Source of the DNA: Malacoraja senta
Lineage: Eukaryota
NCBI GenBank assembly: GCA_038087875.1
Contig: CM075996.1
Span: 1,676,001-1,740,000, forward strand
Length of the DNA stretch: 64,000 bases
Reading direction: 5' to 3'
Positions 1 to 64,000 of this stretch are shown piece by piece. A program made the translations under genes and the position numbers. How positions within the stretch are numbered: the stretch's first letter is position 1; each line of letters begins with the position of its first letter. The notes beneath the pieces were generated by a model. That model was given only the letters and a program-made list of their open reading frames with translations, was not told the origin of the DNA and searched no databases.

Positions 1-147
1 GTAGGTTAATTAGCTTCTGTAAATTGTCCCTGGTGAGTGGGATGGAGCTAGTGTCAGCATGGACTCGATGGGCCGATGGGCCTGTTTTCGTGCTGTACCT
101 CCGAAGTCTAAAGTCAGTCATTGTGGGGCAAAGGGCCTGTTCCTATT

Positions 148-450
148 AGTTAGTTTAGATTAGTTTAGAGATACAACGTGGAAACAGGCCCTTCGGCCCA
201 CTGAGTCAGTGCCGACCAGCGATCCCCACACACTAACACTATCCTACACACACTAGGGACAATTTACAATTTTTACTGAGCCAATTAGCCAACAAACCTG
301 TCCGTCTTTGGATTGTGGGAGGAAACCGGAGATCCCAGAGGAAACACACGCAGTCACAGGGAGAACGTGCGAACTCCATAAAGACAGCACCTGTAGTTAG
401 GATCGAACTTGCGTCTCTGGCACTGTGAGGCAGCAGCTCTACCCGCTGCA
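148..450 (-). mobile_element. V-SINE (HE1-like)
   Basis: Reverse-complement copy. Confidence 0.85.
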
Positions 451-560
451 CCACCTGTTCTAGGTTCTATGTCGGCATTGAATGGCCCGTTCATGTTTCC
501 AGTGTGTGAAAGGATTAAATATTAGGCTGGGTGTCATGGTTCTGAGGGTAGACATGTTTG

Positions 561-1212
561 GGTGGGGGGAGAGGGGGGAGGGGAGAGGGGGAGGGGAGAG
601 GGGGGAGGGTAGAGGGGGAGGGCAGAGAGGAGAGGAGGAGGGAGGGGGGGAGGGGGAGGGTAGAGGGGGAGGGAGGGAAGAGGGGGAGGGAGGGAAGAGG
701 GGGGAGGGGAGAGCGGGGAGGGGAGAGGGGGGGAGGGGAGAAGAGGAGGGAGGGAAGGGGGGAGGGGAGGGGAGAGGGGGGAGGGGAGGGGAGAGGAGAG
801 GGAGGAGAGGGAGGAGGGGAGGGGAGAGGGAGGAGGGGAGAGGGGGAGGGGAGAGGGGAGAGGGGGAGGGGAGGGGGAGAGGGGTGAGGGGGAGGGGAGA
901 GGGAGGAGGGGAGGGAGAGGGAGGAGGGGAGAGGGGAGAGGGGAGAGGGGAGAGGGGAGAGGGGTGAGGGGAGGGGAGGGGAGAGGAAGGAGGGGGAGGG
1001 AGGGAAGAGGGGGAGGGAGGGAAGAGGGGGGAGGGGAGAGGGGGGGTGGGGAGATGAGGAGGGAGGGAAGGGGGGAGGGGAGGGGAGAGGGGGAGGGGAG
1101 GGTAGAGGGGGGAGGGGAGAGGAGAAGGAGGAGAGGGAGGAGGGGAGAGGGGAGAGGGGAGAGGGGTGAGGGGAGGGGAGAGGAGAGGGAGGGGGGAGCG
1201 GGGAGGGGGGGG
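561..1212. repeat. Polypurine (G/A) low-complexity tract
   Basis: ~650 bp of almost pure G/A with GGGGA/GGGAGA motifs. Confidence 0.95.
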
Positions 1213-3900
1213 CTCCAGCATTGTTGATCCCAGTAGCTCCAGCATACAAGCACCAAGCCGCAGTAGGACTGTAAGATGTGAATATTGATGCAGGGAGGGG
1301 AGGTTGGGCGCAGTTTAAGCTGTTGCCAACATGTTGTGTCTCCACATTCACACCTTGAGAATAATAATTTTTTTATTTTATTTCGCTAACCTTGTGGCGC
1401 ATAAAATGTAAATAATTCAGTGGAGAAAAAAGCATGTGTCAAACCGTTCCCCTGTCCCACAGCTGATTGTGTTTCCTGTCTCTCCACAACCATGGTAAGT
1501 TGCAAAATGAGTTTCACAAGCAACCGATTGGTTCCACTGTCTCCAAGGCAACCGGCTATTCGTACCCAATGGTTATGGTCTTTGTGCCCGGCGGCCAAGT
1601 AGATTTTTGGTGAGTTGGGAATTAACCATTTACTATGCACTCGTTCTTCTTTATGCCCAAAGATAGGCACAAAATGCCGGAGTAACTCAGCGGGACAGGC
1701 AGCATCTCTGGAGAGATGGAATTGGTGACGTTTCGAGATCCTTCTTCAGACTGACCCGCTCCTGCCCTAAGGCAGTGACCGTCTCACTTCTCCAACACCA
1801 CGCAGCCCCCTCTGGCTATGTCTGCAGTGACTTCCACCATGCTGGAACGCTCTAAAACATGTCTAATTATCCACAGGCAGGAACGGGGTCCTGATTGTGG
1901 ATGTTTAAGAAAGAACTGCAGATGCTGGAAAATCGAGGGTAGACATAAATGCTGGAGAAACTCAGCGGGGGAGGCAGCATCTATGGAGCGACGGAAATAG
2001 GCGACATTTCGGGTCTTGACCATAGATGCTGCCTCCCCCGCTGAGTTTCTCCAGCATTTATGTCTACCTACTGATTGGGGATGATCAGCTATGATCACAA
2101 TGAATGGCGGTGCTGGCTCGAAGGGCCGAATGGCCTACTCCTGCGTCGATTGTCTATTGTCCAAAGGTAGGCACATAGAAACATAGAAACATAGAAAATA
2201 GGTGCAGGAGTAGGCCATTCGGCCCTTTGAGCCTGCACCGCCATTCAATATGATCAACTCAGTATCCTGTACCTGCCTTCTCTCCATACCCCCTGATCCC
2301 TTTAGCCACAAGGGCCACATCTAACTCCCTCTTAAATATAGCCAATGAACTGGCCTCAACTATCATCTGTGGCAGAGAATTCCAGAGATTCACCACTCTC
2401 TGTGTGAAAAATGTTTTTCTCATCTCGGTCCTAAAAGATTTCCCCCACAAAATGCCAGAGTAACTCAGCAGGACAGGCAGCATCTCTGGAGAGAAAGAAT
2501 GGATGACGTTCTGAACGTCTCGACTTGAAACGTCACCCATTCCTTCTCTCCAGAGATGCTGCCTGACCCGCTGAGTTGCTCCAGCATTTCGTGTCTATCT
2601 TCGGTGTAAACCAGCATCCGCAGTTCATTCCTACACTGGAACTCTCTAAGGTATTTTCCAGCTCAGCTGCATCTTCGAAAACACTGCAGTCTTGGAAAAG
2701 TGACAGATAATTACTCACAAACAGCAGTCTGATAACATCCACACTGTTGTACGCTGATGTTATTTAGTTTAGAGATACAGCGTGAAAACAGGCCCTTAGG
2801 TGATATCCATACTGAGTCCACGCCAACCTGCGATCCCCGCACACTCGTTCTATCCTACACACACTAGGGACAATTTACAGAAGCCAACTCACCGTCTTTG
2901 GGATGTGGGAGGAAACCGGAGCACCCAGAGGAAACCCACGTGGTCACAGGGAGAACGTGCAAACTCTGTGCAGACAGAATCCGTAGTCAGGATCGAACCC
3001 GGGTCTCTGGCGCTGCAAGCCAGCAGCTCCACCGCTACGCTCTACAGGAGAACGTGCAAACTCCACACAGACAGCACAGAGATTGGGAGAGGAGCCTGGA
3101 GTTCGAAGTGACAATTCCTACACCAGACTGCCTCTCATTCCACCACAGACCTCTCTAACTTTCTAGTTGTGATCTTGCAAGCAGGTCTGGGTTTTTTTCT
3201 GCGCAGTCTGTGTTTTTGGCCGCATAGCATCATTTTTTATTTGCATTTTATGTATAATTTGTGTTTTTATGTGTTATCTGAATCCATGTGCCTCTGACGC
3301 TGCTGTAAGCAAGGTTTTTGCTGCACCGTGCCCATGCAGATGACAATAAACCCAAAACTAATGTTTCCATTAGTCTATCCATTTTGCCCAGCTAAGTGAA
3401 CAAGCTGCCCTTTGCCCTTGCCGTGCGGCTACCACAGAGGGCTTCACCATGGAGAGGGTTGCCACGATTATCTTGCCAGGGGACATCTCGCCTTCCTGGT
3501 GTATTTGGCCAGGGCTTCACGGAATCTGAAGTATGAAAGTCTTAGAGTGATACAGTGTAAAAACTGGCCCTTCGGCCCAACTTGCCGAGAATGCATCCTC
3601 TGCCTATCTAAAAGCCTCTTAATTATCAGGACCATATCTGCCTCCACCACCACCCCTGGCAGTGCGTTCCAGGCACCCACCACCCTCAGCTCAAATTACT
3701 CCTTTAAACTTTGTCCTTCCCACCTTAAAGGCGTGACCTCTAGTATTTGATGTTTCCACCCTGGGGTAAAGTTCTGACTGTCTAACTTACCCCTGCCTCT
3801 CATAATTGTGCACAGTTCCATCAGGTCTCCTCTCAACTCTCGAGTGTTCCAGGGAGAATATTCCAAGTCTGTCCAAACTCTGTACCTAATACCCCCTAAT

Positions 3901-5065
3901 AGAAACATGGAAACATAGAAAATAGGTGCAGGAGTAGGCCATTCGGCCCTCTTCGAGCCTGCACCGCCATTCAATGTGATCATGGCTGATCATCCAACTC
4001 AGTATCATGTACCTGCTTTCTCTCCATACCCCCTGATCCCTTTAGCCACAAGGGCCCACATCTAACTCCCTCTTAAATATAGCCAATGAACTGGCCTCAA
4101 CTACATTCTGTGGCAGAGAGTTCCACAGATTCACCACTCTCTGTGTGAAAAATGTTTTTCTCATCTCAGTCGTAAAAGATTTCCCCTTTATCCTTAAACT
4201 GTGACCCCTTGTTCTGGACTTCCCCAACATCGGGAACAATCTTCCTGCATCTAGCCTGTCCAACCCCTTAAGAAGTTTGTAAGTTTCTATAAGATCCCCC
4301 CTCAGTCTTCTGAATTCTAGCGAGTACAAGCCGAGTCTATCGTTTTTCTTCATATGAAAGTCCTGACATCCCAGGAATCAGTCTGGTGAACCTTCTCTGT
4401 ACTCCCTCTATGGCAAGAATGTCCTTCCTCAGATTAGAAGACCAAAACTGTACGCAATACTCCAGGTGCGGTCTCACCAAGACCCTGTACAACTGCAGTA
4501 GAACCTCCCTGCTCCTATACTCAAATCCTTTTGCTATGAATGCTAACATACCATTCGCTTTCTTCACTGCCTGCTGCACCTGCATGCCCACTTTCAATGA
4601 CTGGTGTACCATGACACCCAGGTCTCGTTGCATCTCCCCTTTTCCTAATCGGCCACCATTCAGGTAATAGTCTACTTTCCTGTTTTTGCCACCAAAGTGG
4701 ATAACCTCACATTTATCCACATTATACTGCATCTGTCATGCATTTGCCCACTCACCCAGCCTATCCAAGTCACCTTGCAGCCTCCTAGCACCCTCCTCAC
4801 AGCTAATACTGCCCCCCCAGCTTCGTGTCATCCGCAAACTTGGAGATGTTGCATTCAATTCCCTCATCCAGATCATTAATATATATATTGTAAATAGCTG
4901 AGGTCCCAGCACTGAGCCTTGCGGTACCCCACTATTCTCTGCCTGCCATTCTGAAAAGGACCAGTTCTCTATCCACATCAATACTGAACCCCCAATACCG
5001 TGTGCTTTAAGTTTGTATATTAATCTCTCATGTGGGACCTTGTCGAAAGCCTTCTGAAAGTCCAG
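3901..5065 (-). mobile_element. CR1 LINE 3' fragment, frameshifted
   Basis: ORFs 4042-4353, 4337-4732 and 4736-5095 are broken pieces of the same RT C-terminus as 32501-34063. Same tail. Confidence 0.92.
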
Positions 5066-5331
5066 AAGTTCTGAAGTTCGAGCCTGCACCGCCATTCATT
5101 GTGATCATGGCTGATCATCCACAATCAGTAACCCGTGCCTGCCTTCTCCCCATACCCCTTGATTCCACTAGCCCCTAGAGCTCTATCTAACTCTCTGTTA
5201 AATCCATCCAGTGAATTGGCCTCTGCTGCCTTCTGTGGCAGAGAATTCCACAAATTCATAACTCTCTGGGTGAAACAATTTTTTTCTCATCTCAGTTTTA
5301 AATGCCTTCCCCTTTATTCTTAGACTGTGGT

Positions 5332-5531
5332 NNNNNNNNNNNNNNNNNNNNNNNNNNNNNNNNNNNNNNNNNNNNNNNNNNNNNNNNNNNNNNNNNNNNN
5401 NNNNNNNNNNNNNNNNNNNNNNNNNNNNNNNNNNNNNNNNNNNNNNNNNNNNNNNNNNNNNNNNNNNNNNNNNNNNNNNNNNNNNNNNNNNNNNNNNNNN
5501 NNNNNNNNNNNNNNNNNNNNNNNNNNNNNNN
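5332..5531. other. Assembly gap (200 N)
   Basis: Run of Ns. Contiguity across it is not guaranteed. Confidence 0.99.
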
Positions 5532-5989
5532 GTTTCTATGTTTCTATGTTTCTATGACCCACTGAGTTACTCCAGCATTTTGTCTCTACCTTTAGTTTAG
5601 TTCTAGTTTAATTGAGGTTAGTTTAATTTTGTTTATTGTCACGTGTACTGTCTGTACGGAGTTTGTACGTTCTCCCCGTGACCTGCGTGGGTTTTCTCCA
5701 AGATCTCCGGTTTCCTCCCACACACTCCCAAGTTTGTAGGTTAATTAGCTTGGTATAAATAAATAAAAATTGTCTCTAGTGTTATTGTACAGGGATCGCT
5801 GGTCGGCACGGACTCGATGGGCTGAAGGGCCTCTTTCCACGTTGTATCTCCAAACTAAAAAAAAACGAAACTAAAAGATGCTCACTGCAAGATGGCCCTT
5901 GATTCACCATTCCCTCGTCTGTATCTAACCTCACACTCCCTCACAACCCTGCATCTCAATACAATCACCTCTTGTTCTTCTGAAATAGA

Positions 5990-6620
5990 GCCATAGAGTG
6001 ATTCAGCGTGGAAACAGGCCCTTCGGCCCATCCTGCCCACACCGACCAACATGTCCCAGCTACACTAGTCCCACCTGCCCGCGCTTGGTCCATATCTCCC
6101 CAAACCAGTCCTATCCATGTACCTGTCTAACTGTTTCATAAATGCTGGGATAGTCACTGCCTCAACTACCTCCTCTGGCAGCTCGTTCCATACACCCATC
6201 ACCCTCTGTGTGAAAAAGCTACCCCTCAGATTCATATTAAATCTTTTCCCCTTCACCTTAAACCCATGTCCTCTGGTCCTCGATTCCCCTACTCTGGGCA
6301 AGAGACTCTGTGCATCTACCCGATCTATTCCTCTCATGATTTTATACACCTCTATAAGATCACCCCTCATCCTCCTGCGCTCCAATGAATAGAAACCTAG
6401 CCTACTCAACCTCTCCCTATAGCCCAGGCAATATCCTTGTAAATCTTCTCTGTACCCTTTCCAGCTTGACAACATCTTTCCTATAACATGGTGCCCGGAA
6501 CGGAACACAATAGTCTAAATGTGGCCTCACCAACGGCTTATACAACTGCACCATTGACCTCCCGACTTCTACATTCATTACTCTGACTGATGAAGACCAA
6601 TGAGCATAGACCCTACCTGC
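5990..6620 (-). mobile_element. CR1 (HER1-like) LINE 3' fragment
   Basis: ORFs LYKPLVRPHLDYC and SLERRRMRGDLIEVYKIM. 3' UTR gggccgaagggcctgtttcc is shared with the V-SINE tail. Confidence 0.88.
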
Positions 6621-7126
6621 ACAAGCTTTTCCCTGAAGCAACGCTCTTGGCAACATATGCATTCCAGCTGAAAGCTGAGAAGTTCACCATGTATTATGTC
6701 GAACACTGGGGGGGATGTGAGATGCCCCTTGGGCTTGCTAGTACTCATTTCAAAATGCCCGCTTCCCTCTTGCATCTCTTCACTGGGTGAAGGCAGCCGA
6801 GAGCGGTCGAGATGTGGGCACCATTGATGTATTGTATTTGGTTTTGATTGTTAAAATATTGATGGTGTTTTGCAGCTGCGGTGTGCGGAGACCATGGAGC
6901 GCCAGCCCAGGCGGTGCGGGGATTAATTTATCTTCTTTCAGCTTGCTCCCGGAGGCTGTGACTTAACCAGACACGCACGTCAAAGAACAAGTGGACCCAA
7001 CATGAAGCGAATCTCCGGTCGTCTGGTGTGGGAGCAAAACCTGCCAGAGAAACATCCCTGCCTCGTCTCTGACGATATAGATTGCTCTTTTCTCTGGAGT
7101 TGTCAGAGGCTGAGGGGAAACCAGAG

Positions 7127-7470
7127 GTGGCACGGTTGCACAGCGGTAGAGTTGCTGCCTCACAGCGCCAGAGACCCGGGTTCGATCCTGACTAGGGGTG
7201 CTGTCTGCACCTATTTTGTACGTTCTCCCTGTGACCTGCGTGGGGTTTCTCCGGGTGCTCCAGTTTCCTCCCACGTCCCAAAGACGTGCGAAAGCCGTTA
7301 GGTTAATCTGCTTCTGTAAATTGTCCCTGGTGTGTTGGATAGAACTGGTGTTTGGGATGATCGCTGGTCGGCACGGACTCGGTGGGCCGAAGGGCCTGTT
7401 TCCGCACTGTATCTCTAAACTAAACTAAATTAAATGAAACTAAACTAAATCAAACTAAACTAAACTAAAC
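7127..7470 (+). mobile_element. tRNA-derived V-SINE (HE1-like), full length; over 20 further copies or fragments in the window
   Basis: A-box-like head, B box ggttcgatcc, V-domain (cgttctccctgtgacctgcgtgggg..tttcctcccac), CR1-type tail and (taaac)n. Confidence 0.85.
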
Positions 7471-7480
7471 TGATATCATA

Positions 7481-8156
7481 TCATATACATATTAAAATTC
7501 TGATCTTGGATGTATGTGTGTGTGTGTGTGTTTGTGCGTTTGTTTGTAATCACATCTTCTCGAAAAAATGACATGGTAACAATAAAACCGTTACATATTC
7601 CGGTAGAGATTTATCCCGTGGAGTCCAAAACTACTTATCTGAATATTTCATGCTTTATTTCTCGAGTTATTAATGAAAATGTTCAAATATCTGACAAAAC
7701 TTTGAAATAAAAACAACTGTGTTTCGCTTATTCCCTGATTGTAGCCCTGTTGCTATCCAAGTACACTGAGTCCTTCTAGCCCTAGCGAGTGCAATTGCAT
7801 TTTTTTTAAAGTTTAAAAATGAGGGAGGGTGAATAAGGCGAAATGAGCAGCCCCTGCGCAGATGTGGGCTATGGGTGAGTGGTGGAATATTGCGTTGGGG
7901 AACGGGTTGTGTTGGGGGATCAGGCCTCCCCGTGGGGGCTATGGGTGAGTGGTGGAATATTGCGTTTGGGGGAACGGGTTGTGTTGGAGAAACGGGTGAG
8001 TGGTGGAATATTGCCTTGGGAAACGGGTTGCGTTGGGGGATCAGGCCTCCCGTGGGGGCTATGGGTGAGTGGTGGAATATTGCCTTGGGGAACGGGTTGC
8101 GTTGGGGGACCAGGCCTCCCGTGTGACAGGGACCCAATGGGTCCCACTTGGTCCAG
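7481..8156 (+). mobile_element. Probable non-autonomous Helitron with an internal minisatellite
   Basis: a|TC start, proximal (TG)n, 3' hairpin gggaccc-aat-gggtccc (8129-8145) then CCAG|t (CTAG-like). ~70-bp tandem units at 7866-8122. Confidence 0.55.
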
Positions 8157-9342
8157 TAAGTATATAAAAGTTCGAGAGACATAGATAGAATGGACAGTCA
8201 GAACTTTTTCTCAGGATGGAAATATCAAATATTAGAGGACATAATATTAGAGGACATAACTTTAAAGTGAAAGTGCCTGTCCTGTTGAGTTACTCCAGCT
8301 TTTTGTGTCTATCTTCAATGGAAGGCCTGGTTAGATTGGATGTGGAGACAATGTTTCCATTAGTGGGAGAGTCTAGGACCGGAGGGCATGGCCTTACAAT
8401 AACAGGATATCCCTTTTGAATGGAGATAGGAGGGTGGTGAATCTGTGGAATTGATTGGGAATTCAATGGGTATTTTTAAAGTGGTGATTAATTAGTAAGG
8501 GCATCAAAGGTTACGGCGAGGAGAATGTCCTCTCTATCCAGGCCATTTACAACCTGAGAAGTCCTTGAGGCATCAGTGACACATTCCCAGTCTTTGGTCC
8601 ACTGTTAAGACCACGGTATTATGGCCACTGGCCCAGTTCATTTTCTGGTGGTGTGAATACGATTACATCTGAATGTCACCTATTCATCCCGTTAATTTCC
8701 AAAGATTAAAAATTTATTGACAGTGAAGAAATAGCGTTTTAAATTATTCACGATATCGCTTCTTCTTCATGTAAGAATTCATAATTTTCTCAGCAAGTTG
8801 AGGGAGAAATAATCCAATAATGGCCATGACCTGAAACGGAGGCAGAATTTAAGGAAGGAGGGTGTGCAGTTAGAAAGTTTAACATAGGACAACACACGAA
8901 CAGGCCCTTCGGCCCACAATATCCGTGCTGAACATGATGCCAAGTGATCCATATCCCTCCATAGATCGCAGCTTCCTATTAAATCATTCTCCTCTCACCT
9001 TAAACCTAAACCTGAGGAAAAACGTTTTCACACAGAGAGTGGTGAATCTGTGGAATTCTCTGCCACAGAGGGTAGTTGAGGCCAGTTCATTGGCTATATT
9101 TAAGAGGGAGTTAGATGTGGCCCTTGTGGCTAAGGGGATCAGGGGGTATGGAGAGAAGGCAGGTACGGGATTCTGAGTTGGATGATCAGCCATGATCATA
9201 TTGAATGGCGGTGCAGGCTCGAAGGGCCGAATGGCCTACTCCTGCACCTATTTTCTATGTATCTATGCATGTATGCCCTCTAGTTCTTCTTTCCTCTACC
9301 CTGGAAAAATTCACCCACCTCTATTCCCATCATGGTTTCAGG

Positions 9343-9645
9343 CGGCAGGGTGGTGCAGCGGTAGAGTTGCTGCCGCACAGCACCTGAGACCCGGGTTCGA
9401 TCCCGACTACGGGCGCTGTCTGCACGGAGTTTGTACGTTCTCCCGTGACCGCGTGGGTTTTCTCCGGGTGCTCCAGTTCCCCCCCACAGTCCAAAGACGT
9501 GCAGGTTTGTAGGTTAATTGCCTTCCGTAAAATTGTAAATTGTCCCTAGTGTGTGCAGGATAGTGTTGGTGTGCGGGGATCGCTGGACGGTGTGGACTCG
9601 GTGGGCCGAAAGGCCTGTTTCCACGCTGTATCTCTAAATTCTAAA
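9343..9645 (+). mobile_element. V-SINE (HE1-like)
   Basis: Same head, V-domain and tail structure. Confidence 0.85.
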
Positions 9646-9899
9646 GATTTTATGCACCTCTATAAGTTCACAGCTCAGCCTCCTGCACTGTCTAGTTTAT
9701 TGTCAGGTGTACAGTGAAAATCTTTTGTTGCAGGCTATCACACCAGCAGAAAGACAATACATGATTATAATTGAGCCATTTACAGCGTATGTAGTGTATA
9801 GCTACAGAGATAGAATGTAGTCGGAGACAGTGGGACTAGTGGGAGAACGTTTAGTGCAAAGTAAAGTCAGCAAAGCCCGATCAAAGATAGGTAGACTCA

Positions 9900-10250
9900 G
9901 GTAGACACAAAATGCTGGAGTAACTCAGCGGGTCAGGCAGCATCTGTGGAGAGAAGGAATTGGTGACGTTTCCAGTCGAGACCCTTCTTCAGACTGATGC
10001 CAGAGGAGGGGGCGGGACAGAGATAGAATGTAGTCGGAGACAGTGGGAATAGTGGGAGAACTGGGAAGGGTGGTGGGGGGGATGAAGAGAGAGGGAAAGC
10101 AAGGGGCTACCTGAAGTTAGAGAAGTCAATGTTCATACCGCTGGGGTGTAAGCGAAATATGAGGCGCTGCTCCTCCAATTTGCGTTGGGCCTCACTCTGA
10201 CAGTGGAGGAGGCCCAGGACAGAAAGGTCAGATTGGGAATGAGAGGGGGG
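9900..10250 (-). mobile_element. Penelope-like element 3' end (endonuclease C-terminus plus 3' region with hammerhead-like motif)
   Basis: DLSVLGLLHCQSEAQRKLEEQRLIFRL..GMNIDFSNFR, followed by the abundant ctgaagaagggtctcga..gaaacgtc repeat. This ties that repeat family to PLEs. Confidence 0.8.
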
Positions 10251-10669
10251 CAGGTGGAGCTGGATGCCTGCGTGATTCTCACGCGACTCAATCGTATTCA
10301 ATAAAAAACAGGGATAGCATGGATGGGTTGGGGTGAAGGGCCTGTTTCCGTGCTGTACCTATCTTTGAGTTACGAGAACAACCTTCCAATTCAAAGGGTG
10401 GCTTCTTTGGAAGATCTTCACCTGAGGAATCACGACGCCCTCAGCTCCCCCTTGATTCAACAACCCGGAGCAAACAATCTGTACACTTGTCCAACTTTAA
10501 TTTCACCACTCCGTCCATTTTGTCTGCTTCCGTTAACCCCCCCACCCCACCACCCCATCCTGACTTTTCCCGTATCTCTGCCACTTCATCCTCGCCCTTC
10601 ACTGCAAAGATTCATTTACAAACCACTTGTAAGATGGAAATGACCTGTTACATCGTATTCAATATTTCT

Positions 10670-10975
10670 CTGGCGCAGCGGGTAGAGCTGCTGCCTCACA
10701 GCGCCAGAGACCCGGGTTCGATCCCGACTGCGGGTGCTGTCTGTGCGGAGTTTGCACGTTCTCCCCGTGACCGTGTAGGTTTTCCCCATAATCTCCGGTT
10801 TCCTCCCACACTCCAAAGACGTACAGGTTTGTAGGTTGATTGGCTTGGTGTGTGTGTGTAAATTGTCCCTTGTATGTGTAGTAGGATAGTGTTAGTGTGC
10901 GGGGATCGCAGGTCTGCGCGGACTCGGTGGGCCGAAGGGCCTGTTTCCGCGCTCTATCTCTAAACTAAACTAAAT
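10670..10975 (+). mobile_element. V-SINE (HE1-like)
   Basis: Same structure. Confidence 0.85.
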
Positions 10976-11855
10976 AAAAACAGGTAGAGCTGGAATTGTC
11001 GTCATTAGATAACGTTTAGCAAGATGCCATTGAACTGAAACATGAACTGTTTCTATCTTCTCTGACGCTGCCTACCCAACATAATTTATCCCCTTTGGTT
11101 TATTTTAGTTTAGTACAGAGATACAGCACTACAGGCCCTTCAGCCCCTCTCCGAGTCCGTGCCGACCAGCGATCCCCGCACACGGGCATTATCCTACATA
11201 ATCGGGGACAATTTACTATTTTTACCGAAGCCAGTTAACCTACATACCTGCACGACTTTGGAGTGTGGGAGGGAAACCGGAGCACCCGGAGAAAACCCAC
11301 GCAGGTCACGGGGAGAACGCGCAAACTCCGTACAGACAGCTTTGCTCAAGATTCCTAGCTTTTGCAGCGAGCGGAGGGTCACGTGCAGGCAGAGGAGATT
11401 AGTCTAACTTGGCATCATGTTCGGCACGGACACTGTGGGCCGAAGGGCCTGTTCCTGTGCTGTACTGTTGCAATGTGTAGGAAGGAACTGCAGATGCTGG
11501 TTACAACCGGAGATAAGACACAAACAGCTGGAGTAACTCAGCGGGACAGGCAGCATCTCTGGAGAGAAGGAACGGTTTTGGGTCGAGAACCTTCAGAAAC
11601 GTCACCCATTCCTTCTCTCCAGAGAAGCTGCCTGCCCCGCCGAGTTACTCCAGCATTTTGTGTCTATCTTCTGTACTGCTCCATGTTGTACTGTATGTGT
11701 GTACTCTACCTCACATTTCTGGCATCTCCCTTGTAAATCTTCCTGGCACAAATGAATCTGTCAAACACTTCACTGATTTTATATGTTTCGATGAGATAAT
11801 TCCTTACGCTTCCACCCGGCAAACAGCAAAAATCGTAGATGGCTGTAACCTATAA

Positions 11856-12095
11856 AGGGGCTGTCCCACTGACGCGACCTTTACTGGCGACTGCCGGCAC
11901 CCGTGACAGGTCGCCGAAATTTTCAACATGTTGAAAATTCAGCGGCGACCAGAAAGACGCCACGACTCTTTGGAGACCTCTCACGACCATACCGACAGGA
12001 TGGTCGTGAGAGGGTCTCCTATGGTCCTGAGAGGTCACCCGCGACATGTCGCCAGGGGTCGCATGTATGGTCGTGAGAGGTCTTGGGAACCCTTC
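11856..12095. mobile_element. Harbinger-type MITE fragment
   Basis: taa + aggggctgtcccactg terminus and the internal palindrome ttttcaacatgttgaaaa. Right end unclear. Confidence 0.55.
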
Positions 12096-14859
12096 TTCTA
12101 TGAAAACAGTGTTTGAATAGTTTAAATGTTTAAGAAGGAACTGCAGATGCTGGAGTTTCTCCAGCTTTTTGTCTACCTTTGAATAGTTTAAAGTTGAGTT
12201 AGGAAGGAACTGGACTAGCAAGGAGGTGGGGGGTGGGGTGGATGAAATGGAAATGGCCTGCACGGAGTTACTGATTATTAAACCAGGATCTTGTGAATTT
12301 TATTTGACTGTGCTTCGAAGTACAGTGCAAATGAGCTTGTCGTAAGTGACTAACTACTGATCTCATGATAAATGTTATAGACCAATATGGCATTGAGGAT
12401 TATTTTACATAATAAATGCAATCAGCCTTGCTCATTGTCTTTTAGCTTGTTAAATTAATTCATAAATTCATAACTTCCAGGAGCAGAGTTGGGCCCATCA
12501 AGACTACTCCGCCATTTATCCAATAGACAATAGGTGCAGGAGTAGGCCATTCGACCCTTCGAGCCAGCACCGCCATTCAATGTGTTCATGGCTGATCATC
12601 CCCAATCAGTACCCCGTTCCTGCCTTCTCCCCATATCCCCTGACTCCGCTATTTTTAAGAGCCCTATCTAGCTCTCTCTTGAAAGTATCCAGAGAACCGG
12701 CATCCACCGCCCTCTGAGGCAGAAAATTGCACAGACTCACCACTCTCTGTGTTAAAAAGATTCATGGCTGATCTATCTTTCCCTCCCAACCCCATTCTCC
12801 TGCCTTCTCCCCATAACCCCTGAGACCCGCACTAATCAAGAATCTTTCAATCTCCAACTTAAAAATACCCACTGACCTGTCATCATAGTATTTTGGGATA
12901 CATTTCTTTTAAGCTTAGAAGGTAGGTAAAAAATGCTGGAGAAACTCAGCGGGCGAGGCAGCGTCTATGGAGCGATGGAAAAGGTGACGTTTCGGGTCGA
13001 GACACTTCTTCAGACTTCTTTCCTTTAAGCTTGGTTTTGGCACGTGTTTTCTTCGTTTCATTTTTGAGCTGTCTTTGGAATACAGCACACACATAGGAGG
13101 ACTTCTTGGAAAATAACAATAAAGGTTTGGGTATTAAATTTAATTAAAAACCCTTTCAATCTGTAACGTAACATTGTAAAAGTAATAGTTTGTGGACATC
13201 AGCCGCATGTCCCCCACTGACAAACATTTTTTTTCTTTTTTTACTTAATTCAGAGAATACAGTTGTATGGTTCTGTACAAATTTCTCAAATTTGACATGT
13301 ATGACATTCAGTAGAAATGTAGAGAAAACAAGAGTTTGTTAAGGGATACTACACAATCAAATCTGCCACCCCCTCTGTTTTGGAGAGGAGCCTCTGTTTT
13401 GAAGGGGCGTGGGATAAAAAGCACGATACAAGTCATCAGGCAGTCACTTTTTAACCGAAAGGGCAACAGACTGAGCTAAGTTTCTTTCCATCAGTTGGTG
13501 GCACGAAGATGCCGTTGAGATTCTGCCGTGGCCCCCACTATTACAGCTGTTCTGTGGCGCCCCTATCATACAACCCACCACGGAATCTCGTGCCAGACGT
13601 TCCCACTCGTCTACCTTGAAGACGGTGAACGTTTTCAGCTAAAACTAATATTTAGAATTCCTTCCAGCTGTGCAATCGACAGTACCTCGGAGTTAAGGGT
13701 GGAATTATTGCTAAAATGTAATAAAATAATTTCCTGGTGATTTTCATGCTGATTTACGCAGACCGTGGGCCTTTATTCCGCTATCATTCACGGTTGGGAA
13801 CTGTGTCCCACAGTTGGATCTTCAGCTTCAACCAAGAGGTCCATTCTGTGGGCTTCTTACTGCTTGCTCTCCAGCAGAACTGCAATGGACAAGATTGGGG
13901 CCGGGGAAGGAGGGGAGGGCTCTATGGTACAGAGAAGTTCTCTGCAGAGGTCCTACTCTTTAAATTCTTCCCCCCAACCGATCCTGAGAGCCCTTCGACC
14001 AGGTAACTTGGAGGAACCTGAGTGCGTTTTGGAGTTCAGAGGAACTGACCTTTCGCGAGGAGAGACCGGCCAGAGACGGCGAGGGTTGTCGGAATACATC
14101 GCCATAACCCACTACAACTCACAGTAAAGTAATACCAGAAATGTCAAAATAACCAACATTTCCTTTGTTTATATATCAACCTCACAACAAGCTTCAAAAA
14201 TACCGAAGAATCACACAAAATAAAAAGCATCTGAATAGTCCTCATACTCTTTGACGTTGCTAATATTGGTCTCAACGGATCTCAACTCTCCAGTCCAAAT
14301 AATAGTTGTTCAGAAAACAAAAGATTGCTGTGAATTCTTTGGGCTCCGCTCGAAGCAGAATCATCTTGCCTCCAAGTTGGGGAAGGAGGAAAGAGGGTTT
14401 GGAAAACTAAAAGGGACAAATTGTGGAAAATGATTGAGCAAAGCGCCAACTCGTTGCTCAAGTCCTTCCTTGCCCTGCTCAATTGGAAGTAAGTGTGGAT
14501 GGCGTCAAGGTGATCTGCGGCCAACGACACGAGTCAGTCAGCACACTAGCTGTACCGGATTTTATTTTGTGACCAAAAAGACCTAGTATGATACATAGCG
14601 ATCGGTGAACCAGGTCAATGTTGATCTACAGATTGACACTATTGACAAAGTTTGAGGAAGAGCCCATTGCACGAGACCTGTTTTTAAAAAAATGCATTGA
14701 CCCATTTTGTTCTTTATAATGAATTTAAAACGTGCGTCCCCGCACCGCCCCGTTCGTTCAAGAGGTACATATATTGTCACAATCAAATTCCTGGAGCTGG
14801 TGTTTCATTAAGTTATCTTGTCGCCACAAGAAAGCATTCTTATATGTTGCTTGCGGCCT

Positions 14860-15288
14860 TGTGTGTGTGTGATGGCGTGCGTGTGTGTAGGCGTGCTTGA
14901 GTGTGTGTTTGTGAATGTCCCCGTGTGTGTGTGTCTGTAGGAGTGCGTGAGTGTGCATGATTGTGTATGTATGTGAGTGTCCGCGTGTGTGTGTCTGTAG
15001 GAGTGCGTGAGTGTGCATGATTGTGTGTGTATGTGAGTGTCCGCGTGTGTGTGTGTGTCTGGAGGTGTGCGTGAGTGTGTGTCTGTCAGTGTGCGTACAT
15101 GATTGTGAGTGTGCGTGTGTGTGTCAGTCGGTGTGCGTGTGTGGCTGTGTGTGTATGTATGTGTGTGCATGTCTGTGTGTGTATGTCTGTGTGTGAGTGT
15201 TTGTGTGTGTGAGTGTTTGTGTGTGTCCGTGTGCGTCTGTGCGTGCGTGTGCACACGTGTGTCGGTGTGTGTGTGTGTATGTGAGTGT
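14860..15288. repeat. Degenerate (TG)n tract with a 60-bp tandem duplication
   Basis: 14921-14980 and 14981-15040 are near-identical. Confidence 0.9.
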
Positions 15289-16308
15289 CGTTGGAGAATT
15301 GGTTGAGATGTTTGATCAGATGTCAGCGCCAACTGGCTGTACAGCAACACACCGTGAAGGAGAAAAGAGATGAAGGCTTCTAAAATCTTAGCAACAGGTC
15401 GTTCCTTGGGGCACTTGGCAGCAACTCCACGATTCCATGGGCTTCTCACCATTGTCTTTGAAGCTTTCCATGCGCACATCTCCAACATGCCTGATGGCCC
15501 TTCCAACCCCATCCACCATCTTGTCTCAATGACGTGGTCCATTCATGACTTTGCATTGGACCCGCGTCCAATATGCCCATCTGGCCCTGAGCCACTCCAG
15601 CTAGTCTTGAGAAACCATTTAGTTGGGGGCCCTTGGTACTTGACTCGGTGTGAAGTGGGATACATGGGAATTGTCAGTGTGGGCCAAGGCTAAAGCCGTG
15701 ATGGGATCGTTAGGTAATCCAGGATTGGATTGAGATGTTTGTTTTTCAGGGTTTGACTCTTTAAATGAACCTATCTGGTATTTCCAAATAGCTTTGGGGG
15801 GGAAATGGAAACAGTGGGAAAAGTGCAAATGATGGTTGGTCTGGAATGTAAGGGGATGTAGGGGCATTATTATTGGAGAGCTGGGTCGCAGAAGGTCCAT
15901 GCACATGGTCACTAGATGGAAATAGAGTAACGGTCAAATGGACGTTGCAAATGGCTCGTGTTAATGGGATGGATGGACGGTTGTCAAGGAGCTATGACGG
16001 AAGGGACATTGGAACCGGGTGCAAGTCTGATCAGTAAAAGGGGGAACTGATGGGACGAGGCAATGGCTTCAGGTGAGGCTGGGTACATGGAACTGATGGT
16101 CAATGGATGCCGGTCTCACCAAGGGAATGGCGCCCAAGTGACAACGCAAACTCTGCAGGGTCACTGCTAAATCACCACAGCATAACAGAACCCTCAGACA
16201 GGGTGGCCGAGTCTTGTGTAGCTGAACCAGGGGCAGGGCTTTGCAAAGAGGCAGCCGAGACGAGAGTTTGTGCCAGGGTCCACTTGTGCAGCTCAGTAAA
16301 TGCGGATC

Positions 16309-16355
<47 letters not shown>

Positions 16356-16422
16356 GGAGAGAGTGTCGTCCCCCCCCCCCCATCGTGGGCCGAGACGACC
16401 AGTAAAACAGGGGGGCAGGGAG

Positions 16423-16558
16423 TTGGGGGTGGGGAGAGATTGCAACCTTCACGTGGTCCGCCCTATGTCGACTAATGCAATCAACCTTGGCGTGGACAAT
16501 CAAATGCGATCAAGTTGTCCTACAACTTTAGGCTGTACAGCAAGAAGAAGAAGCAGAA
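16423..16558 (+). mobile_element. Second copy of the HDV-ribozyme-headed short retroelement, antisense in the LRRC4B 3' UTR
   Basis: Same P1/P2/P3/L3/J4-2 (16426-16482), shared caagttgtcctacaactttaggctgt and gaa tail. TSD gggcagggag at 16413-16422 and 16559-16568. The G after P1' is changed to A (16465). Confidence 0.75.
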
Positions 16559-16692
16559 GGGCAGGGAGGAGGTCCACACACCCTCCCCCCCCCATAGTAC
16601 GTGTCCCCCTTCTCCTCCTCCCCAATAGGCAACCCTCCCAGCCCAGCCCAGCCCAGCCCTCTCCACCGCCCCCCGCCCCCCTCCACCGGTCC

Positions 16693-18681
16693 CTAGATCT
16701 GAGTCTCTTGTACGTTCTCTTTGGAGCTGGACTTGAAGAGGAGTGGTTCGTGCACCGAGTTGTGGAGCGGGTTTTTGGTGCAGTTCAGTGGGGCGTTGGC
16801 GGTGGCCGTGTTGTTGTTGTAGTGAGCCTTGTAGGTGGCGTAGTGGTTGAGGTGGTCGGCGGGCAGAGCCAGGCAGCTGTCGGCAGGGGCCGAGCCGGCC
16901 AGCTCGTCGTCCACGTTGATGATCTCCACCGTGCGGGCCTGGCCGTGGTGCTTGTGCAGCTGGTGCTGCTTCCGGAGTTTGTAGAAGACCACCAGCATGA
17001 CGGCGGCCATGAAGGTGATGGCCACGAAGCAGCCGATGATGATCTTGGTGGTCTTCATCACGTCGTCCAGTCCGGCCAGAGCGTGGTCTCCCGGCTCGGT
17101 GGCCAGGGGCACGGTGAAGGCCGACTGTGGCGTGGTGGAGGAGGGCGAGGAGGAGGAGGAGGAAGGAGGGGAGGGGTGGGCGGCCGAGGAGCCCGAGGGC
17201 GTGGGTCCAGCCTGATGCTCGGTGGAGCGAGGATCGTCCACCACCTCCACCGTCTCCACCGTCACGGTGGTGAAGTAGCTGTAGCTGTTGGAGCCGCCGC
17301 TGCCCGCCCCGCTGCCCAGTCCGCCGGTCAGCCCGCCTTCTGCCAGCGAGACGTTGAGGGTGGCCGAGGCGGTGGCGTTGCCGGCGGAGTTGCTGACCAG
17401 GCAGGTGTAGAGCCCGGTGTCTTGCACCGTCACGTTGGTGAAGTTGAGGGTGCCATCGTGCAGCACGGAGATCCTCACCCGGTACGAGCCGTGGGTCATC
17501 AGGGTGCCGTTGGGTGTCATCCAGTTGACGGAGGTCATGGAGGTGGCCGCTCGGCACTTCAGCTCGGCCGCCATGCCCTCGGTCACGTTGAGGTCGGCCG
17601 GTGGCTCCACGATGACGGGAGCGTAGCAGGTGAAGTGGCTCTGGTCCAACTCGCCCAGGTAGCGGGCCTTCAGCCCCGGCGGCGAGTGGCAGCGGGCGCA
17701 GCAGGTGGTGTTGCTGGGCACCGTCTCCTTCAGCCACCAGCTGAGCCACAACACGTCGCAGTTGCAGTGCCAGGGGTTGTGGTTGAGGTGCACCCTCTCC
17801 AGGCGGTGCAGCGGGGTGAAGAGGTCGTGGGGCAGCGAGGTCAGGTTGTTGTGAGACAGGTTCAGCTCCTCCAGCGACTGCAGGTCGTCGAAGGCGTTGC
17901 GCTCGATCAGCTGCACCTGGGCGTGCATCAGCCACAGCTTGCGCAGGCTGGTCAGCCCTTGGAAGGAGCCGGGCTGGATGACCTCCAGCCTGTTGCCCGA
18001 CAGCTCCAGCTCCTCGAGCCTCAGCAAGGGCGTGAGGTTGGGGATCTCCGCCAGGTTGCACATGCCCAGGTTCAGGTACCTCAGGTTGACCAAGCCCTCG
18101 AAGGCGGCGTCCGATATGTACTCCAGCTTCTTCAGCTCGCCCAGGTCCAGCCGCCGGAGGGATGGCACCCGGTTGAAAGCGTAGGAGGGGATGCTCTCGA
18201 TGGGGTTGTTCCTCAACCACAGCTCCCTCAGCTTGGACAGGTACTCGAACGCCCCGCTGGGCACGGTGGTGAGGCGGTTGTCAAACAGTTCCAGCGTGTT
18301 GAGGCTGGTGAGGCCGTTGAAGGCTCCCACCTCCACCTGGCGGATCAGGTTCTTGCTGAGCTGCAGGATCTCCAGGTGTCTCAGCTGCTTGAAGGTGTCC
18401 GCCTTGATCACCTGGATGACGTTCTCCTGCAGGTTCAGGTAGCGGGTGTTGGTGGAGATTTCGCTGGGAACCTCGCGGAGCTCAAAGCGAGTGCAGATCA
18501 CCTTGCTGAACTGGTTGCTGCACGAACAGCCCTTGGGACAGATGTGTGGCTGGGCAAGTCCCCCCAACAGCGACAAGGTCCATAGGACCACCAGCACCAG
18601 GCGGCTAACAGTCCTGCAAACGTTGACTCTCATCCTCTGCGTTTGATGTGCCTTCGTCATCATCATCATCATCGCCCCCAT
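16693..18681 (-). CDS. LRRC4B: Leucine-rich repeat-containing protein 4B (netrin-G ligand 3, NGL-3), 662 aa, single coding exon
   Basis: Signal peptide, LRRNT ([16 protein letters not shown]), LRR array, LRRCT ([30 protein letters not shown]), Ig domain, TM ([21 protein letters not shown]) and C-terminal PDZ motif ETQI. Segments such as [53 protein letters not shown] and HEPLLFKS match LRRC4B as I recall it rather than LRRC4C or LRRC4. Confidence 0.92.
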
Positions 18682-18731
18682 TCATAATTTATTCAAGGTT
18701 CTCGTCCAAAACATCCAGGTGTCTCTGTGGG

Positions 18732-18750
18732 CTAAAGGAGACAGAGAGTT
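18732..18750 (-). other. LRRC4B: Splice acceptor of the LRRC4B coding exon (exon starts 18731)
   Basis: Minus strand reads aactctctgtctcctttAG|cccacag, a polypyrimidine tract plus AG 50 nt upstream of the ATG. Repeats begin just upstream. A second possible AG lies 7 nt downstream. Confidence 0.75.
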
Positions 18751-20169
18751 AACAAGCACGCAAGGAACTGCAGGAGCTGGAATCTAGCGCAAAACACAAA
18801 GTGCTTTCAGGAGAGAGCTAGATAGGGCTCTTAAAGATAGCGGAGTCAGGGGATATGGGGAGAAGGCAGGAACGGGGTACAGATTGGGGATGATCAGCCA
18901 TGATCACATTGAATGGCGGTGCTGGCTCGAAGGGCCAAATGGCCTCTACTCCTGCACCTATTGTCTATTGTCTATTGAACCCAGCGGGCCCGGCAGAATC
19001 TGTGGAGTTCATAAGTTCATAAATCATAGGAGCAGAATTAGGCCATTCGGTCCATCAAGTCTGCTCCGCCAATCAACCATGGCTGATCTATCTCTCCCTC
19101 CTAACCCTATTCTCCTGCCTTCTCCACCTAACCTCTGACACACGTACTGATCAAGAATCTATCTATCTATCTCTGCCTTAGAAATACCCACTGGCTTGGC
19201 CTCCACAGCCTTCTGTGGCAATGAGTTCCACGGATTCACCACCCTCTGGCTAAATAAATGTCTCCTCATCTCCTTCCTAAAGGAAGTCCTTGAATTCTGA
19301 GGCTGTGATCTCTGGTCCTGGACTCTCCCACTAGTGGAAACAAACGCTCATTATATGATAACCCAACCGTTCCTGGGATCGAAGGCTGTGGAGGCCATCG
19401 GTGGATATTTTTAATGCAGAGATAGATAGATTCTTGATTAGTGCGGGTGGGCAGAAGGCAGGAGAATGGGGTTAGGAGGGAGAGATAGATCAGCCATGAT
19501 TGAATGGCGGAGTAGACTTGATGGGCCGAATGGCCTAATTCTGCTCCTATCACTTATGACCATATGATCAGTAGATCCTTCCTACACGTAGAACTCTTGT
19601 GAACGGGTGATCGATGGTCGGAACGGACTCAGTGGGCTGAATGGCCTGTTTCCATGCTGTATCTCTAAACAATGTCGTACGGGGCTAGGAATTTTCCTAT
19701 TGTTACCCAGATAAGGAATTCCCAGTCCCACATCAATGCAATAGACAACTTCACTGCCGTCTCAAATGAATCAGTGAGCTATAAATGTCAGTCCTGCCAC
19801 TGATACGTATATCCTGAAATTGAATGCAGCTACAAACAATGAACCAGTGGTTTAATAGTCTATTTTTATTTGGTTCTTAGGCAAGGGTGCATTTATTGCA
19901 CAAACGCGGTTACAACTGAATACCTTCAACATCAAAAGCAACAGCATTGTTCCAAACATAGACACAGAGTGCCGGAGTAACTCAGCGGGTCAGGCAGCAT
20001 CTGTGGAGAACATGGATAGGTGACGTTTCAGGGCAGGACCCTTCTTCAGACTGGGAGAGAGAGAGTGGGGGTGGGGGTGCTAGTGTACATGTAGATGGTG
20101 CCAATTCTTTCACTCAGTCTGACGAAGGGTCTCGACCCAAAACATCACCCATTCCTTCTCTCTAGAGGA

Positions 20170-20670
20170 AATAGAGAGAGTACAGAGGAGATTTACAAGA
20201 ATGTTGCCTGGGTTTCAACAACTAAGTTACAGAGAAAGGTTGAACAAGTTAGGACTTTATTCTTTGGAGCGCAGAAGGTTAAGAGGGGACTTGATAGAGG
20301 TCTTTAAAATTATGAGCGGGATAGACAGAGTTGACGTGGATAAGCTTTTCCCACTGAGAGTAGGGAAGATTCAAACAAGGGGACATGACTTGAGAATTAA
20401 GGGACAGAAGTTTAGGGGTAACATGAGGGGGAACTTCTTTACTCAGAGAGTGGTGGCTGTGTGGAATGAGCTTCCAGTGAAGGTGGTGGAGGCAGGTTCG
20501 TTTTTATCATTTAAAAATAAATTGGATAGTTATATGGACGGGAAAGGAATGGAGGGTTATGGTCTGAGCGCAGGTATATGGGACTAGGGGAGAATACGTG
20601 TTCGGCACGGACTAGAAGGGTCGAGATGGCCTGTTTCCGTGCTGTAATTGTTATATGGTTATATGGTTAT
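20170..20670 (+). mobile_element. CR1 LINE 3' fragment (distinct subfamily)
   Basis: ORF 20201-20587 GLYSLERRRLRGDLIEVFK...FFTQRVVAVWNELP. (TTATATGG)n tail. Confidence 0.88.
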
Positions 20671-22008
20671 ATGCTGCCTGTCCCAGCGAGTGACCAGCAT
20701 TTTGTGTCTATCTTTGGTTTAAACCAGCTTCTGCAGTTCCTCCCTACACATTTCGCTTGCTTAGTTTAGTTCAGTTTCGAGATACAGCGCGGAAACAGGC
20801 CCTTTGGCCCACCGAGTACGCGCCGACCAGCGATCCCCGCACACACTGACACTACCCTACAACACAGGTCGCGGGGAGAACGCGCAAACTCCGCACAGAC
20901 AGCACCCGTGGTCGGGATCGAACCCGGGTCTTTGGCGCTGTGAGGCAGCAGCTCTACCCGTTGCCGCCCATTGCTTGTCCATTGCATCTGCTTAAAGAGG
21001 GTTAAAAGAGACCAACTGCTTCTCTTGCAGCGCTGGGGACAGTTGAAGGATACTCGTGAATTCATTTCCACTTCTCCCTTGTCATCTTTCCTTGAGCTCC
21101 GAACTCCAAACTTGCATCAGGGACCTTGGGCTTTGTCCTGCTTTTTTGCACCTGACAATATATGGTTTTCTTTTATTTATTGAACTTCGTTTTTTGTTGC
21201 TTGTTTATTACATCATCCAGTGAGTATCATGTTCACAAACCCTGTCGTGGTGCTGCAAGTAAGCTATTCATTGTTCTGCCTCTGTTCGCATGACAATGAA
21301 ACACTCTCCACGTCTTTGTGGCGATGGGGCGGTACAAGCGAAAGCCCATCCGAGAGCAGGGAAATAGCAAAGCAAAATGGGACTGCGCAGTTCAGGAAGG
21401 AACTGCAGATGCTGGTTTACACCGCAGATAAAACACAAAATGCTGGAGTCCTCGGTGGACCGAAGGGCCTGTTTCCGCGCTGTATCTAAAGCTAGTGTAG
21501 ACATTGCTAGTCCCTCGATTTGCACTTTGTGCAACTTTCCTACTCATACTCAAACTGCGGAGTTGCCAATCACACCAAAGTGTGTAGCAACAATTATAAG
21601 TACAAAGGCGTGTAACAATTCCTGTATGTACAGAACGAAGGAAACATTGAGAAACATGGCAAAGAAAAGTTGTGACATACCCCCAGTTTTAGTTTAATTG
21701 AAATGTGTGGGAAGGAACTGCAGATGCTGGTTTACACCGAAGATAGACACAAAAAGCTGGAGTAACTCAGCGGGACAGGCAGCATCTCTGGAGAGAAGGA
21801 ATGGGTGACGTCTCGGGTCGAGACCCTTCTTCAGACTGCTGACATTAGAGAAGGTAAAGGGGAGTGGAAAAGATGAGACGGTTGATGTCACGCCGGCAGT
21901 TAGAAATGAAAAGGTCGAGAGAGGGTAGAAGGCCGTTCTGGGGAGTACAAGAGGAGGGGACTGGTGGAGATGGGAGAAGGGGTCATCACTGAGTGATGAG
22001 GAAACTTA

Positions 22009-22294
22009 AGGGCCTGTCCCACTTAGGCGACTTTTTAAGCGAGTGCAGGAGACTCTGCGTCGCCTCATGATCGCCACATGGTCGCCACATGTTCGCTGGT
22101 GGTCTCTGGTGAGTCCCCTTCATGGTCGCGAGGAGTTCCCGCATTCTGGGAACTGGTCGCGGCCTCAGTATGGTGGTAGCAAATTTTTCAACATATTGGT
22201 CGCCATGGAGAAAATCGATAATCCTGTAGTCGTAGGTGCAGTGGTAGTGGGGTCACCATGTAGTTGCAGGTAGTCGAGGTAGTCGTAGGTAGTT
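22009..22294. mobile_element. Harbinger-type MITE, right TIR lost
   Basis: Left TIR agggcctgtcccacttaggcga with tta on both sides. The host PLE sequence rejoins by comparison with 35935-36080. Confidence 0.65.
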
Positions 22295-25200
22295 TTAGTC
22301 CCATAGAAAAAGGTGTGGAGGTGGAGGGGACATAAGAAAAGCTCTACGTCGTGGCTGATCCGGAACTCATTGAGGTGGGGGTCGGAGGGGAACGAAGGTG
22401 AGGCCTCTGTTGAGGACAGACCGTTCCGTATCGGAAAGGGGGAGGTCAGGGGGGGACAGTAAAGACACGATTAGGGTGGGGGTTAGGGTAACCGGAGGGC
22501 TGGGGATTGGACAGAAATACAGGAACGGGCCCTTCGGCCCACAATATCCGTGATAGCACAGAACTAGTGTGAACGGTGATTGATGCAGTATTTTTCACTT
22601 AATTGAATCAATTATCTCTTAATGAAAATGGGCAACACAAAGGCACAGCGGGTAGAGTTGCTGCCTCACAGCGCCAGAGACCCGGGTTCAATCCTGGCCT
22701 CGGGTGCTGTCTGTGTGGAGTTTGCACGTGCTCCCTGTGACAGCGTGGGCTTGCTACGGGTGCTTCGGTTTCCTCCCGCACCCCAAAGACGTGCGTGTTT
22801 GTAGATTAATAGCGCCCCCCCCCCCACCCCTGGTGTGTAGGGAGTGGATGGGTAAGTGGGATAACACAGCGGTGTGAACACTCGAGTGATCGATGGTCGG
22901 CATGGACTGTTGGGCCGAAGGGCCTGTATCTCTAAAATAAAAACGAGATTAAATCGGTGAGGTTGGACTTGACCAACTGACCTGCAGACAGCGAAACTCG
23001 AGAGAGATCAGTCATCACATAAGCTTATCTGAAGCCCAATCTCATTTGCAGAGTCTATTACAGTCTATATTTTATTGAGACATAAATAGGTCTACGTATT
23101 GTTCTACTCTTCGATCACCCCAGCTGCCTTGTGTTGGCAGCTCTCCGTCTCCTCTGCTTGTGACGCATGCCAAATTGTCCGAGGAATTGTAACGTTTATA
23201 TTGAGAATGGCTTCCCTTTTCTTCATCACCTCCACCCCGATGCTGAAATATCGAGCTGGCTTTAGCCTGACTCACCCTGTCTTTACTCCTTGCAGAATGG
23301 GCCTACCAATTGCCTGATTGCTGGAAGAAAAAAGGACCCAGAACAGATAAACCTTCCCGGTATCCAAATCATCCCCTTTCCAATGAAACAGGTTTTAGAG
23401 ATGCAGCAAGGAAACAGGCCCTTCGGCCCATCGAGTCCACACTGACCATCGATCACAAATTCACACTAGTTTTGTGCTATCCTCATATCCTTCTCAAGGC
23501 TTTCCATCATTGATAGAACAGTATAGACACAAAAAGCTGGAGTAACTCAGCGGGACAGGTAGCGTCTCTGGATTGAAGGAAGAATGGGTGACGTTTCAGG
23601 TCGAGACCCTTCTTCAGACCCGAAAAGTCACCCATTCCTTCTATCCATGGTGATGTTTTGGGTCCGAAGAAGGGTCCCAACTTGAAAGTCACCCAGTCCT
23701 TCTATCCAGAGATGCTGCCTGCTCCCTCTGAGGTACTCCAGCATTTTATGCCTATCTTTGGTGTAAACCAGCATCTGCAGTTCCTTCCTATCCGTAGAAC
23801 AGTACAGCACAGCAACAGGCCCTTCTCCCTACACTGTCTGTGCCGAACATGATGCCAAGACCAACTCTATCTCCCTGCTCATAATGCACGTCTCTGCATT
23901 CCCTGCATATCCATGTGCCTATCCAAAAGCCTCTTAAACACCACTATCGTATCTGCCTCCACCACCACCCCTGGCAGCACGTTCCAGGCACCCACCACCC
24001 TCTGTGTAATAAAACCTGCCCCGCACACCTCCTTTAAACTTTGCCCCTTTCACCTTACACCTACGCCCCCTAGTATTTGATATTTCCTTCCTGTGAAAAA
24101 GGTTCTGACTGTCCACCCTCTCTGTGCCTCTCATAATTGTATACGCTTTTATCAGGTCTCCCCTCAATGCAATCACATCTGATCCTCTACCTTACAATTA
24201 TATCTCTGTTCCCTCTCTCCCTGCCCATTGATGTCTCAGGCATAGAGAAACTCCAGACCTTTTAATTAACCAACTTTAATTAACTGAATTTATACTTGTG
24301 ATCGGCCTTGATGGGATATGAACTCTGGTCTCTAGATCATAATCCATGTTCCAAATTAATAGCCCAGTAACATAGTGGAGCCAGTCTTTGTTTATTTACC
24401 AATGTCAAACTGATTGTGATGTTGCTGAGAAGGACCTTGGGATGTTTCATCATGTTAAAGGCACTTTCTATACACATAAGGATAAATCTGTCTGTGGAAT
24501 TCTCTGCCTCAGAGGGCGGTGGAGGCAGGTTCTCTGGATGCTTTCAAGAGAGAGCTAGATAGGGCTCTTAAAAATAGCGGAGTCAGGGGATATGGGGAGA
24601 AGGCAGGAACGGGGTACTGATTGTGGATGATCAGCCATGATCATATTGAATGGCGGTGCTGGCTCGAAGGGCCGAATGGCCTACTCCTGCACCTATTGTC
24701 TATTGTCTATTGTTCTGGTATTTTAAACATTCCTGATTTCCATTGATCTGCCATTGTTAGAGATTAAGGTGTATTGATCTCCCAGCCTTAGCATCTATGG
24801 TTGGTAGACACAAGTAACTGCAGATGTTGGAAATAGACACAAAGTGCTGGAGTAACTCAGCGGGACAGGCAGCATCTCTGGAGAGAAGGAATGGGTCTCG
24901 ACCCGAAACGTGGTCGAGACTCTTCTTCAGACTGAGAGTCGGAGGAAAGGGAAATGAGAGATATAGACGGTAATGTGGAGATATATAGAACAAATGAATG
25001 AAAGATATGCAAAAAAGTAATGATGATAAAGGAAACAGGCCCATTGTTAGCTGTTTAGCATTCCCTCTCTCTCCATCCCTCCCCCACCCAAATCGCACCA
25101 GTTCTCATTTTCACCCAACAAACAGCTAACAATGACCTGATTCCTTCATCATCATTACTTTTTGGCATATCTTTCATTCGTTGTTCTTTATCTCTCTTCA

Positions 25201-25371
25201 TCACCGATTATATCTCTCGTTTTCCTTTCCCCAAACCAGTCTGAAGAAGCGTCTCGACCCGAAACATCACCCATTCCTTCTCCCCAGAGATGCTGCCTGT
25301 CCCGCTGAGTTACTCCAGCTTTTTGTGTCTATCCTCGGTTTAAACCAACATCTGCAGTTCCTTCCTACACA

Positions 25372-25830
25372 TTGTTGGGTGAGAACGAGAAGCTGGTGCT
25401 ACTTGGGTGGGGGAGGGATGGAGAGAGAGGGAATGAAGGGGTTACTTGAAGTTAGAGAAATCAACTGGGCTGTAAGCTGCCCAAGCGAAATATGAGATGC
25501 TGTTCCTCTAAATTGCATTTAGCCTCACTGTGACAATGGAGGAGGCCCAGGACAGAAAGCTCAGTGTGGGAATGGGAAGGGAATTAAAATGTTTGGCAAC
25601 CGGGAGATCAGGTAGGTCCAGGTGGGCTGAGCTAAGGTGTTCAGCGAAACGATCGCCCAGTCTGCGTTTGGTCTTGCCGATGTATAAGAGTCCACTTCTT
25701 GAACAATGGATACGAATAGATGATGTTGGAGGAGGTGCAAGTGAACCTCTGCCTAACCTGAAAGGATTGTCGGGGGTCCCTGGACAGAGTCGAGGGAGGT
25801 GGTATAGGGACAGGTGTTGCATCTCCTGCG
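25372..25830 (-). mobile_element. Penelope-like element, GIY-YIG endonuclease fragment
   Basis: FTCTSSNIIY / IHCSRSGLLYIGKTKRRLGDRFAEHL...PVAKHFNS, the CCHH-associated GIY-YIG domain typical of PLE C-termini. Confidence 0.85.
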
Positions 25831-26054
25831 GTTCGAACGTGGACTCGGTGGGCCGAAGGGCCTGTTTCCACGCAGTATCGCTAAAGGCAGAATCAGTGGG
25901 TGGACAGGTGACCTTTTGGGTCAGGACTCTGGGAATGCTTTTGGTTGCCCTAATGAATATAGTTTTTTTTTGCATTAGTATTATGATTATTAATTTATTG
26001 AATTATTTTGTTTATAATATTGCGTGCGTGTATTTTGCAGGTAAGCATGTACGG

Positions 26055-26560
26055 TAGCGAGCACACTGACTGGTTGAATCACGGCTTGGTTTAACAAGTT
26101 GAATGCCAAGGAACAAAGGAGGCTACAGAGAGAGGAGGACAATGCCTGGTCCATCACAGGTACGTACTCACCTGCCACCATCGATCCATCACAGGTACTC
26201 ACCTCTCCACCATCGAAGGGATCTACAGGAAATGCTGCCTCAAAAAGGCAGTCAGCATCATCGAAGACCCACACAACCCTGGCCACGCTCTCATTGAGCT
26301 AGTTAGGGCTCTTAAAGATAGCGGGAGTCAGGGGATATGGGGAGAAGGCAGGAACGGGGTACTGATTGGGGATGATCAGCCATGATCACATTGAATGGCG
26401 GTGCTGGCTCGAAGGGCCGAATGGCCTACTCCTGCACCTATTGTCTATTACACTTCAACCATAGAAAAGAAGGCACAGGAGCTTGAGAACCGTGACCTCC
26501 AGGTTCAAGAACAGTTTCTTCCCAACAACCATCAGGCTCTTGAACACTGCACAACACCAA
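26055..26560 (+). mobile_element. Rex1/Babar-type LINE 3' fragment interrupted by a CR1 3' end (26297-26448)
   Basis: Degenerate ITAWF..EQRRLQR..SITGT..CLKKAVSIIEDPHNPGH, resuming as SRFKNSFFPTTIRLLN. Confidence 0.7.
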
Positions 26561-26966
26561 CCCACTAACCTCAGCAACTGTGATCTTCTAAGGACTATCT
26601 TTCGTAGCACTCAGGACTAAAGGTTTCTCGCGGTTATAAATTTATAGAATTTTTTTGTTATATTATATTTTATCTGTGTGTTACTGAATTTACAGAACTG
26701 GCATGCTGTTGCAAGTTCATAAGTTCATAAGTGATAGGAGCAGAATTTGGTTATTCGGCCCATCAAGTCTACCCCACCATTCAATAATGGCTGATCTATC
26801 TCTCCCTCCCAACCCCATTCTCCTGCCTTCTCCCCATAACCTCTGACACCCGTACTAATCAAGAATCTATCTATCTCTGCCTTAAAAATATCCATTGACT
26901 TGGCCTCCACAGCCTTCTGTGGCAATGAATTCCACAGATTCACCACCTTCTGACTAAAGAGTAAGA

Positions 26967-27527
26967 ATGCGTACAGTTTTGGTCTCCTAATCTGAGGAAA
27001 GACATTCTTGCCATAGAGGGAGTACAGAGAAGGTTCACCAGACTGATTCCTGGGATGGCAGGACTTTCATATGAAGAAAGACTGGATAGACTCGGCTTGT
27101 ACTCGCTGGAATTTAGAAGATTGAGGGGGGATCTTACAAAAGTAGAAACTTACACAATTCTTAAGGGGTTGGACAGGCTAGATGCAGGAAGATTGTTCCC
27201 GATGTTGGGGAAGTCCAGAACTAGGGGTCACAGTTTAAGGATAAGGGGGAAGTCTTTTAGGACCGAGATGAGAAAATCATTTTTCACACAGAGAGTGGTG
27301 AATCTGTGGAATTCTCTGCCACAGATGGTAGTTGAGGCCAGTTCATTGGCTATATTTAAGAGGGAGTTAGATGTGGCCCTTGTGGCTAAAGGGATCAGGG
27401 GGTATGGAGAGAAGGCAGGTACAGGATACTGAGTTGGATGATCAGCCATGATCATATTGAATGGCGGTGCAGGCTCGAAGGGCCAAATGGCCTACTCCTG
27501 CACCTATTGTCTATGTTTCTATGTTTC
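26967..27527 (+). mobile_element. CR1 LINE 3' fragment
   Basis: ORF 27055-27432 is nearly identical to the C-terminus of the 32501 element. Confidence 0.9.
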
Positions 27528-28487
27528 TAATTTAATTATTCCTTTTCTGGTATATATGACAATAAAACTCTTGATTCCAGGTCCCGACCCGAAACTTTGC
27601 CTATCACTGTCCTCCAGAGATGCTGCCTGATCAGTTGAGTTACTCCAGCACTCTGTGTGTTTTATGCAAGATTGCAGCAACTGCAGTTCCTTGTGTCTAC
27701 TCTTGACTTGTGACACATATCTTCCTGCCGTTTACAGATGCTCATTTAAGGCCTCTTTCTGTGATCACGGTTTTTGGTTCACCAGTCCTAATTCCTCCTT
27801 CTCTGGTTTGGTGTCAACCCATGGTTTGCTGATACACTAGTGAATCACTTTGAGAAGGCTAAGTTATTACCCAAAAGGTGTTAAATAAATACAAGCTGCT
27901 GCTGTTATTTTGGTCGGAACCGAATGTATGAAACAGCATCAGAGACCCGGGTTCCATCCTGACTACGGGTACTGTCTGTACGGAGTTTGTACGTCCTCCC
28001 CGTGACCCGCGTGGGTGCGCAAGGAGGCGTCCGGAGAGGACCCTGCGTAGATAGTGGAGAGGTCGGTGTGGCTGTCAATGATGGCGCCGACCGACTGATA
28101 GACGAGGACGGACACGTGGAAGTGGGGACGCCGCTGCCGGGGGGACGGAACAGAGGAGGATTCGGCGTGGGGGGGGACCGTGGTGACGAACACTATCCTA
28201 CACACACTGGGGACAATTTACATTTTTAATACCAAGCCAATTAACCTACAAACCTGCACGTCTTTGGAGTGTGGGAGGAAACCGAAGATCTCGGAGAAAA
28301 CCCACGCAGGTACAGACATTGTCTGTACAGACAGCACCCGTAGTCAGGATCGAACCCGGGTCTCTGGTGCTGTTAGGCAGCAACTCTACCGCTGCACCAC
28401 CATGCTCACTCCAAAGACGTACAGGTTTGTAGGTTAATTGGGTTGGTATGATTGTAAATCGCCCCTAGTGTGTGTAGGATAGCTTTA

Positions 28488-28785
28488 ACGGCCTGTCCCA
28501 CTTAGGCGACTCTTTAGGCGACTGCCAGGGATTAATCTTAATGGAATTCACCTACGACACCTGGCGACAACCCACGACAACCTACGACTGTCGCCGAAAA
28601 ACTTTCAACATGTTGAAAATGTTGCAGGTAGACAAAAGTGCTGGAGAAACTCAGCGGGTGCAGCAGCATCTATGGAGCGAAGGAAATAGGCAAAAGTTTC
28701 GAGCCGAAACCCTTCTTCAGACTCAGACTCGATTTTTTTTTAGCCTGTTGTCGCTCGAAGAAATCGCCTAAGTGGGACAGGCCCG
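28488..28785. mobile_element. PIF/Harbinger-type MITE within a V-SINE, containing a PLE-derived insert (~28627-28725)
   Basis: TIRs ggcctgtcccacttaggcga / tcgcctaagtgggacaggcc with a TTA TSD. The SINE resumes at 28789. Confidence 0.8.
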
Positions 28786-31700
28786 TTAGTATGTGGGGAT
28801 CGCTGGTCAGCAGACTCGTTGGGCCGAAGGGCCTGTTTCTGCACTGTGTCTCCAAACTAAAACAACAGTAGGTCAAAACAAAAATCCGACTTCAGCCATT
28901 GACATCCCTCCCACCACTCCCTCCCTCAACTACATTCGTATCACCAGCAAATTTAGATACATTACACGCTATTTATGGTGAACGAGAATCCAACAAAGTC
29001 GCACTCAGACATCCCAGACGCACTGATCAGAATGAAGAGAAATCGGGAATGTACAATATTGCAGCGCAGAGGCGGAAAGTTAATTATTTATTCTTACACT
29101 AAGCAGATGTGGAGAAAATTGAAAGTGAACCATGTTTCATTTTGTTTCATTCTACTTAATATTACCTGAATTAATTATAGACACTAAGTGGAACTGCTTC
29201 TATATATTGGCTCCACATTGGGGAATACATGAGGAAAGTGGCCTGGGGTTGTTGAAAATAAATGCATGCACTTTGCCAAGGAAGCTGATGCGGGATTGAG
29301 CTTCGTCAAAATGTGATCAATAGCGGAGCTTTTGGAAATGTATAGGACGGGCGTATGCTGCCTGACTTGCTGAGTTACTCCAGCACTTTGTGTCTTTGTT
29401 TGTAAACCAGCATCTGCAGTTCCTTGTTGTATCTCCAAAGGAGCATGCTGTTAATTTCGAGTTTAGTTTTGTTTAGAGATACAGCATGAAAACAGGCCCT
29501 TTGGCCCATTGTGTCCACGTCGACCATCGATCACTCATTCACACTGGTTAAGTACGTTTATTGGCCAAGTATTCACATACAATGAATTTGCCTTGGTGCT
29601 CCGCCCACAACATGACATACAGTGACAGTTACGAATAACTCAGAAAACACTAAACATTAATAATAATAATAATTAATTAATGATAAAACACCATTGATCA
29701 AGCATGTGAACCAACAAAATACCAGATTTTGGGGCTGTTGAGTGGAGCTGGTTCTATTTTCCCACTTTCTCATCCATTCCCTACACACTTGGGGGCTATT
29801 ACAGTGGGCCAACTAACCTACAAACCCGCACGTCTTTGGGAAACCTGAGCACCCGGAGGAAACACACATGGCCACAGGGAGAACGTGCGAACTCCGTTTA
29901 GACAGCATCCGAGGTCAGGATCGAACCCGGGTCTCTGGCATTGTGAGCCAGCAGCTGTACCCCCTGCGCCACAGTGCTGCTTTTCTTTGAAGACAGTCCT
30001 GTGAAGGATAATTTTGCTTGGGCAGCATAAAACCCAGCTGTATGAATTGTGATTTTCTAACTTCAAGTAAGGCTTGCATCCCCCCTCCCCCTCCATCCCT
30101 CCCCCACCCTAGTCACAGTACTAGTTTCACTGTCGTCCTGTTGAGTTCCACTGTCTGCGTAACTAATTACCACCTGCCCCACAGCCAACAATGGACCATT
30201 GTGGGCTCCACACTTCCCGGATTATCGTTGCTTTCTTAGTATCTTCCGTTCATTTGCCCTAAATGCCGTCTATATCTCTCGTTCCCTTTTCCCCCGACTC
30301 TCAGTCTGAAGAAGGGGTCTCGACCTGAAACGTCACCCATTCCTTCTCTCCAGAGACGCTGCCTGTCCCGCTGAGTTACTCCAGCATTCTGTGCCAGTTT
30401 TCTGCAGTTCCTCCCTACACACTGTGAGGCATCATTGTCTGTTTTAACTTGTTGATATGCGACGTAAATACCTGGTCTCAAGGGAAAGTTAGAAGCCGAC
30501 GTTGCCGGGGAAAAATAACTGTATAAATATAGCACTGAGGGGAAATGTTAATGATTATTTATTCTTATGCAAAGTGCATTCAAAATAAATTTGTGTGATT
30601 GGATTCTCGAAGGGAAAATTCCATTAACAGGTTAACAACTCTGATAAACTCAGGGAGTGACGAGAGTTGATAGTGCCAGGGGTTAGAGTCTGTAGAACGG
30701 ACTTCACCATAAAGTTGTGACACTCTGGGTAAGAGGGGCGTTCGAATCAATGAGAAAAATGATACAAATGCCAGAGAGGTCAGCACCAATTTGGTTCAAG
30801 GAGTGCAGGAACTTTAATTTGTGTTTCAAACCACTTTGTTTAAATTGAATTATTTTGGAGTGCTTTCATCGGAGTAGAGGAAAATAACAAACTCGCTGCA
30901 AATGGTGATTTTGGGACGGATTGTACTTAGGGTTGTATTAGAAGCAGCTGACTGAAGAATATTGGTCAGAATTATAAGGTTCGTACTAAAGTGTTTAACC
31001 AACATAAGTTGTTATCTGGATTGGATGTGGGGACGTGGATCCAAAAGTGAAATGGACGGGGAGAAGATGTTTTCACAAGTGGGAGAGTCTCGGACCAGAG
31101 AGGGCACAGCCTCAGAATAAAAGGATGCCCCTTTAGAAAGAAGATGAGGAGGAATTTCTCCAGTCAGACGGTGGTGAACTTGTGGAATTCTTTGACACAG
31201 ATGGCTGTGGAGGCCAGGCCTTGGGATATTTTTAAGGCAGAGATTGACATATTCTTGATTAGTAAGGGTGATGGGGGCTATGGGGAGAAGGCAGGAGAAT
31301 GGTGTTGAGAGGGAAAGATACATCAGCCATGATTGAATGGCGGAGTAGACTCAATGGGCCGAATGGCCTACTTCTGCTCCTATTATATGAACATGATCTC
31401 TACTGAATGTAAAGAAATGGAATCACTTGAAGCCCCTTATCCCTGCTCGCGCGAAAACAGGGGGAAGATGCCAAACACAAAATATATTTGCATTTAGAAC
31501 TCATATTTACACAGTACCCTAACGTTGCAAACAGCTTAAAGGAGTGGAACCAAGCATAATTTTACATGTATAAAACCTGGCCAAAAAGAGATGAAGAAGG
31601 ATTTTAGGAGGATTGTTAAGCAAGACAGAGAGGCAGAGAGGTTAAGAAACTGAGGGGCAACTTTTTCAGAGGGTGGTGGGTGTATGGAACGAGCTGCCGG

Positions 31701-32400
31701 AGGAGGTAGTTGAGGCAGGTACTATAACAACTTTTTACAGTCGCTTGGACAGGTACATGGATAGAAAAGCTTTAGAGGGATATGGGTCAAACGTGAGCAG
31801 GTGGGACTAGAAGAGATTGTGCATTTTTTTCAGCATGGACTGGTTGGGCCATAGGGTCTCGACCCGAAACGTCACCTATTCTTTTTTAACCAGAGATGCC
31901 GCCTGTCCCGCTGAGTTACTCCAGCGCTCTGTGTCTATCTCCGGTGTAAACCAGCGTCTGCAGTTCCTTCTTCCACAGTTGGGCCAAAGGGTCTGTTTCC
32001 GCGCTTATGATTCTCAGGACAAGGATGGTCTGTTTGAACAAGTGCACCTTCTGCAGCGAAACACTCCCACAGAATCTTTAGAAAGAAGCAAGTTACTGCA
32101 CAAATGGACAAATGTTTGTCTCTTGATATTCAAACTGTGATGCTTCTGATGGCAAGGAAAAGGGAAATGGAACTAGACACTAACATTTAGTTTAGTTTAG
32201 TTTAGAGATACAGCACGGAAACAGGCAATTCGGCCCACTGAGTCCGCGCTGACCAGCGATCACCCGAACACTATCCTATATATACTCTATGGACAATTTA
32301 TAATTTTTACTGAAGTCAATTAGCCCATAAACCTGTACGTCTTCGGAGTGTGGGAGGAAATCGGAGCGCCCGGAGAAAACTCATGCGGTCAAGGGGAGAA

Positions 32401-34675
32401 ACATAGAAACATAGAAACATAGAAATTAGGTGCAGGAGTAGGCCATTCGGCCCTTCGAGCCTGCACCGCCATTCAATATGATCATGGCTGATCATCCAAC
32501 TCAGTATCCCGTACCTGCCTTCTCTCCATACCCTCTGATCCCTTTAGCCACAAGGGCCACATCTAGCTCCCTCTTAAATATAGCCAATGAACTGGCCTCG
32601 ACTACCCTCTGTGGCAGAGAGTTCCAGAGATTCACCACTCTCTGTGTGAAAAAAGTTCTTCTCATCTCGGTTTTAAAGGATTTCCCCCTTATCCTTAAGC
32701 TGTGACCCCTTGTCCTGGACTTCCCCAACATCGGGAGCAATCTTCCTGCATCTAGCCTGTCCAACCCCTTAAGAATTTTGTAAGTTTCTATAAGATCCCC
32801 TCTCAATCTCCTAAATTCTAGTGAGTATAAACCAAGTCTATCCAGTCTTTCTTCATAAGACAGTCCTGACATCCCAGGAATCAGTCTGGTGAACCTTCTC
32901 TGCACTCCCTCTATGGCAATAATGTCCTTCCTCAGATTTGGAGACCAAAACTGTACGCAATACTCCAGGTGTGGTCTCACCAAGACCCTGTACAACTGCA
33001 GTAGAACCTCCCTGCTCCTATACTCAAATCCTTTTGCTATGAAAGCTAACATACCATTCGCTTTCTTCACTGCCTGCTGCACCTGCATGCCTACTTTCAA
33101 TGACTGGTGTACCATGACACCCAGGTCTCGCTGCATCTCCCCTTTTCCTAGTCGGCCACCATTTAGAAAATAGTCTGCTTTCCTGTTTTTGCCACCAAAA
33201 TGGATAACCTCACATTTATCCACATTATACTGCATCTGCCAAACATTTGCCCACTCACCCAGCCTATCCAAGTCACCTTGCAGTCTCCTAGCATCCTCCT
33301 CACAGCTAACACTGCCCCCCAGCTTAGTGTCATCCGCAAACTTGGAGATATTGCCTTCAATTCCCTCATCCAGGTCATTAATATATATTGTAAATAGCTG
33401 GGGTCCCAGCACTGAGCCTTGCGGTACCCCACTAGTCACTGCCTGCCATTGTGAAAAGGACCCGTTTACTCCTACTCTTTGCTTCCTGTTTGCCAGCCAG
33501 TTCTCTATCCACATCAATACTGAACCCCCAATGCCATGTGCTTTAAGTTTGTATACTAATCTCTTATGTGGGACCTTGTCGAAAGCCTTCTGGAAGTCCA
33601 GATACACCACATCCACTGGTTCTCCCCTATCCACGCTACTAGTTACATCCTCGAAAAATTCTATAAGATTCGTCAGACATGATTTACCTTTCATAAATCC
33701 ATGCTGACTTTGTCCAATGATTTCACCACTTTCCAAATGTGCTGCTATCCCATCTTTAATAACCGACTCTAGCAGTTTCCCCACTACCGATGTTAGACTA
33801 ACTGGTCTGTAATTCCCCGTTTTCTCTCTCCCTCCCTTCTTAAAAAGTGGGGTTACGTTTGCTACCCGCCAATCCTCAGGAACTACTCCAGAATCTAAAG
33901 AATTTTGAAAGATTATTACTAATGCATCCACTATTTCTGGAGCTACTTCCTTAAGTACTCTGGGATGCAGCCTATCTGGCCCTGGGGATTTATCGGCCTT
34001 TAATCCATTCAATTTACCCAACACCACTTCCCGACTAACCTGGATTTCACTCAATTCCTCCAACTCCTTTGACCCGCGGTCCCCTGCTATTTCCGGCAGA
34101 TTATTTATGTCTTCCTAGTGAAGACGGAACCAAAGTAGTTATTCAATTGGTCCGCCATATCCTTGTTCCCCATGATCAACTCACCTGTTTCTGACTGCAA
34201 GGGACCTACATTTGTTTTAACTAATCTCTTTCTTTTTACATATTTATAAAAACTTTTGCAGTCAGTTTTTATGTTCCCTGCCAGTTTTCTTTCATAATCT
34301 ATTTTTCCTTTCCTAATTAAGCCCTTTGTCCTCCTCTGCTGGTCTCTGAATTTCTCCCAGTCCTCTGGTATGCTGCTTTTTCTGGCTAATTTGTACGCAT
34401 CATCTTTCGCTTTGATACCATCCCTGATTTCCCTTGTTATCCACGGATGCACTACCTTCCCTGATTTATTCTTTTGCCAAACTGGGATGAACAATTTTTG
34501 TAGTTCATCCATGCAGTCTTTAAATGTCTTCCATTGCATGTCCACCGTCAACCCTTTTAGAATTAATTGCCAGTCAATCATGGCCAATTCATGTCTCATA
34601 CCCTCAAAGTTACCTTTCTTTAAGTTCAGAACCATTGTTTCTGAATTAACAATGTCACTCTCCATCCTAATGAAA
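32401..34675 (-). mobile_element. CR1-clade LINE, 5'-truncated, near-intact ORF2 RT region, inserted in a V-SINE
   Basis: 520-aa ORF (YLDFQKAFDKVPH, GVPQGSVLGP, KFADDTKL) plus an upstream 34105-34675 segment separated by one frameshift near 34110. (TTTCTATG)n tail. Host SINE halves at ~32188-32400 and ~34676-34770. Confidence 0.95.
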
Positions 34676-35650
34676 GGTACAAACTCCATACAGACAGCAC
34701 CCATAGTCAGGATCGAACCCGGGTCTCTGGTGCTGTGAGGCAGCAACTCTACCGGCTGCGCCACCGTGCCACCTGTAACGAGAGGCGATTTAAAGAAAAG
34801 AGGAATTTAGTCAGCGGGGGTTGAATCTGTGGAATTCTTCGCCACAGACGGCTGTAGAGGCCACAAGTCAGTGAATATTTGTAAGGCAGAGATAGATAGA
34901 TTCTTGATTAGTACGGGTGTCAGAGGTTATGGGGAGAAGGCAGGAGAATGGGGTTAGGAGGGAGAGATAGATCAGCCATGATTGAATGGTGTAGACTTGA
35001 TGGGCCGAATGGCCTAATTCTACTCCTATTCCTTATGACCTTAGGACATCTACAGGAGACTGTGCCAACTAAATAACTTGAAGCGACAATTCTTACTTAA
35101 TTCTGCTCAAATCAAAGCAAGGCAAGACTTAATAGAAGCCAGGCAGACACAAAATGCTGGAGTAACTCAGCGGGACGGGCAGCATCTCTGGAGAGAAGGA
35201 ATGGGTGACGTTTCGGATCGAGACCCTTCTTCCTGGACATCCAGAGATGCTGCCTGTCCCGCTGAGTTACTTCAGCATTTTGTGTCTACCTTCGATTTAA
35301 ACCAGCATCTGAAGTTGCTTCCTACACATAATAGAAGCCAGCTTTGCTGAGTAGGATTGTGGAGTGCAATACATAAAAAAGCAAGGATAAGTGAGAATTT
35401 TGTCAATGCTAAACACAAATAGAAAAATAAAACTGAGTGTATGTTCTATTTTTATAAACCTCTGCACTTTGTGGTCAATGAATTATTTTTGTAGCATAAT
35501 CATATGTGCAAAGCAAGTTAAAATGCTTGCCAATTTGTACACAGCAACAGAGCTCAATGTGTTAACAATTAGATAACGTCCCTTATTAATGAGTAGAAAG
35601 GAATTGCAGATACTCCTTTATGCCAAAGATAGACACAAAGTGCTGAGTAA

Positions 35651-35853
35651 AGGGCCTGTCCCACTTGGGCGTCATTTGCACGTCATTTACGCGACATCAT
35701 TTACGCGTCACGATGTACGACGCGCGCGCATGGTGCGTGGTGACGTAGGCAGTGACGCGCAGTGACGCGCGGCGCCCCAGGGTTTTGGGATTCACAAAAT
35801 CTTCGCGCGCCACCTGCGTGACGCGCAAATGACGGCCAAGTGGGACAGGCCCT
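35651..35853. mobile_element. PIF/Harbinger-type MITE
   Basis: TIRs agggcctgtcccacttgg / ccaagtgggacaggccct with a TAA TSD (35648-50, 35854-56), splitting the host motif gagtaa|ctcagc. Confidence 0.85.
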
Positions 35854-35919
35854 TAACCCAGCAGGTCAGGCAGCATCTCTGGAGAGAAGGAATGGGTGAC
35901 GTTTCGGATGGAGACAATT

Positions 35920-36110
35920 CCATGAGGAGGGGGATTGGTGGAGGCGGGAGAAAGGGTCATCACTGGGTGATGAGGACTCTTTCCGATAGCAAAAGGCGTG
36001 GAGGCGATGGAAGCTATACGTCGTGGCGGACCCGGAACTCGTTGAAGTGGGGGTGGAGGGGAACAAAGGTGAGGTCTCTCTTGAGAGCATTGAACAATCT
36101 GATCCCTGTC
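35920..36110 (-). mobile_element. Penelope-like element ORF fragment (related copy at ~21860-22500, split by a MITE)
   Basis: LKRDLTFVPLHPHFNEFRVRHDV resembles the GL-F-P motif upstream of PLE RT. Adjacent to the PLE terminal repeat in both copies. Confidence 0.55.
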
Positions 36111-37589
36111 CCGTTCTCTCTCATTTTCTCTCTCTCCTTCCCTCTCCCCCTCTCTCTCTCTCTCTCTCCTTTTCTCTCCCTCTCTCCTTCTCTCTCCCTC
36201 TCTCCTCTCTCTCTCTCTCTCCCTCTCCCTCTCATTCTCTCTCATACTGCAAATGCAGCCTAACCGATATCATGTATCATAGGTTCAAAGTGCGTTGAGG
36301 AATTGCCTAGCTGTGAAGGGTTCTATGTATGAATGGAACTCAGTGCTTCTCCAAATGAATACAGTGCAGTTGACGATAGAGTGAATTAGTCATTCCTTGC
36401 CAAGGACTTCTTTTAAAACCTTGTTTTCTCTTGACCTTGAATAGCATACCAATAATATCCCACAATGCTGCTTATAGAGATAGGAATAAATGCCATACTG
36501 TAGCTGTTGCCAGTTGGCACATACTGGAGAGAGTAGGCAACATCACAGTGTCATTCAGCACACAAACAGGCCCTTCGGCCCAACTCATCCATGCCGACCA
36601 ACATGCCCCATCTATTCTCGTCTTTGGCCCAGGTCCCTCTAAACCTTTCTCACCCACGTGCCCGTCCAAATGTATTCAAGGGAGAGTTAGATCTCGCTCT
36701 GAGGGCTAATGGAATCCAGGGATATGAGGAGAAAGCAGGAATGGGGTACTGGTTTTGGTTGGACACTTTTTCTGACAGAGAGTAGTGAGTGTGTGGAATT
36801 CTCTGTCTCAGAGGGCAGTGGAGGCAGGTTCTCTGGATGCTTTCAAGAGAGAGCTAGATAATGATCTTAAAAATAGCAGAGTCAGGGGATATGGGCAGAA
36901 GGCAGGAACGGGGTACTGATTGGGGATGATCAGCCATGATCATATTGAATGGCGGTGCTGGCTCAAATTGCCGAATGGCCTACTCCTGCACCCGTTTTCT
37001 ATGTTTCTATGTCTTGTAAATGTTGTTCAACCTGCCTCAACTACCTCCTCCAGCAGCTCGTTCCATACACCCACCCGCACTCTGAAAGAAAAAGTTAACC
37101 CCTCAGGTTCCTATTAAATCTTCCCCCCCACCTTCATCTTAAACCAATGTCCTCTAGTTTCTGATTCCCCAACTCTGGGAAAAAGACTGAGCACTCACCC
37201 TATCTATTCCCCTCCTGATTTTATATACCTCTATAAGTACACCCCTCAGCCTCCTGCACGCTAAGGAATACATTCCTAGCCTATCCAACCTCCCCATTGC
37301 CCAGGCCCTTGAGCCCTGGCAACATCATTGTAAATCTTCTCTGAACTCTTTCCAGCCTAATATTATCCCTTAATTACAGGATGACTAACAGTGAGCACAC
37401 CACTCCAAATGTGGCTTCATCCAAATCTTCAACAAATATCATATAATGTTCCAACCTCTATACTCGGTGCCCTGACTGATGAAGGCCAGCGTGCCAAAAG
37501 CCATCTACCATCAACAATGAAATTACTGCCAATGAAATTGAGGTTGGTGTCATTCAGAATAAACGGGCCAAACAATCTGGGACGATTTC

Positions 37590-37883
37590 AGGTGGTGCAG
37601 CGGGTAGAGCTGCTGCCTCTCAGCGCCAGAGATCCAGGTCCGATCCTGACTACGGGTGCTGTCTGTACGGAGTTTGTACGTTCTCCCCGTGGGATTTCTC
37701 TGGGTGCTCTGGTTTCTTCCCACACTCCAAAGACCAACAGGTTTGTAGGTTAATTGGCTTTGGTAAAATTGTAAATTGTCCCTAGTGTGTGTGGGATAGT
37801 GTTAGCGTGCGGGGAACGCTGGCCGGCATCGACTCGGTGGGCCGAAGGGCCTGTTTCCGCGATGTATCTCTAAAGTCTAAAGT
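37590..37883 (+). mobile_element. V-SINE (HE1-like)
   Basis: Same structure. Confidence 0.85.
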
Positions 37884-40800
37884 CAGCGATGTATTCTTAA
37901 CTAAAACAACTGCCACATCATGGTAATACACGGCTTGATTCTCAGTATAATGTCGGCAGAAAGAGCAATTAGTTATTTTCTGCCGACTTCTGTGGAAATA
38001 GTTATGCTTTACATGCTCCTGTAACGTCTACAGCCATCCATTGCGACTGTGAACATACATTTACAGCTTTGTAAATCTGGATAGCAGTTTACACACTTCG
38101 CCAGAGTCCATTCGGGAATTTATTCTCCCACCCTTTGAAGTCAAAGGGCGATCAGATGAAGATAGGCAAGACAGACTGTGAGGTGAAACATATCCGTTAA
38201 ATCCCAGGGCAGGTGGATGGAGGCTGGGGTGAGATGTGTTCAGGACTGGGGTAAAGATTCATCTCGCCTGTAGATTCAGACCTTATCGGATCCCCCCCCT
38301 CTCAGTTGGGAAAAAGTAGGTTCTAGCCTCATCCAAGGGAGTTGGACACAACAGTACAGTTGCTGCCTCACAGCGCCAGGGATCCGGGTTCTATCCTGAC
38401 CCCGGGTGCTGTCTGTATGGAGTTTGTACGTTTTCCCTGAGACCACGTGGGTTTTCTCCGGGTGCTCCGGTTTCCTCCCACACTCGAAAGACGTAGGATA
38501 ATGGGCTTCGGTAAGTTGTAAAAAAAACTTTGTGCAAGGTGTGCAGGATAGTTTTAGTGTACAAGGGGGTTGCAGGCCAGCATGGACTCAGTGGGCCGAA
38601 GGGCACCTTTCTGCTCTGTATCTCTAAAGTCCAAAGTAAGGTCTAAAGTCTAAAAGGCACCGGAGATACAGGATGGAAACAGACCCTAGGCTCCACCGAG
38701 TCCACCCAGACCATAGATGACCCTAGTTTCATGTAATCCCACTTTCTCAACCTCTCCCACACTCTAGGGGGCAATTTACAGAGGGCCAATTAACCTACAA
38801 ACCTGCACGTTTTTGGGATGTGGGAGGAAACTGGAGCACCCGGAGGAAACCCACGCAGTCACAGGGAGTTGTTTAAGAAGGAACTGCAGATGCTGGAAAA
38901 TCAAAGGTAGACAAAAATGCTGGAGAAACTCAGCGGGTGAGGCAGCATCTATGGAGCGAAGGAAATAGGCAACGTTTCGGGTCGAAACCCTTCTTCAGAC
39001 GGTCACAGAGAGAGAACGTGCAAACTCCGCACGGACAGCACCTGAGTTCAGGGTCGAACCCGGGTCTCTTGCGCTGTGAGGCAGAAGTTCTACCTCCTGC
39101 GCCACTGTGCCGCCCAAAATGTACATTTGGAAAATGTTTGTCTTTTTCCAAAAATGGACAACTTTCCATGATGCAAATTTGATGACGAATGGTTTCATAA
39201 CTGTCTATGGTGATCTGCGGTTTTGTGCGAGGTAATATCACCCTGTGGTGCAAGAGATGAGAGAGAGAGAGAGAGAGAGAGAGATGGCTTTTCATTTCCC
39301 AATCCCCCCTACCTTTCAAATCAACGCTTTGATCAGGCTTTCTTTCATGAAGACAAATCCCCTTAAAATCACAGTTTCATTTATCCATGAATTGCATCCT
39401 CTTCTGCTAGCATGTCCACCTACATAACAATGACGGCACTTCAAAGTCATCCATTGTATGTGAAGTGCTCCAGGAAGCTTTGAGAAGAAAGAATCCTTTC
39501 TCATACGTTAATAAGCATCAGTGTAATTTATGCCCCTCAATGCCATGCTGAAATGTCAAAATATTCATATTCCCCGTTGAAGTTTGGGCTCAGTGTGATG
39601 AAGGCCGCTTTGTGACTAAGTTTGGTGTAAACCAGCATCTGCAGTTCCTTCCTACACACTGGGAAGATGGCACTGAGCTGGAATTGATGCAGAGATGATT
39701 TACGAGGATGTTGCTAGGACTCAAGGACAATAGACAATAGACAATAGGTGCAGGAGTAGAGGCCATTCGGCCCTTCAAGCCAGCACCGCCATTCAATGTG
39801 ATCATGGCTGATCATCCCCAATCAGTACCCCGTTCCTGCCTTCTCCCCATTTCCCCTGACCCCGCTATCTTTAAGAGCCCTATCTAGCTCTCTCTTGAAA
39901 GCATCCAGAGAACCGGCCTCCACCACCCTCTGAGGCAGAGAATTCCACTCTCTGTGAGAAAAAGTGTTTCCTCGTCTCTGTTCTAAATGGCTTACCCCTT
40001 ATTCTTAAACTGTGTGTGGCCCCTGGTTCTGGACTCCCCCAACATCGGGAACATGAGCTGTAGGGAGAGGTTGGGCAGGCTGACAACCTTGCCATCCAGG
40101 TAAGAGTGACAACAAGCCCAGAGATGTTAGATCAATGATTCCGCTGAGTGCAGGTCACGAGTGCTGTAACTACACCACAGCAAGATGGGGCTCCCTTGTA
40201 ACAAGGCAAACTGCTGTATGCAACTTGCACCTTAGGGGCAGAGAGAGAGAGAGAGAGGGATATGGATCAACTCTTACATGCAGAGAGAATAAAGAACATT
40301 GAACTGTACAGGCCCTTTGGTTCACAAAGTCCATGCCAAACTTGAAGCCAAGTTATGCCAATCTCCTCTGTCTAACATGATCCATATCCCTCCATACCCA
40401 TGTGTCCGTTTAAAAAACCTCTTAGACACCACAATCGTATCTGCCTCCACCACCACCCCTGCCAGCGCGTTCCAGGCACCCACCACTCTCTGTGTAAAAT
40501 AAACCAGCCCCGCACATCTCCTTTAAACATTGCCCCTCTCACCTTAAAGCCATGCCCTGTAGTGTTTGATATTTCCACCCTGGGGGAATAAAAGTTCTGG
40601 CTGTATTATGCCTCTGATAATTGTAAATACTGCTATCAGTCTCTAACAGGAGAAGGCTGTAGAACAAGCAAGCTGTATGTAACAGAACACAAGAGGATTT
40701 GGTCCCACCTGACAAATACAAAAGTCGATCTGGCAACCAGATAGAGGAAACAAAAAAAGCTCCTTTTATTTTACAGCATAGGGTTTTAAAACTCATTTAT

Positions 40801-43749
40801 TTTCCGATTGGGGAAGGGAGGATTGCTACAATTGCACCATATTGATGTGTAGCGCTCAATGTTTTGTGCAGTGCATCTCGTTGTTGTCAATCCATACGGT
40901 GATTGAAGAGTCGCCATCCCTCCCCCCTCCCCTCCCCCCTCCCCCCACTTTGTTGGGAAACTGTAAACATCTACCAGAGAGGTGGTGCTTTGGGGAGCCT
41001 TTCTTGTCGGAGGTCGATGAGAAAACACGATCTGGGTGGTCCGTGAGAAATACAGCAAAATGCAACAAAGATCGCCCGGAGATGAACTGCCGCTGTTTGG
41101 AGAAATGAGGAAAAAGCACAAAATTCCTGATTCTGGTTTCCATGTTTTTCCTCATCTCAGTCCTAAATGGATTTCCCCTTATTCCTAAACTGTGAACCCT
41201 GGTTCTGGACTCCCCCAACATCGGAAACATTTATCCTGCCTCCAGCCTGTCCAATCCCTTAAGCTCTAGGAACAAAATGGCGGGACTGTCATATGCTGAG
41301 AGAATGGAGCGGCTGGGCTTGTACACTCTGGAGTTTAGAAGGATGAGAGGGGATCTCATTGAAACATATAAGATTGTTAAGGGCTTGGACACGCTAGAGG
41401 CAGGAAACATGTTCCCGATGTTGGGGGGAGTCCAGAACCAGGGGCCACAGTTTAAGAATAAGGTGTAAGCCATTTAGAACCTGGACGAGGAAACACTTTT
41501 TCCCAGAGATGCTGCCTGACCCGCTGAGTTACTCCAGCACTCTGTGAAAAGTCACCTATCCATGTTCTCCACAGATGCTGCCTGACCCGCTGAGTTACTC
41601 CAGCACTCTCTGAAACGTCACCTATCCATGTGGAATTCTCTGCCTCAGAGGGCGGTGGAGGCAGGTTCTTTGGATGCTTTCAAGAGAGAGCTAGATAGGG
41701 CTCTTAGAAATAGCGGAGTCAGGGGATATGGGGAGAAGGCAGGAACGGGGTACTGATTGGGGATGATCAGCCATGATCACATTGAATGGCGGTGCTGGCT
41801 CGAAGGGCCGAATGGCCTACTCCTGCACCTATTGTCTATTGTCTAAAATTGGTCCATTTGGCCCATCAAGTCTACACCGCCAGCATGGAACCCGGGTCTC
41901 CGGCGCTGTAAGGCAGCAACTCCACTGTGAGGCCTCTAATATATAACACACATCATAAATTAACCACTACACACACTGCCGTTGTCTGGTCAAATTAACC
42001 CGTTGTTTGGGAGAAGTTCCTCTAGCTTCTATCATAAATTCTGTTTCTCCCATTCATTTTTTGGAGTAAATTGGTTTTGTTTGTTGTATTAATTGCCCTC
42101 TAAGTTCATACGTTCATGTCAAAGGGACAGAATTACGCCATTCAGCCCATCAAGTCCACTCCGCCATTCAATCATGGCTGATCTATCTCACCCTCCTAAC
42201 CCCATTCTCCTGCCTCCTCCCCAAATCCCCTGTCACCCGTACTAATCAAGAATCTGTCAATCTTCGCCTTAAAAATACCCATTGACTTGGCCTCCACAGC
42301 CGTCTGTGGCAGAGAATTCCACAGATTCACCGCCCTCTGACTAAAGAAACATCATGATGAACAAGTACATCAGTCTGAAGAAGGGTCTCGACCCGAAGCC
42401 ACACCCATTCCTTCTCTCCACAGATGCTGCCTGACCCGCTGAGTTACTCCAGCACTCTGTGAAACGTCACCTATCCATGTTCTCCACAGATGCTGCCTGA
42501 CCCGCTGAGTTACTCCAGCACTCTGTGAAACGTCACCTATCCATGTTCCGGCAGCATCTATGGAGCGAAGGAAATAGGCAACGTTTCGGCCCGAAACCCT
42601 TCCGGGTTTCGGCCCGAAACGTTGCCTATTTCCTTCAGGATTTCGGCCCGAAAGGTTGCCCATTTCCTTCGCTCCACAGATGCTGCCTGACCCGCTGAGT
42701 TACTCCAGCACTTTGTGAAACGTCACCTATCCATGTTCTCCACAGATGCTGCCTGACCCGCTGAGTTACTCCAGCATTTTTGTCTACCTTCGATTTTACA
42801 GCATCTGCAGTTCCTTCTTAAACACCATAATGAACCAGTTGGGTCTTGGTGACAATCCAACAAATTTCATAGAAATTATTTTTTCCATTTATTTGTGAAT
42901 TGCCAAATTTATTGAATTCAGTTCTCACGTTTTGACAGGGTGGTATTCAGAAACATAAGTTCCAAACCCACTGAGTTAACATCACCCCATTAATAACAAT
43001 CCTGTTCAAAAAATCTTCCTCGTGGGAGAAATCCCCCACTGATTTATCCAATTAGTTTGGCAATAATTGCTTTCTATTAGGGACCTGATGTTATGGCTTC
43101 AAATGTGGATCTAACATTCCTCTTTGTGGAGATATTACCCTGTTGATTTTAAATTAGTTGATGTCTTCATTAACACAGCAAGGGAAAAGAAAGAGAGACT
43201 TGGACTCAAATATTACCATACGCATCCTTTTCCCAAATGTTTCACAGAAAATTAAGTTCAGTTCCATCACTGATTTTCCAGCAAGAGGTCCTATGATCTG
43301 GGCGAAATTACGAGAACGCAGTTGAAATCCCCTTCCCCCTGAAGACCCCGTGAAAATGTGGCGCCTCGGCCGGGAGAGGCAGCCGATCTCGACCTCGCGA
43401 TCTAAACTCATGCAATCAGCCCATGGGTTTATGCTCGATCTGTGGGCTGAGGCTCAGATGGTTGCATCTGTACACTTGATTCTAAAATCCTCCAGTGACT
43501 TCAGGATACAATCTCGGCTGGCCTCCAGTGTTGGGGGAGTGATGAAGTGTCAGAGTTGGCATTTGTCAATGCCAAGATTCAGATCCTATCTGCTAGGCGT
43601 AAAGAGTCCATTGACAATATTTTGAAGATGAGGACAGTTCTCCTGGCTGTGCTTACCCCTTGAGTATACAACAGCAGGAGGCCGTGATTGCTGCTTTGGG
43701 ACTTCATTGTTGTACTTCCTAAGGACAGTAGGCTTTGAAATTTATGGAA

Positions 43750-43954
43750 AGTGCTGGAGTAACTCAGCGGGTCAGGCAGCATCTGTGGAGAACATGGATA
43801 GGTGACGTTTCACAGAGTGCTGGAGTAACTCAGCGGGTCAGGCAGCATCTCTGGAGAACATGGGTAGGTGACGTTTCACAGAGTGCTGGAGTAACTCAGC
43901 GGGTCAGGCAGCATCTCTGGAGAACATGGGTAGGTGACGTTTCACAGAGTGCTG
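43750..43954. repeat. 66-bp tandem array of the PLE terminal sequence (also ~41505-41630 and ~42420-42780 in the opposite orientation)
   Basis: cacagagtgctgg recurs at 43811, 43877 and 43943. Confidence 0.9.
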
Positions 43955-44008
43955 GGGGTGGAAGATTGCAACCTTCACGTGGTCCGCCCTGTTTCGACTA
44001 ATGCAATC
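43955..44008 (+). ncRNA. Minimal HDV-like self-cleaving ribozyme (predicted)
   Basis: P1 GGGGUGG/CCGCCCU (G1-U wobble), P2 GAUUGCA/UGCAAUC, P3 ACC/GGU, L3 UUCACGU, G after P1', minimal P4 (U-UUCG-A), J4/2 C-UAA. Confidence 0.75.
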
Positions 44009-44102
44009 AACTCGACGTGCACAAACGGAAGATCAAATAGAACAAGTTGTCCTACAACTTTAGGCTGTGCACGCCACACGAAAGAAGAAGAAGAAGAAGA
44101 AG
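43955..44102 (+). mobile_element. Short non-autonomous retroelement with a 5' HDV-like ribozyme and (GAA)n tail (probably Vingi/Ingi-derived)
   Basis: TSD acagagtgctg at 43944-43954 and 44103-44113. 3' end is gccacacgaaa(gaa)n. A second copy lies at 16426. Confidence 0.8.
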
Positions 44103-45075
44103 ACAGAGTGCTGGAGTAACTCAACAGGTCAGGCAGCATCTCTGGACAAAAGGGATGGGTGACATTTTGGGTCAGAACCCTTCTTCACACTGCAGTTGGT
44201 GCTTTGGGGACCGCACTCAAATATCATCTGCTCCCTCTGTAGTCATTCAATAGACAATAGGTGCAGGAGTAGGCCATTCGGCCCTTCGAGCCAGCACCAC
44301 CATTCAATGTGATCATGGCTGATCATCAACAATCTTTTGGCATTGTTGTTGAATATTCCGAGGTACACGACCTATCGTGAATAAAATGGACAGAGCGCAC
44401 ATGGAGATAGATGACCAAGATCAATCAAAGGGGGGAGCTTGAAAGGGGCATTTCTGCAAATGCATCTTTTCACATCTGCCCATTGTCACCATGTACCAAT
44501 CACCTGTCCTCCCCTTTATCCACCGATCACTTGCCTGGCTTTGAACTGCAACCCCCCTCCCCCTCCTCCCCAGCTTTCTTCCCTCCACTCTACAATCAGT
44601 CTGAAGAAAGGTCCCAACCTGAAACGTCACCTGTCCATTCTCGACCATATGCGACCTGACTTGGGCACATTGAGCAGCACGGTGGCGCAGCGTTAGACAA
44701 TAGACAATAGGTTCAGGAGCAGGCCATTCGGCCCTTTGAGCCAGCACTGCCATTCAATGCGATCATGGCTGATCATCCCCAATCAGTACCCTTAGAGTTG
44801 CTGCCTCACAGCGCCAGAGACCCGGGTTCGTTCCTGACTACGGGTGCTGTCTGTACGGAGTTTGTACGTTCTCCCCGTGACCTGCGTGGGTTTTCTCTGG
44901 GTGCTCCGGTTTCCTCCCACACTCCAAAGACGTGCAGGTTTGTCGGTTAATCAGCTATCTCAGAAAGGCAGCCAGCATTGTCAGAGACCCACACCACCCT
45001 GGCCACGCTCTCATCTCGCTGCTAACATCGGGAAGAAGGTACAGGAGCCTGAAAACTGTGACCTCCAGGTTCAGG

Positions 45076-45486
45076 AACATAGAAACATAGAAACATAGAA
45101 AATAGGTGCAGGAGTAGGCCATTCGGCCCTTCGAGCCTGCACCGCCATTCAATATGATCATGGCTGATCATCCAACTCAGTATCCTGTACCTGCCTGATC
45201 CCTTTAGCCACAAGGGCCACATCTACCTCCCTCTTAAATATAGCCAATGAACTGGCCTCAACTACCTTCTGTGGCAGAGAATTCCACAAGATTCACCACT
45301 CTCTGTGTGAAAAATGTTTTTCTCATCTCGGTCCTAAAAGACTTCCCCCTTATCCTTAAACTGTGACCCCTTGTTCTGGACTTCCCCAACATCGGGAACA
45401 ATCTTCCTACATCTAGCCTGTCCAACTCCTTAAGAATTTTGTACGTTTCTATAAGATCCCCCCCTCAATCTTCTAAATTCTAGCAA
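45076..45486 (-). mobile_element. CR1 3' fragment inserted in a Rex1/Babar fragment
   Basis: (catagaaa)n tail and CR1 3' sequence. The flanks 44955-45075 and 45487-45530 rejoin as Rex1-type sequence. Confidence 0.8.
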
Positions 45487-47171
45487 GAACAGCTTCTTCC
45501 CAATAACCATCAGGCTCTTGAACGCTGCACAACACTAACCCCAGGAACTGTGATCGTCTACGGACTGTGTCCCTGGTTGAACTTCGGTTTAGCACTGTTA
45601 TGTTTACCAATGATTACGGTTATTAATTTATTGTATTTCTGATTAATATATCTTTATGTGTGTTATTGTGTTTACAGGCCCGTGTTTAGCAGAATGAGGG
45701 TGGGGGTGGGGGGGGACCTCGTTGAAACGTACAGAATAGTGAAAGGCTTGGATAGAGTGGATGTGGAGAGGATGTTTCCACTAGGACTAGAGGGCACAGC
45801 CTCAGAATTAAAGGACTTTTTTTTTCAGCAAAGAGATGTGAAGGAATTTCTTTAGTCAGAGGGTGGCGAATCTGTGGAATTCTTTGCCACAGACGGCTGT
45901 GGAGGCCAAGTCAGTGGATATATTTAATGGAGAGATAGATAGGTTCTTGATTAGTCCGGGGGTCAGGGTTTATGGGGAGACTGCTAGCTGGTGGTGTGTT
46001 ATAAAGGAACGAAAAAGCATCGTACATTATTCCTTGTTGAACAAAGTGAATTGAAAGTGGATCCATTTAGTCCACAGAGGGGTTTAATGCACCAGCTGTA
46101 GTGTGTTGGCACCTTATGGGACTGATGGTGGGCGCAGGTTGTTGATGCTCTCACTAGCGGAAGAGGGAATATTCTGAGCCAGAGCCAGTGCATGAGACAT
46201 CTTTGATTTAGACAAGAAATGCTGGGGAAACTCAGCGGGTGAGGCAGCATCTATGGAGAGAAGGTATTGCCGATGTTTCGGGTCGAGACCCTTCTTCAGA
46301 CTGATGTCGGGGGGGGGGGGGGGCGGTGGATGCTGCCCTTCAGTTCTGGGTTTTAGAATTAATCTGGCGATTTTCTTGCTTTATCAAAGGGCGTTTTTGA
46401 TAATGGTGCACAGTTTCATGATTAATGTGTTAGTGTTCCCAAACCCTGTTGCTTCGCTCTCCCACCTAGTTTCAATTTTCAAAAACAAGACATTTCTTAG
46501 AAAATGTTCCTTCACAATTACATATTTTGTAAACCACTCGACCATTTGACAAGATCATTAATATTTGCTTTTGATTTGTGACTGCCCCACCGCAGTGTTT
46601 AATCAAGAGATACAGCACGGAAACAGGCCCTTCGGCCCACCGAGTCCGCGCCGACCACGGCTACAGGGGGAACGTTTAAACTCCACAAAGGCAGCATCCA
46701 AGGTCAGGATGGAAACTGGGTCTCTGGCGCTGCGAGGCAGCAGCTCTACCCGCTGCACCACCCTGTTGATGAAACTTTACACATTGATGTTGCCACAGAT
46801 GAGGACATCTTTGATTCCAACATCTAAGTCAATATGTGTCGGAAGGAACTGCAGGTGCTGGTTTACACCGAAGATGGACACGAATGCCGGAGTAACTCAG
46901 CAGGACAGGCAGCATCTCCAGAGAGAAGGAATGGGTGACGTTATGTGTCGAGGCCCTTCTTCAGACTAAATCAGACTGCTTCAGACTAATATCCAAATCA
47001 TTACTCTGGCTTGTAGAAAAATGGAAACATAGAAAATAGGTGCAGGAGGAGGCCATTCGGCCCTTCGAGCCAGCACCGCCATTCAATATGATCATGGCTG
47101 ATCATCCAAAATCCATACTCCGTTCCTGCTTTCTCCCCATATCCCTTGATTCTGTTAACCCTAAGAGCTAG

Positions 47172-47655
47172 ATTGTGGGCAGTGGGCAGGTGCTATAGAC
47201 CTGAACGGGAAGGTAGACGCTCCCGCCCCCACGAGTCTCGGGCAGATGGGGCTCGTCAGCCTGGGAAGGCAGTCCATCTAGGAGAGGGAAAGCTCTGGTT
47301 TAAAACCTGCGCTGCCTTGTGGCCGTATCCAGTCATGGAAAAGGCTCCAGGAGTAAACCTCAAGACAATCCAGAGTCGGAGCCCCTAAGGCAGTTAGTTC
47401 GTCGTTGTCTACAACCTCGCTCTGGCAGCTCCTGCCACGGCGCTGGTGCCAAACTGTAACAGCCCTGCTGTTCCTTTGGATCGATCAGCGACGTGGAGAG
47501 GGGGGGGGGGGACGTGCTGCGTGGGGCAACAGCTTGTCTGTCCTCCATATGACATCGCCCAGGCTTACATCCGACCAAACATCACCTGCAAACTAGGATG
47601 TATCACCCATGGTCAGTCATGACCGGGGGGAGGGGGGGGGGGGGGGGCCTACTAC
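47172..47655 (+). mobile_element. Probable RTE-derived non-autonomous element
   Basis: Contains ctaggagagggaaagctctg..aaacc, resembling an RTE 5' UTR motif as I recall it, and ends ggtcagtcatgacc...ctactac. No TSD found. Confidence 0.4.
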
Positions 47656-48265
47656 AAGACCTATATCTAACTTATGAACAAAAGCACCCTTATCATTTAT
47701 CCCTGTCAGTCTGTACGAGTGATTGTCTCGCTAATGCCAACCCTCTGCTTCCTGACTTTCGCTCAGTTGACCATCCATCCATTGAGAAAGCTGCCTCCTG
47801 ACTCCAAGTACTTCGATCTTGCTTATTAATTCATCACGCCCCGTCTAACCGACAACATTTTGGAAACAGAGACATAGTACCCTTGTCAACATTATCCAAG
47901 TCCAACCTCACCCTTCAAAACATTTAGCATGGTCACTGAAGCAAGACTTACCTTCGTGAAATCCATGTTTTTTTATGACATCTTTTAATTTTGGCTTCCG
48001 GATGCTATTATAATTCCAGTCTGAATAAAGGTTCCACCCCGAAACATTATCTGTCCATTCACTCCACAGATGCTGCCTGACCCGTTGAGTTCCTCCAGCA
48101 CTTGGTGTTTTTTTCCCCCAGATTCCAGCATCTGCAGCTCCTTATCATATTTCCCCCCCTTTTAATAAGCTTTGCATTATTTGTCACGCTGATAATAATA
48201 AGGTAACTGGATTGTGGACCACTGAATATGTTATGAAACTTAAAAACACACATTGGCCAACTAGG

Positions 48266-48545
48266 GTGGAATCGTGGCGCAGCGGTAGAGTTCCTGCCTT
48301 ACAGCGCCAGGGACCCGGGCTCAATCCTGACTACTGGTGCTGTCTGTATCGAGTTTGCACATTCTCCCCGTGACCACGTGGGTTTACTCCAGGTGTCCCG
48401 GTTTCCTCCCACACTCCAAAGACGTGCAGGTTTGTAGGTTAATTGGCTTCTGTATATTGTCCCTAGAACGTAGGATAGAACTAGTGTACGGGTGATCGCT
48501 GGTCGGCGCGGACTCAGTGTTTACTCACTGTATCTCTAAACTAAA
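48266..48545 (+). mobile_element. V-SINE (HE1-like)
   Basis: Same structure. Confidence 0.8.
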
Positions 48546-48753
48546 ACCCAAATCTGTCAACCTCTGGCACTATAACGTTCTTTAATGAATCACTAAATAC
48601 ATATCATGGTGCCAACACTATTTTTCCTTGAGAATGCATAGATATCATTCCACCTGCATCAGTGGTAGAGTCCTTGAGTTACTTAACTGAAAATAGTTCT
48701 ATTTCTATCTAATCTCATCTTCCAAAGTCCACTAGATCCATCTCCATGGTAAA

Positions 48754-49540
48754 TTGAACTTGGGTTTTAAGATGGACAGTGATTTTAAATTAGATCGTCA
48801 AATAGGCGCGGTAGTTAAGTCCAGCTTCTTTCATTTAAGGCAGCTGGCAAAGGTGAAGCCCTTTCTTGAACGACAGCATTTTGAAACAGTAATCCATGCC
48901 TTCATCATGTCTCGGCTGGATTACTGTAACGCACTTTATTTTGGAGTTAGCCAATCATCCCTTGCACGTCTCCAGTTGGTTCAGAATGCTGCTGCTCGTC
49001 TTTTAACTGGATCACGTAAGAGGGAGCACATAACGCCTATTCTGGCCTCCCTCCCTGCACTGGCTGCCTGTGTACTTTAGAGCTCGTTTTAAGATTCTTT
49101 TATTTGTTTTTAAATCTTTAAATGGTCTCGCCCCGCCTTCGCTCTCTGAGCTGCTTCATCCCTACGCTCCTGCTCGGTGCCTCAGGTCAGCAGGTCAGCT
49201 GCTCCTGGAGGAACCGAGGTCTAATCGGAAGCTCAGAGGGGATAGAGCCTTCTCTGTTGCTGCTCCGACATTATGGAACTCTCTACCTTTGAACATTAGA
49301 CAGGCCCCTTCACTGTCCATTTTCAAAACTAGCCTTAAAACCCTTTTCTATTCCTTGGCTTTTGACCCTGCATGAGATTTTGCTCCTGTTTTAGTGTTTT
49401 TTTTAATTGTTTTTACTGTCTTTTAATGTTTTTGTTGTTTTGGATTATGTTTGTGATTGGTCATGTACAGCACGTTGTTGCAACGGTGGTTGTTTTTAAA
49501 GTGCTCTATAAATAAAGTTATTATTAATATTATTATTATA
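48754..49540 (+). mobile_element. L2-clade LINE 3' fragment
   Basis: SRLDYCNAL, LQLVQNAAARLLT, HITPILASL, RAFSVAAPTLWNSLP with one frameshift. Ends in aataaag(tta)n. Confidence 0.88.
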
Positions 49541-50003
49541 AATACTGATGTGAATTCATTATTTAATATTCCTTTCATTTTGTTTATGTGCCAATGATTT
49601 TATCCTGACACGCGTCTCACTTTTCTTCAGTCTAATTTTTGTGCCTGAAAACATTCCACTCATTTGGTTCCCAATAATTTTATTTCTTTATTCCTCTTGG
49701 CCATGATAAATAGTTTTCAATTTTCTGCTGTTTCTTCATATTCCCATCAGTCTTGCTCTCCCCATTTGCTTGTAATCAGCTAATTGCCTTCGTTTTAATT
49801 TTTTTTCCTCATGTGCATTCATTCTTCCACAACAAACCCTCCCTTGAAATTAGTTTGTTTTAGGTTTTAGAAGAATATTCTCAATAACTCAAAGGTAGAC
49901 AAAATTGCTGGAGAAACTCAGCGGGTGGGACAGCATCTATCAGTCTGAAGAAGGGTCTCGACCCAAAACGTCGCCTATTCCTTCGCTCCATAGATGCTGC
50001 CTC

Positions 50004-50307
50004 TCCCTGTTGGATTGCAGCCTTGTCGTGGTCGGGGAGCTTGTGTGTCTCAGTGACCCCTAGAGCTATGCCAGCGGGACATTCGTCTCCTGTTAGGGTC
50101 TCCCATGCTGGACAGGTCGAAGGGTAGAGGCGAGACGAAGAGCGATCCACTGGTCCTCCAGGTTGGAGGTTGAGCACAGGGCTAACAACCCTGTCTCGTA
50201 AAACAAATACGTTACGGAAACAGCAACTGAAGGAATCAACAGGAGTGGAGGACCTTCGTTGCTGCCCTACATGCCAGGAGGCATAATAGGCAGTAAGTAA
50301 GTAACTA
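50004..50307 (+). mobile_element. Short bipartite RTE-type non-autonomous element
   Basis: 14-bp TSD atagatgctgcctc (49990-50003, 50308-50321), (agta)n tail and RTE-like 5' UTR motifs (gggctaacaaccctgtctcgtaaaac). Inserted in a PLE-derived repeat. Confidence 0.7.
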
Positions 50308-51129
50308 ATAGATGCTGCCTCACCCGCTGAGTTTCTCCAGCATTTTTTGTCTACCTTCGATTTTTCCAGCATCTGCAGTTCTTTCTTAACCTTCTCAATA
50401 ACTCAAGTCCTCAAGTCTAGGAAATACATTGGTGCATATCTTTCTTGAGAGAGATACAGCACAGAAACAGGCCCTTCGGCCCACCGAGTCCACGCTGACC
50501 ATCGATCACCCGTTCTATGTTATCCCACTTTCTTATCCACACGCCACCCACCAGGGGGGCAATTTACAGAGGGCCAATTAACCTACAAACCGGCACGTCT
50601 TTGGGATGTGGGAGGAAAACGGAACAACCTAGAGGAAACTAATGTGGTCAGAGGGAGAAAGTGCAAACTCCACAAAGACGGCACCCATGCTCAGGATCGA
50701 ACCCGGGTCTTTGGAGTGTTGAGGCGTCAGCTCTACCAGTTGTTCCACTGTGCCATCCTGAATTGAGAAATAAGCCAGGTTTTCCATTTCCAAATCACAA
50801 TAAACACAATAGCAGCCGTACGTTCTATTTCTGCGTTCAAAATTTACGTAGCTCCATTCGTTCAAATCAGTCCAAACCCATATCAGACCAAAGCCTACAT
50901 ATTCCCTCCGCAGACGCTGACTGACCCACTGAGTTACTCCAGCACTTTGTCTTTTCCTCAAGATTCCAGCACCTGCAGTTCCTTGGCTATTGAGCACCAC
51001 CTTATATTGTGCTCATTATTACCTCGATGCTCCCCAGATAATATGCTCCAGTTTAATCCAGTCCACTAACAAATGCTCCCTCTTTGGGAACTTGACCTCC
51101 AATACACACATGGCAGGAACACAATCCTT

Positions 51130-52030
51130 TTAGTTTAGTTAAGTTTAGAGATACAGCGCGGAAACAGGCCCTTCGGCCCACCCAGTCCGTGCCGACCAGC
51201 GATCCCCGCACGCTAACACTATCCTACACAGACGAGCGACAATTTTTACATTTAGACCAAGCCAATTAACCTACAAACCTGTGCGACTTTGGAATGTGGG
51301 AGGAAACAGATGATCTTGGAGAGAACCCACGCAGGTCGCAGGGGGAAGGTACAAACTCCGTACAGACAGCACCCGTAGTCAGGATGGAACCCGGGTCTCT
51401 GGCGCTGTGAGGCAGCAACTCTACCGCTTTATATCTTTTATTCCCAGCATTTATTTTACTGATTGATTTGCAGGAGTTAAAAGTTCTCATGAATATTATA
51501 TGACGCTAATCACTTATTTCTGTTATAAGCTTGCACATTCCTTGCCTACCTACCTCCCTTCACAGTTTTATATAGATTATTCCTTTGAGCTTGATTGATC
51601 TTTTTAATTTCTTATCTTTATCTGTGTGGATTCTATTTCTGTCGTGCTCTTTGCTGTCATTACCTCGTTTAAGTACTCCTACGCCACCACCCTTTGTTTC
51701 TTCTCTATCTTCTAAAAATAGGGGTCACGGTGGCGCAGCGGGTAGAGCTGCTGCCTCACAGAGCCAGAGACCCGGGTTCCAGACTGACTACTGTCGGGCG
51801 CTGTCTGTAGGGAGTTTGTACCTTCTCCCCGTGACCTGCGTGGGTTTTCCCCGGGTGTTCCGGTTTCTTCCCACACTCCAAAGACGTGCAGGTTTTGCAG
51901 GTTTAATTGGCTTTGGTAAATTGTACAAAATTGTCCCAAGTGTGTGTAGGTTAGTGTAAGGGGTGAACATTAGTTAACACGGACTCTGTGGGCCGAAGGG
52001 TCGGTTTCCGCTCTGTATCTCTAATGTCTA
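51130..52030. mobile_element. Two divergent V-SINEs (51130-51428 minus, 51722-52030 plus)
   Basis: Inverted pair ~300 bp apart. Confidence 0.8.
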
Positions 52031-53346
52031 AAAATGTTATACTTCGATACTGAATTCAATAGACAATAGACAATAGGTGCAGGAGTAGGCCATTTGGCCC
52101 TTTGAGCCAGCACCGGCATTCAATGTGATCATGGCTGATCATCCCCTTATTTTCCAAAATATACAGGTTTTTAATGCATTATTTATGCATTAAAAAAATG
52201 CATTAGTTGCTGAGGCACTAATCCTCAACAGGTCAGGCAGCATCTCCGGAGAGAAGGAATGGGTGACATTTTGGGTCGAGACCCTTCCTCGGACTGATGA
52301 ACTGATGTTCACTGCTGGTGAACTGAACTGCACTCCCAACCCATCATCTCCACTGCCATCACTCAAGTACCTTATAGATGACTTGACCCAAACAGAAAGT
52401 AGTGATCTTTTTAAGCTGTTTACCCATTTGATTGACTCACTGTGGAGTTTGTCACTTTGAATCGTGACCTTGTGGTTCGGCAGTGCAGATTCAGGTCAAA
52501 CGGGTCCTTCCTGATCCTATTGCACTTTTCAAACTTCTCCGAGCTGCTCGCGCCAACCTCGCCGGAGAATCATGGACTTGTTCGGAAACTGGCTCTGGCG
52601 CTGGTGGTCACACAGACCACCGCTACCTCCTCCAACCCCAGTTCCGTTCACCCACTTCCTGTCATGCCCCTCCAAACTATTCCCTCTCTCATCTCACCCA
52701 TGCCTCGATATGGTGGCACAGCGGCAGAGTTGCTGCCGTACGGTGCTAGAGACCCGGGCTCGATCCTGACAATGGGTGCCCTCGAATCCTGGCAACATCT
52801 TCATAAATCTTCTCTGCACCCTTTCCAGCTTGACGACATCTTCCCTAAAACATGCTGCCCAAAATTGAGCAAAATACTCTAAATGTGGCCTCACCAGCGT
52901 CTGACACAACTTCAAGCCCGTATTTTTAAACTTCAAATTTTAAACTGTGTCCTTGATCCTTAAACCAGCCCTTGAACCACCTTATCTCACCGCTGGATGT
53001 TGTTAAAGTGGGTTTGACATCTGTTCTAATTCTGCCGTCACTCTCCCACTTCTCCTTGATCACAGCTCTCTCTCTCTCTCTCCACTTTCCTCTTAATCCC
53101 GCGTTATCCCTTGCTCCCTGATCAGAATGCCTCACGAAGGGCACCAATATGTCCCGTCATGCCCCAATAACACTTCAATAGCAACTGTGCAAATTGCACA
53201 GCGCCCTGTCACCAAAACATCATCTCTTGCAGAGGCACTAATCCCCCTGATCTCCATCCCGACCTTGGTCTTTGTATGCGAGCTGTAGGTTTGGCGCTGA
53301 AGCCTGATCCAGTCCACGTTGTAGCTCGCAGTTCACATTTATGGGC

Positions 53347-53352
53347 GCACAC

Positions 53353-53416
<64 letters not shown>
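53347..53416. repeat. (CA)n microsatellite
   Basis: Direct reading. Confidence 0.95.
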
Positions 53417-53418
<2 letters not shown>

Positions 53419-55060
53419 CGGAGGTGCCTCCGCGGCAGATGCCTTCCGGAGGTGCCGCTGAGAAGCTGCGGAGCCCGTGGCTGGGGGCCGGGGTCGGCGT
53501 CCGGAGCGGAACCGGCGGCGACGGTGGAGAGGTCGGTGCGGCGGTCGATGACGGCGCTGACCGGCCCTACCGACGGACGAGGGCGGACACGTGGAAGTGA
53601 GGACGCCGCTGCCGGGGGAAGGAACACAGGAGGAGCCGGCATGGGGGGGGGTGGGGGCGGATCGCCGTGAGGGAGTGGAAGGGGGACAGAACACAGGGGG
53701 AACTGGTGCGGGAGGGGGCGAATTTGTAGCTTGCCCTTTATGGGCCACTATTTGCATACCGTGGCAATGTATCCAAGCAAAGAGTTTCACTGTGACTTGT
53801 TACATGTGACAATAATGTATCCAATTCAAGTCGACACACCTGCTGCAGGTGGAGGCAGTGGAGGCAGTGGAGGCAGTAGAGGCAGTGGAGGCAGTGACGA
53901 TAGTGGCCTTTAACAGACGTTCAACTGTACAGGGAATGGAGGCATATGGATTCCGTGCAGTCAGATAAGAGTCAGCGAAACAGGGAACTGCAGATGCGGG
54001 TTTACAAAACAAAAAAGACACAAAATGCTGGAGTAATTTAACAGGTCAGGCAGCATCTCTGGAGGACATGGATAGGTGACTTTTCGGGACGGGACTTAAT
54101 GCAAAGAATAGACACTCCCGACCAGAAATGTCAACTATCCATGTTCTTCAGGCCCTTCAGCCCATAATGTCCATGCCGAACATAATGCCAAGACGAATCA
54201 ATTACCTCTGTCTGCACGTGATCCATATCCCCACCATTCCCTCCATAATCCATGTGCCTATTTAAAAGTGTAGGAAGGAACTGCAGGTGCTGGTTTAAAA
54301 ACAAAGACAGACTCAAAAAACAGGAGTAACTCAACGGGACACGCAGCATCTGTGGAGAGAAGGAATGAGTGACGTTTCGAGTCGAGATCCTTCTTCAGTC
54401 TCGACCCGAAACGTCACCCATAGATGCTGCCCGTCCGCTGAGTTACTCCAGCTTTTTTGTGCCTATCTAAAAGTCTCTTAAATGCCACTATCGTATCTGC
54501 CTCCACCACCACCCCTGGCAGCGCGTTCCAGGCACCCACCACCCTCTGGGTAAAAAAAAAACCCACACATGTCCCTTTAAACCTTTGCCCCTCTCACCTT
54601 AAAGTTATGGCCCTTTAGTATCAAAACAATCCAGGTATCCAGGTTTGTCCAACAAATGACTCATTCAAACATACAGTGCCATGTTCACAGACAAAACGCT
54701 GCCGGTACATACACCATTACTCGCTGTTGGTGACTGTGGCAGATCCCTGTCCTATAAACTGCTTACTCTGTTTAAAGGACCCGAGCGCCCAATCTAATCA
54801 ATAATTTATAAAAAATCTTTAGTCAACCTTTTGCAATGAAGGAGCACCTTCAGCAACAGACTGGTCCCACCAAGATGCAGCACAGAACGCTACAGGAGAT
54901 CCTTCTTCCCTGTGGCTATCAAACTGTACAACTCCTCCCCCTTCTGTCGTGGGGTAGACTGAGACTGACCACACCCCCCCCCCCCCCCAATCTTTGCACA
55001 TCCCCAATCCTTTCCACTCGTCACTTTAATTTCATGTTCCATGTATTTTGTGTTTTTATG

Positions 55061-55360
55061 GGTCACAGTTTAAGGATAAGGGGGAAGGAAGTCTTTTAGG
55101 ACCAGGATGATAAAAACATTTTTCACACAGAGAGTGGTGAATCTGTGGAATTCTCTGCCACAGAAGGTAGTTGAGGCCAGTTCATTGGCTATATTTAAGA
55201 GGGAGTTAGATGTGGCCCTTGTGGCTAAAGGGATCAGGGGGTATGGAGAGAAGGCAGGTACAGGATACTGAGTTGGATGATCAGCCATGATCATAATGAA
55301 TGGCGTTGCAGGCTCGAAGGGCCGAATGGCCTACTCCTGCACCTATTTTCTATGTTTCTA
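55061..55360 (+). mobile_element. CR1 3' fragment with TSD, inside a Rex1/Babar 3' end (54820-55420)
   Basis: tgtttttatg is duplicated at 55051-55060 and 55361-55370. The host encodes STFSNRLVPPRCSTERYRRSFFPVAIKLYNS-like sequence. Confidence 0.75.
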
Positions 55361-55966
55361 TGTTTTTATGACTGTTGGCAGATCAATTTTCCTCCTGGGA
55401 TAAATAGAGCTATCGTATCGTAATATTAAAAATTCTGGAATCTTGTTTTTTACATTTTAAGGCATGTCCAATACACCATCCCATTACAAGAAAAAAGCAT
55501 TGGATACAACAGACACACACCGAGATACACTTAACGGGTACATCACACATACACATTCATGTATAAATATCCACTAGACATGCTTAAATGAACACAAAAC
55601 CCACTCTTACATATGCTGTAAATAAATGCTTCATTCTCACATGTGTAACACATAGATACACACGTCCCTCACAAATACATGTTTTTTACATGTCACATAC
55701 ACACATACATCCATTTCAGACACAAGTCATACATACATTTCTCTTACACACGCACATACACTTATTCTACACACATATGACAATGCCAATACTCCCATTA
55801 AACTACTGTTCCATACATTGACCAATGCACTGGGAAAGTGCGGAATATCCATTGGATTGAGTGGACATATTGGTTGTACAAGACATTGGTCAGTATTGGG
55901 CTCAGTTTTGGTCACCCTGCTTGAGGTGGGACATCATTAAGCTGGAAAGAGCGCAGAGAAGATTTA

Positions 55967-56280
55967 TAGCCCTGTCCCACGGTACGAGTTCATTCCAAGA
56001 GCTCTCCCGAGTTTTTAAAAAATCAAACTCGTGGTAAGCACGGAGAATGAACGTAGCGGGTACGTCGGAGCTCGGGGACATCTCTTAGCGCTAACGGCAG
56101 GTACTCAGGAAGACTCGCTAACGGCAGGTAAGCACGGGAAGACTCGTGAAGATTTTTCAACATGATGAAAAATGTCCACGAGAGCCCCGAGTACCGACGA
56201 GCGGCCATTACCGTAAATCTCCGAGTTCGAATCAGGGCAAACTCGGGAGAGCTCTTGGAATGAACTCGTACCGTGGGGTT
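55967..56280. mobile_element. PIF/Harbinger-type MITE within a CR1 fragment (55860-56580)
   Basis: ~39-bp perfect inverted repeat cccacggtacgagttcattccaagagctctcccgagttt. TTA TSD splits agaagattta|cgaggatg. Confidence 0.8.
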
Positions 56281-59200
56281 TTACGAGGATGCCGCCAGGA
56301 CTATTGTTGGGGAAATCAAGACATAGAAGGCATATGTTTAAGGCGAGAGGGGGAAGATTTAATAGGAACCCGAGAGGCAACTTTTTCCACACTGTCCAAA
56401 CTGTATGGAATGAGCTGCCAGAGGAGGTAGTTGAGGCAACTACTGCAGCAACATGTAAAAGACACTTGGACAGGTACATGGATAGGAAAGGTTTAAAGGG
56501 ATATGGGCCATATGCAGGCAGGTGGGACTGGCCTAGATGGGGCATATTTGTTGGCATGAAGGGCATGTTTCCATGCAAGAATAAAATGAACTGAAGGGAT
56601 AATCGACAAGGGTCACCTTTGGCTCACCTTTAGCACTGGTCAATATTTTCTCTTTTTTGTGGCTCCGTTTTGCGGGCGAGAATTTGTGAATTGTTGCCTT
56701 TGTTGCTAAACCAAATGTTTCTCTGAAAATTCTACGAGGTTGAAATTCCTGGCAGGTGGAAGGGAAAAATGTCACTAGAATTCAGGGTGTATTTGTGATC
56801 ATATAAAATCATGTCGTACAAAAAGTTCGCCATTCAGCCCATCAACTCAGTCCATTCAAAAGAGAGTTAGATAGAGCTCTTAGGGCTAGCGGAGTCAGGG
56901 GATATGGGGAGAAGGCAGGAACGGGGGTACTGATTGTGGATGATCAGCCATGATCACATTGAATGGCGGTGCTGGCTCGAAGGGCCGAATGGCCTACTCC
57001 TGCACCTATTGTCTATGTATTTATGTAACTCCGTGTTTCCCCTTTGGTAAAGGTCTCTAGTTATTTCCGATCCTTTCCCTAATGACCATGTTTTTGCTTT
57101 TCCTTACACTACTGACCAAGACACCCAAGGTTATTATTTTGGTCACCTATTGTATTAATTCCCTCTCTCTCATACATATCTGGGAGACCACAGTATGACA
57201 TTCTTGAGAAAGAGTTGAGGCCTGGTGGAGAAGGGTCCCGACATGAAACATCACCCATCCATGTCCTTCAGAGATGGTGTCCACCCCACTGAGTTTATCC
57301 AGCAGTTTGTGTTCTCTTTTGTTAGGCTTGATTAGGTTTATTATTGTCACATGTTCCGAGGTACAGTGAAAAGCTTTGTTTTGCAAACTATCCAAACAGA
57401 TCAGATATACCAAAGATAGGTACAATCAGTCAAACTCCAGTCCAATAGGTAGAGCAAAGGGGAAGATACAGAGTGCAGAATATAGTTCTCAGCATTGTAG
57501 CGCATCAGTTCCAGAGACAAAGTCCAATGTCCGCAATGGGGTGGAGGTGAATCGGACAGTACCCTAGCTTATGGAAGGGCCGTTCAGAAGCCTGATAACA
57601 GAGGGGAAGAAGCTGTTCCTGAGAGAAGCTGTTCCTGGGTACTGTAAGATCTGATATATGGATAACAATCAAATTAAGAGCATTAGCGATGTTAATTGAG
57701 ATGTTAATAAGGGCTAGGACATTGTGAGAAACACTTCTATCTCCTTGAAACAACCCGGATTCTTAATTAGTCCATTGGCGGCACGGTGGCGCTGCGATAG
57801 AGTTGGTGCCTTATAGGGCCAGAGACCCGGGTTCGATCCTGACCTCGAGCGCTGTCTGTACAGAGTTTGTACGTTCTCCCCGTGACCGCATGGGCTTATA
57901 ACATCCCAAAGTAGAAATTCTCAATCGATCCAAAGTATCTCCCAATAACTCGTGCACACTCTCTGAGCAAAAAACCCCTTTTTCCTCCCACATTCCCACT
58001 GAGTTAATGGTCTGTGGAATTCTCTGCTTCAGAGTCTGTGGAATTCTCTTCCTCAGAGGGCGGTGGAGGCAAGTCCTCTGGATGCTTTCAAGAGAGAGCT
58101 AGATAGGGCTCTTAAAAATAGCGGTGTCAGGGGATATGGGGAGAAGGCAGGAACGGGGTACTGATTGTGGATGATCAGCCATGATCATATTGAATGGCCA
58201 AATTGTCTATTGTCTATTGTCATAATGTTGTCAGTGTTCCCTGGTTCAGAAGATCTGCTATTTTACCAACTCCGACCTAAATCGATGAGGATTTACTGTT
58301 TGGAAGCTGACCGTCTTGGAGAAGATTTGATTGAGGAATGGAACATCTAAACACTGTAGTCCAATAACAGGAACCACCTCAGTGAATCTATGTGGTGTCC
58401 CTGCAAGGATTTATACCATCTATTCTGGGTAAGTCTGGATCATGGTTGACTTTCCTCTTGCTTCACCACAGAGTTAATATTGAACCTAGAACATGTGAAT
58501 GTGTCTGCCCTCAGCCCACAGCAGCAAGTGTTTCTGGTCAACTTGTCCCTGAGACGCCATCTCTCTCACATTTATTATCTCACTTCTCGTGTGGCCTAAT
58601 CTTGTTGTTTGGATCGGCCGCCACGCTTTCTACAGCTCGGTAAAGTCATGGAATATGAGGGGAAGTAAGACACACAAAAAGCTGGAGAAACTCAGCGGGA
58701 CAGGCAGCATCTCTGGAGAGAAGGAATGGATAGCGTTTCGGGTCGAGACCCTTCTTCAGAATGAGAGTCAGGGGAAAGGGAAACGAGAGATATAGACGGT
58801 GATATGGAGAGATGTAGAACAAATGAATGCCAAGGAAAGGTGGAGGGGAAACAGATAAGGATTCTGATAACAGGGGCTTATGGGGAGGAGGCAGGAGAAT
58901 GAGGTTGAGGGGGAGAGATAGATCAGCCATGATTGAATGGCGGAGTAGGCTTGATGGGCTGAATGACCTAATTCTGCTCCTATCACATGAACTTATGAAC
59001 AGCGAGGCTCCATGCTGTCAAGCCAACTTTGGGGGGACACGTGTCATGTGATCACACCCTCCCTTCCACTTCTGGTCACCTGACATCATCTCAGAGACAT
59101 TCCTTCTTTCCCCAGGCAATCAGGAAGTGAGCAGATCCACAAATGGAGCAGTACAGCACAGGAACAGACCATTCAGCCCACGATGCCCATGCCCAACATG

Positions 59201-59871
59201 GCGCCAAGTTAGACTAATCTCCTCTGCCTCCACGTGATCCACATCCCTCTAACTCCTGGCAATCTAAAAGCCTCTTAAACACCACTATGGTATCTGCCTC
59301 CACCACCATCCATGGCAGCGCGTTCCAGGCACCCAACACCCTCTGGGTAAAAAACTTGCCCCCCCCCTTTAAACTTTGCCTCTCTCACCTTATAAAGTCA
59401 TTGACATTTCCGCTCTTGGGGGAAAGGTTCTGACTGTCTACCCTATCTATGCCGCTCCTCATTTTATACACTTCTACCAGGTTTCTCCTCATCTCTGACA
59501 TTCCAGAGAAAACAATCCAAGTCCATCCAACCTCTCCCTGTGGTTGAGGCCCTCTAATCTAGGCGTCATTCTGTTTAAAAGAGATTGATAGTCAACACTT
59601 CTATCCTGATCTCCCCTCAGCCTCCAACTCTCCAGAGAAAACATACCCAGCTTGTCCAACCTCTACTTATAGCTAATGGCCTCTAATCCAGGCAGGTTCA
59701 AGCCAATGTCAAAGCCTTTAGCCCAATAGCCACCCTTCTGCCCGTAGCTATCTACAACATTCTAAGCGCTAATGTTGAGATGCTCAGGAAAAATAAGCAC
59801 ACAGCCCAATCCCATTTATACCAATGCCTCAAATTAACTCCAGCGTTACTGGAGGTCAAATATGCAGTTTA

Positions 59872-61107
59872 ACTCTTGAAATGACAGAAAGATGCCTTCC
59901 CTATAAAGATGTCCCATCTTTTTAATTCCATAATTTTTCCATTGTATTAAACCTCTATCCAATATGGATGGCTTGAATAAAGGATTATTTACAATGGGAA
60001 GACATAGTGGTATATTATTCAGAATCATGGACTACACTCAAATAATGTTTTCAGATATCTACAAATTAGAGATTATGTTAAATCTAATACACAAGTATAT
60101 AGGACTAGGGAACCAGAAATTCTTGATGAATGTTTGAATAAGCATCCTAACACTGAAAACTTAATAGCTTATATTTATAACACCCTCTTAAACAATGAGG
60201 TACCACCGATGAAACTATATAGACACACATGGGGAAATGAGTTATGTCATCCTATAACGAAAGACATTTGGGACGAAAGTTTACAACATATACATCAATG
60301 CTCGTTAAATGCCAGACATGCTTTAATACAATTTAAAGTCTTACACAGATTACATTACTCCAAAATAAAACTAAATAGAATCTTCCCACATATTTCTCCT
60401 GTCTGTGATAAATGCCTACATCTAGAGGCCAATTTAACACATACTTTTGCAAATTGTATAAAAATCAAAAATTTCTGGATTGATATTTTTGAAATAATTT
60501 CTGAAGTTGTTAATACTAAATTGGATCCAGACTCAAAATTAATAATACTTGGGATATCAGAACAAAGTTTAACACTCACAACAAGCCAAAGAAACTTCCT
60601 TGACTACAGTATAATAACTGGGAAAAAATTAATATTAAAATTTTGGAAAGGTCCTATAACCCCCGCAATTAAAATGTGGATTGTGGAAATGTCGGAGACC
60701 CTACATCTAGAAAGAATTAGACTTGTCTTAATGGACAAACAATAACTTTTTGTTAAAATATGGGCTCCATTCATTAACTATTTGAAGGGATAGATGGGCC
60801 GAGCACGAAAACCCAACTGAAGCTTGAACTCAGGATTAGATGTAAAATTATATTTCATAACCTACGAACTTATCTCCAATGACGTATTATAAGTATTATA
60901 AGTAACTCATACCACCTCTTTTTTTTGTGATATTTGTAATGCTTTTTTCTTTCTACCTCTCTTTTTCTATCTATATTTTTAAAAAACCACTAGAAGCAGA
61001 ATTAATTGACAATTGACAATTTTAATGTAAGTTTTTTTTTCTATTATAATATGTTATTATACTTTATAATATGTTTGCTTCTAATAAAAATATTATTTTA
61101 AAAAAAA
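59872..61107 (+). mobile_element. L1-clade LINE 3' fragment with 5' inversion
   Basis: ORF2 C-terminus (IQFKVLHRLHY, CDKC...HTFANC zinc knuckle). AATAAA at 61083, A-tail, 14-bp TSD with 1 mismatch. 59872-~60020 is the preceding ORF2 segment on the minus strand. Confidence 0.85.
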
Positions 61108-62655
61108 TGTGCAGTTTAGAATTAGCACTCCAGTTTAGAATTAGGCTTGTCCTGACATTTGACCCATGGTGGAACTCAACAGCGACCAAATGGCAGCTTT
61201 GACAGGGGGGCCACAGTTTAAGAATAAGGAGTAAGCCATTTAGAACGGAGACGAGGAAACACTTTTTCTCACAGAGAGTGGCGAGTCTGTGGAATTCTCT
61301 GCCTCAGAGGGCGGTGGAGGCAGGTTCTCTGGATGCTTTCAAGAGAGAGCTAGATAGGGCTCTTAAAAACATTGGAGTCAGGGGATATGGGGAGAAGGCA
61401 GGAACGGGGGGTACTGATTGGGGATGATCAGCCATGATCACATTGAATGGCGGTGCTGGCTCGAAGGGCCGAATGGCCTACTCCTGCACCTATTGTCTAT
61501 TGTCTATTGACATCACCACGGTCCTTAACCAGAGTGGAAATGACCAAAGGTTTGACATTAAAACATGGGGAAACGTAAATGTTTTGACAATGAACTCGGT
61601 TATAGAGAATGTATTAGAGAGAGGGAATTAAAAGCAGAGGTGGTGTTGGGGGTGAGAATTCCTGAGGTTTGTGATTAGGGCTCAAGTGGCTGAAGGCTCG
61701 CCCGCCATTGGAAGCAAGGAGTCTTCAAGAGGCCAAGTTTCATTCGCACCCGACCCCTCTAGTTTCTGTCAGTCGCTCTTCGCGTTGCTGCCTCACGGCG
61801 CCAGGGACCCGGGTTCGATCCTGACTACGGATGCTGCCTGTACGGAATTTGCACGTTCTCCCCGTGACCGGGTGGGTTTTCTTCGGGTGCTCCGGTTTCT
61901 TCCCACATCCCAAGACGTGCAGGTTATTGTCCACAAATTGGCCCTCTGTACATCGTCCCCAGTGTGTGGGATAGAACTAGTGCGAGCGGGTGGTCGGCGA
62001 GGACTCGGAGGGGCCGAAGGGCCTGTTTCTACTATGTAGCTGTGAATTAAACCCTCGCGTTTCTCCTCAGCTCCTGTTCTCTCTCTGTGTGTCCTTTACT
62101 CGTGTCCTCTGCTACACGCCCTTTCTTTGTCTACCCCACACTTTTGTTCTCTAACCCCGTTTTCTCCACTCTCGCTTCCCGCTGCCCGTTCTTTCTTTCC
62201 CCTTCTGCCTCTCTGGCCCCACCAGTTCATCTTTCTTTCTTCTTTCCATTCCCCAGTCTTCCTTCCTTAATGCTCTCGTTCAGTCTTCCAACCCAGCTCT
62301 TTAACGATCCGCGCTTTCCCCGACTCGATGCCTTCATTTTGTTTCAATCCTCCATCATCTCTCATACCCCTCGCGGGCCCTGTTCATCTACAAACGATCC
62401 CACAGCCCCTAACCCTAACCCCCCACCCTGCCTCCGTCTCTATCCATCCGTCTCGCAATAACAAAAACAAAAAAAATCAATTACCACAGAAGGAATTCGG
62501 CCCATCATGCTCGGTCTCTATAAAGAGATAAGCAATTGGTTGCAGTCCACCTGTTCGTGGTTTGAAAGTGCAGGAAGGAACTGCAGATGCTGGTTTAAAC
62601 CGAAGATAGACACAAAGTGCTGGAGTAACTCAGCGGGGCAGGCAGCATCTCTGGG

Positions 62656-62711
62656 GAGAAGGGATGGGTCTGAAGAAGGGTCTCGACCCGAAACGTCGCC
62701 CATTCCTTCTC
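62656..62711 (+). ncRNA. Minimal type I hammerhead ribozyme motif in a PLE-derived fold-back
   Basis: CUGAAGA-A-GGG(UCUCGA)CCC-GAAA-C-GUC at 62670-62697, closed by gagaagggaugggu / gcccauuccuucuc. Confidence 0.6.
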
Positions 62712-63233
62712 TCCAGAGATGCTGCTGCCTGTCCCGCTGAGTTACTCCAGCGTTTTGTGTCTATCTTCGGATTGTCCTTCAAAAAGGTAGACACACACAC
62801 AGACACACACACACACAGACACACACAGTGCTGGAGTAACTCATTGGGTCAGGCAGCGTCTCTGGAGAACGTGGACAGGTGACCTTTCGGGTCGGGAGCC
62901 TTCTTCAGACCTCTCCACGTTCTCCAGAGATGCGCCACTTCAGACAATAGCCAATAGGTGCAGGAGTGGGCCATTCGGCCCTTCGAGCCAGCACCGTGAC
63001 TTTGTGCCTATATTTGCTGGATCTGCAGTTCTTTGTATCTACACGTTTTGCCTCCAATTCATTTTTTTGCCAAGCTGCTACTGAGCCTTCTTCCATTTTT
63101 CTTGCACCGACCAGTAATTTCATTTGCACCGTGTCTTTTACACAGTGCCCCCCCTCCCCCTCTCTCTCTGTTCCTTCTCTTGTCCCTGGACCCCCTCCCC
63201 TCCCATGCCCCAACCCCCACGCAGACCACTCAC

Positions 63234-63900
63234 CCTCTCCGTGCTCCTGTCGCTCTCTAGTGAAGAGCCTCTTGTGTATTCCGAATGCTTCCATCATCTC
63301 CTCGCATCCACACCGATCCTTCGCCCGGCCCAGCGCAGAGTAGGCGGCAGCTCAACCTTGTTGCGAGAGGGGCCGGCACACGGCGCCGAACCATTCCCCT
63401 CTCCCCCCTCCCCCCCCACCGTCCACTCTCCTCCTCCCCGGCCAAGAGGAGGGTTGAGGCAAACAATGAGACGATTCAGGAAGGGAACCCGAGGAATAAA
63501 AACCACTCAATCAACCAGCCAGGCCTCGACTCTCTTCCCGTTCTCGCAGCGTCCAGTTTCCATTTTCCTCCCCAGCTTCTGGAGGCGAGGCAGTGAGCGA
63601 TGGTCTCGCTCTCCCTCCCCAGATCGATGTAGTATATTTGTGTTCAATCTTCACCGGCCTTTCTCCGTCTCTCTTCTCTCTCTCGATTCCTTTTCTCCGG
63701 CTCTCCTCCCCTCCCCTCCCCTGCAACGGGACCCCCTATTCAACGTGGCTGGATCTGCCAGCCCTTTGTTAATGGAATAATCTCTTCTTTGTCGAGTTAT
63801 TAAGATTTCAAGTCACACAGTAGTGCGGGCATTCCACGAACTGCAAGACTGGCTTTTCTTCCTCTGGTCCTGCCGTTTTTTCCATCTATGTCTTTGCTCC
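63234..63900 (-). promoter_or_regulatory. Candidate non-coding first exon / promoter-proximal region of LRRC4B
   Basis: Unique, CpG-containing, repeat-free sequence ending on the minus strand in a consensus donor AGG|GTGAGT (GTGAGT at 63233-63228), with a CT/GA tract upstream. The link to LRRC4B is inference. Confidence 0.4.
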
Positions 63901-64000
63901 CCTCTCTCTCTCCCCCTCTCTCTCTCCCTCCTCTCTCTCTCCCCCCTCCCTCTCTCTCTCCCCCCTCTCTCTCTCACCCCCCTCTCTCTCGCTCTCCCTC

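Follow-up and report, generated by a model that had tools for sequence, protein, structure and literature searches.

A non-autonomous, probably promoterless retroelement of Malacoraja senta with a predicted minimal HDV-like ribozyme at its head

Results

The window analysed here, a stretch of 64,000 nucleotides of Malacoraja senta DNA, contains a 148-bp insert which is a non-autonomous and probably promoterless non-LTR retroelement of a family whose members measure ~135-150 nt. Judged from its letters, the head of the insert belongs to the minimal HDV-like ribozymes, here met in a setting that is new for them. The P4-less HDV-like form, reported almost only from phages, is thereby placed at the head of an animal retroelement with ~10,000 copies.

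Anatomy of the insert

The insert ends in seven AAG units and lies between exact duplications of its target site (Table 1). A sequence-only reading that preceded this work had given the helix coordinates, an 11-bp duplication and a GAA/AAG tail, and direct inspection of the letters confirmed all of these. The same reading described P4 as reduced to a UUCG loop; the short loop is indeed there, but what replaces P4 is just a loop of 5-6 nt, as in minimal HDV-like ribozymes, and not a real P4. The body tolerates deletions, and insertions consisting of the ribozyme only stop near 44016-20. When pseudoknots were set aside, the predicted fold of the element was no better than that of shuffled sequences (fold z-score 0.23, not significant alone). 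Arrays of one 66-bp repeat unit occur at positions 41503-41631, 42415-42548 and 43750-43955 of the window, and the element sits in one of them.

Table 1. Features of the insert and its surroundings, in window coordinates.
Feature	Position	Strand	Remark
66-bp tandem repeat	43750..43954	.	host DNA hosting the insertion, outside the element; repeat reading
5' target-site duplication	43944..43954	+	11 bp, 12 if G43955 is counted; exact match to 44103-44113
Minimal (P4-less) HDV-like ribozyme	43955..44008	+	predicted cut 43954/43955; fold, phage alignment, cross-family pairs
P1 5' strand	43955..43961	+	G43955 = G1 = 5' end of the element
P2 5' strand	43964..43970	+	the head of one resident RTE family has these 7 letters ahead of P3
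P3 (ACC/GGU) and L3 (UUCACGU)	43971..43983	+	direct reading of letters
P1 3' strand	43984..43990	+	43986 is G or A among subfamilies, either pairs with U5
P1.1 G43991, short loop replacing P4, putative catalytic C43998, J4/2	43991..44001	+	
J4/2 position	43999	+	U, G or A among subfamilies
P2 3' strand	44002..44008	+	direct reading of letters
Body	44009..44075	+	stem 44016-23/44066-73 around hairpin 44044-49/44055-60
Terminal motif ACACGA	44076..44081	+	also present at the 3' terminus of the young Vingi-type LINE
(AAG)7 tail	44082..44102	+	direct reading of letters
3' target-site duplication	44103..44113	+	exact copy of 43944-43954
Second, older family copy	16426..16559	+	80% identical; A in place of P1.1 G

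The fold of the head and its support

The 54-nt head reads as a nested double pseudoknot with P1, P2, P3 and P1.1 in the order of HDV-like ribozymes. P1 (43955-61/43984-90) begins with a G1.U wobble, J1/2 is 2 nt long and P2 (43964-70/44002-08) is Watson-Crick paired at 7/7 positions. P1.1 has the single G43991, and C43998 is followed by UAA, so that the G1 wobble and the J4/2 cytosine with its adenines are likewise those of an HDV-like ribozyme. The register of these helices is that of the Rfam CPEB3 consensus and of the head of a Vingi-type LINE described below.

Across eight heads in the same register (the element, the Vingi-type LINE, three other families, one RTE and two phages; rows picked by hand), 10 of the 11 pairs of P1, P3 and P1.1 showed double-sided changes, a number that none of 500 shuffles reached. 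These changes, with the phage comparison below, support the predicted fold as something beyond a chance pattern. Rfam gave no gathering-level match anywhere in the window; on the head itself, the HDV-F-prausnitzii model matched weakly at 16 bits (E 0.92). A comparison with the CPEB3 model found no match at E<=10, and the element thus falls outside RF00622 with its 35-bit threshold.

Among 137 distinct copies, a pattern-selected and biased sample, 4 of the 54 ribozyme positions varied by more than 10%, whereas in the body of the same copies, 74 nt long, ~11 sites did so. The four are nt 8 (J1/2), nt 32 (G/A opposite U5), nt 42 (loop) and nt 45 (J4/2), all of them structure-neutral; G1.U, C22-G37, C44 and the J4/2 adenines are kept among subfamilies though their neighbours change. 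C44 was retained in 118 of 124 covered copies, whose selection had in part made use of this region, and in 55 of 59 copies chosen by position. Two of these four positions are CpG sites, and the covariation of P1, P2 and P3 within the family that the sequence-only reading had looked to did not appear, the 137 copies showing one-sided or unpaired changes and no compensatory ones. For these two reasons, the sequences lend moderate support to selection on the ribozyme fold within the family.

Likeness to the minimal ribozymes of phages

The core pattern of the element matched 48 viral contigs, in 18 of which a tRNA or tmRNA ended no more than ~2 nt from the predicted G1. A strict automatic test for P1 and P2 was passed by seven of the 48; many others carry a P2 offset that the script disallowed. 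The head aligned without gaps to phage tRNA-processing ribozymes, with the letters of P3/L3 and of the loop and J4/2 common to both, and U38, U39, U40, A43 and U45, which the pattern had left free, were shared in at least 90% of the 19 aligned rows. P1 covaries among the phage ribozymes. It is this gap-free match, together with the shared free loop letters, that leads us to class the head as a minimal HDV-like ribozyme. A model built from ten phage or metagenome ribozymes scored the head at 49.7 bits (E ~1.5e-8), a value that is partly circular because the ten training ribozymes had been found with the element's own core pattern.

The theta ribozymes of gut phages cleave in vitro in a Mg2+-dependent manner, and cleavage is abolished by C-to-U; nearly 99% of minimal ribozymes lie in phages, and the accessible text of the same source reports none from human, mouse or protist genomes (PMC10879173). 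Like them, the head lacks P4, has a short loop and a short J1/2, carries the consensus letters including those of P3/L3, and has a predicted cut site that bounds the upstream RNA. Theirs, however, processes an upstream tRNA and often sits at a tRNA 3' end, whereas that of the element heads an animal retroelement without tRNA. Convergence would more likely account for the loss of P4 than transfer between phage and animal. Since UUCACGU is present in theta ribozymes, and in an RTE head as well, this loop alone does not point to CPEB3, of which it had been taken as a signature.

Two groups of phage motifs (L169, L172, L176, L177 and L183 with ~10 alike; L162, L164, L166, L170, L171, L181, L187 and L207) carry this P3/L3 core away from any tRNA, one group having no nearby P1 strand and the other no canonical P2. 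In a further viral contig (L182:1038-1541), a minimal ribozyme abuts the 3' end of a phage tmRNA instead of a tRNA.

Copies, 5' ends and class of the element family

A search with a 22-nt core, allowing up to two mismatches, returned 9,706 matches (4846+4860) in the 1.94-Gb genome and 0 in the control, which puts the family at ~9,700 copies. The 40 candidates with the best scores out of 1,412, the youngest subfamily, are 98-100% identical. Words sampled from the element were present at 73-100% in sequencing runs filed under ten organism labels, one of them a metagenome, from 15 studies.

All of the 30 best copies begin at the G1 position, one with an altered first base, and their flanks are unrelated save at duplicated loci. 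A sample chosen by position, namely the 60 exact matches to the core that come first on contig C1, was counted by eye; one row (L372), given on the wrong strand, was left out, and the 59 informative copies gave 47 starts at G1, eight at G2, two that were ambiguous and two at nt 5-7; deeper truncations are invisible in this sample, which requires nt 10-31. Upstream sequence was unrelated among the 59 except in two duplicated pairs, a normal body and tail followed in 56, and none continued into a long element. Contigs of other sequencing runs, too, have loose ends that pile up at G1 (34 in X1, 87 in X4) and differ in the sequence that flanks them, and tandem heads (joint 1568->1501) were seen in runs X4 and X9.

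Target-site duplications were detectable around 87 of 116 distinct heads and ranged from 8 to 15 bp, with a mode of 11-13 bp. They end at G1 in 42 cases, 1-2 nt inside the element in 18 and 1-5 nt before G1 in 27. Of 97 heads, 56 have T, 19 G, 12 C and 10 A just ahead of GGGG, with no excess of G at -1. Capped RNA would give such an excess. Duplication ends and the spread of bases at -1 suggest that the 5' boundaries fit run-off of reverse transcriptase from a fixed, uncapped RNA end. The proposal that copies start at the ribozyme's G1, with unrelated DNA upstream, is thus borne out by the C1 copies, the best copies and the duplications alike.

Dispersed copies, duplications of variable length, a simple-repeat tail and the absence of an ORF are those of a non-autonomous non-LTR element. 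A search for tRNA was negative and no exact B box occurs in the element, in keeping with the earlier view of a non-autonomous retroelement without a tRNA head; a classical SINE, with a tRNA, 7SL or 5S head and polymerase III boxes, it is not. At the 3' end, the youngest subfamily reads ACACGAAAG and older subfamilies read ATACGCAAG.

Ribozyme-only insertions and a second short family

Five loci (L093, L095, L097, L099 and L102) were found by script to carry a 13-15 bp duplication around just 66-92 nt, in which the ribozyme is followed by ~10 nt from the body and by short repeats of slippage type; four more candidates (L092, L094, L098 and L103) were picked out by eye. The duplications indicate that the ribozyme can be inserted alone. 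These loci were drawn from 20 chosen for odd downstream sequence among 51 exclusion-pattern matches, and such insertions are rare, given that none was present in the 59-copy C1 sample.

Among lower-scoring matches to the CPEB3 model, 12 (L415, L416 and L423-L432) belong to a second short family of ~190 nt, which is P4-less with a P3 of the CPEB3/Vingi type and has a similar terminus and AAG tail where its end is in view; most of the 12 copies lack G1. Older families (L409, L413 and L433-L436) scored 45-60 bits with this model. In two of these loci, L434 and L436, the resemblance to the CPEB3 consensus extends through P4, and the copies are older and degenerate.

A Vingi-type LINE as the likely partner

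One copy of a young LINE (L417:59-3195; C1:217550498-217553634) is 3.13 kb long and is flanked by a 12-bp duplication. Its one ORF encodes endonuclease and RT domains and, at the C-terminus, a CCHC motif, but no RNase H; in this copy, a stop lies near the end of the ORF. Other members are found at L405-L408, L410, L411 and L414, and the start codon lies ~25 nt past the ribozyme. A compact single ORF with endonuclease and RT and without RNase H is what defines the Vingi clade (PMC13708176), and by eye the 5' end of this copy closely resembles the printed 5' end of Vingi-2_Gav. We accordingly call the LINE Vingi-type, by its architecture and head resemblance and not by a tree. Homologues of its protein (46-63% identity, ~990 aa) are found in lancelet, sea urchin, insects and anole, as compared with only 28% identity to an RTE protein. 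No such protein turned up when prokaryote and viral contigs were scanned.

The 3' ends of this LINE were nearly identical in six of six fetched copies, five of which end ACACGAAAAGAA. With this end the element shares only ~8 nt plus the tail. Exact-pattern and top-match searches found no autonomous LINE that shares the element's 5' end. Three 5' exclusion patterns gave 30, 51 and 4 matches, of which 30, 20 and 4 were inspected as loci, all of them element variants. Three 3' patterns gave 176, 42 and 19 matches (30, 0 and 18 read as loci) and likewise yielded element variants only; matches beyond those loci were judged among the matches listed, which leave out 76 of the 176. An autonomous partner sharing both ends, as had been envisaged, was thus not found in these searches, the Vingi-type LINE having in common the terminal motif and tail only.

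The two agree in age, in the length of their duplications and in their terminal motif and tail. Since the stretch they share is so short, we regard it as likely, and at most likely, that the Vingi-type LINE mobilises the element. To this extent, the idea of mobilisation by a Vingi/Ingi-like LINE has gained a candidate: a young LINE of that type with the same motif, tail and duplication length.

RTE-clade LINEs

Using DUF6451 and a metagenome RTE protein, we traced three resident RTE families with AAG, AAGT and GAT tails (L142, L144, L145, L148, L151 and L375). Their 5' ends are predicted to form C-start HDV-like P1, P3 and P1.1 with a weak P2. They have the same layout as the element: a GA(T/C)TG-like stretch precedes ACC-UU, and the pairs of P1 and P1.1 are flipped and covary. 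P3 and the P2 5' strand of the element resemble these heads, unlike the Vingi head. The metagenome RTE (L244) is intact, encodes 1053 aa and has a G-type HDV-like head with a long J1/2 and P3/L3 identical to those of the element. RTE is the less likely present partner: sampled copies are 84-96% alike, broken and without the terminal motif. An element copy upstream of an RTE fragment (L403), considered as an RTE head, proved to be a separate insertion.

Proposed mechanism and alternatives

We hold it reasonably probable that this is a self-cleaving, promoterless element which is mobilised by Vingi and whose head came from an unsampled Vingi/Ingi or RTE head after loss of P4, not from the present Vingi. 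We infer self-cleavage before G1 and release from host transcripts. Read-through from host DNA would transcribe a copy, the nested double pseudoknot would cut just 5' of G1 with C44 as general acid, and the product would be a compact 5'-OH RNA retaining the whole ribozyme. Acting in trans, the Vingi protein would then recognise the 3' motif together with the tail; target-primed reverse transcription would insert the RNA, the enzyme running off at G1, often with an untemplated base or microhomology. Occasional priming just behind the ribozyme would give the solitary 66-92 nt ribozymes between duplications.

The same self-cleaving element might have both its origin and its mobiliser in an RTE-clade LINE, given the three resident families with heads of its layout, one of them with an AAG tail, the matching P3/L3 of the G-type metagenome head and a CCTACA...TAGG stretch in its body that by eye resembles one RTE 3' end; bipartite non-autonomous LINEs are, moreover, known to have arisen from RTE (PMC5786205). 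We nevertheless consider this doubtful: the broken RTE copies are older than the 98-100% element subfamily, their 3' ends are without the ACACG/ATACG motif, and in none of 32 RTE-containing loci was the element's head joined to the LINE.

Two further explanations concern the fold itself. The kept G1.U, C22-G37, C44 and J4/2 adenines amid changing neighbours and the close match to active phage minimal ribozymes make it unlikely that the fold is a non-cleaving relic or a protein-binding or stabilising cap whose 5' end stems from an internal promoter or a reverse-transcription stop. There is precedent for a promoter, as the first 77 nt of L1Tc (Pr77) are promoter and ribozyme at once (PMC3185411), and the second P4-less family has spread though most of its 12 copies lack G1; the element itself, on the other hand, shows no G excess at -1, no tRNA and no exact B box. 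The Rfam E value of just 0.92 could be read as a pseudoknot arising by chance in an ordinary short repeat, an explanation which is close to refuted by a register identical to that of the CPEB3 consensus and the Vingi head, by pairs that covary across families and by the coincidence of G1 with the insertion boundary.

A possible origin of the mammalian CPEB3 ribozyme

The printed 5' end of crocodilian Vingi-2_Gav (Supplementary Fig. S1 in the supplement of PMC5786205) reads by eye as a G-start HDV-like fold, and 14 of 15 letters of a mouse Cpeb3 ribozyme primer (PMC10919898) match it, again by eye. Because of this likeness, the Rfam CPEB3 model RF00622 was run on the genome. Out of 102,231 candidates 59 were scored; 39 of these matched at 35 bits or more, the best at 64.2, and at this cut-off there was no match in 14 control genomes. 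Eight of 12 fetched matches are 5' ends of one family, set in differing flanks, and in seven of the eight the sequence leads on to the same ORF start. By model score (64.2 bits), the first 73 nt of the young Vingi-type LINE are predicted to be a CPEB3-class, P4-containing ribozyme, and this head falls within RF00622 (at least 35 bits). The suggestion of a CPEB3-like ribozyme thus fails for the element itself and holds for the head of the LINE. With the mammalian CPEB3 ribozyme, the element has in common the helix register, L3, a single C-G P1.1 followed by U and a C-N-A-A junction; it differs in its ACC/GGU P3, in having no P4 and in the lack of a model match.

On this basis we consider it distinctly probable that the CPEB3 ribozyme of mammals arose by exaptation of a Vingi 5' end, left by a ribozyme-only or short non-autonomous insertion in an intron, that Vingi heads are a general animal source of CPEB3-class ribozymes, and that short parasites have repeatedly shed P4, reaching a theta-like fold. 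What may be the stages of this course are found together in one genome: a LINE that is young and begins with a CPEB3-class head, two short families without P4, and ribozymes inserted on their own. The lead on CPEB3 rests on the head of the Vingi partner, not on the element. An ancient mammalian Vingi insertion is plausible, since the human genome retains a Vingi trace, X12_LINE (PMC5753468). It has even been proposed that the HDV ribozyme stems from the CPEB3 ribozyme (10.1101/2022.09.22.508989). No link between Vingi and CPEB3 was found in the searchable literature, which covered few subscription papers. Both the 5' end of Vingi-2_Gav and the body of alligator SINE2-1_AMi (PMC5786205, Fig. 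S1) read as CPEB3-like ribozymes; the main text of that paper is silent on CPEB3.

Relation to known elements

Short non-autonomous non-LTR elements with an HDV-like ribozyme at +1 are known as NARTc, RIME and SIDER in trypanosomatids and as R2 SIDEs in Drosophila (PMC3185411, PMC4035085 and PMC6765202). Because these are already known, the element is a variant of ribozyme-headed non-autonomous retroelements, being likewise short, non-autonomous and with its ribozyme at +1; tandem heads, as in SIDER2, also occur in its family (X4 and X9). Their heads, however, are P4-bearing in those accounts and near-identical to that of their own LINE, whereas the element is P4-less, has a head that matches none of the resident LINEs found, measures less than 150 nt and reaches ~10,000 copies in an animal genome. 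Bipartite derivatives of Vingi, Ingi, RTE and R2 have also been described, the vertebrate cases being Vingi-1_EE derivatives and RTE-N1/N2_Lch (PMC5786205); like these, the element has no RNA-gene head and would combine a LINE-type 5' end with a LINE-type 3' terminus. Neither this family nor a minimal ribozyme on a eukaryotic retroelement was found described in the searchable literature, with few subscription papers covered. Short elements with such heads may have been described before, in lamprey, lancelet or sea urchin.

The element suggests the smallest known promoterless SINE design, a 54-nt ribozyme with a short LINE-recognition tail, and its thousands of copies could cut host transcripts that read through them in sense. 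The Vingi head and the solitary insertions would offer a concrete, testable origin for the mammals' intronic CPEB3 ribozyme, so far treated as an orphan. As Vingi elements are in development for gene insertion (PMC13708176), the design of templates may also draw on a 5' UTR predicted to cleave itself and on a template of 140 nt that is probably mobilised in trans by nature.

Other HDV-like ribozymes encountered

A metagenome scan of 82 loci returned many P4-containing heads, one RTE and no Vingi. Multi-copy P4-containing HDV-like ribozymes (L209, L212, L214, L215, L218, L221 and L224-L227, with ~25 alike) lie on AT-rich, eukaryote-like contigs and have a conserved G-rich stretch upstream and no RT ORF nearby. 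On a 1.3-kb contig with repeated ends, a type III hammerhead (L243:680-737) lies on the strand opposite to an HDV-like ribozyme, an arrangement that resembles an ambisense circular RNA.
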